DNA of 64,000 nucleotides from the human T2T-CHM13v2.0 reference genome, Homo sapiens. The stretch's first letter is position 1. Each line of letters opens with the position of its first letter. Position numbers and translations under genes: made by a program. The stretch is from the NCBI RefSeq assembly GCF_009914755.1, contig NC_060935.1; one strand, given 5' to 3'. Positions 1 to 64,000 of this stretch are shown here, piece by piece. A model generated the notes under the pieces. That model was not told the origin of the DNA. It saw only the letters and a list, made by a program, of their open reading frames with translations, and did no database searches.

Positions 1-369
1 AATAACAATCCCATCTAATATGGCAGATTATTATATAGGTCTTATAATGTAGTTCAATTTATGTAAACAAGCCTGAAGAATAGATATTTTACAGGCCAGG
101 ATTTATATACAAATTGCATCACCCATAAATGCTACAGCCAGGATTGGAATCAAGGTTTCTGACTTCAATTCAGTGTTCTCTTCATGACATGATACTGACT
201 GAGAGTGACCACTGCACTGTGGCTGTTGAGGGTGAGAAAGCACAGTCATTGTTGACTGGGGGCTCCTGGCAAGCCAACAATGTAAAAATGTTCCAGAAAA
301 ATCCCATCACTCAGGAGTCAACTCTGAACATACACCTGAGAGATGTGTCATTTACTTCATCAAGTGATT

Positions 370-1335
<966 letters not shown>

Positions 1336-1399
1336 TTTGTGTATGTGTGTATTACAATTAACTAATTAAAAGGTAATACATGAAAATGAATAAATGCAG

Positions 1400-5295
<3,896 letters not shown>

Positions 5296-5299
5296 ATAT

Positions 5300-6120
5300 G
5301 CCAGTCTCTTTAAATTTTAGCCAGTCCAGTGAGTGTTCAGCGCTGTTTCATTGTAGGGTGAATTCATGTTTTTCTGCTTAGTAATGATGTTGAATATCTT
5401 TTCATTTTTACATGGGCCACTTGGATAGTTCTTTGCCCATTTTCAAATAAAATGCATTATGTTATTTTTGAGTTATATGAGTATCATATATTTGGGATAC
5501 AAGCACCTTGCCAGATATATTTGGATTGCAAACATTTCATTTCATTTTTTGGGTTACATTTTCATTTTCTTAAGTTATCTTTTGATAAACTTATATATAG
5601 TTTTATGGCAAGTCTAAAGATCTTTGGCTACCCTAAGGTCATGAAGATGTTCTACGTTCTCTTCAAGATGTTTTATAGTTTTAGCCTTTATGTTTAGATG
5701 TACAATCCATTTCAGTTATTTTTTATATGATGTAAGGAAGGCATTGAGATATTTTTTCATTTTTCTGATTCAGATATCCAGTCATCCTAGAACGTGTATT
5801 GAAGGGACTATCTTTTTAACACTGAATTATATTGGTGACTTTTCAAAAATCAATTGACTTTATATGTATGGGTATTTGGGAACTAACTATTCTCTTCCAT
5901 CAATGTATATATCAATCCTTGTGCCAATGCCACAATGTGTTGATTATTGTAACTTTCTAGTAAGGACTTAATGAGATAGTATGAATTCTCCAATTTGATT
6001 TCTCTTTTTTTTCATTTTTTGAAATGAATTTTTTTTCATTTTTTGCTCATTCTGCATACTTCGCTTTTCCACATATATTGCAGAGCAAGTTAGTCAATTC
6101 TTTTTAAAGTACTGTGTTTT
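5300..6120 (-). mobile_element. Old L1M, continuation of the 370-1335 element
   Basis: Resumes with cagtctctttaaattttagcca..., the L1 sequence expected after ttgctccacatcct at ~1310. Confidence 0.6.
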
Positions 6121-6139
6121 TTACTGGTGTTTGTTTCTT

Positions 6140-6890
6140 TAATTTTTTATTGATTTAACTGATACATTACAATTGTGCATATTTATGAAGTACAACTTGA
6201 TGTTTTATATATATATGTGTATATATATGTATATATATACGTATATATACGTATATATATATGTGTATATATATATATGTTATATAATGATCCCATCAGG
6301 GTAGTTAGTATAGCCATCGCCTCATGTATTTTTCATTTCTTTGTGGTGAGAACATTCAAAAGCCTCTCTTCTAGCTGTTTTGTAATATATAATATTTTAC
6401 TGTTAACCATAGTCACCCTGCAATGCACTAAAACACCAGAATGTATTTTTCTTGTCTAATTGTGACTTTATACCTATTGATCAACTTCTCCCCATCCTCG
6501 CCTCCTGCTTCTCCTTGCTAGTCTCTGATAACGACTGTTCTACTGTTTCTGTGATATTGACTTTTAATTTTTTTTTTAGATTCTACATATATGTGAGATC
6601 ATGCAGTATTTGTCATTCTGTGTCTGGCTTATTTCACTTAACCTGCTGCCCTCCAGGTTCATTCATGTAATGCAGTGAAGTGACAGATTTTATTTTTGTG
6701 TGGCTGAATAGTATTCCATTGTGTATAGATAACCACATTTTCTTTATTCATCCATCGTTAGTCACTTAGGTTGGTTTCATATCTTGTCTATTGTGAATAA
6801 TGCTGTAATAAATATGAGAGTGCAGATATCTCTTTGACATGCTGATTTCATTTCCTTTAGATATAGTCAATAATGGGATTCTTGGATCAT
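6140..6890 (-). mobile_element. L1MA-type 3' end with internal (TA)n-rich microsatellite (6207-6283)
   Basis: Antisense L1MA 3'UTR motifs (gtgagaacattcaaa, gtgagatcatgcagtatttgtc, ggctgaatagtattccattgtgtat). Confidence 0.8.
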
Positions 6891-7443
6891 AAAAGTTAGT
6901 ATAGCAGACCTGAGACTACTGTCATTTATAGAGGATTGCTTGCAAGCTTGGCTTTTGGGGGGTGTCTCAGACTCAACTGGTAAACAGTTTCCTAAATTTA
7001 TAAAAAATACTCCTTAACTGAGGAGAGTGGCTTACTGTGCATAGAATGATCACACAAAAATTGTGGTTCATGCTGACACCTGCTTTCCTTCTAGAAATCT
7101 GGAATTTTGGTGCACCTTAGGCAGGAGGTAGCTATGTGACCACTTCCAATTAAAACATTGTCTGCTAAGTCTCAAATGGGATTCCTTAGACAGCAACATC
7201 ATCCACATGGTGCTGCATTTTTGTTGTGGGGGAAGAGTGTGCTCTGTGTGACCCTTCTTGGGAGGGAAAGAGCATAGAGAAGCCTGTATATGGGTTCCTG
7301 CAGCCTCTACCTGTGCCTTTATCCCTTACGATTCAGCAGTAAGTCTTACTCTACCATTGTTAAAAGTCTTGGCCAAGAGTACAACTTTATGCTGAGTCCT
7401 ATGACTATCCGAGGTGTAGGGGTGGTCTTAGGGACTCCTGACA
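6891..7443. mobile_element. LTR, MER21-like
   Basis: Ends ggggtggtcttagggactcctgaca, a terminus I recall for MER21. Composition shifts from the flanking L1. Confidence 0.6.
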
Positions 7444-7459
7444 GATAGTTGGCTTATTC

Positions 7460-7830
7460 TATTCCACTATGTTGTTGCTAGTATATAGAAATACAACTGA
7501 TTTTTTTATGTTGATTTTGCATTTTGTGACTTCACAACATTCACTTCTATTTCTAGCAGTGCTTTGTAAATTCCTTATGTTTCTACATGGGCAATCATGT
7601 GATTGGTGAATAAAGATAATTTTACTTCTTCCTTTCTAATCTGTAATCCCTTTTATTACTGTTTCCTGTCTTATTGCCCTAGTAAGACTTCTGTTGGCTG
7701 AAAGTGGCAAGAGTGTACATTTTTGCCTTGTTTCTTATATAAGGTGGAAAACATTCATCTTCTCATTATTAATTTATAATTGATTTTATCGACTTACTTA
7801 CAAGTTAATGACTTTGCCTTGACTGGATGT
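7460..7830 (-). mobile_element. Old L1M ORF2 fragment
   Basis: gctagtatatagaaatacaactgatttt... parallels 3200-3500. Confidence 0.65.
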
Positions 7831-8698
7831 TTTTCTAAGAAAAGGTTGCTTCAAAACAGGAGATAATAGCAAGGCATATATTGTGCTGGTACCAGGTGAC
7901 CAAGGATTGTAGGAGAAGGCTCTATTGATGAGGATAAAAAGAGATGAAAGGTGGCATTGCAATGTCTAAAAACCTACTTGATACCTTTGCAGATTTTCCT
8001 CTAATTTGCTTTTCTTCTTTTCCCTTATATATCTCTCAGTTCCTAGCCCAATGTCTCACAGAGTTGGTTCTCAAAAAATAAGAATTTGGGCGTACTTGAA
8101 TTGAAACCAATCAGTATAAGGGATTATTTTTAATTTTGTTGGATGCCATAATTATATTTGATAACGTAATATCAAAAGCATTACTTTTAGAGGTATTTTT
8201 GAAATATGTCTAGGGAAAATAGTATATTATTTGGGATTTGTTTTCAAATATTCCAACAAATAACAATAGTAACCAAAATGAGATTGTTACAATATTGGTA
8301 ATTGTAAAAGCTTGGTGCTATTTCTATCATGCTAAAATATATATATATATTTAAAAATCCATCCTCTGTGCTACTGTTTAATGAGAAATGGGTAAATTCT
8401 GGTTTGAGGACTCTTACTTTCTGAGTTCCAAGAAATTGAAAGCATATTTGCCAATTACTTTTATATAACAGTTTATTGAGAACTCGAAAAATAATTGGTA
8501 TTAACGAATCATCAAACAGTCTTTGAAAGTCTGCTTTGGGCCACAGTCACCGCTTAATCACTGTGGTATTCACATCAACATCGGCCTTCTGGTTGCCAAG
8601 TCCAATGGACACTTCTTCCTTACCTTAGTTCAACACTCTGCATCCTTTACAGCCTACCCAATACTTATTGAGGATTTCTGTTCCTTTGCTTGGCCTCT

Positions 8699-9190
8699 GT
8701 TGTACTTAGCTAGTGCTGTGTAAGAAACCACCCCCAAGCTTTGCTGTGTAAACCAATCATTGTATTATGCTCTCAGATACTTTGGGTCAGGGATTTGTGT
8801 TGGACACAGAGGGATCAACCTATCTCTGTTCCATGATGTCTGTGGGCCTCAGTTGGAAAGACCTGAAGGCTAGGGATGAGTTGGCAGCAGGGGGGCTGGA
8901 GTCATCTAGAGGCATCTTCACCCATCTCTGCTAATCCGTCAGCCAGAACACCTACACGTGGCCTCTCCAAGTAGTCTTTGTGCATAGCCTTGCTTGGGCT
9001 TCCTCCTAGCAAGGTGGCTGGGTTTCTAGAACACAGGCAGAAACTACATTGCAGCCCCACCCAGACACAAGAGACACAAGTGGAATGCAAGGGTGCAGGG
9101 TCATATTCTCCACCTCTCAGTGGGAGGACTGTCAAAGTCAGTGTGGTATGGAGACATCATCCAGAGATCTTTGGAAAACACATTCTGTCT
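8699..9190 (-). mobile_element. MaLR LTR (older MLT1 type)
   Basis: gctgtgtaagaaaccaccccca...ggctggagtcatctagaggc...gggcttcctcctagcaaggtggctggg motifs typical of MLT1. Confidence 0.7.
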
Positions 9191-9254
9191 TAGCTTCGTA
9201 ATGCTGCTTTACAGTTCTCCTCCTTTGGAATGTCTTTCTTAACCTTCATTTGGG

Positions 9255-9256
<2 letters not shown>

Positions 9257-9308
<52 letters not shown>
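9257..9308. repeat. (TC)26 microsatellite
   Basis: Perfect dinucleotide run. Confidence 0.97.
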
Positions 9309-9311
<3 letters not shown>

Positions 9312-10854
9312 ACTGCTTAAATGTCAGTAATCTCCAGGGTGGCTCTGATACAGATCCTTTCTTTGTTCACTCTACGCTCCTCTCCTTGTATTTCATTCAA
9401 CCCCGCAGCTATAACTTACACCAATATGTAGCTGCAATAAACATGTAACAAGCAGATCTGTACAGCTCAGTCTTCACTCCTGAGAGCCAAATCCAAATAT
9501 CCACAAGACGTCCCCTTTTGAATATCTTACAGTCACATTAAACTTAGATCATCCAAATGGAATGCAACATGGTGTTTCTTCTGTCTGCCCCTGATAGTCT
9601 TCCTGTTCTGCTTATCACAGAGAATACCACAGCTATCTGCTGGCCCCAAACAGAGACTTGTAAGTTATTTTAGATGCCTTCTTTTTATTCCAGCTATCTT
9701 TTCAATTAATATCCAAGTCCCATCAATTAATTCTTCTAAATTTCCTTTTAATATATTACATTCTGTCCATTTCCACAGCCACTGCCTACCTGAGGCACAT
9801 ATTATCTCTTACTGGAATCATTGTGCTATTTCTCTCATGAATCCATTTGTCTTTAGACTTGGCCTCTGCTTCCTCCTCCATTCTGCTGCTAGAGGGCACT
9901 GTTTATCACAGAGATCTGTTCATGTGACTCTCGCTCCAATCTTGCAGATGATCATCCAAGATTCTCAGGAGTATCCTACAGTCCTTTTGCTTGTCATGTT
10001 TAGATGCCAGCCCACATGTTCGCACTTAATGCTCACCAGAACTTCCACTACTGCACGTTAAATCCCAGGCTCAAACAATTATGTATAAATACTTAAAACC
10101 ATATGTCTTCATGCCTCTGATTTTTTGCACAGGCTATTCCACCTGCCTGGAATCCTTTCCGCCATTGATCTTCCAGGCCTTTGTTTATATTTAGCCTTTA
10201 AAAATCTCAGCTTAAGTGCTACCTCTTCTATTAATATTTCCCTAATAATTCACCTTCTCCACCCACACACATGCCCATACCCACCAAAATTAACACACAC
10301 AAGATCTCTGTAGATTTGTGGACTTAACACTCTGCATTTCCTTTGCATACCTTCCATATAAAGATTCACATCGTGTTATAATAATTGTATCACAGAACTC
10401 TCTGTGGGCTGTCCATCTCTTAATGGTGAGGACTGCCTCAGTAATCATCCATTTATTAATTCATTCAACAAATAATGACCAATAACTCCTACTATATGCC
10501 GGTTACTGTTGTTGAAACAGACCGCCATGGTAAACAGGACTTCATTGATAGTCTGTCTCCAGCTCATGGTACATGTTCAGAACATCAGCGTTGAATTTTT
10601 AAGTCATCTCTGGACTATCATTGGTGCTCAGTAATTGTTGTTAAACAGTTGATGAGAGAAAATTCCCCTTGATGGATCTCAACCGAGGTCATCAGAGAAA
10701 TCCTTCTGTACATATAGGGCAGGGATTGTGATTTACTAGTTTGCCTAATGCCAGAAAATAAATTTGAGGTTTGCTAGCAAAGTTCCTTGGATTTATCTTG
10801 AAGGCTGTGTTGACATCAGTATCCCCCACCCGAAATAGTAATGTAACATGGTGA

Positions 10855-11325
<471 letters not shown>

Positions 11326-13497
11326 TGAATTGTAGGGATAGCTTTCATTTGTTTGTGGTTCTGTAAACCCCACCCCAGATTTCAAAGCCACCTATAGCTA
11401 GCTGTTCCTCAGATTCAACAGTCATTGCCCACAGGGCAGTCATTGGCTAAGAAACCTCTGGAGGAAAATCACACTTGAGGCAAATAACATTCTCTCACTA
11501 TTAGCAGCTTTGATCTTTTTTAAAACCTCATTTTCTTTTTCCAGCCCCCATTGCATTGTAGACATTTTTATAATGAGCATAAATGTTCATTTAATTTTAT
11601 TTGGCATATGCTGCTTTGAAAGTGCCACATCAACATGGAGCATCACTCCTTCAGTAACTAAATTCTTCTAACAGCTTTAAAGGAATGACCTTGGGTGTGA
11701 CCAGTGGTTCTTCAGAGCATGGCTGCGTTTTGATTAGCTAAATTTTCTGTTAGCCCAGTGAGTCCACACACCAATTAGTGGAGCATAATCACAAGCCTGA
11801 AGGTTTCAGGAGTTTTCTCACAGGGAAGTAACATTGATACTTTTCTTAATATATTATTATTTTTAAGTAAATATCTGACAGTGTCTAGGTAATCAATTCT
11901 GTGCCCACAAAAGCTCAGTGTGCCTCCGAAAGAGTTCAATATATACAAGTATATGCATATACGTATATGTTTTTCACAATTCAGATGCAAATACACAGAA
12001 ACATTTGTTCATCTTCAAATCATTTTAATAGATGATTGGGTTCCTTGTCCACCCACTGCCCAATGACTGTGGGAGAACCTTCTTTCATTTACAGAACCCC
12101 AGTCTGTAAGAATAGATATCTAAAAATACAGAAGTCTGATGCCCAGAAATTGTCCTTGAAGCTTGATTCCAAAGCACAATATGTGCAGCCCAAAGCATGA
12201 CCAGACAGTAAGCTTTCACATCATACATGGGTCAAGCACAGACATATTCTTCTTTTAGATTTGGAATAAGGGTTAATTGCATCATCTAGGAAGCGTTCAG
12301 GAATATAGCCTTGTGAATTCTCACAGTTATGAGTACTATCAAAAATTGACTTCACACATGATAAAAAGAACAAGAAATCTTGGAATGCTTTCAATCTCAA
12401 AAAAAGTATTGTGATATTAATAACATAGATAAAATTTATTTTTATTAATTTCTGCTTCCAAACTTTCAACCTGTGAGCTTTAAGCCCACATCTTATCATA
12501 TTGTTATGTTTCATTGCCAAAAGCAACTACGTATTGATATTTCAGAAATGCTGCCAGGCCTTTATGTAACTAGTTGCTATTTTACCTCAAAAAATAAATA
12601 ATGCTTCCTGTTTTTACTTTTACTTATCTGGAATAAGTAGCTATTGACATCTGCTGAAGTCAGTATAAAGATTTATTTACCTGAGTGTAGATATTGACCA
12701 ATAGGGAGCCTGGCTCAATGTTTACATTGAAGGACAATAAATTGCCGTATTGACTGGGCTGAGACATCAATATTTGCATTGTTGTAAACATTTTTAAAAA
12801 TCTTCATGAAATATTCCTCAGAAATTCTCTTGTCACCAGAGCAGCTGAGCTAGAGCTCTTTAGGGAATAGCTTGTGTCTGGAAGCCAGTGGGTAACTTGA
12901 AATAGCTATAAATTGTTCTGGTTTCCAAGTTTACACAAAGACACATTTTTTATTGTGATGTATAATGCTGATCATTAGGAGCTTTCAGATGACAGTCCCA
13001 GCCCCCTCCTCAAATAGCAGATTTTTGTCTACAACAACTCTGAACAGAAATACGCTCCCCGAGTAGCTTGTGTCTTGAAAAGCTCATGTTTTCCAAAAAA
13101 TATCTCATTGCCCAAACAGTGAAACATCATTAATTCCAACCAGATTAATTAATTAAAAATGTGGGATGTTTCAACTCAGTTGGAATAAGTTTTTCCTTTG
13201 TGTCAAGAGTAGAAAGAGGAAGATGATTTAGAAAACATTAGGACAGGTAAAGTGATAAATTGAATATTTAGCCTGTTTAAGAGAGAAACATAATCTACAC
13301 AAAATCTTCTTACAATCTATGAATGCCTATTAATAGGCATTAACTTAACTTCTTAACTCCAAGTGATATGTGTGTTTATATAATATATGCCATTTTAATT
13401 AAGCTTTGTAATAGATACAGGTTAAACAACTTTATCAACATGTGTTCATATAATTTAATGTACTTGGAAGAAATGAAACGGGAAATTCCTTTATTCC

Positions 13498-13801
<304 letters not shown>

Positions 13802-14717
13802 AACAGGGGCAATTTCTGTCATATGGTGTAAAAGCTAAACATCTGGCAAATTCTTAATTTTTTCCAAGTTGGTAAAATCATAACCTACTTTAGCCAGCCC
13901 AATAGTTCTAAGGGAGTGGCTCAAGATAATTAGCACCACCTCTTGGAGAAGCACAGATTCATTGTTCTAGTGCAGGGTTTGGTGCCTCATCGTCTTTGTC
14001 AAGTAAGACAATTAGGACAGCGATCAGAGATCAAGGAGCTCGGGATGATGTGCAAAATGTGATGCCTATTTATGCTTGAATAACAATTTGGATGAAAAAA
14101 TTGGCATCTTAAAAAAATATTTGCATCATGGTTATATTGCTAAATGATGAATGAAAGAAAAGAAGCATCCAGTTCTCTCTGCAGTTGCTTCCACCTCTAG
14201 GCGGTACTTCATAGCACCCTGTTCTAAGTTAGGCTCAGGGACTGAGAATGCTTTTAGCGAAGAGGGATAGGAGGGGAGGCTAAGATGGGCAAGTCTGAAA
14301 TGTGCCCTCCTGTTCAATGGGGGGCTTTAGAGGGAAAGTGGAAATGTCCTACCAGTAACCGTGTCTGCAGAGGAGACACTAAGCTCTTGCCCAGGCCCCA
14401 TGGGAGTGCCTGTGCTGTCATCACCCCAGGGGCTCTATCTCAGTGATTCCCTCCATCCCGCCCTTTTCCTGGCCTCCTCTCCTCCTCTTGGGCTTCTCCC
14501 TCTCCCTTCCTTCCTCCCTCTGAGGCAATGCCCAGTGCTTGTAGAAAGCCCCACCACTTCCAAAGGACTGTCCCAGCCCCTGGGGCCTCAGCCCCAGGAT
14601 CCCTAGAGGATGATTTTGTGGGGATTAAAATGAAATGAGGTATGGGAAAGAGCTGGCGCACAGCAAACCCTCCAAGGTGAGCCCCCTCCCTATTCTGGGC
14701 TTTCCCCTGGACACCCA

Positions 14718-15211
14718 CTCTACTGGTTGCTAGCGCTGAGGTAACAAAGTACCACAGCCTGGAGGGCTTCAACAACAGCAATGCATTGTCTTACAAATTT
14801 GGAGGCCAGAAGTCTGAGCTAAAACAGTCGGCCTGGTTGATTTCTGGGAGGGCCTCTCTCCTTGGCATGTAGAAGGTCGCCTTCTCCCTGTGTTTTCACA
14901 TGTCTTCCCTCTGCATCTCTGTGTCCTGATCTCTTCTCCTAAGGACACCAGTCCCATTAGATTGGGTCTCCCCCAGTGACCTCAGTTTAACTGCATGACC
15001 TACTTAGGGACCCTGCTTCCAAATGCCCTCACACTGCGATACTGGGACCCTGCTTCCAAATGCCCCCACACTGTGATACTGGGACCCTGCTTCCAAATGC
15101 CCTCACACTGTGATACTGGGACCCTGCTTCCAAATGCCCTCACACTGTGATACTGGCGGTTGGGACTTCAACTTACGGATTTGGGGTGGGAGCATAAATC
15201 AGCCCATAACA
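14718..15211 (-). mobile_element. MaLR LTR (MLT1A-like) containing a minisatellite
   Basis: taacaaagtaccacag...ggaggccagaagtctgag...aaggacaccagtc...cagcccataaca terminus. Confidence 0.8.
15007..15154. repeat. 37-bp x4 tandem repeat (GGGACCCTGCTTCCAAATGCCCTCACACTGTGATACT)
   Basis: Units start at 15007, 15044, 15081 and 15118. Units 1 and 2 each have one substitution. Confidence 0.97.
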
Positions 15212-17138
15212 ACTGGTCAGTCCCTCTCCTCTGCCTCCTCCAACTGTCACATTGTAAACCCCACCTGACTCTTCCCCGACAGTGGCCTTGGGGAGAAGGC
15301 GGGGCCGGCCAGGGTTTCTACTCCTGCCTCATGGAGACCCGCCTCAGATGCCCAGCACTGCGACTGCTGCACAGCCACGAGGCTGAGCCGCTGCGGATGC
15401 ATGCGTGACTTAGGAATGTGTGCTGGTGTGTTTGCCACAGCAACAGGATGAGGAAAGCACAGCTCCAAGAGAGGTGGGAGCTCATCCACCTGGGGAAGCA
15501 TGAGCAGGAGCAGGAAGGGTCACTCTGGGACTGTGCTCATGGGACCCTGAGATGCAGCAGAAAGAGCAGTGTGAGGAGCAAAGTGACGCTGCCTGCAGGT
15601 GCTGTCCACTCAGACCTTCCCAGCCTAGGCTTCCCTGCTACCCACGTCTTCCCACCTGGACTCCCCCTCTCTCAAGGGGCATCCTCAGTAGTGCTCTCTC
15701 AGCCCATCTGCCCCTCAGAGGCCTGGACCCCTGCCTTGCCCTCTGTGGCTTCACATTAACATTGACTGGGAGCCATCCTACCTGGTTCTCATGCCCACCA
15801 GCCTTCCTCTCCACCCTGTGGTCACAGGACTATGGGCAGCCTCTGCTCTGAGCTCCCTTTGTACCTCTCTCTTCTCACCTTTTTGTTGTTGTTAATTGTC
15901 ATGCACATCTTGAAGAAGGAGGAATGAAATGCTCCCAGCTCTGACCAACTCTGTTTTTCTAAGTGTCCTCCTTCGTGGACCTGACTGAGATGGCACTGCT
16001 ACTCTCACTGTCACAGCCACCCCTCGACAGCCTGAGGCACACTCCCTGCTGTTCAGGAGCACCCAGATTGGGGCATCGGTGCACCTGGACTTGCTATGTC
16101 TCGGGCACCACCCATTACACTTATCACTTTTTCTCCATGAGTTATATTCACAGCGGTTCCCCAGGCATCAAATTGGCAATATGAGTTTAGCTCTTAGGAC
16201 CAAAGGACACACAAGAGATCATTTATTCTTTGCATCACTCCCCTTTTCTCAGGTAGGACATGAATCTTCCCCGACTCTGCTCTGGCCATATTTACTGCCA
16301 GTCGCTGTCCCTTAGACTGTCTGCCTCTCCTAGCCTTGACAGATGAGTCTCACTCCACCAGGATCTTTACAATTCAAGGCACAGTCCAGCCTCTTGTAGA
16401 TGGGAATCTTGCTAATGTAGCCACTCTAGCTTATCCTGGCTGCATCATGAGAAAAATGGAGTTCAGCTCAGGACTGGCTTCCTCGGTTTGCAGAGTCAGT
16501 GGGCACCTGCAAACTAAGAGCTTCCATCTGCAAGGAAGACCTATCACCCCAAGCACTTGGCTTGGCTGCTGGCTGACATTTGATCATCAGTACCTTTAGT
16601 TTGAGTCTCTGGTTTCTGTGAAATAATAACTTCTAATATCCACACAGTGGAGTACAATTTACAGAATGCATCCATATATTTAAAATATTTAAACTGATCT
16701 ATAAACTTCACAGTCGATATTATATCCCCCTCATTTTATCAGGAACATAAAATAAGAGACTCATTCAAGCTAAAACATAAACGAGTCTGGCCTATGGAAG
16801 TGCAGGCTATTTCTGTCTGTTACAGCAGGCTGCCACTCTGCACTTCATCTCAGGAGAACAGTTTAAAAATAGTAGTTCTTTTCAAATGGGATTGTGTTTC
16901 TGGCCCTTTCTTGGAAGAGGACCTGAATGAAGGATTGAAAGATTCAAAGGAAGGAGATTTAGGAGTAACACAGAAGCACCATTTAGGTAAATGCTAGAGA
17001 AGAACACGATATTACACATACTTTGCCTGTCCGCCCCCCCCACCCAAACACACACAGCCTCAATGCGCAACTTTGGCCCACTTATTTTTGCCTCACCACT
17101 CTGTTGTTGCTACTAGAATTTTTGATACTTCTGATACT

Positions 17139-17290
17139 CAATGGTTTTCAACTGGGCACCATCTCTGGGGGATATTCGAATATGCATGAGCCCACCAGAA
17201 TGACCGCATGGCTCTACTGGCCCCCTGTGGGGAGGGGCCAGGAATGCTGAACATCACTGTGGCTAGAGCAGGGCACAGTGTTGAATCCAC
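17139..17290. mobile_element. MER20-like hAT DNA transposon remnant
   Basis: caatggttttcaac start and ctactggc...ggggccaggaatgctgaacatc motif. Confidence 0.5.
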
Positions 17291-19040
17291 CTGACCACCA
17301 TGACAATGGTGTATCCAATGAGAAAACAAACTAGGGAGATGCATCAGACTTAGGAAGCTCCGCCATCTGTTCGCAGGATCCCTGAGAACCCTGGCTATTC
17401 TACCTTTCCTGCACTTCTGCCTATTGATCCTTCTTTGAAGATGCTTTTCTTCTTTGGTGCCTATGTCCTTCTCACTCTTGAAATGACTCAACTACAGAAA
17501 ATCCTTTCCCTGGTACATGAACAAGGGCTTTCTCCTTTAAATTCCTCCTTAGTGTGTATTTATTCTTCAAAATATTTTCTAGACCATTTGAGACCCCTCA
17601 GGCTGTCGATGGCAGAGAATGTGCTGTCTGATGCTCATCCATCATCCTCCCTTGTCAGATCTGTCTAACCAGTCCTTAGGCCCTTTAGGCAAGGCCAGTT
17701 TCAGTCCTGGTGGGTGTAAAGCTGAGTAATTTTCTCAGGCACACATAATGGTGAAATAATGATGATCATAGTCAGAATTATGATTTTGGTAAGTGGAGTA
17801 TGCTGTGTTTTCCAAACGCTTATTTTTCATTATGTATAGAATGAATAATGGAAGACACATTGAGCTCAGGACCCGGATGTTCTGTCTGCGTACGTTTCCT
17901 TCTAATAACTTGAGAGAAGCATTCTTTTATCCAGCTCATGTCATGCATGTCAGGCTGGGTGTGCATGTGACTGAGCAGAGGACCCTAGAGCTGCATATGT
18001 GTCATGCCACCTGAGGTTTAAGTTATATAAATTCTTGGGGGAAAAGATCTGGTTTATATTTAAAAAATGCTTAAAAGGCTGGAGAAAAGGATCAGAGAGA
18101 CTGAACAGCCTCTAAAAAATACAATTTCAGGGAGTCAAGTACAAATGAATCAGGGACTTTTGACTCTGCATGTTTCCCAATATAAAACATCTGAAAAATG
18201 GATTTAAACTAGAAATAAATGACCAGATCTAAGGATTCTGATAGAGAAAGAAAAAATGTGCTAACATGCATGTGTGAGCATGCATGTGAATGTGTCTCTA
18301 ATAAGCTTACATTGCATGAGCTTACAATTTTGGGTCGGTATGCATGTCCAAATGCAGGATATGGGTACACATGAAAAGCAGGAAAAACATAGTGTGCTGA
18401 GGATTTGTTTGGTGTATATGTGTCTATTTTGAAGAATATGGAAGAATAATTGAGGCTACTCATTTAATAAACATTTATGTGGTTCAAGGGTATGATATAC
18501 ATTGTCCCTAGAGACAAAAATTAGTAAAATTTCAGTTTCTTTATATGCTTTGTGAAAAATAATCTCCTTTTACAAAACTCTTTAGTATTGTGTGCAGCGC
18601 ACAGAGCCTAGTGTCAGTGTTTCTCTGGGGATTGAAGCAGACAGTTCTGCCAACCAGCATGGATGGGGGAATAGCCTGGGCAGGATGCAAGCCACATCGT
18701 GCAGAATATGATTCTTAGTGGAATAGAAAGCCAAGTGCCATGGAAGCCAAGACACGTGCAGGCTTACCAAGATGCCCCAAGCCATTGGAGAGAATATGGA
18801 GTTTCTCAGTGCACAGAAGATTCAGAAGATTTACTTAAACTTAAAGGGCAAGTAGACCTTAAGAAGCTGTAAAACTTGAGGACATCCAAGATTCTGACAT
18901 ATGAAATATAATTTCTTTGGCACCTATGGTATACCATACACTCTTAGCTACTAAACTTAGCTACTTTTTGAATGCATGTTTCTGTGCCTGTATGTTTTAA
19001 TGCATACATCAATTCATGTATAGAACACCACTTGAACTGA

Positions 19041-19504
<464 letters not shown>

Positions 19505-21111
19505 TGATCCAATTAGTACCTAAAACTCAGTCCTAGTTTTTCTTACTTGCTTCTTGTGTATGGCTTCTAGTTCTGTCTTGAGAATGTCCACCATCATATT
19601 TGTTTTAAAAGTGTTCACCTTTACTTTGCAGGGCATAGTTTTAGCAGCTGCTTTAAGATCTGGCAATTTGCAACAATTCTCAGGGATGGTGTTTGTTAAT
19701 TGTCTTTTCCCTTGGGAATTATTTAGCTTCCCCTTGCTCTTTGTAGGATGAGTAATTTTTGATTATATAGTGCACATTTTTATCTTACTAGACTCTAGAT
19801 TCTGTTAAGATCCTTTGAGAATATACAGGCAGAGTTCACCAACTAAGACTCTGGGTGGTGGTTTACACAAGAGTTCAGTTCTCAAAGCCTTTGGTGTACT
19901 GTCCTGGGTGAGTTCCACACAAGTTCAGAGTGAACCTGGGACTTTATACATTGCTATACCTGATTCCTTTCTTGAGCTCCTTCTCTCCGTGATTTCCCCC
20001 TGCTCTCCAGCTCCCATGAGCCCCCTTTCTTTGCCATCTGCCTAGAAAGCAGGAGTATTAGCACCATACTCCATCCCCTCAACCCCTGCCATAACCTTAA
20101 TGTTACAAATTTCTTGTGACTGAGTCCAACTCCAGGGAAAAGTGGTGAGAAGAAAGAGAAGAAAAAATGTAATAGGTATTCCTCTACACTTTTCAGACCA
20201 CAGAGGCTCCTGTACTCAGTTCCGCTGGTCATGAAGTATTTTTTTAGAGTTTTAGATGTCTTTGTGGCCACTGCTGCTACTATCACCACTGCTGCAAGAC
20301 TGCAGCGTCAGCACTGAGGTTTACCTCAGGGCAGGGTCGAGGGAAGGAAAGAAAGTGGACTTCCCCGGACTCTCCGTCTTACAAGCCTTATCTTTCCACA
20401 TCCTCAGACCAAAAAGAGTTTATCCAAGAGTTTTTGTTTGTTTTGTTCTGTTTTGTTGTTGTTGTTTCTGTTGGCATTTGCTATACAGTTTTAGGATTCT
20501 GGCTGTTCTAAGTTTAAGCCAGGAAAGGAAGGAGGAAAATAAACAACAGGACATTTGCCGCTATATTGTTCTTTCTTCAAGTTTTCATTTCCCTCCACAA
20601 GCTTCCTGCTATTGTTTAACCTTCAGAGCTCTCATATATTTCATTTATGTATTTTTGTCAGTTATAATGAATGGGAGAGAAAGGATAAGATGTAGTTACC
20701 CCATAATAACTTGGACTGCAAGTCTTATAGAGAATTAAAAATAATAGCAGTAAGACTGACTAAAAGATAGTCTGATTTTTTTTTTTTTATTATCACTGTA
20801 CACATGTAATTTTAAACACCATCAGTGAGCAGACATCTCCCACTGCCCTGCCCTTGGTAAATCACTGATATGGGGAAATTGGGAGCCGGGAGTAATAGGA
20901 AATAGGGCTAAAGAGTCAGCTATGTTTGTCATGGGTTATTAAAGAACTTAATAAGGACGGTGTCCTTCATTCTGGAGTTCTAAATATGCATTGGATACTG
21001 AGCGTATTGTTTTAATAGACCCTGTGCATAAAAGCATAGATGAAGAATTAACATTGACCTAGTAAATTATAAATTTATTGAGAGTGAGGAACATATCAGC
21101 TTTATTTTTGT

Positions 21112-22800
21112 GCATTTATTCATTCAACAACTATATATTGTGTATAACTATATGCTACAGATACAGAAATACTATCTCTCTTTAATGGACCTTTACTCTG
21201 AAGGGAGAGAGAGATAAATAACCCATCCATTTTAATATAATGTAATAAGTGTTACCATTTTTAAAAAGCACCAAGTAGTTAAGATGTACAGTGAATTGGG
21301 GATGGGGGTGCTATCCCAGGGGATGTGCAGAGGTTACAGAAGGATTCTTATACGAGCTGAACTTAAGCTGTAACCTGAAAGAAAGAAGGCGACAACCTGA
21401 AAAATAGAGTGTTTCCAGGTGGTAGTATGACAAAAAATAAGATGACGTTCTTCTAGAATTATGAGTTGTTTCCGTTAGATCTGAACCACATGTGGGAAAA
21501 TGTGAGGAAGAAATGATAAGGAAATAGAGGCATTAGATCACAATGGGCCGTATAGGAATTTATGCTGTGTTTGGGATGATGGTATCGTATGGCCTGGTAT
21601 GTGAGTATGGATCAGATGTTGACGCCTACCTAATATTATTATTGAATAAAAATTAAAATAGATAATATTTGTAAATAAGTTTTATAAATGTGAAAGTCCA
21701 GCAGACCCCTCCAGTTGTCCCTAAAGTATCAGGTGATAGAAGTGTCAGTGAACAGAAGAGGATGGATTCAAGATATACTTTAGAGGTAGAATTAATAAGA
21801 CTTGGTGATGGATTTGATATCGGATTCAGGAAGCGTTAAGTACTGAGTATGACTTCTACATTTTTTTTTGAGAAATGTGACTGGTAAAGGTGCCATTTAT
21901 GAATAAGAGAAAAACTGAAGGAGAAGAAAATTTGAAGGAAGATAAAGCTAGAAGAATTTCATGTCGGACATGTCAAATGTGGGATGCCTATGAGACTTCC
22001 ATGTGACCATGGAATTGCCTATGGAAGTGTAGGGTTCATGGAAGAGAAATAGGGTGAAGATATAAATGTGTGAGTTATTGCCATAAACCTGAATGTTCAA
22101 AGCCACAGAATAAATGATATTGCCTGGGAAATCATTGTACAGTGAGACAAGAATACCTAGAACCTAGCCCTGAGGAGAAGCCAGGAAAGGAGATTTTGAA
22201 GGACTATCCAGAGAGGTGGTTGGGCAGTTAGGAGATTATGACATTATAGAAGCCAAGAAAAGCTCATTTAAAGGAGTGAGTTGTCAGCTATGTATATTGC
22301 TGCTGAGAAGTCTTTTAAGAAAATGCTAAGATGTGTGCCATGAATTTGGACACATGGAAGTCATTCAGTGACTTTGGAATGGGTAGGTTCGGTGGAGAGG
22401 TGTGAACAGAAGCTGGATTGGACTGGTTGAAGTGTGAATATGAGGGGAAGAATCTGAGACAGCACATTTGGACAACTGTTCTGAGAAGCTTGACTGTGAA
22501 AAGAGGCTGTGGAGCCTGGGGTCAGTGGAAAACAGTGGTGTTAAGGCAGACATTAGAAGGTGTGAAAACAACCATGAAAATGATCCAGTACAGCAAAAGC
22601 AGGTGAAGATTGAGGAGAAAGTCCAGGTAGCTGATGAAGGGAATTCCTTGAAAAAGTGAGAAAGAAACAAATGCATAGAACAAAAGGAGGAATTGGTTTT
22701 TTGATAGCGGGAAGGGAAGACATTTGTTAGACAGTTACTGTAAAGTATGAATAGAAGTGAAGGGGTTGAGGATATTTCCCCATGAGAGTTGCAGTGATGG
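21112..22800 (-). mobile_element. L2 remnants
   Basis: Starts at catttattcattcaacaa (reverse of the L2 3' end), followed by purine-rich L2-like sequence. Boundaries approximate. Confidence 0.6.
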
Positions 22801-23295
22801 GTCATGAAATCTAAGTTTTCTAAAATGTAGGAGATAATGAGATGGCAAGCACAAATGTTGGTCTGTACATTTGATCATGAGAAAATGAGTCTGTCTGACG
22901 GCTTCTCTATTCTCCCTCCTCCGGCCCCTCCCCCACCTCAGTGGAGCAGGAGACAGGATCCTCAGCAGAGGACAGCGTGGATGGAGGGAGAGGGTGGTGA
23001 GGCACTGAGAAGTTGGAAGAGCATGAAGAAGGGGAAAAATGAACCTTGAGAGTGCTCAAGTGTCCATGGCAGTTATGAGTGCCTGCTTGAGACAGGCACG
23101 TATGAGTGTACGGAGAAGCCAGTTTGTTTTTTTGATGTTCCTACAGCAGACACAGAGGAGACAGACATTTAGATTCATCTAGGATGGGGTTTTGCCAGGC
23201 TAGTGGAACAAGGGAGGGAGGCGAAGGAGTTGAGAGTATTTTCCAGGGAGAGAGAACAATGATGCGTTATAAAATATAAATTTTATCAAAAGGGA

Positions 23296-23337
<42 letters not shown>

Positions 23338-24118
23338 ATGTTGGATCGGGGGATTTAAATCCCTAGTGAAGAAAAATAATTGTTCCCTCAAGCGACTGAA
23401 CAAAGATTTTAAAAAGGTAGGAAGTTATGGACAGAGTGAGATGCTTAAATTAATGCCTTCAGAGGTGGTTCAGTTTCTGACAAGTTTTAGGTGTGAATGT
23501 GGAGTAGGTCACAGAAGACAGCAGAGCAAAAAGTCATGGAGGTAAGATCAAGAATATGAGGGGCCGGTTTTTGACGGATTGTACTTCTGGACGAGGAGGT
23601 CACAGAGAATAGTGGTAGGAGTGAGGATGCAGATGGAGACTCTAAGAAGCAAAGGTTTTTATTGAATAGAAAAAAATAATAACCAGGAAGTCAGTAGAGA
23701 ACAGAAATGTGATGGAAGAGGAAGAGGCAGGGGTGTAATTATTTAGATAATATGAGCCTTAAAGATGTAAGGTTTGAAAAAGATGGAGCAAGCTCAGAAG
23801 TTTAACTGGAAAACAAAGACACCAACCAACAAAAAAATATGTGCGGTATTTAAAAATTGGGTAGCCCCCACTTGACAGGACACGTCTCCAGGAGAGCCCA
23901 TGTCCCCGCCTGAGTATGAGAGTGAGGTGGAGGCATCTCTCCAAGAATTGGATGCTGTCAGGGAGCGTTGATGATGCAGGAGAGGTTCCTGAGTGCAGAA
24001 TGGAAGGACTGCAAAAGGGTGGGGAGGATGTGGAGTGCAGTCCGATGAAGGGTTATATGAAACAGCGGGTGTGAGACTACAGGAAATCATAGATGACTGG
24101 AGATTTACGCGTCTACAG

Positions 24119-24472
24119 GAGAGGTCAGCAAACTACAGCCTATGGGCCAGATTCAGCCTGCAGCCTCTTTTCTGAATGGCCTGAAATGTAAGGTTTTTTT
24201 TTTTTCTTTTTACATTTTTAAATAATTGAGTATCAATCAAAAGGAGAATACTATGTTGTAACACATTAGGATTGTATGAAACCACAATTTCATTGTCCAA
24301 AAGTAAAGTTTTTTTGGAGTGAAGCCACACTCACTGATTTATGTATTGTCTATGACTGCTTTTGTGCTACAGTGGCAAGTTTAACAGTTGCTCTAGAGGC
24401 CGCTCAGCCTGCAAAGCCTAAAACATGTATTATACTAGTTGGTCTTTTATAGAAAACGTTGGCTGACCCTAT
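24119..24472. mobile_element. MER58(B)-like hAT-Charlie DNA transposon
   Basis: Terminal inverted repeats gaggtcagcaaac ... gttggctgaccct; ~350 bp. Confidence 0.8.
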
Positions 24473-25625
24473 TTTACAGAATTGGTTATGGAAGTCTCCT
24501 GGAGACGAGTGGTAACTGGAGCTGATACCAGGGTCTTCAAAGCACCATGGGATGCTACAGTGGTGTGCAGGCTAGCTGTCCCCACAGGCATCATAGGAAA
24601 GCATGGTTAAGGCTAACACCTCCCGAAGGTGTCACTATGACTTCGAGCTTTAATGAGAACACGGTAGTCACAGGAGCAAGCTTCTGATTTACCTAAGCAA
24701 CTGAATAATTACCTTCAGCAATCATGTGTGTTCTGGTTACTTTCTCTGTTTGACGTGCAATTTTATCATCTGCTTGTGCTCTCTGGCTCTCTCACACTCC
24801 CCTCGCCTTCCCCTCCCCTCATTCCTTCATCCCAGTTTTTTATCAGCTGCTAACTCCATTGGTTAATGCATGAGCTCCTGTCTGCTCTTGTACTGTACCA
24901 TGGAAGGTGCCATTCAAGTCTTAGAGTGGAAATTCGTCTTCTGAAGTTGAGATTTAGAACTGAAATAAAAAATAACTTAAAACTCATCAGTTAAGGTTGC
25001 TAGTTTTTTCACGCCAAGATCCAGTAAAATGTTCCTTTATTTTCCCTTGGAATTATCGGGAAGGAGGAGTTACTGGGGTTGAAGAAGTCTAGAGGAATGG
25101 GAATTAATGCAACTTACATCGAGCAGTTGAGGACAGGAGGAGGCAGGAAGGACAGCACTGTCAATGGCAGGCAAAGCCCTTAGTCCTGAGACCAAGCAGG
25201 TGCAGGAAAGTCACAGGAGCATGTTGAGGCTCATTTTGTAGTGATGGCAGCAGTTTTTTCCTTGCCTGTCCCAGGAAGGTAGAGAGTTTAATCTCACTCC
25301 TTGCAATCATTCCACTACTAATTACAGACAGACAGAGCTGAATGGCCAGGCTGATTCCACTAAGAAAAAATTCAACCTAATTGATGATGACATAAGAAAG
25401 CTCTCTGAGACCATTTTTATTAGGGCACACTGCATGCCAAGGAAGCAGGGACATTGGCTATAAGAGCTTTTAACTAAGAATATTTGTGAAGGTGGCCAAA
25501 CCTGGCTCTTCTCTTATTAATTCCAGGCCTAGCTTGATGAAGGCTCTTTTAGTTCCCCTTAAGAAATATGGAATAAAATTATTTAGCCTTAGGAGATTTT
25601 AAGACATCTCTTCATGAATCCAGCC

Positions 25626-25684
25626 CTCTCTCTCTCTCTCTGTCTCTCTCACACACACAAACACACACACACACAGACACACAC
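25626..25684. repeat. Compound (CT)n(CA)n microsatellite
   Basis: Seen directly. Confidence 0.92.
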
Positions 25685-25839
25685 GAGAAAGAAAAACCTT
25701 AAAAAATATACCCACTGTTTTCTTAAAGGTCATCAAAGGGTGTTCTGAATCATTGATATGATTAACAATTGATATGATATAACGATATCATAATGAATTA
25801 TGATAGGCTAGAACAGCCATCAAAAGTCTAGTCAGCTAG

Positions 25840-26880
25840 TTTATTCATTCAACCTTTGCCCACATGATCATGTGGCCCCTTCTACGTGCTAAACCTGCTA
25901 TAGATATTGGAGATGTAGAGGTGCATAACAGAGTCACTGCTCTCTTGGAAATTAGAGTCCAGTGGGGTAAACATATATAAATAAATAACAATACCGTGTG
26001 ATTAGCAATGCTAGAGAAACAAATAAACAATAATAAACTAGGTGGGGAGGAGGCCCGGAAGTTTGAATGTGACGAAAGGGTTCCCAGAGCAGTGATTGCT
26101 GGGATAGTTTTGAAGGCTGCATAGACATTTGAAGGTGGACAAAAGAGAAGACAAACAGGCACAGATCAATACAATGCCTCGTGTTTTAGGAACTTCACTG
26201 GTGTGTCCAGTGGGTGTAGGGGGAAGTGAGATGGCAATAAAGAACCCAGAGATGTAGGCAAGAGCCAGCTCATGGGAACCTTCACATTCCATGCCACGGA
26301 GCAATGTGGAGCAGTGGTAGGATTTAAGCAGAGGTGGGACTGACTCTTATTTTTGGCAATTATTTTGGCAATAAAGAAAAGAATAAATGGGAGGCGTGGA
26401 GACTCATAAAGAGGATATTGTAATAATCCAGAGTAGATAATGAGGGCCTGAATTAAGACAGTAACAATGATGAGGAAAAGAAGAGAATGGATTTGGAAGC
26501 TGTAAAGTGAGTGGAAACAGCAGGGTTTGTTGATTGAAGGTGAGGAATAAGGGAAAGAGAGCAAGCAATGTAACTCACTTTTATCTTACGAGAATGGGGA
26601 TTCGACAATGCTGCCAAGAGAGATCAGATGCAGGAGTTAAGAGCAGATGTAAGGGCAAGGTGGTGAATTCAGCCTGCGGTGTCTGGGAAGCATACAGAGT
26701 AGGCATTTCACAGGCAGTTATGGGCCTGGAGCTCAGCAGGTCCTCCAGGACGGCCATGCAGATGTGGAGATCATGAGCACAGCTGGCCATCTACAGTGCT
26801 GAGATGGCATTTAAAAGAATAGGTTTACCTGGGGAGGGGGTAGAAGTAGTAGAGGAGTGGGCCTTATGTGATGCTGTTAT
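25840..26880 (-). mobile_element. L2 remnant
   Basis: tttattcattcaac start and typical antisense L2 body (gattttaagcag-like motif, agtaacaatgatgagg, gagaatggatttgg). Confidence 0.65.
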
Positions 26881-29530
26881 TTAGGGATTGAATGTCCCAA
26901 ACTTTTCCTATAGTTTGTTCCTTCTAACATTTTTAAAATTATTTCCCACGTGTTAATCATTCTTCCATATGTTTGCACAACTTCTCTCATATAATTTTCA
27001 GACCCAATATATGAGTATTTGAGTCATAAATAAACAGCCACATTTTACTAAGGAGGGAACTGAGGCCCAGTTATTTCCTCAAGGCTACCAGTTCCTAAGA
27101 GACGTCGCCATACTGAGGATTCAGGAGTTCTGTGTTTGTCTGCTTGTTTTAATACATTGCATTCTACCCAAGACCCAGGTGTGTGTGTGCCTATATTTAG
27201 ATTTTATGTGAAGTGAAGTAGAAAGGCACAGTAGTAGTGTGCCCAGTGAAAGAGTAAATCGGCTATTCTTTTCCTTCCCATACACCGTCTTTTTATAGAT
27301 TTCATGTAGGTGAAAATTCCACCTGGCAGTGGAATGCTAAGAACAGAGGGGCAAGGCATTCACAAGTAAGTGGGCAGAGCCCATGCACGTGTTTCCAGCA
27401 GGATGATTTGGCCTACCTGCTGGAAAGTAGCTATGGTGCAGAATAGATTTTGAGAAATGTTTATAAAGACTCATTTTTTTCCAGTCAAAGGCTTTAATTA
27501 AATGTTACAAATACAAGGGCTTTCAGTCATGTCTCCCTTTCTCCTGAGGCCCAAACAATCCTACTCCAATAGGCTTCCTGCTCTTCTGTAGAATTGTGCT
27601 GTGGTTTCCCAAGTTATTCCCTTCTGCACATGGGCTGGTGTCTGCCCTCTCCATGCCAATTGAAAATACACAGATGGCACTTCCATCTTGAGTATTCCTG
27701 GCACCTTGTAGTTTTCTCCCAGAATCTGATCTGAATTTATTCATTAGATTGTCTTAACTATAGATTTGACCCCACCCCAGGTTTTCTGCTCCCTCTGTCC
27801 CCCAAGTGGTCCCCTTGTCATTGAGGTTTTGCTTGATACCATCACTAATAAATGGGATTCTTCAGGAAAGCCTGCGTTTTGCTCTGCATCTGAGGATGCT
27901 GCTTGCAAAGGGAAAGCCTGGCTTCCCTCCTCCTTCTATGTGCAAGAAGCCTCTAGTTCATCAGCCAGTGGGCATGGGCCTCTGCAGGAATGGGCAGAGC
28001 CCTGCATCCTCCGTGCATTTCAACTTAGCTTTGGTGGGAAAAGACTTTCCCCCATTTAGTGAAAAAAGAACTCCCCAGATCGATATATCTATTCTTCAAA
28101 AGGATTATTTATAAGTTATTTCACTTCCCATCCTCCACAAAATATTTAATGAAACATACGTAAGGCTCTGCTTCCCCGTGGAGTGATGTTCTTTTGCCTA
28201 TCATCATCTACATTTTTGCGGGCTTTTTCTTGGCAGACATGTGAGTTGACATGGATTTGGTTCTGCACCATCACTAGGGGATGATCCAGAGGATCATAGC
28301 AAGGGGGTACCAAGCCGTGTGTGTCCTGGGCTCCTTTTACATCCTTTTCAGAGAGCTGTAGAATCTCTTCTTAAGGAAAACACACACCAATGCACGTATG
28401 CATAATATTATTTCCTGGTATTCAAAACCCCTGAGGTTAACAGTTCCACAATTCTCAGATTAAGAACCCCTGCCCTACAAAATGTATTGATGGCTAAATC
28501 ATAGGCTGCCCTGCTTCCCAAGGCTGTTGGGATCCAGGTAGTGAAGGTGACTTCTTATCTGATCCTGAGCACAATGGTGTCAGGAGAACCTTAACCCTTT
28601 AGGAGCCTCTTAAGTCAATAGAATTCCCTTAAATTAATCTGGGTGAGGAATTGAAAGCAATTAACTCCTTCAAAGTTATCAGCACTCAGTACTGGCTTAT
28701 ATCTCCAGTGATTTAGAAAAAGGGAAAGCAAACAGCCAAGATACTGAGGCAATATGACATTGCGGAGTGCTATATTTATCCCCTATCAATGTCTTTCAGA
28801 TCAAATTGGCTGAGTTTACAAATCAAAAGCTGATTTATTTTTTTATTTTTATTTTTTTAGCAGCCATCAGCTGCACTACTGCAAATACACAGTTCCCAGA
28901 CATCAAGCTGCAAACTCTAAACACCCAGCTGTGTGCTTTCTGACTTTGATATCATCACGCGTAATAGAGGGTCTGCATGCAGATTTGAGCTGACAGGCCT
29001 CCTGAGAAGGCTCACAGCAGAAGAGCACCCAACTCCAGGGCCAGCCCAGCTTCTGAAGCCACATCTGCAAAGAAAACCCACGTCATGTTGTTATGGGAAG
29101 GGATGGGCCTCAGAAATGCACAGGGCCTGGCTCTGTGGAGTACAAAGGGTTCACTTTCTTATAATTACACTTTAAGTTGAAGCTTCTCTTTAATATGAAG
29201 CTAATTATTATTCCCAGATTTCCCTATCAAAAAAAAATTAAGGGAATTTGTTTCTACGTATCTATAAAATGTTATAGTTGATATATGCGTAGCTATGCAT
29301 ATTCAACCATATACACATATTCAGTTCCAACTATCAAATGAGTTCTTAATATGTGTCAGGATCTATGATAAATGTTTTGTTGATATTGATAGACACATAT
29401 ATGTGTGTATACACACACACACACACACGAAATTTATAGTTGGCACCAGTTTGTATAATATTTTTATTGAATCTATATTTATTGCTTTATGAAAAAATCT
29501 GGTTAATAAATTAATTTAAGAACTATTCAT

Positions 29531-30030
<500 letters not shown>

Positions 30031-30794
30031 TCAGGTGAAGTAAATAGGAATCTGAGCTGACAAAGAGGCAATGTCGTGGGGTTGTTGCCATATGCATACT
30101 CTACGACTTACGCACAGCTCACAAGCGGCCAGCATGGGCCTATTTAAGAATGCTTTCTCTTATATGATGGGAACCACCTATTTAGAACAATTCAGCTGTC
30201 CCATTTCCCAGAGTTGGGCTCTATGTTTGTTATCAACTGTGTGAGGTCTGTCCTGCAGTGTTACAACAGGCAAACGTAGGTTTGAGCCCTTCAGAACTTT
30301 TCCTATGAAACATCTTTTAAATTTGCCCATTTTTGGCAAGATCATCAGATTCTCTTTTCCGCCAGCCATGCTACCTGTATCCAAAGGAAATGTCAAGGAA
30401 CTATGTGTAATATATATGTACGTATATTACATATATATATAGATATAAAATATATTTATATCCTTTTATTTTTAGTTCTGAAACCAGAGACATTTTTTAA
30501 GCTCTCAGCAGTTCTTACCTGGGCTATGCAGCTATACCTGCTTTTTTAAAATAAATGATCATGAGAAATTATATTTATTATCAATCACATCCTGTTTTAA
30601 GTCAAGAGAGTAGAGTTTTCTAGTTAAAGGATATGTGGTGAATCCTTTGTAAGATTTATTATTATTAAGTTCCTACTGGCAAAGCAGAGGTCTGATTATT
30701 ATTTCATTTCTGAGTTGAGATGTTCTTGTATCAAGGATCATGTGTATTAAAAATGTGATAAAGCCTAATTAGGGTTGCAGTAAAAATAAAGATC

Positions 30795-30990
30795 ATGATA
30801 GCTACGATTTCCTGAGAGCTTCCTATATGCTAAGTACTTTACTCATATTTAGTCATTTAATGCTCACAATAATACTATAAGGTAATCTTATGTTCTCCAT
30901 TTTACAGAAGAGGAATCTGAAGTGCACAGAACTGAACTGTCAGATAATACTGTCTATAGGGCTCGAGTGCAGAAATACTAGAGCTCATCA
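30795..30990 (-). mobile_element. MIR
   Basis: tcatttaatgctcacaataa...ccattttacagaagaggaatctgaag core. Confidence 0.75.
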
Positions 30991-31552
30991 CTGCCCCCAC
31001 AGTGCAGCCGGGGGAAGTGGTGCTTACAGCTGCTATCAACTCTTCAACCATTGCTCCAGCCTAGTATCAGGCCTACAGAAGCTATCCTATGCAGATCATT
31101 CGACATGAATGTCACATTGTGGAAACACTTTTTAACACTGATGGTTTCACCCTGTTGCAGCGGATATTGCTGTGTGGGTTATGTGGGTAGCTCCCATGTC
31201 CCCAGCCTTGTCTAGCTTAGCGGCACAGATTTGCATTAATTCCATATTACTGTGCCTCTCAGCACCCATCTGCCTGCCTGGGACCCTCCGTTTACCTCAG
31301 AACTGGCTCTGGTATTTCTTGGAGTCCCTGTTACGTGCTTAAATACAAGTCTTCTTGTGCCACCCCCTTTGACAGTCTCTCACATGGCCTCTGCTGCCAC
31401 TTGGAGTGGGGCTGTTTTTGAGCCTTATTGTTCTATGCTTTCCAGCTCCCAGGACTGCACTGATTCCTCAAGGGGGACCTGGTGTGAAGAAGGCCTTCCC
31501 CAGTTCATCAGCAGGCCTTGACACCAGAACTCACAGTGGCACCATACACCTC

Positions 31553-31919
31553 TGTATTAGTCTGTTCTCACACTGCTATAAGGACATACCCAAGACTGGA
31601 TAATTTATAAAGAAAAGAGGTTTAATCGACTCACAGTTCCTCAGGGCTGGGGAGGCCTCAGGAACTTACAATCAGGGCAGAAGGGGAAATAAACACGTCC
31701 TTCTTCACAAGGCAGCAGGAAGAAGAGTGAGTGCCCAGCGAAGTGGGAAGCTCCTTATAAAACCATCAGATCTTGTGAGAACTAACTCACTATCATGAGA
31801 ACGGGATGGGGGAAACCACTCCCATGATTCAATTATCTCCACCTGGTCCCTCCCATGACATGTGGGGATTATGGGAACTACAATGCAAGATGAGATTTGG
31901 GTAGGGACACAGCCAAACC
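31553..31919 (-). mobile_element. THE1 (THE1C/D-like) solo LTR
   Basis: tgtattagtctgttctcacactgcta...gagatttgggtagggacacagccaaacc; ACCTC on both flanks. Confidence 0.93.
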
Positions 31920-33394
31920 TCTAAAGTCTTTCATGAAAACAGCTTCTTTCCTTTCTGGCCAAGCCCACTTTCTTCATGAGACCTCAAAATCAGTTCCTGG
32001 GGCTTGCACATGTTGGTATTGAGGAAGAGGAGTCTCACCTCTGTCTGTCTTATCTCCCAGCATCTGAGCAAAACCATGCCTTCATCCAGTCAAAACAGAA
32101 AACCTTGAATGTTCATCAGCCATCATAATGGCACTGGGGGAATACAACTGTCCTTGAGGTCAGCCTGGGTTTAACAGGAACACCTGATGCAACCTGAGAT
32201 GGTGGAGAGAGCAGAGGCTGCAGAGCTGGTGCAGGACTGGAATGTCACTGCTAGTCATGGGATATGGGCTAAATTTTAAAAATGATTCCTTCCAACTCTC
32301 CAATTCTGGGATTCTATGTTCTGTATCTTTTTCAATTTCTGACGTCCAAAGATTGTATCTCAGCTGGTATATATGCCATAAAAATATTAAGCAAGGAGGC
32401 AGCTGTGTCCTCTCCTCTCCAGTAGCTACAGCTGTACTCCTGACAAGCTTATTCTTGGGTATGATAAAAATGATCACTGTGGGTATTATTATTTTCAGTT
32501 ATAAAGATTTTTAATGCCCAATCTATGAAGTCAGAAATGTGGGATTTTCTTTTCCAAAGGGATGTTATGCACACAAGACAGTCTCTGTCATTCGATTAGT
32601 TGTAAATGCTAAGCTCAGCACTTTGGACAACACCAAAACCCCTGTGGGGATTTGGGGGCAGGTGTGATCACATATCCAGCTTGCTTCATTTCCCTGCTTC
32701 GGTTGTCGTATTCCACTTAATGAAATAGCTGTATTTCCAAAAAGTTGGCTGTAAAACAAATTTCTGTTAGATAAATCATACTTCTTCATTGATCTACACT
32801 TTTAAATTAAGGATGCCTTCTCCTGAGGAAATAATTGGCCCCAAAACTAAATATAAATTATACTACACACTCGATAAACCTTTTAAAATCACATATTTAA
32901 AGAAAATCTTTTCTGTTAGAACACTAATAGTGATGATATTTCCTAAAGTCAGGAAATACAATGATCATGCTAAGAACTACGACTGTACATGGTGTTCTTT
33001 TGGGATTGGGGCCACAGGAGGGTTAGGTGAGCAACAAGGGGTCTCTGACTTTTTTTCATTGAATTCAACGTGTTGTTCTGGGTCTGTCAGCCAGAAGTTA
33101 GTCAATAAGAAGTTGGCAAATTTTAAAATTATGTAAACTGGTTTCCTAGCTGTCTTGAGAGCCAGAGATGTCCAAGAACCTGGTTTCTGCTGTCAAAGGC
33201 CTTCAATCGCATTGGAAAAAGAAGCCCCCTGTGTGCAGCACAAGACAGCTACTCAAAAACTTGATTACAGTTGCAGGAGCAGTGGATTGGACATCAGGAG
33301 GCCTGGTGTGCTCCATCACTGACCAGATGTGTGCCCACAGACTCCTCTAAGCTTCAGTTTCCCACAAGAAAAATACGAGGCTTGAGCGAAATCA

Positions 33395-33555
33395 CTAGTT
33401 CCCAAACTTGCCTATTTGTGAGAATTTCCTAGGAAGATTATGCAAGCACCTCATCCCAGGAGATTCTGGTTTAGTGGGTATGAGTGGGACCTAGAATTCT
33501 ATATTTTAAGCAACTACTCTAGTGAATTCTACTGCAGACAGACTATGTACTAGCA
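33395..33555. mobile_element. MER5-type hAT remnant
   Basis: gttcccaaacttg...gagattctggtttagtgggtatgagtgggacctagaattctatatttt motif. Confidence 0.65.
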
Positions 33556-33695
33556 GAGCAACTATGGAATTATATAACCATTCATGTCCCCTTAAGCTCT
33601 TTAATTCTGTTATGATTTTAAAGACTAGATGAACTGAATGTGCAACAATAGTGCAGAACAGCCAGAGGCACCAAGAGTTAGGAGACAAAAGGGAA

Positions 33696-34149
33696 TGTAT
33701 TAGTGTCCCAGGACTACTGTGACAAGGCACAAAAAACTGGGTGCTTTACAACAAGAAAACTGTACAGTGCTGGAGGCTAGAAGTCAAAATCAAGTGATTG
33801 GTTGGACCATGCTCTCTCTGACAGTGACAGGGGAGAACCCTCCCTCGCCTCTCCTGGCTTCTGGTATGCACCAGCAATTCCTGGCGTTCCTTGGCTCCTA
33901 GAAGCATCACTCCTATCACATGGTCATCTTCACCCTGTGTGTCTTCACACTACCCTTTCTCTGTGCATGTCTGCCCGAATCCCTTTTTATAAGGACACCA
34001 GTCAGATTAGATTAGGGTCTACCATAATACCTCATTTTAACTTAATTACCTTTGTAAAGACCTTTTTCCAAATATAGTCACTCTCTGAGGTACTGATGGT
34101 TAGGATCTCAACATACCTTTTTTGGGAGGACACAATTGAACCCATAATA
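33696..34149 (-). mobile_element. MaLR LTR (MLT1B/C-like)
   Basis: tgtattagt...ggaggctagaagtc...ataaggacaccagtcagattag...gacacaattgaacccataata. Confidence 0.85.
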
Positions 34150-37100
34150 GGGTGTTTGCAAGGAAGAGTTAAAATTTGAAAGAAAGGTGGTATTTGCTTA
34201 GATAGATAGGGCACAGCTTTCTAGGTGACAAAAAAAAAAAAAAAAACAATCTGTGAAGAACAAATCATCATGTTGGTCCAGGATGAGAACTAGCATGGCC
34301 TGGCAGGAGAGCTGCAGCAGTGGCAGTGGTGGCGTGGTATACCAGTTGTTTAGACTAAGTTCTACAGAGGGCTTCTCCTGGGCCCCTCAGTGTCCCCACT
34401 GCACTCCACGTGTTGTCTTTCACAGCAACCCTAGAAGTAGGTAACGTTATTCTGATTGTGCAGATGAAGATATGGTGGTACAGGGGAGTTAGGTGACCTA
34501 CCCCATCATGAAACTAGAGGGTAGAGAATTGGTTTCTTCTGATCCCAAACTTTTGCCTCTTAGGACGATGATCTGTTGCCTTCTTCATAGCACTTGTGCA
34601 AAATAAACTTGGGTGAATAGATCAGGGCTACTTTGTGGAGGGCTTTGATAATAAGGGAGTAGAGTTTGTGTTTGATGTGACAGAAAAATAAGGAGCCATT
34701 TCTAGTGTCTGAAGAAGTGGACCATGATGAAGGGGTATTTCAGGAAGATGAGTGTGTTATTTCCACCTGAGGATGCATTTTCTTTACAGAAAGAAAAAGC
34801 AGACTTATAATGAGAAGCTGTTGACCGTGAAGTTTCTTTTCATAGGGTTATATCAAGTGGTTTGCCTCTTCCCCACTGATGTCTCTTAACCAAGAATATC
34901 CTTCAGCACTTTAAAGACTATGCTTGCTTTTTTTTTTTTTACCCAATATGCTTTGTAAGTTCCTCACACTAGTGATAAAGCACTGATCACTTCATAGCCA
35001 CAGCACAAATGCTTTTAAACGAAACTTTTCGTTGATTTATTAACTCTAGAAAGTCAGATTGCAGTTTAGTGTTTTGGGGGGCTTGTTTGAGGCATCTCCT
35101 TTAGGAACCTGATTTTGGGTGGTTCAAAGTTTATTTTGTTATGTGTAAACTGACCAACTTTCTCTCTGGTTTTGCCATATATGCCTCTAGTAGAGAAAAA
35201 GGTGGGTGAGGAGAAAAGTGAGCATAATGACAATGAAAGCTTAAATTTATTAAGCATATTACTATGTACAAGTCACTTTTTACATGCCTTACCCAACTTA
35301 ATCAAAAAGTGTACATGTAATAACTGGTGAGCAATGAAGTCATTGTGATTTCTCTGGGATTGCACATTTGGTCCAGGGAACATAGGAAAGTAGGATTAAG
35401 CCTCACTGTTCCTGCAGGATGACTTGAGGAAAAATCTCCTTTCTCTGGAATTAGAAATTTGGATCAGTAGAGACCATACGCCTTCCCCAAAACTTGAGCC
35501 ACCCAACGTCCTTTCCTACACAAGATCACCTGACATAAATATACAAAACTACACATAAATTAATGTGGCACCCATGTCCCCACAGAAAACTGATGAGTTC
35601 TCGATTTTGACTGCCTTAATATTTGTGTAACTGCATTTCAGTCCAGGACTGTCATGCCTCCAACAGGCCTTTCCATTTGGATGTCCATGACAAGTTGGCC
35701 CCTGCAAATCTCGCTGTGGCCACAAAAGAGCATATTTGAATTATGGAATTGAAACAGATGCATGAACTTTAGCTGGAGAGCACAAGAGATCCAGAGAACC
35801 TCTGTCTTTTTGTTTGTTTCCCCGCTTTGGTGATGTAATACACAGCTTCACAGGAGACCTGAGGTCCTATCAGTCCCTGCTCCGACCCTGGAGCTCAATC
35901 CAGAAACAGCTGTCCAGAGCTAATTTATTTCCTAATGCTGCGGCACTGTTAATTTATAAATTACACTGGTAATTCGAGCTATTATTAATTTCAGATGGTG
36001 TAGGGCAAGCCTAATTAAAATATGACACCAATTGCCACACATATGTACCAAGGACTACCATTTAAAATTAATGGGAATATTAAGTGTGACACTGGTCTCC
36101 GAGATGCTTGGCACAGTAATTATAGCATTCTGGCAGGGGAAGATCTGACAAATGTAAGCCCGTGGTTGGTAGCAAATAAACAAGGACAACACAAGAGGAA
36201 TTACAGATTCTTCATTTAAAGCTCTTCTCAATTCTTCCACCCATCCTCAAATCAAGGTTAGTACCTTTCCCCTAAAGATGCTTATCAAACAATATTCATA
36301 AAGGCTACTGAGACCATTAGAAGTGTCTTACTGGTAGGAACTATGAGTCTATTTGGGTTAATGTTGTTTGTCCTCTTCACATCCTGGTCTTTTTGGCTGT
36401 GTTTTCTACTTATGAAGAGGTTCCTTCTTTGTCTTGTGAATTTAGTATCTCTTTCTTGTTTGTTGTAATGGACATAGGCTGTTCTTTTCCTCTTCTGTAT
36501 GTAACAGAGGCAAGAAACCGTCTGTACATACATAGTGTAGTTTGCATATGGCATGAAGATGTATGAGATGAGGCCCCGGTTGGGCCTACTGCTGGGCAGT
36601 GGCACAGACTTATCATGGCCAAAGAGTGCTGATCGAATGGAACAAGGCAGTGGCCCTTGTTCACAAGACCATGGTCTTGTTGTTGTTGCTGTTGTTATTG
36701 TTATTGTGGTTATCTTGACAAAACAGTGACTTCAACACTGTTATGGAACACATACAATCATCCCTTACATACCGCACACATCATCCCTTGTTGTATCGGT
36801 TTTTTACAGCTACTGTTTTCGTGCTCTGGGCCAGCAGAAACACGTGGCATTATGGAAGGGTTTTCTCACCTGGAGAGAAATGTCCCTTTGTTCCCTTTCT
36901 TGGGCCACTCATGTTAATACAGTGCTGCACCCCCTGAAGCTGTGCCTCCAACCAGATTATAGGAGTAATAACTAAATCAACAGGTGGGCAGCACACGAGA
37001 GTTTTGGAGTGCTTTCGTGCATGTGTGTGTGTGAGTGTGTACATATATATGTAGGCATGTTTGTGTGTTAGTCTAAATAGCCCCGTGACCCTGTGAGGTA

Positions 37101-38203
37101 TTAGGATTGTATGTATATTATGTTTGGGAAAATGCTTCTCAATTGCTAGGGACAGCCTTATGCCTGTTGTCTGCTAATAATCATTAATTACTAGCACCTC
37201 ATTTCCTTTTAAAGGTATCCAGGTTTAGGATGCTGTCTTTCTAATTACCCTCATTTAAGAGAGAAGGGAGGATAGCTTGGGATGTAAGCCCTAACTTTTG
37301 TTTTTCATTGTCTTTTGGCAAGGAAGCGAAGGCTCAGGTGCCTCTGGGAGAGAACTTTGAAATCTCCTCTAGCCTTAAATATCTTGGTCTTTCAATAACT
37401 GAGTGCTCATGGCCAGACGTCAGGCACAGAGTCTGGTATGTGAAGCGTTGTTATTATTACTCATAATTTTTCACTGAAGACAATGAGTCCCGCAATGATT
37501 AGGGGACTGAGTGGATTCGCAGCCACGTCGCCTGATGAATCTCTGACATGCTTACAACTAGGCATCGAGTGCGGAGTCCCATTGCTGGTCTGTCTTTAGG
37601 ATCTTGTACCTAGGAGCTCTAGCAGATCGAAGTTTAGCACGTTGATTTCTGCCTATCCAATTAATTGTCTGAGTCAAAAAACAGAAAATTAAATTTTTTA
37701 TGTTAGTGTTTCTGCTACCTTTGTGATGCACGTGTGTGTGTGTATGTGTATGTAGCTGCTGGTGTGGCATTTTCAATTAATTTATGCTCAAGTGTGCAGT
37801 CATAAATTTTATATTCAAGGCTCAGTCTAAGTGATACCTTGAGATCAGAAAGAGTTAAGGTGCCTGACTCAGATCCCAGAGCACGACGGCTTGGTAAGAT
37901 ACAGGCAGTGTAAATGTCAAAATTATTAATCACTTATTGGGACCAGTAATTCTCTAGGCACTGTGCTTTGTTCAGTTAGGAACACAAACATTTCAGCTGT
38001 TCCACTGGGGAGCCAAGGAAAAGTTGGTGGTGCGGAGGTGTAGAAGAGACGGAGGAGGGATAACCCACACAGTTCCTCAGAATCTGAACTTACAACTGGC
38101 AAATTATCTGCAGACATAACCATTTTATACTTTGTTTTCTAAGTGAACATGTTTGGTCTTTTTTTTCCTTGTATTTCACCACACGTTACCGGTTTTCCCG
38201 CAG

Positions 38204-38338
38204 CGGTTGGCTTTGTGAGTGAAGACGAATACTTGGAAATTCAGGGCATCACCCGGGAGCAGTCAGGGGACTACGAGTGCAGTGCCTCCAATGACGTGGC
38301 CGCGCCCGTGGTACGGAGAGTAAAGGTCACCGTGAACT
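38204..38338 (+). CDS. NTM: Neurotrimin coding exon (second half of Ig2), 135 nt, phase 1/1
   Basis: Acceptor ttttcccgcag| and donor AACT|gtaagt. Translates (A)[44 protein letters not shown], recognised as neurotrimin, with the Ig G-x-Y-x-C motif (SGDYEC). Confidence 0.98.
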
Positions 38339-40294
38339 GTAAGTGTTCTCACCACCACGCGCCCTGCACGTGCATCAGGCTGGCCTGTTGTCACAGCCAC
38401 CACCCAGAGCCCATTGGCACAGCCAGCTACTGACTTAGGGTGGGAAGAATGCAGCACCACTTTCCACACTCTGCTTTCAGGAGCAAACATTTCAAACTCG
38501 AGTTTTTGACACTTCAAGGTGTCACAGTGTCACGCTGAAAGAAAAAGTAGCTAAAGTAACTGAAAATAATGCCAAACTTGACTTGCATGGCTGGCAGATC
38601 ATTAAATGGCATTCAGCTCATAATTTTTTAAACACGTCTTCAAATCCAAAATTTTCCCATAATTTACTCACACAATACAGTTGTGCTGGAGCCTCTCACT
38701 GTCTAGACCAGACATCTCCATAATGGGACAAGAAACCATGTGCTAGAGTGTATGAAGGAAGTTTCAAACTTCCATTTATGGTATGTCTATTATATCTCAT
38801 TATTTTACAATTATAGATGTGCATGGTATACATACAAATAGTTACGATATAGATCTTAGAGGATGTAACAATAAATTTGCTTGTTACTAATAGAGATACA
38901 GAATCCAAAAAGTTTGGAAGGTGCTGTGTGGACCCCTCATTCTCCTTTCTCAGCCTTCCAGATTGTCTCTGACATCAATCCTACTTGAATTTGCTACCTC
39001 CTTTCACTCTTTTCCCTCTGGGTCCCTCATTATGTACCTTGCCTTAGCTCCCTACAACATTCTGGAGGTTTTCTCTGCTGTGCACATTCCAGGAAGACTT
39101 ACGAAGCAATAGAACTCAATAACTAAATCGGCAAACGAGATGACTTCCCTTCAAAACTTGGGTGGCGTGGAGTTAGGAGAAGGATACTGTATCTAGGAGA
39201 ATATCCAGTCTTTCAGATTTAGGTTTGTGTTACAATGTGAACCCAGTCAATATGAAGCGGTTTAAGAAGCAAGGCAATAGGTATAAAAATGCTGTCATTT
39301 TAAAAATCATATCACAAGTTTTTACAAAGGGACTTAAGAGGATTTACAGTTTATAAAGATGAACTTAAAACATAAAGAAACAGAAGCAAAGAAAAAATAC
39401 GCTTAGGAAAATGAGTGAAAGCTAGGAAAACCTCAGCACATGAAATATTACCACAAGACTGCTAGGTGCAGGTGCAGAATTTGGCTCAGCCTTGCTAAAG
39501 CAAAGAGGGAAACATCACCTGCTTTAAGATTTATGTTGTCCATAAGATAAAAGCAAATTAGTTGCTTGGGAGAAACACTGCTTTTCGTGGTACTGAGACC
39601 CTAGAGAAAATTCTCTTCAGGGTCTCCACAAATAGAGCACTTTGGGAGAGAGTCAGCAACATCATGTACAATATTTCTGCATTAAATAGAATAGCCAGTT
39701 TATTGTGGCTGTTTTTCATAATACCCTTTAATATAAACTGGTAGAATGTGAAGAGTAGTTTGGTAAAGACGTCAAATGAATGCAAACCAAGTGCGTAGGC
39801 CTAGCTTGGTCACTTGCTCTGGTTTGATTCAGGGATCTGTTTTAGAATACCAAGAATGACTGATCTGTATATCCTTCAGGCAATTCTCCTTGAATATTAT
39901 TTCTTGCAACTGAGCTTTTGATGGGAATTGAATAGTTCGAGGTTATATACTTTTGGCAAGAACCTGGTGTGCAGAAATTCTAGAAGGCTGATTAAAGGTG
40001 CTGACTGTCAACCCGTGGAGTGTAGGGTTGATGGGCTGGCATCATCCTATGAAAGTTAAAAAGTTTAAACAGAAAAAATGCTTGAGTACATGGTCATTTC
40101 AACTCTGTACAGAGGAGAACAAAAGCAGTACATGAAAGGAAGACCCAGCTTTTTCTTAGAGCGGCATCAAAAAGGTTTTTATTCTCTGGTACAATTTATG
40201 TAGCAGTTTTACCTTCTAAGTAAGCAGAGCCAGGGCAGAGACTGAGAAACAAAATCAACAAATGAAGCAGCCTTCTTCATTTTAAAATGCTGTA

Positions 40295-40589
<295 letters not shown>

Positions 40590-40626
40590 GGTGGGGGGGC
40601 GGCTATGAGACATCTTCTTTTTGCAG

Positions 40627-40747
40627 ATCCACCATACATTTCAGAAGCCAAGGGTACAGGTGTCCCCGTGGGACAAAAGGGGACACTGCAGTGTGAAGCC
40701 TCAGCAGTCCCCTCAGCAGAATTCCAGTGGTACAAGGATGACAAAAG
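40627..40747 (+). CDS. NTM: Neurotrimin coding exon (first half of Ig3), 121 nt, phase 1/2
   Basis: Acceptor ttctttttgcag| and donor AAAG|gtaaag. Joins the previous exon in frame: (Y)[39 protein letters not shown](R). Confidence 0.98.
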
Positions 40748-43179
40748 GTAAAGCTTCCTTCTTTCCTATCCCACCCCTACCCCCATCTCCAGGAGAAACT
40801 TTTCCAGGGTCCTGATTCCACATTGTTGCAAACGAGTTCTATAAAATCCTCTTCTGAACTTATCTCTATAGGGGGCAAATGTGCAAAGAAGTCTTTTCTT
40901 AACATTAATGGATTTCAGCTACGTTTTTAATGTCACCATGTAGAATTATCACTGGCCAACCAACAGATCTGAAAGGTAACTTTTTTTAGGAAGGCAAAAT
41001 CACAAAGGAAAGGCCACCAGGAGCATTGTAAGGCCTGTGAATTTTTTATAGGCCAAGAACATAATGTGTTCTGCCTGAAGCTATTTTTACCACATTCTCA
41101 GGCTTGCGTAAAGGAGTTAGGAAGGCTCTCGGGGCCCTGGGAGTGGCTAATAAGTTAGCTGCAGCTAGTAGGTCTCCCCTCCTGTTCCAGACACTATCAG
41201 TAGCGGTGTATAAGAGTCCATGACCCAATTTAGCCCTCCCTTTGTGCCCAAGTTGTTCTTTTACTGTAGGAGAAAAGAGAAGGGACTATTCCCTTCCTTC
41301 CCATTGTCACAGCATCCTCGGGATATTTGTTGTGAGTCACTGAAGATGATCATTTCCAGGCTTTATCAAATGACATATCAGTGCAGGGATCAGTAGCTCA
41401 GTACAGCCAGGCACCATGGCAATTGCTGTTATCAAAGAGCCATTTTTAAGGGGGATGAACAACGGGAAATGGGCAAGAGCTGCCTGTGTTCAGAACATTT
41501 TCATTGAAAAAGAGGTGGTGGTATAGGGGATGCTAGAGAGTCCTGAGGTGTATGTGGGGTGGAGTAAGAGCAAGGAGTGGGGGAGGCCAGGAGGCTGAGA
41601 AGGAAAAACAATGAAGAGGGCATTCTGAGAAGGAGAGCAGCATGAGAAACTGCAGGCCAGGAGCAAGTGAATGGCCGCCCACGCTGTGTGCACGTCTTCA
41701 GCCAGCCTTGGCTTTGTTTCCTTATGAGGTCAGTCAGAAACCTAAAGCTCTTTCTAGTCTCTAGATCGAAAATTGAATTTTGTTTAGAACCACGTCAATC
41801 AGTTTTAAGATTCACTGGGTTTTATCATAATCCTCCCAAATGAAAAGCAGTGTTTTGTTTTTTTAAAAAAAAATTTTTAAGGACACATTCTGGCAGCTTC
41901 TAGTGAGATGTATTATATTCATGTAGCCCATTTTACAGATGAAAGAACTAAGACACAAAGGGGAAAAACAAACTCATGAAGAAATAGAGCTGGCTTTCCC
42001 CTTCTTCCAAGAAAGAAGAATCAAGCAGACTGGAGCGTGTTTTTCTGATAAATATGGTTTCCTTACTTAGAAATTCTGTTTCACTTATGCGTTTCCTCTT
42101 CGACCTTCTTATTGTACTAAGAAGTAAACTGAGGCATAAAAATTAATTATTGAACCAAACCAAACAAAAAACCTATTGAGCTATGGGGTCAGTTCCCAAA
42201 TCTTCAATTGTCTAGGTCTTAATGAAAAGTCATCAGCTGCGTCCTATTATTCCAATTCTTTATTGGAGAAAAATAGAAAAAATACATATAAGGGAAAGCA
42301 AAATCTTAGAGGAAAATAAAGCAAAAGTGGCCAATGGCGAGTAAAAGGATGAGAGAGCTCTCCTCTGTGCAGCATCTCTGGTCACAATAGGGACAGCTGT
42401 CCCTGCCACCATTCACCCAGGAGGAGAGAGCAGGCTGGCAGGGCCAGGGACAGTCTTCAGAGGCCCCTGGCTCAGGCAGCTTTGTTTCTGTCTTTCTTTC
42501 AGTTCTTCTGATGGCCTCTCCTTTTCTCCCCTTTCCATTTAGTGGTTTAGTCAGTTTTCCCTTCCCTGCACATGTATTTATTTATTTCCAGTGTGCTGGC
42601 ATGAGACAGGGGCTGTCTTTCCTCCTGGCACCCAGCTCAGCTGCAGCATCCCTGCCTCTGAGGTCCTGGTCACAGCAAGTTGGGTCTGCCAGGTAGGTCT
42701 CCCAAGGCATATTGTGTCTGCCCTGGGGGGAAGGCCAGCTCTAGCCCATCTCCCATTTTCAGTGAGATGAGCAGACTACCAAGGCAGATTAAAGGAAACT
42801 GTGTGGTGAGGACAGGCAGTTTTCTCAAGAGTTAGTTAGGTGAGAAGTCTTTTGGCCACATGCCAGAATGACTCAACTGCACGCTATTGTATGTGTTATC
42901 CAACAAAGGAAGAGGAATGGAATGCTATACCTACGGAAGGCCACCCATCCAACAGGGGCATTGACCAATGAAAAGTCCACAGCTTTGGTAAGAAACTGAG
43001 GCCTGGAAGCAGTGCGGGATGGAGGGGATGTGTGCCCGCACAGAGAAGGGGAAAGCGTGTCCTCCCAGGAGCTGCAAAGCCTGCAAAGTGCTGCTGGCCC
43101 CCTGTGCTGTTTTTAGCTAAAGACATTTCAGAGCTGTCAAGCAGGAGCCTACTTTCAGTTAAGTCTCTCCCCACTGCAG

Positions 43180-43297
43180 AGCTGAAATCTCATTCACAGT
43201 TTGGTTATGATGGGAAAGCTTCCTCCCCATGGTGGACGAATGGTGTCAAAACGGCCAGTGGGATCAATCAGCCTGACTTGCTCGCAGAATCCTCCCG
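43180..43297 (+). other. Candidate cryptic/poison cassette exon (118 nt)
   Basis: Acceptor tctctccccactgcag| and consensus donor CCG|gtgagt. After exon 40627-40747 it reads RAEISFTVWL* (TGA at 43208-43210). Confidence 0.45.
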
Positions 43298-45065
43298 GTG
43301 AGTGGTATGGACAGCACCCCCTAGAGGATCAATGTATACATAGCAAGCTGGAAATGTAAAAGTGGCCTGTGGCTGCACAGCCGGATGCCTCATTCCATTT
43401 GGACAGTGCTAGCATTTTAATGAAGCCGTGGACTCAGGCCAGTTCATTGCCCCTAGCGTTTGGAGAGGAAGGCTCCCAGAGGAACATCTACATAATGAAA
43501 AGCAAGGCAAGTCTGTCCAACCTATCTTCTGACTTCCCTGGAGGCAGATGTTGGGTGAGAACTCCGGCCAGAACCTGCCTCTCTTTTCTGATCAAGGTTA
43601 CTGTAAGTTGCAGGAGTGGAGAAATTATTCTGTAATCCCACAGAGACAGGTCTTCAGATAATGACAAAGCAGCTGCACTCTATGCCAAAAACACTGTGAC
43701 CCAGGGATGGGCAAGAGTCATCTATGTCTAACTCCATAGAAATACATTATACTGATGCCATTGTGCGGTCCGCAAAGCATTTCCTCATCATTGTCAAACA
43801 GCCTTGAGTACTGTTTGTTTTTCTCAATAGCATCCATTTGCCCCAAAGCATGTCCCCTGAATCTGTTCCAGTGTGCTCCCGCCATGTTATTATCTGCTTG
43901 CTACAAGCTGTGCTCCAGCCAGGCCCTAAACAGGAAACTTAGCTTTGTGTCCATATTCCCTGAGATCCTTCATCAAGAAGGGGTTTTTTGCCCCAAGAGT
44001 ATTCATCTTTCCCATAGCATAGAATCAGCTTCAGGGCAAGGATTACAGATTGTTTGTTTCAGGGAAAAAGTAAAAGGTTGGCTTAAAGCTCATTCTAAGA
44101 AATGGACATTTCGGAATCTTGCAAAGGAAAGTAGGTGGTGTCCATGATCGCCATAGGAATTGCTGTTAACAACTTCCTGAGAAGGAGGACATGTGCCTAC
44201 TGACTCCAATAGCAGCTTTCTCCTTACCCTTTTATCTGCCTGGTAATAGAATCCATGGTTCTAATAAGCATACCTCACTTCCCCCAACTAACTAACTCCC
44301 TGTGGCATTTCTGTAGTGGCCCCCAGACCAATGCAAGTCCTTGTGGCTTACTGGGCTGCCATTGTGGAGCTCAGGGAGACTGTCCTGGCTCTAAAGGGAC
44401 ATATTCTTGGGAACCTCTAATCCTTCCAGACTAATCCTCTATAACAGTCTGGGCAGATCACTCCTCCCAAGCCCTTCAGAGTCCCCTGATGAGAAAAATG
44501 AGAAAATGATGATTTTTCTCCTCTTCATAGCCAAAAAATTAAGTATTATCTATACAATGCAATGCTTCTGGTGCTTCAGGAGAAATTAGATTACCAGGTG
44601 CTCGAAAAACATTTTTCTTTCAAATTCCTCAGGTGGCTCTTCTCTCAGAAGTTTGAGTTTTTCATTTGCATGGTTGTCATCATCACCATCACCATCATCA
44701 TCATCAGGCCCACACATTTGAACCACCTACTGTGTGAATCATATTGCTCTGAATGCCACACAGCTGGCAGGGGTTATTTGTTGTGGTGTTGCTGTCAGAC
44801 TACAAAGCAAGGATGAGAGGCTAGGGAGATCAGATGTTCTGGTAGGAGTGCCCCTGGGCACATGTGTGAAAATCAAGAAACAACGTGTCACTCACTGTGT
44901 GTGAACTACTACTACATTATGGTGTGGTTGAGTGGATCAAATAATGGTTATAATGATGCCAGAAAGGGGGGCAAGGAGAAGACCAGGAATCCCTGGGCCT
45001 ATCTTCTTCCTATCAGGACACATAACCATCTTGTTTTCTTCTTTTTTGTCTTTTGTTTCTCTCAG

Positions 45066-45217
45066 ACTGATTGAAGGAAAGAAAGGGGTGAAAGTGGAAA
45101 ACAGACCTTTCCTCTCAAAACTCATCTTCTTCAATGTCTCTGAACATGACTATGGGAACTACACTTGCGTGGCCTCCAACAAGCTGGGCCACACCAATGC
45201 CAGCATCATGCTATTTG
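45066..45217 (+). CDS. NTM: Neurotrimin coding exon (second half of Ig3), 152 nt, phase 2/1
   Basis: Long polypyrimidine tract, ctcag| acceptor, TTTG|gtgaga donor. Encodes (R)[50 protein letters not shown], with sequons NVS, NYT and NAS. Confidence 0.98.
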
Positions 45218-45234
45218 GTGAGACTGTGCTCTGA
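45218..45234 (+). CDS. NTM: Intron read-through extension giving a C-terminus ...FGETVL* (GPI-less, putatively secreted isoform)
   Basis: The frame continues past the donor as GGT GAG ACT GTG CTC TGA (stop at 45232-45234). I recall an NTM isoform ending this way; usage cannot be shown from DNA alone. Confidence 0.6.
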
Positions 45235-48168
45235 GCTGGGCAAGAAGAGGGGAGAGGGTGCAGAACGGGAGAGCTGGGTGGGAGGGCCCCTCAAGGCCAG
45301 GGTCAGAGGTTAGCAGGGTATCAGTGGACATGGAGAGGGAGGAAAAAAAAGAGAGAGACACAGAAAGAAATGGAGAGAGAGGGACAGAGAGACAGGGAGG
45401 AGGCAGACAGAAAGAGAAAGAACAAGAGATACAGTTTACATGTATACAAAGTAGTATATGTATAGTACATGTATAAAAGTAGATCTCAGAAGTGGGAAAA
45501 GGAAAATGAAAAAGAATGTTCATGTTTCATTCTATAATGGAAAAGATCCCGAGATAGGAGAAAAATACTTTGGAATGCCAAAAATGACATTTGATTTTTT
45601 TTTTCTCAGTGATGATGGCTCCTAAGCTGACTGTGGGAATCATAATTGGGTAAAATAGTCAAGAACTCAGAGGGGAATGTTTGCTATTTCAGTCTTTGCT
45701 TACTGGCTTAGTGTAAAATTTTCCTTTTTCCAAAACTGTCTCCAGTCGCTGGGACATGAAGAGCCCCACCTTCGTCACATATCTGGCTACTGTATTGATA
45801 TCAGAAGAAAGTGAGCGAGCTCCCTTGTAAACCCTGATGCCTGCCCCTGCTAGCAGACAGCTGTGCAGACATGAGCCTGCCTTCCTGGTGGTGCCACCAG
45901 GCAGGGCCCTGGGCCTCTCATGATGGCTCCATCCCTTGATGAACGCAGATTCTCCCTAAAGGCCACAGGATTAAATTCCGGTTGTGTTTTGGGCAAATTC
46001 CTTCATACCCCATCAAGTTCTTTGAGCTTGAGATTTTTCAAACCTGTCTCCCCAATCCCTCATGTTAACAAGCACTCTTGAATGTGATGGGGAAGTAAGG
46101 GGAGGCATTTGACAGATAATTTGCAAGAACACAAATTCCTTATATTCTGAGAACTTTGGGATAATCCCATGGCCCAGCCATGTGCCCTCGGTGCTAGCGT
46201 ATGTGGCTTGCTCTGAATCACGAGCCTGCACTGCTTCACCACACGATCTCTGCTCACCCATTACATCCTCCTGCATTCTACCCGGCACAAATAGTAAATC
46301 CCAGCTTTATCTGAGAGAGCTGGGAAGGAGAAAGCCGCCCTTGATCCCCGAGCCAGTGGCTTGGAATGGGCAGAGCTGTGATTTGAGTGATTGATGTGTC
46401 TGGCATCTCTCACACAGGGATGATCATAAGAGCCCCTTGCATTTTTCATGCCTTTTTGCCTTTTTGGCAGGCGTCTGTCTGCATGAACAGAGACCAGGAT
46501 TAGGAAGGAACAGACCCCTCCTTCCCTTGCTTTGCAAATCTAAATCTAAGGCTCCCCCTCAGTTTCCCATTAACCCAAGTCCTGCTCTCCACCCACAGCA
46601 CTCCTCATCCTCACAGGGGTAGTCTTCCCCCCGCCACCCCCCACTTTGACCTACTCTCTCCTGACTTGGTTGCATGAAATGGTTCAGCCATTGGCTTTAT
46701 CATGATTGTATACTTCCCCGGCTTCTTCTCCTTAAGCCATCTCAGGATGAGAATAGGGAGAAGCAGCAAACAAACAGTTCTCGTAAGAGTTGAATAGATG
46801 ACATTTATGACAAGGAAAGCAGTGAAGTGCAGGTCATAAATATGCTCTTTTCAGCAGGCACACATGTAGCAATTACAATGTCTACTTCCCATGCCCCCCA
46901 CCCTATGGGTCTATCAATCAGCATCTGCCCTGTGCCTCCTTTGGGACGTTTCTACCATTGCCAGCTCTCTGGCGTCCAGGGTTTTCTAAAAAGGACATGG
47001 AAAAGTAGTAGTATGTATTCAAATATGTTTAGAAAGAGTGGGTCACACCAAGATGAGTGGGGTACATGTGGGGATGTTCTTTAATGCCAGAAGTCCCGGA
47101 GCCTTAACATGCTAAATCTCTAGGGGAGAAAAAGTTTGCAGGATGTTTCAATCAGAAACCAATTTAATTTGTTAGCTTCAGTTGAGAGATCATTCCTGAG
47201 GAGTCCATCACTAGCAATGCTGCCTGGGTAACATAATTCTGTGGAGCTCGCAAACCCCATTCCTGTGTGAGATGAGTATTTGCAGCCAATAGTTCGGATG
47301 TTATTGTGGCTCCTAGGTTCATTATTGAGGCTCACCATCAATGAGGTCTTTTGACAAATATGAATTTGTTTGTTTGTTAGGGAATTTTCCATGTCAGTTT
47401 CCATTAAAAGCCAACAAGCACACTTGGGGCAGGTTGGAAAGCAGCATGTACTTTTTGCGAATATACAAACTTCTTGATGAAGTTAGAAAGGCAGCAAAAT
47501 TATCATCATTTTGCCACCAACTTGTGCATAAACTGCACGCTCTCTCCAAGTGGCCTAGACGTTGAGAAGTGAGGAATTCTGGTGCAAGAGACCATAGTCG
47601 GCGGTCTGGGAATACTTAAGCCAAACGGGAGCAGGTTAGTCCTTCCCATCACAAGCACCTGATCGCTAAGGTGACAGGGCTTGCAGGGGCCTCTGAGAGT
47701 TCTGCTCCCGCACTCCTGAATCACAGTGCTCTGGGGAGCTCGTTCGTTCCTACCGTGGTGCCAGGGGCAAAAATTTCTGAATTTGGTGTCCTAAGATGAA
47801 ACGATGGGGGTGGGGAAGTGGGAAACAAGTCTCATCTGGAAGGAAACTTTAGTCCTTTGTTATCCAGTTAGTAGCATGGCTCAGCATGAGCTAAGAGTGA
47901 ATCCAACTGCACCAGAATATGTATGGCGTAACCAGCTCCCTGCCTTCCCAGTCACGGCATTCAATATGGAAACATAAAGCATGTCAGCGTTTCTCTTGCC
48001 GCACCTTGTCCTACGCCTTTGGTTTCTGTCTTCCTTTTTTTTATATAATCCCCCAGAAATGTCTGTGAAAGGCAGTATACAAACTATATATGACAAATAT
48101 ATAGCACTGTATATAATATATGTGTTTGTTCTCATTTTTCTCTCCTGTGTGTCCCTCAACCGATTTAG

Positions 48169-48204
48169 AACTAAATGAGCCTACGAGCTCAACTTTGTTG
48201 CAAG
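48169..48204 (+). CDS. NTM: Alternative 36-nt stalk microexon (E)LNEPTSSTLLQ, phase 1/1
   Basis: CU-rich tract with no AG between 48105 and 48166, ttag| acceptor and CAAG|gtcagt donor. Frame-preserving, no stop. Confidence 0.85.
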
Positions 48205-49650
48205 GTCAGTATCTTCCTTGCTTTATGTTTTGTCTCCCCTTCCCTCTATCCCAGAGGCCCCCTTCCCCTGCTGTGCATTACCCGAAGCACTTGTCTGTAA
48301 AGTGTCTTAGAGGATGTGGAAGGCTATTGAAGGAGGTGATTGATTGGGAGCCAGGGAGACTTCAAGCTCCCTTTGCTTTGCTCATCCCTTGCTCTCACTC
48401 CCCCAGGAGGGCTGGGAAGGGGAAAGAAAGAAAGAAAAGTATCGTTAAATTCTCAATGCCCAGGGATCAGCACAAAGGCAAAGGGTAGAGAGTGAGTCTG
48501 GGACCCATAGGAAGACTACTTCAACTGACTGAGCAGTTTTCATAAAAAGGGTCTTATTGATGACCCCTCAGCAGCAGAGTCAGACACCAAGCACATGATA
48601 ATTCAGATATTCTGTCAAACGCATCAACTGGCTCATGAGGTTCTCCAAAGGAGGAGGATAGGCATGGCACTGCATGAGTGGTTGCCAATACACAGTGATT
48701 TCTAGGGGTGCCACTGGGGTCCAGGTTAGGGCCTGACGTCCAGTAGCTCTTTGGTCTTGGGTGACTCACTAAGCCTCATTTAGACTCAATTTCCTCTTCT
48801 TTACAATACAGTTGATCTACCTTATCCACCGTACAGAGTTGTTCCAACAGTCAATGGAGAATGCATGTTACAAAGGCTTTGAAAACTGTGAGGTGCATGT
48901 TGAATCTCCAGGCATAAACTGAAAGACAAGGATGCCCCTCAGTGGAACATCATAGGGGGTCCTTCACTCATTTCTCAGCCCCTTCTCCACAGTCCCTTTA
49001 CATCCTCTTCCACTTCCAGTCCTCCCCTGCAAATATCTCCCGCGTCTCTTGCCTGTCTTTGCACATCCCTTCCAATTTTCTCACTAGCCTAGAGTGAGTG
49101 ACTCATTAAGACTATGACTATGACTAAGCATCCAAGCAAGCAGTGGAATAAAATGGGTGCCGCGTGCACTGCTGTCACCCTGAGGACAGTGCTGACCACA
49201 GCAGTAGCCTTTCAGGAAGGCAGCTGTGAAGCCAGGGAGGGGAATGCTTCTCCCACCTTCCATCCCAATCCCCTGACCTCCTCTCCCCACCTCACCCCAC
49301 CCTGTTCATCCCCTCACATTCTGGCCTTGCAAACTGTCATCAGAGGATGGCTGTAGACTTTGGAGGTGGAGGGGGAGATGAAAAGAAATGCATTACATGG
49401 GAAGGTGCATGACAGATGAAAAAAAGTACCTTTTTATCATGGAAAGAGTGAGGGCTGCATTACTCACTTTAGTGATGTACAGCACCACAGCGATGAGCCA
49501 CAAGCAAGAAAATGAAACAAAGAAATAGAAAAAGTGAAGTCAATAGACTTATTCAGATTCAACCTATGATTCAACTTACGTTTATTGAACCTCCATGTGA
49601 CTGTATTCACAGACGTAAAATAGAGAGCAGTAGAAAAGTGGCTAACAGCT

Positions 49651-50677
49651 GAGGAGCCAAGATGGCCGAATAGGAACAGCTCCAGTCTACAGCTCCCAGT
49701 GTGAGCGACGCAAAAGACAGGTGATTTCTGCATTTCCAACTGAGGTACCGGGTTCATCTCACTGGGGAGTGCCAGACAGTAGGTGCAGGACAGTGGGTGC
49801 AGCTCACCGTGTGCGAGCCGAAGCATGGCAAGGCATCGCCTTACCTGGGAAGCACAAGGGGTCAGGGAATTCCCTTTCCTAGTCAAAGAAAGCAGTGACC
49901 GTCGGCACCTGGAAAATCGAGTCACTCCCACCCTAATACTGTGCTTTTCCAACGGGCTTAAAAAACGGCACACCAAGAGATTATATCCCACACCTGGCTT
50001 GGAGGGTCCTACACCCACGGAGTCTCACTCATTGCTGGCACAGCAGTCCGAAATCAAACTGCAAGGCAGCAGCAAGGCTGGGGGAGGGGCGCCTGCCATT
50101 GCCTAGTTAGTTGTTTGATTAGGTAAAGCAGCTGGGAAGCACGAACTGGGTGGAGCCCACCACAGCTCCAGGAGGCCTGCCTGCCTCTGTAGGCTCCACC
50201 TCTGGGGGCAGAGCACAGACACAAAAGACAGCAGTAACCTCTGCAGACTTAAATGTCCCTCTCAGACAGCTTTGAAGAGAGCAGTGGTTCTCCCAGCATG
50301 CAGCTGGAGATCTGAGAACAGGCAGACTGCCTCCTCCAGTGGGTCCCTGACCCCCGAGTAGCCTAACGGGAGGCACCCCCCAGTAGGGGCAGACTGACAC
50401 CTCACACAGCCGGGTACTCCTCTGAGACAAACTTCCAGAGGAACAATCAGGCAGCAGCATCAGTGGTTCACCAATATCCCCTGTTCTGCAGCCTCCGCTG
50501 CTGATACCCAGGCAAACAGGGTCTGGAGTGGACCTCTAGCAAACTCCAACAGACCTGCAGATGAGGGTCCTGTCTGTTACAAGGAAAACTAACAAACAGA
50601 AAGGACATCCACACCAAAAACCAATCAGTACATCACCATCATCAAAGACCAAAGGTAGATAAAACCACAAAGATGGG
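49651..50677 (+). promoter_or_regulatory. First (older-type) L1 5'UTR internal promoter, retaining the ~129-bp segment
   Basis: YY1 motif CAAGATGGCCG at 49658-49668. Extra 127 bp at 50421-50547 relative to the second UTR. Ends at ORF1 start context ACCACAAAGATGGG (ATG at 50673). Confidence 0.93.
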
Positions 50678-50687
50678 ATAAAAGCCG

Positions 50688-51582
50688 CAAGATGGCTGAA
50701 TAGGAACAGCTCTGGTCTACAGCTCCCAGCCTGAGCGACGCAGAAGATGGGTGATTTCTGCATTTCCATCTGAGGTACTGGGTTCATCTCATTAAGGAGT
50801 GCCAGACAGTGGGTGCAGGTCAGTGGGTGCACGCACCATGCGCGAGCCAAAGCAGGGCGAGGCATTGCCTCACTCGGGAAGTGCAAGGGATCAGGGAGTT
50901 CCCTTTCCTAATCAAAGAAAAGGGTGACGGATGGCACCTGGAAAATCGGGTCACTCCCACCCGAATACTGCGCTTTTCCGACGGGCTTAAAAAACGGCGC
51001 ACCATGAGATTATATCCCCCAGCTGGCTCGGAGGGTCCTACCCCACGGAGTCTCGCTGATTGCTAGCACAGCAGTCTGACATCAAACTGCAAGGTGGCAG
51101 TGAGGCTGGGGGAGGGGTGCCCGCCATTGCCCAGGCTTGCTTAGGTAAACAAAGCAGCCAGAAAGCTCGAACTGGGTGGAGCCCACCACAGCTCAAGGAG
51201 GCCTGCCTGCCTCTGTAGGCTCCACCTCTGGGGGCAGGGCACAGACAAACAAAAAGACAGCAGTAACCTCTGCAGACTTAAATGTCCCTGTCTGACAGCT
51301 TTGAAGAGAGCAGTGGTTCTCCCAGTACGCAGCTGGTGATCTGAGAACGGGCAGACTGCCTCCTCAAGTGGGTCCCTGACCCCTGACCCCCGAGCAGCCT
51401 AACTGGGAGGCACCCCCCAGCAGGGCCACACTGACACCTCACACTGCAGGGTACTCCAACAGACCTGCAGCTGAGGGTCCTGTCTGTTAGAAGGAAAACT
51501 AACAAACAGAAAGGACATCCACACCAAAAACCCATCTGTACATCACCATCATCAAAGACCAAAAGTAGATAAAACCACAAAG
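50688..51582 (+). promoter_or_regulatory. Second (younger-type) L1 5'UTR carrying the ~129-bp deletion
   Basis: Restarts with CAAGATGGCTGAATAGGAACAGC. Deletion junction GGGTACTCC|AACAGACC at 51457/51458. Has the duplicated CCCTGACCCCTGACCCCC motif; the first UTR has a single copy. Confidence 0.93.
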
Positions 51583-52601
51583 ATGGGGAAAAAACAGAAC
51601 AGAAAAACTGGAAACTCTAAAAAGCTGAGCGCCTCTCCTCCTCCAAAGGAATGCAGCTCCTCACCAGCAACTGAACAAAGCTGGACAGAGAATGACTTTG
51701 ACGAGCTGAGAGAAGACAGCTTCAGACAATCAAATTGCTCTGAGCTACGGGAGGACATTTCAAACCAAAGGCAAAGAAGTTGAAAACTTTGAAAAAAATT
51801 TAGAAGCATGTATAACTAGAATAACCAATACAGAGAAGTGCTTAAAGGAGCTGATGGAGGTGAAAACCAAGGCTCGAGAACTACGTGAAGAATGCAGAAG
51901 CCTCAGGAGCCGATGTGATCAACTGGAAGAAAGGGTATCAGCAATGGAAGATGAAATGAATGAAATGAAGCGAGAAGGAAAGTTTAGAGAAAAAAAGAAT
52001 AAAAAGAAACCAGCAAAGCCTCCAAGAAATATGGGACTATGTGAAAAGACCAAATCTACCTCTGATTGGTGTACCTGAAAGTGATGGGAAGAATGGAACC
52101 AAGTTGGAAAACATTCTGCAGAATATTATCCAGGAGAATTTCCCCAATCTAGCAAGGCAGGCCAACATTCAGATTCAGGAAATACAGAGAATGCCACAAA
52201 GATACTCCTCGAGAAGAGCAACTCCAAGACACATAATTGTCAGATTCACCAAAGTTGAAATGAAGGAAAAAATGTTAAGGGCAGCCAGAGAGAAAGGTCG
52301 GGTTACCCTCAAAGGGAAGCCCATCAGACTAACAGCGGATCTCTCGGCAGAAACCCTACAAGCCAGAAGAGAGTGGGGGCCAATATTCAACATTCTTAAA
52401 GAAAAGAATTTTCAACCCAGAATTTCATATCCAGCCAAACTAAGCTTCATAAGTGAAGGAGAAATAAAATACTTTACAGACAAGCAAATGCTGAGAGATT
52501 TTGTCACCACCAGGCCTGCCCTAAAAGAGCTCCTGAAGGAAGTGCTAAACATGGAAAGGAACAACTGGTACCATCCACTGCAAAAACAGGCCAAAATGTA
52601 A
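51583..52601 (+). pseudogene. L1 ORF1p, disrupted
   Basis: MGKKQNRKTGNSK... through ...HPLQKQAKM*, split over three ORF-track frames by frameshifts near 51760 and 51990. Confidence 0.95.
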
Positions 52602-52649
52602 AGACCATCGAGACTAGGAAGAAACTGCATCAACTAACGAGCAAAATAA

Positions 52650-56481
<3,832 letters not shown>

Positions 56482-58294
56482 ACAATGAGAACACATGGAC
56501 ACAGGAAGGGGAACATCACACACTGGGGACTGTTGTGGGGTGGGGGGACGGGGGAGGGATAGCATTAGGATATATACCTAATGCTAAATGACGAGTTAAT
56601 GGGTGCAGCACACCAACATGTCACATGTATACATATGTAACAAACCTGCACATTGTGCACATGTACCCTAAAACTTAAAGTAAAATAATAATAAAATAAA
56701 AAATAAAAAAAGTGGCTAACATACAGTATCAGGGAAGTGAGAGAGCCTAGAGCATGGACATGCATTGCTATGGCTATGCTTTCAGAAGGACCGAGCTAGT
56801 TCTGACCACTGAGATCTTCATTCTCAGAGGAAATTGGAGCTTTTGAAACTCAGGTAGGGGTTTTTAACAAGAGAGTATTTAACAGAAGGTGTACTCAACT
56901 CACAGAGAGAACACCATCCCATAGCAAAGTCAATTGCAGGAAAACCAACCAGAAACACAAATTGAAAGCAAACAGGTTACTTTACCTGGTCACTGAGCAG
57001 GGGCAAGGAGCCCCCATCTGCTGAGACAAAGCTGGGCTGCTCACTTCTCTCCTGTGAACTGATGACTCTGGTTGGAAGGCTTTCTGTGCCAACTTGCTAC
57101 TCTGATTCTTCGGATGTGCTCAGCCCCTCATCTCAGCAACCTTCTTGGGTGTAGGAGAATGGGTCAGCGAAGAAGACTGTGGATATCTAAAACGTTATGA
57201 CAGTTGGATTAGTACAGTCTTCAGTAGAGCTGCTAGACTCTTGTACAATGAGAAATTATTTAGAGAAAACAGCCCTTGCACCTGGGCTCATTTACTGCAC
57301 TGATGTGTTCATTCCCCCGCCTCCTTTGCTAGTCTTCGATACAATAGAGAGCTATGTATTTTCTCAGGAAATACGCTCCAAGTTATACTTACCTTACCTC
57401 AGAAATACCAGGAAAGATTTATATGAATGCATGGATTTCCACTGACAGAGTACACTTGGCTTTAAGAGAAGTTCAAAGCTATTTTGCTAACCAATATCTG
57501 GATGGACTAGAAGTATTTTGATAAGAGAATTTCATTCTTCCTCAGCATTTTCTGCCACCATTGAAGTATTTTACTGCTTCCCTTCTGCAAACAAAACAGA
57601 TTGCATGTCACCTCTCCTATTAATATTTGGTGGTGCAGGACTCTCACGGTGATAAATAAGGACTCAAGGATGTTCCACCATCCCTCACTGGGCTTCTGCA
57701 CAGTAAACTGTACTCAGGCCACTGTGCAAACTCAGCGGCTCCGTGGCTGTTCATTTTCCACCCACTGGTCCTTTGTCTTTTATCTCCTGGGCATTAAGTC
57801 AGATTTGATGGTATCAGTGGGCTGGTAAAGGTTGACTGATTAATGTCTGTAAACCTCAAAGTGACCATCAAAGCAATTTATTAAAGAATGGGGACTAAAG
57901 TAAACTCTGTATATCAGAAGGAAACAATTGCAGCAGAAGAGATTATTAGTTCTTCCCTGCAGAGGATTAAAGACAGTTAATTAGGCCAAGTCATCCAGTG
58001 GTTAAGCATTTCTATGGTATATGTGTGTCTAGATAACAGAAAGCACAAAAGAAAGAAAATTCCCTCACCCTCTTGCTAGAAGGTTTGTATATCCGTCTTC
58101 ACATGAAACCAGCCCTCCTCTGCCCACTAGAGCCAGACAACAGCCCTTTGCTTATCTGGACACTCGGATTCAGCCAAACTGGCTTTGCTGGCAAAAATAT
58201 AACTTTCTGGATTGAGCAGACATTGAATATTGACTTAGAGATGGGATGGGAGGGTTCTTTTTACTGTTGTTTTCTTCTTGTTGTATTTTCTGTC

Positions 58295-58388
58295 CCCCTC
58301 TCCCCTTTCCTCTCTCCCTTTCTTCCTTCCTGTCTCCCTCCCTCCCTCCCTTCCTTCCTTCCTTCCATCCTTTTTCTTCCTTTCTTTT
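58295..58388. repeat. (CCTT/CCCT)n pyrimidine low-complexity tract
   Basis: Seen directly. Confidence 0.85.
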
Positions 58389-60671
58389 CAACATATTTTC
58401 CCACCCTCCCTGACCTGTTGTTAATATACCATTAACAAAGAGATCAATTAAATTTCAGTTGAAGTCTTGGTGTGGAAAACGCATGCTTGACAAGCTTGAA
58501 TTTTCAGGGATTGTTTATGTTCCTGATAGTCAAAATGTTACTCAAAGACTGGAGTTTGTGGCCAGGACTAGCTTTGGTGGCTCAAGCAAGGCTCCTGCTT
58601 CTGGAAGCAGGACACAACACACACTGGACAGAAGCATGTCAAGCATGGCACAGAGGACAGTGCCAGCATGTGCACCTTCTCCTTAGTACCAAAGCAAGGG
58701 GGGTGGACTGGAATGAGCATGATGGGTTTAGAGTATATACGAAAATATCCTGGCATTTCCACCTCATTGTGGCGGGCTAGAAGTGGGATCAAAAGGACCC
58801 TCTAGTTGACTGGAAAGGTTGAACAACTGCTACCTGGAAAAGCCCAAGGATGAGTTCTAGCTAAAGTCAAGGATGAGCATCACATTTTCTTTACCTATGT
58901 GGACACTAAAAAGAGTTGGCCATCTTTCAAGTAGTGTGTGTTGGAGATTTAGAGGAAGAGAAAAAAACCCCATCTGGATGGAATAATTAAGCTGAGGTTT
59001 TTTTGGGGGGGTCTTTGTTTATAGAAAACCTCTTTTATTTTCAGCAGGAATTTGTGCTTTCAATGCATTCTTCTTTCTGATAGTCTCAACTGCCAGGTGA
59101 AGGCTCTTCCTGTGTCCTTCCTCCAGCACAGTCTGAACCAGTACGCCCATCACTGTCTGGATGAGCCCCCCAAAACTGCTTGTGGTTTGGGGGTAAAAGT
59201 TTTATGATTACTTTATCTCCCCAAGTCTGTCTTTAGTCTGTCCTTCCTCCTTCCAGTTATCTTTTTTTCTTGGCACAGAGAGGATCAAAAATCACCGGTA
59301 CCTAAATAAGACAATTAATGAAAATAGCCCCTCCCCCTCCTTAGCTTCTGAACTTGTTTCTGGGGCCCAGCAAGCCCTTCAAGGGACCATCCTTGTTAAA
59401 TGCACAGGCACCATGGCATCATCACCCCTGGCTTTTCCCTACCGTCCTGCAGTACATCAGATATTTTCTCAATCACAAAACTTTTGATCGTCGATAAACC
59501 CTTTCCCTCTTTGTACCTTCAGGGTGGCTTCTCAGGGCCGCTAATGCCCACTTAAATCAAGAGGGATATCGTGTGTCAGGTGATTTTAAAGAGTAGATTG
59601 AAGGTGTGAATGCACAAGTACGTATTCATCTGACTTTGAGCAAATGTTTTAGTTGCTTTTAGGATGAGTTATATCTAGGTTGTCTTTCTGTATGCGAGGA
59701 CCTTTGCACAGAGAACACAGACTCCCAAGGCATCACTTTGATGCAAAAAGCTTTAGTGCCATTTTCCGTCCTCTCTGTATCCAGGGTGAACGACAAAGAG
59801 GGAAGTAAAAGATTAGAGATCATTCCAAATTCAGGCCAAACAAGGCATCTGCTATCCACAGAAAAGGTGGAGAGACTCCATAGGTTGTTCTGAGAGTTGA
59901 AGCTGGTGAAATGGAGACCTTTCACAGCCTAGGCAGCAGAGAGGGGCCAGCCTCCCAGCATTTCTACAGGGAGGTCCCAGCAAGTGCAACTGTAGCAGCA
60001 CGGGTGTGGGTCAGAGCCGCAGGCTGCCCCAGAGAGATGAAGCCCTGTGGGACCAGCTTGGTATTGTCCAGCTCATCAAGAAAAGTCAAATGTCAATGGT
60101 TTGGTCTCCTCTGGTACATGGAAGCTGACTCACCAGTGTTTCTAAATGCATAGCTAAATGCCAGTTAAACTTTTGCATTTCAAATACAGCATGAGCACCT
60201 ACATTCAAATGCTGTAGTATAAATCCATATGTAGCAATCAACTTTATACGTAAGACCTACAGGCTTCAACTAATTAGAGGATAGCCTGATGACCAAAGAA
60301 AGTAAGTTGTTCTACAAAGCCTATTTGGTTTGGTGTCTCAGGCTCCAAAGGTGCAGCTGTGTCACCTGCTAAAATCAGGCGGACATCTTGGCTCTGCTTC
60401 CATCTGTGGTCCAATCTGACTGTCGTTCACATCCTTCTCCAGCCATCTGCTCACCTCTTGAGGCAACTGGCTGCCCAAGTAAACCAGAAAACCAGAGGGG
60501 GGTCACATAGGAGGGCTGGGCAGTGGTCAGGACAGCAAGGGACATGGGCAAGAGGCGCAGGGACGCTGCTGCGCCAGGAGCGCCAGCTTCTTCCTGAAAT
60601 CATCTGAGGGCAAAGTGAGCATCTCCGTCTGCTTTCGACCTTAACAGTGGCTTGTTTTTAATTTCTTTTAG

Positions 60672-60704
60672 AAGTGAAAACTACAGCCCTGACCCCTTGG
60701 AAAG
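60672..60704 (+). CDS. NTM: Alternative 33-nt stalk microexon (E)VKTTALTPWK, phase 1/1
   Basis: Branch-like CCTTAAC at 60639-60645, U-rich tract, tag| acceptor and AAAG|gtttgt donor. Frame-preserving; I recognise the peptide from an NTM isoform. Confidence 0.92.
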
Positions 60705-61689
60705 GTTTGTATATTTTTCAGACAGCTGCTGCCTTGGTGGGTGTGGGGTATGTAAAACTCTTCACCTTCCTCCCAGATGCCTTCTTTCCTGAGCTAACTC
60801 CAGGAAGCAGCGCAGAGGGAACCCTCCCCCAACCTTCAACCATCTCCGTGTCAATTTAGATTAACCCCATCCTCAAGGACATCCAATCCTTCCTAGGTAG
60901 ATCCCACTTGCAGTAGCCTAACTTCTCTTTGCTGGTGGCACTAATGAGCACCTGTCAGTGCCCAGAATAGCTCCATCTCTGGGCTACTCTGCACCAGGCC
61001 TGCCTCTTTCCTCACACACGGATGCTCTAATGCAGCGATCTTCTCAGACCTTGGCCCTGCATGCTGCCCTTGCTTGCACCATTCTTTCTATCTCTCTAAC
61101 TTGGAGCTGGAAGGGAAGTGGCAAGGGGAGGGGAAGATGGGAGGAAGGGGGAGGTTCTTGGGTGAGTCACTTGGCTACGAATAAAATGCATCTTATTTGA
61201 AGCTTTCATTCCTGCCAGATGTTTCCGATGGATAATTGACACTCATCACCGTTCTCTGGGACCCTAACTGTCCTGGTAATTAGTCTCTTTAGGCCTCCGC
61301 AGCTCTCTAATGAGATAGAGGCAATAAAGGCATTCACTGTGGAGTGGAGGCGTGGCTGAATGAAGAATGGAGGCCTCATCTGCGTGGCCCATGTCACTAG
61401 GCAGATGGGCTGAGCTGTAGCTCTGACCAGCACTGGCTTTGAGAGGGCCTTGATCCCAGGGTGCTGTGGTCCACGCCCACCTGGACCTAAGGTCTTCATC
61501 TCATCTCATGGAATCCTTCCACATAGCATTCATTCATTCAGTGTGGGATGGCCTGCGGGAAGCAGCCCAGTGGCACGCCTGCGGTTCTCACCTTTTAACC
61601 TGTACCCAGGTGGAGCAGGCCATGCAGCCACACTCTCTTCTCTTTATTCTCTGAAGATGCATCTCTGAGATAGTGGGAAGATAGTTGCA

Positions 61690-61830
61690 TTTGAAGACAG
61701 AAGTCAAGAGACTTGGGAAAGTCACTTAAGCTTCCTGAAGTTCAGTTTCCACATGGTAGAAAGGGAGATAATAATTCTCATCTCCTACATGAGTGTCATT
61801 AAGGTGTTGTGATAGCTTTCCCAGTGCAAG
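61690..61830 (+). mobile_element. MIR remnant
   Basis: gacttgggaaagtcacttaagcttcctgaagttcagtttccacat...gggagataataat core. Confidence 0.7.
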
Positions 61831-62089
61831 CGCTCTATCTGAAATCCTAACTGACATGGCTTTGCTTCTATGTAGATAGACACTCAGCCACAGGAATTCT
61901 CAGTAAGTTGTATTGGATATAGTTAGAAAAGGGGAGGAAAGGTATTTGGAAGAGGAAATTGAGGTAAGGCAGAGGGCAAGGTATGAAAAAAGTTTTTGTT
62001 TTATTTTTTCTTCAAGTACAATTTTAAGCAAAAGTAAAACACAAAGACAAATAAATGTGGATATGTCAGCATGAGTGGCAATGCCCCCT

Positions 62090-62350
62090 CCTTCTTTCAA
62101 CAAACATTGGTTGAATACCTGCCACGGGCCAATGAGATACAGACTCTGCTCTTAAGGAACTTACTGCACAGAGGACAGAGGAGGAAATACAAATAAGTTA
62201 GGCAAAGAGAATTATGACACAGGGTGGTAAGTATTTTACTAGTGGGATGTGTATGGCACTGAGCAAGGCAGGGAAGGCTGCCTGCAAGAGGTGCTGAAGG
62301 CTGGAAGAGGAGCTGGAATGAAGAATAAGAGTGATATGGGTGAGACATAT
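62090..62350 (-). mobile_element. L2 3' remnant
   Basis: ttcaacaaacattggttgaatacctgcc...ctctgctcttaaggaactta. Confidence 0.6.
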
Positions 62351-64000
62351 TTCGGACGGAGGGGAGAGTGTGTGAGGGTGGGGAAAAAAGACCCGCCCCT
62401 GTGTGCTCACATGTGGTTATGTGGCAAGGGGCAAGGGCACCAAACTAGGTGTGGCAAGAAGAGACACCAAGGCTGCAGACTGCAGGCACATCACGAAATG
62501 TAGTGCTCGGTCCACTGAGAAGCTGGACTTGGTGCTAGCCTGTTGGCCTCAAATCAATGAGGATCATGATCGATTTGGGGTAGAAACATCACCTTGGAAT
62601 TCGCATAAAGAATAAATTCCAGGGGTCAAGGCCACAGGTGGCAAGGTCCAATTGGTGAACATTTTTGGGAATTGAAAGATGAGATGGTGCAGAGTATCTC
62701 CTTTGGGAGGATGTCTCATTTGAGAGAATGCCCCTGCCTCGGGGCTACCCCTGTTTCCTTCTCCTTCTGTCCAACTTGGTCCAGGTCTGGTGTCCTGGAT
62801 GTGCTGCTGAAGAGACAGGTTCCGGGGGTGGTGAGCGCATGTACCTGTGGGGTGGGCTGCGCAGACTGGATATGGTCACATAGTGCCAGCCACTCACCAG
62901 CCTGAGATGGAGATGATGATGATGGAGAGCTTCAGAGGGGCTGCTCAGGCTTTTCCCAGATATACTACAAGCAAGAGAATGGCTGGCAGGCACTTGGTGG
63001 CCTTTTTCTGTCTTCCATAGGAAGAATTTTCTAACACAACAAACAGGTGAGGACACGACTCGTCTTTACAAGCTCTCTGTGGTGCTTCCCAGCATGGAGC
63101 AGATCCACAAAAGAACTCTGAGGGGCGTAGCAAGGAGACCAAACACAGGCACCCAGGGAGAGCGCCTGGCATAGCCACAGGGCCATTGAGATCTGCCACA
63201 GGGGGTGTTTGCCCGCTCTCAGTCGTCTCCCGAGCTGCAGAGTCCCCAGCCTGGAAACAAGGTTTCAGCATTCCCTTACATGGTAACTACGCCAGGCCCC
63301 TGCTGGGCTGAACACCTGGCTGTGGCATTCTCCTCCCTGGAGGCTTCCACTGGCAGGTCAGGCTGCAAGGAGGGAGTTCAGAAGAGAGGAGAGAACACCT
63401 CAGTGCAGGGAAGCGGCACTTGTTTTCCATCTCTTACCCAGGGCATCTTCTTAGTCACAGGGAGGGAGCGGGAGACGGGAGGTGGGAGTGTGCGGGAATT
63501 GAACAGGAAATGGGTTTCAAAGATGTGTGTGGATGTTCAGGAGAGCACAAGGGATGAAAGAGGCAGAGCAGTGTGCTGACAGCTGTGTCCCCTGCCGGGA
63601 GTTAAGGACTCCAGTGTGCAGGACACGTATGGAATTGTACGGTGTGATTCACGCATATGAAGCTATCTTCATATGAATGTGAACACTCACAGTGTTGAGG
63701 CAAAACATTCGACCTGGCTTCCATAAAGGCCTGCTGGGCCATATGGACTCAGAACCACCCTTGTCGTCTCAGAGTCCTCAGCCTCGGGCACAGACAAGGG
63801 CCTTGGTTGGAAGAATCTTGGAGTTGCCTAGAGGGGAAGGACTTACGCAGAGCAGAGAAACATAGTCTCTCACCCTTGAAGGCATCCGGCGGAGGCTTCT
63901 CTCCTTTGATTCCAAAGAATGTGCTCTGTAGATGACAGAGTGAGCATCTACAAAGGGGGAACGTCTGGTGATGGTTTCTGTGGACACATAGTAGTTAGAT

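What the first reader, a model, noticed from the sequence alone, without database searches (positions are those of the whole stretch)
49634..51582. LINE-1 with two complete tandem 5'UTR promoters inside a single target-site duplication
Seen: one 14-bp TSD (AAAAGTGGCTAACA) brackets 7.06 kb, about 1 kb longer than a normal full-length L1. The 5'UTR runs completely to the ORF1 ATG (50673). After a short junction (GATGGGATAAAAGCCG) a second 5'UTR begins (CAAGATGGCTGAATAGG, 50688) and leads to the real ORF1 at 51583. The two UTRs are not a local tandem duplication: they differ by a 127-bp indel, a CCCTGAC duplication and many substitutions. Inference, two models: (a) a younger L1 inserted at the ORF1 start of an older resident L1 and the two bodies then recombined; (b) a source element transcribed from an upstream older UTR retrotransposed as one unit, i.e. 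promoter capture, the process thought to underlie L1 5'UTR replacement.
Basis: partly seen in the sequence, partly recalled or inferred. Interest (0 to 1): 0.82.

Follow-up and report, generated by a model that had tools for sequence, protein, structure and literature searches.

The report
Nested LINE-1 pair collapsed by recombination
An old LINE-1 in an NTM intron was hit at the start of its first gene by a younger LINE-1, and the two copies most likely recombined later, leaving two promoters in a row inside one target-site duplication; this is an ordinary decay product, not a case of promoter capture.

Summary
A perfect 14-bp duplication (49634-49647 and 56708-56721) brackets 7,060 bp with two full LINE-1 5'UTRs in tandem.

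The two UTRs belong to different L1PA generations:
- UTR_A (49648-50672) keeps the ~127-129-bp ZNF93-site segment.
- UTR_B (50688-51582) lacks it.

The deciding result comes from sites that separate four long-UTR ("A") from four short-UTR ("B") full-length genomic L1s.
- From UTR_B to 56247 the element is B-type at 85 of 93 sites.
- From 56254 to the poly(A) tail it is A-type at 15 of 16 sites (Fisher p = 1e-12).

So both outer ends are old and the inside is young.

Supporting results:
- A chr20 locus shows the same nesting still unrecombined.
- The junction is unique in T2T-CHM13.
- None of the 14 informative closest 3' relatives shares the mosaic.

Promoter capture (model b) is not supported. 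Both ORFs are broken. Interest is low.

The parts
49634..49647 (+). Left copy of the 14-bp target-site duplication of the outer (old) L1
   Evidence: Exact match to 56708-56721. Only two hits in the window with up to 1 mismatch; 0.06 expected by chance.
49648..50672 (+). UTR_A: the 5'UTR of the old, long-UTR (A-type) L1PA element. It keeps the ~127-129-bp segment that was lost in late L1PA3 and younger subfamilies.
   Evidence: Best genomic matches are 91-92% over the full length. A-type at 23 of 31 substitution sites (5 B, 3 other) and at all three indel characters. It differs from the A-panel majority at 44 of 987 sites, like free-standing A-type copies at 4.0-4.4%.
50673..50687 (+). Start of the old ORF1 (ATGGGA...) and the junction with the nested element. 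The exact breakpoint is ambiguous within about 10 nt.
   Evidence: A-type copies read ATGGGAAAAAAACAG here. The window reads ATGGGATAAAAGCCG, which is 3 of 15 different. Part of this may therefore be filler, or the truncated 5' end of the young element. The target was the A-rich stretch at codons 2-5.
50688..51582 (+). UTR_B: the 5'UTR of the younger, short-UTR (B-type) L1. About 7-11 nt are missing or altered at its very 5' end.
   Evidence: Best genomic matches are 95-96% over the full length. B-type at 29 of 31 substitution sites. It differs from the B-panel majority at 22 of 885 sites.
51583..52601 (+). ORF1 of the young element, broken
   Evidence: Translation reads MGKKQNRKTGNSK... and then loses frame near codon 60, with many stops after that. 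B-type at the diagnostic sites.
52665..56247 (+). ORF2 of the young element, broken into several open pieces
   Evidence: The open pieces are 388, 183, 107, 103 and 200 aa. B-type at nearly all diagnostic sites. It differs from the B-panel majority by 1.2-1.5%.
56248..56285 (+). Crossover interval between the young and the old L1 body. The conservative interval is 55606-56285.
   Evidence: The last B-state site is 56247. The first A-state site is 56254, and the first that is unambiguous is 56286. Some near-A-type copies already carry the B state at 55777, 55878, 56013 and 56247, which gives the wider bound.
56286..56707 (+). 3' end of the old A-type L1: the last ~200 nt of ORF2, the 3'UTR and a degenerate A-rich tail
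   Evidence: From 56254 on, 15 of 16 diagnostic sites are A-type. The block differs from the A-panel majority at 9 of 432 sites and from the B-panel majority at 23 of 430. The tail is read.
56708..56721 (+). Right copy of the 14-bp target-site duplication

Best explanation
Three ordinary events in series produced the structure.

1. An older, long-UTR L1PA element inserted by target-primed reverse transcription into an NTM intron, in the sense orientation. This made the 14-bp duplication. I call this element A-type: early L1PA3 or L1PA4 class.
2. Later, a younger short-UTR L1 inserted in the same orientation into the A-rich stretch at codons 2-5 of the old ORF1. I call it B-type: late L1PA3 or L1PA2 class, ~6.02 kb. 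The result was an array of about 12.2 kb: old UTR, whole young L1, then the old ORF1 to poly(A).
3. Unequal homologous recombination between the two direct-repeat bodies, which are about 94.5% alike, then crossed over near the 3' end at 56248-56285. It deleted one repeat period of about 5.1 kb: the young 3' end with its tail and its downstream duplication, plus the old ORF1 and most of the old ORF2.

What remains is old UTR, young UTR, young ORF1 and ORF2, old 3' end and tail, all inside the old duplication.

Shown: the structure, the subfamily mosaic, the uniqueness of the junction, and the existence of an unrecombined analogue. Inferred: the order of the events, and that step 3 was a separate event. 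The element is dead, with both ORFs broken.
For: - Mosaic. At sites where at least 3 of 4 A-type copies (L042-L045) differ from at least 3 of 4 B-type copies (L040, L046-L048), the window is B at 85, A at 6 and other at 2 of 93 sites from 50685 to 56247. It is A at 15 and B at 1 of 16 sites from 56254 to 56690. Fisher p = 1.1e-12. With strict 4/4 sites the counts are 48 B, 2 A and 1 other of 51, against 11 A of 11.
- Divergence switch. The 3' block differs from the A-panel majority by 2.1% and from the B-panel majority by 5.35%. The four segments before it are 1.2-2.5% from B and 2.2-5.8% from A.
- Not a natural intermediate subfamily. The seven closest genomic relatives of 54700-56690 all carry the derived state at 56286 and 56522, where the window is ancestral. 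The window carries late-derived states at 54894, 55534 and 55878 that most of them lack.
- No copy shares the mosaic. Of the ten closest relatives of 55990-56690, seven reach far enough upstream to judge, and none has it.
- The three best whole-body matches stop at query position 4717, which is window 56299.
- UTR_A is older than UTR_B. Differences from the majority of their own panels are 44 of 987 against 22 of 885 sites (p = 0.024). For non-CpG changes they are 31 against 10 (p = 0.004). Best genomic matches are 91-92% for UTR_A and 95-96% for UTR_B.
- The intermediate stage exists elsewhere. At chr20 (loci L055 + L002) an old L1 5'UTR is followed by a full-length younger L1. The old L1 then resumes at its ORF1 start, and a ~17-nt duplication flanks the nested copy.
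- L1 recombination-associated deletions are a described class, with 73 human-specific cases cited in passages of PMC3362811.
Against: - No outgroup genome could be examined. Neither the pre-deletion state nor the order of the events is observed directly.
- The 15 nt after the old ATG differ from the A-type sequence at 3 positions. That is more than the ~4.5% seen in UTR_A, so the 5' junction is not a clean target-site copy.
- The 3' block's difference from its panel majority (9 of 432) is not significantly higher than that of the young ORF2 (48 of 3,616; p = 0.20). The greater age of the 3' block itself is not shown; only its type is.
- The reference panels are small, at 4 + 4 full-length copies. 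They were chosen by similarity to the two UTRs.
- Subfamily names come from no classifier.
- Genome searches score only the best 40 candidates, so 'unique' is a bounded statement.
Confidence: 0.8

Rival explanations
1. One-step replacement. A young L1 RNA was reverse-transcribed from a break inside the 3' part of the old L1, primed by homology instead of poly(A). The cDNA end was then joined at the old ORF1 start. This would delete the old body in the same event, as an insertion-mediated deletion or an endonuclease-independent type of event.
For: It gives the same final structure, with old ends and a young interior. It would also explain why the 5' junction does not look like a clean target-site copy. 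L1 insertion-mediated deletions are a described class (passages of PMC3362811).
Against: It needs a ~5-kb target deletion whose two ends both fall inside the same old L1, and internal priming exactly in register. The two-step path uses only common events, and its intermediate is seen at chr20. No call separates the two paths directly.
Confidence: 0.08
2. Unit retrotransposition, or promoter capture. The nested and already recombined composite sat at another locus. It was transcribed from the old upstream UTR and inserted here as one 7.06-kb copy, which made the 14-bp duplication.
For: A single perfect duplication and a single A-rich tail bracket everything. UTR_A begins at a near-complete L1 5' end.
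Against: - No second copy of the junction in T2T-CHM13. The 39-mer with up to 3 mismatches hits only the window. Queries of 101 nt and 63 nt found only unrelated junctions.
- None of the 14 informative close 3' relatives has the B-to-A mosaic. 5'-truncated siblings would carry it.
- It needs every event of the best explanation plus one more.
- It needs a promoter that was already decayed to still drive transcription.
Confidence: 0.05
3. Template switching during a single reverse transcription. Copying began on an old-type L1 RNA, switched in register to a young-type RNA about 450 nt in, ran to its 5' end, then jumped to the ORF1 start of an old-type RNA and ran to that 5' end.
For: The junction lies at the very 5' end of the young copy. 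A single duplication brackets everything.
Against: It needs two switches in one event, and both outer pieces must come from the same old type. UTR_A is about as decayed as free-standing A-type copies, so the donor RNA would have come from an already old copy. Nothing positive supports it.
Confidence: 0.03
4. Assembly artefact: a falsely duplicated 5'UTR.
For: None found. Only one assembly could be examined.
Against: The two UTRs differ at 98 of 906 aligned bases and by subfamily-specific indels. The mosaic is biologically coherent. A collapse or duplication error would give near-identical copies.
Confidence: 0.02

Closest known systems
L1 recombination-associated deletion, i.e. unequal homologous recombination between L1 copies (Han et al. 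2008, seen only as cited in passages of PMC3362811)
   Same: It yields a chimeric L1 whose subfamily switches at a homologous position, with loss of the DNA between the two copies.
   Different: Here the two partners are a host L1 and an L1 nested inside it, about 5.1 kb apart. The product therefore keeps two 5'UTRs and the host's duplication. The pre-deletion state was not seen.
Plain nested L1-in-L1 insertion, for example the chr20 locus found here (L055 + L002)
   Same: A younger full-length L1 sits in the same orientation at the ORF1 start of an older L1, giving two tandem 5'UTRs.
   Different: At chr20 the old ORF1 and ORF2 still follow the nested copy, which has its own ~17-nt duplication. 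In the window that part is gone.
L1 5' transduction, or acquisition of a new 5'UTR by the L1PA lineage (recalled from the literature; no paper on it was read here)
   Same: Extra promoter-bearing sequence lies upstream of an L1 inside the flanking duplication.
   Different: No source or sibling locus was found, and the 3' end is of the old type. The extra UTR is therefore host-element DNA left in place, not mobilised sequence.
Loss of the 129-bp ZNF93 site within L1PA3 (passages of PMC7110667)
   Same: The 127-column gap between UTR_A and UTR_B lies where that deletion lies. It separates all 4 A-type from all 4 B-type copies.
   Different: It is only a dating character here. Nothing new about it is shown.

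Membership tests
Full-length LINE-1 (L1PA) insertion by target-primed reverse transcription | Flanking target-site duplication that starts with an A-run, and a 3' A-rich tail | tested here: met
   A 14-bp exact duplication beginning AAAA. An A-rich tail lies directly before the right copy.
Full-length LINE-1 (L1PA) insertion by target-primed reverse transcription | 5'UTR, ORF1, ORF2 and 3'UTR collinear with other genomic L1s | tested here: met
   50688-56703 aligns with L040 at 96.5% with 15 gap positions. It aligns with 7 other full-length copies at 94.4-96.3%. The ORFs are broken.
Nested insertion followed by recombination-associated deletion | Both outer segments are of one (older) type and the inner segment is of another (younger) type | tested here: met
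   UTR_A is A at 23 of 31 sites and at all indel characters. The 3' block is A at 15 of 16 sites. The interior is B at 85 of 93 sites.
Nested insertion followed by recombination-associated deletion | The type switches at a homologous position, with no indel at the crossover | tested here: met
   The alignment is collinear across 56248-56285 with both panels.
Nested insertion followed by recombination-associated deletion | The pre-deletion (nested) state is present in an outgroup or another haplotype | not testable with these tools
   No primate or other human assembly is held. Only an analogous unrecombined locus on chr20 was seen.
5' transduction / promoter capture | A source or sibling locus with the same junction and its own duplication | tested here: not met
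   The junction 39-mer with up to 3 mismatches occurs once in 3.1 Gb. The BLAST-type queries gave no second copy. Only the best 40 candidates are scored in each search.
5' transduction / promoter capture | The mobilised body is of a single type up to the poly(A) tail | tested here: not met
   The 3' block is A-type.
Late L1PA3 / L1PA2-class 5'UTR (UTR_B) against older L1PA 5'UTR (UTR_A) | Absence or presence of the 129-bp ZNF93-site segment | tested here: met
   A 127-column gap in UTR_B and in all 4 B copies. The segment is present in UTR_A and in all 4 A copies. Its meaning is taken from passages of PMC7110667. No repeat-family classifier was available, so the exact subfamily names are not assigned.

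The most novel reading that the evidence does not exclude
The recombined composite was itself transcribed from the old upstream 5'UTR and moved here as one unit. That would make it a natural snapshot of how an L1 lineage can pick up a second, upstream promoter. The evidence does not strictly exclude this, because the source could have been lost or could be absent from CHM13.
Probability: 0.05. Interest if true: 0.7.

Novelty: new member of a known kind. Interest (0 to 1): 0.18.

Why it matters
It matters little beyond annotation. The locus is a clean worked example of how a nested repeat and later recombination can imitate a single odd insertion, with one duplication, one tail and two promoters. 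It also shows that the 3' end of the element settles the question. It warns against reading tandem L1 5'UTRs as promoter capture without checking subfamily states along the whole element. Both ORFs are dead, so no retrotransposition risk follows. Whether the two decayed promoters affect NTM transcription was not tested.

Tried and rejected
- Precise breakpoint idea. A gapped pattern (ORF1-start 10-mer, 0-40 nt, 5'-end 9-mer) gave 6 hits. At first these suggested that many L1s break exactly after ATGG. Inspection showed that 4 of them (L034, L035, L036, L039) are ordinary single-UTR L1s with a chance 10-mer in the flank. One (L038) is not an L1 at all. Only the window is a real hit. I dropped the idea.
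- False junction hit. A 63-nt junction query hit chr11:105.7 Mb across the junction, but this is a normal L1 5' end next to unrelated flank.
- Apparent breaks in the body. Match ends at query positions 2683, 3150 and 3773 looked like breakpoints. Full alignments are collinear there, so they come from the search tool and not from the element. Only the end at 4717 coincides with a real change of type.
- Rfam found nothing in 49000-57500.
- Literature. No paper held at least two of the terms LINE-1, 'tandem 5 UTR', 'two 5 UTRs', 'duplicated 5 UTR' and 'double 5 UTR'. A search on acquisition of a new 5'UTR returned nothing. One search failed on term syntax. Khan et al. 2006 and Han et al. 2008 are not held.
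- Absolute dating was not attempted. Only relative decay is reported.

Full report
**Observation**

The 14-mer AAAAGTGGCTAACA occurs at 49634-49647 and 56708-56721 and nowhere else in the window, even with one mismatch allowed; 0.06 hits are expected by chance. Between the two copies lie 7,060 bp.

From 49648 a LINE-1 5'UTR runs to an ORF1-type ATG at 50673. After ATGGGATAAAAGCCG a second 5'UTR begins at 50688 and leads to an ORF1 ATG at 51583. An A-rich tail ends directly at the right-hand duplication.

The two UTRs share 808 of 906 aligned bases (89.2%). They differ by a 127-column gap, a 7-nt CCCTGAC duplication and a 6-nt indel.

**What the pieces are**

The window's own genome could be searched.
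- UTR_A finds its best relatives at 91-92% identity over its full length.
- UTR_B finds its best relatives at 95-96%.
- The body finds its best relatives at about 97%.
- The last 2 kb find their best relatives at 95-96%.

I fetched four full-length copies whose UTR best matches UTR_A (L042-L045, long UTR, ~6.16 kb, "A-type"). I also fetched four whose UTR best matches UTR_B (L040, L046, L047, L048, short UTR, ~6.03 kb, "B-type").

All four A copies carry the extra ~127-129-nt segment and lack the CCCTGAC duplication. All four B copies show the reverse. These are therefore lineage characters.

Passages of PMC7110667 say that a 129-bp deletion removing the ZNF93 site arose and fixed within L1PA3 in the great-ape ancestor. 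On that basis UTR_A predates the deletion and UTR_B follows it. I had no repeat-family classifier, so I do not assign exact subfamily names. "Early L1PA3/L1PA4-class" and "late L1PA3/L1PA2-class" are inferences.

UTR_B plus the body is collinear with a normal short-UTR L1. L040 aligns to 50688-56703 at 96.5% with 15 gap positions.

ORF1 loses its frame near codon 60. ORF2 is in five open pieces.

**The deciding result**

I took alignment columns where at least 3 of 4 A copies agree on one base and at least 3 of 4 B copies agree on another.

| Stretch | B state | A state | Other | Sites |
|---|---|---|---|---|
| 50685-56247 | 85 | 6 | 2 | 93 |
| 56254-56690 | 1 | 15 | 0 | 16 |

Fisher p = 1.1e-12. 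With strict 4/4 sites the counts are 48 B, 2 A and 1 other upstream, against 11 A of 11 downstream.

Divergence tells the same story. The 3' block is 2.1% from the A-panel majority and 5.35% from the B-panel majority. The four upstream segments are 1.2-2.5% from B and 2.2-5.8% from A.

UTR_A is A-type at 23 of 31 substitution sites (5 B, 3 other) and at all indel characters. UTR_B is B-type at 29 of 31.

So the two ends next to the duplication are old-type and the interior is young-type. That is the topology of a nested insertion.

**Could the 3' block be a natural intermediate subfamily?**

I checked the seven closest genomic relatives of 54700-56690 (L041, L049-L054).
- They show interleaved A and B states, as expected for a lineage that gains changes one at a time.
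- All seven already carry the derived state at 56286 and 56522, where the window is ancestral.
- The window carries late-derived states at 54894, 55534 and 55878 that most of them lack.

This combination does not fit a single line of descent.

I then checked the ten closest relatives of 55990-56690 (L056-L065).
- They are mostly A-type or near it.
- Seven reach far enough upstream to judge, and none has the window's mosaic.
- Some near-A copies are already "B" at 55777, 55878, 56013 and 56247.

The crossover is therefore best placed at 56248-56285 relative to my panel. The conservative interval is 55606-56285.

The three best whole-body matches all end at query position 4717, which is window 56299.

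**Age**

UTR_A differs from the majority of its panel at 44 of 987 sites. That is like free-standing A copies, which show 4.0-4.4%. UTR_B differs at 22 of 885 sites, against 2.0-3.1% for B copies. The difference is significant (p = 0.024; p = 0.004 for non-CpG changes).

The 3' block's 9 of 432 is too small a count to date it separately (p = 0.20 against the young ORF2).

**Is the junction found elsewhere?**

- The 39-mer across the junction, with up to 3 mismatches, occurs once in 3.1 Gb.
- A 101-nt query found one other UTR-to-UTR junction, on chr20, at 81% identity and with a different breakpoint.
- A 63-nt query gave only a false lead.
- These searches score only the best 40 candidates, so uniqueness is a bounded claim.

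**The chr20 locus**

Read on the L1 strand, it has an old L1 5'UTR (77% to the A ruler) up to ATGGG. A 5-nt filler follows, then a complete younger L1 of ~6.17 kb with its tail. The old L1 then resumes at its ORF1 start and runs on for more than 3 kb. A ~17-nt duplication with 2 mismatches flanks the nested copy.

This is the stage that the window's element would have passed through before recombination.

**Mechanism**

The best explanation has three steps: an old L1 insertion, a nested young L1 insertion at the A-rich start of the old ORF1, and unequal homologous recombination between the two direct-repeat bodies. The last step removes one repeat period, about 5.1 kb.

The structure is shown. 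The order of the events, and the separateness of the deletion step, are inferred.

L1 recombination-associated deletions are a described class, with 73 human-specific cases cited in passages of PMC3362811. The original paper is not held.

**Weak points**

- The 15 nt after the old ATG differ from the A-type sequence at 3 positions. The 5' junction is therefore not a clean target-site copy, and the exact breakpoint is ambiguous within about 10 nt.
- A one-step, homology-primed replacement would leave the same product.
- Unit retrotransposition of an already recombined composite cannot be strictly excluded, but it needs an extra event and has no sibling or source copy.
- A double template switch is contrived.
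- An assembly artefact does not fit two UTRs that differ by about 11% and by subfamily-specific indels.

**Verdict**

This is a new instance of a known kind of repeat decay and is of low interest.

The decisive test is the orthologous site in other apes, which these tools cannot reach.

I found no paper on tandem or double L1 5'UTRs with the terms. Many subscription papers are not held, so this is not proof that none exists.

Noticed in passing
L055 + L002 (G000:C20:25776000-25786882, minus strand): An unrecombined nested pair. An old L1 5'UTR comes first, then a full-length younger long-UTR L1 with a 5-nt filler at its 5' end. The old L1 then continues from its ORF1 start. The nested copy is flanked by a ~17-nt duplication with 2 mismatches. 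The insertion point lies within about 20 nt of the window's. The search could only find junctions at that place, so no hotspot can be claimed.
   Followed up: partly
window 48713-49912: The hub's table lists a RefSeq 'enhancer' that spans the left flank, the left target-site duplication and the first 265 nt of UTR_A. The annotated activity may come from the old L1 promoter region. Not examined.
   Followed up: no
L034, L035, L036, L039 (chr2, chr4, chr6, chrX): Four ordinary full-length L1s have the 10-mer ACAAAGATGG within 40 nt upstream of their 5' end. A fifth hit, L038, is not an L1. The reversed control pattern gave 0 hits. By my rough estimate, which no call computed, this is somewhat more than chance would give. 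It may reflect A-rich target-site duplications.
   Followed up: partly
window 51583-56690, as query: Many genome matches end at query positions 2683, 3150 or 3773, although full alignments are collinear there. This looks like a property of the search tool and not of the element.
   Followed up: partly
window 49648-56707: The composite lies in the sense orientation in the NTM intron between the exons at 45066-45217 and 60672-60704 (hub table). Alternative NTM exons end at 48116 and 48204, just upstream. Any effect on NTM transcripts was not examined.
   Followed up: no
L047 (G000:C2:16260900-16267200): This B-type reference copy lacks about 590 nt, corresponding to window 52314-52905. That is why some diagnostic sites rest on 3 B copies.
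   Followed up: no
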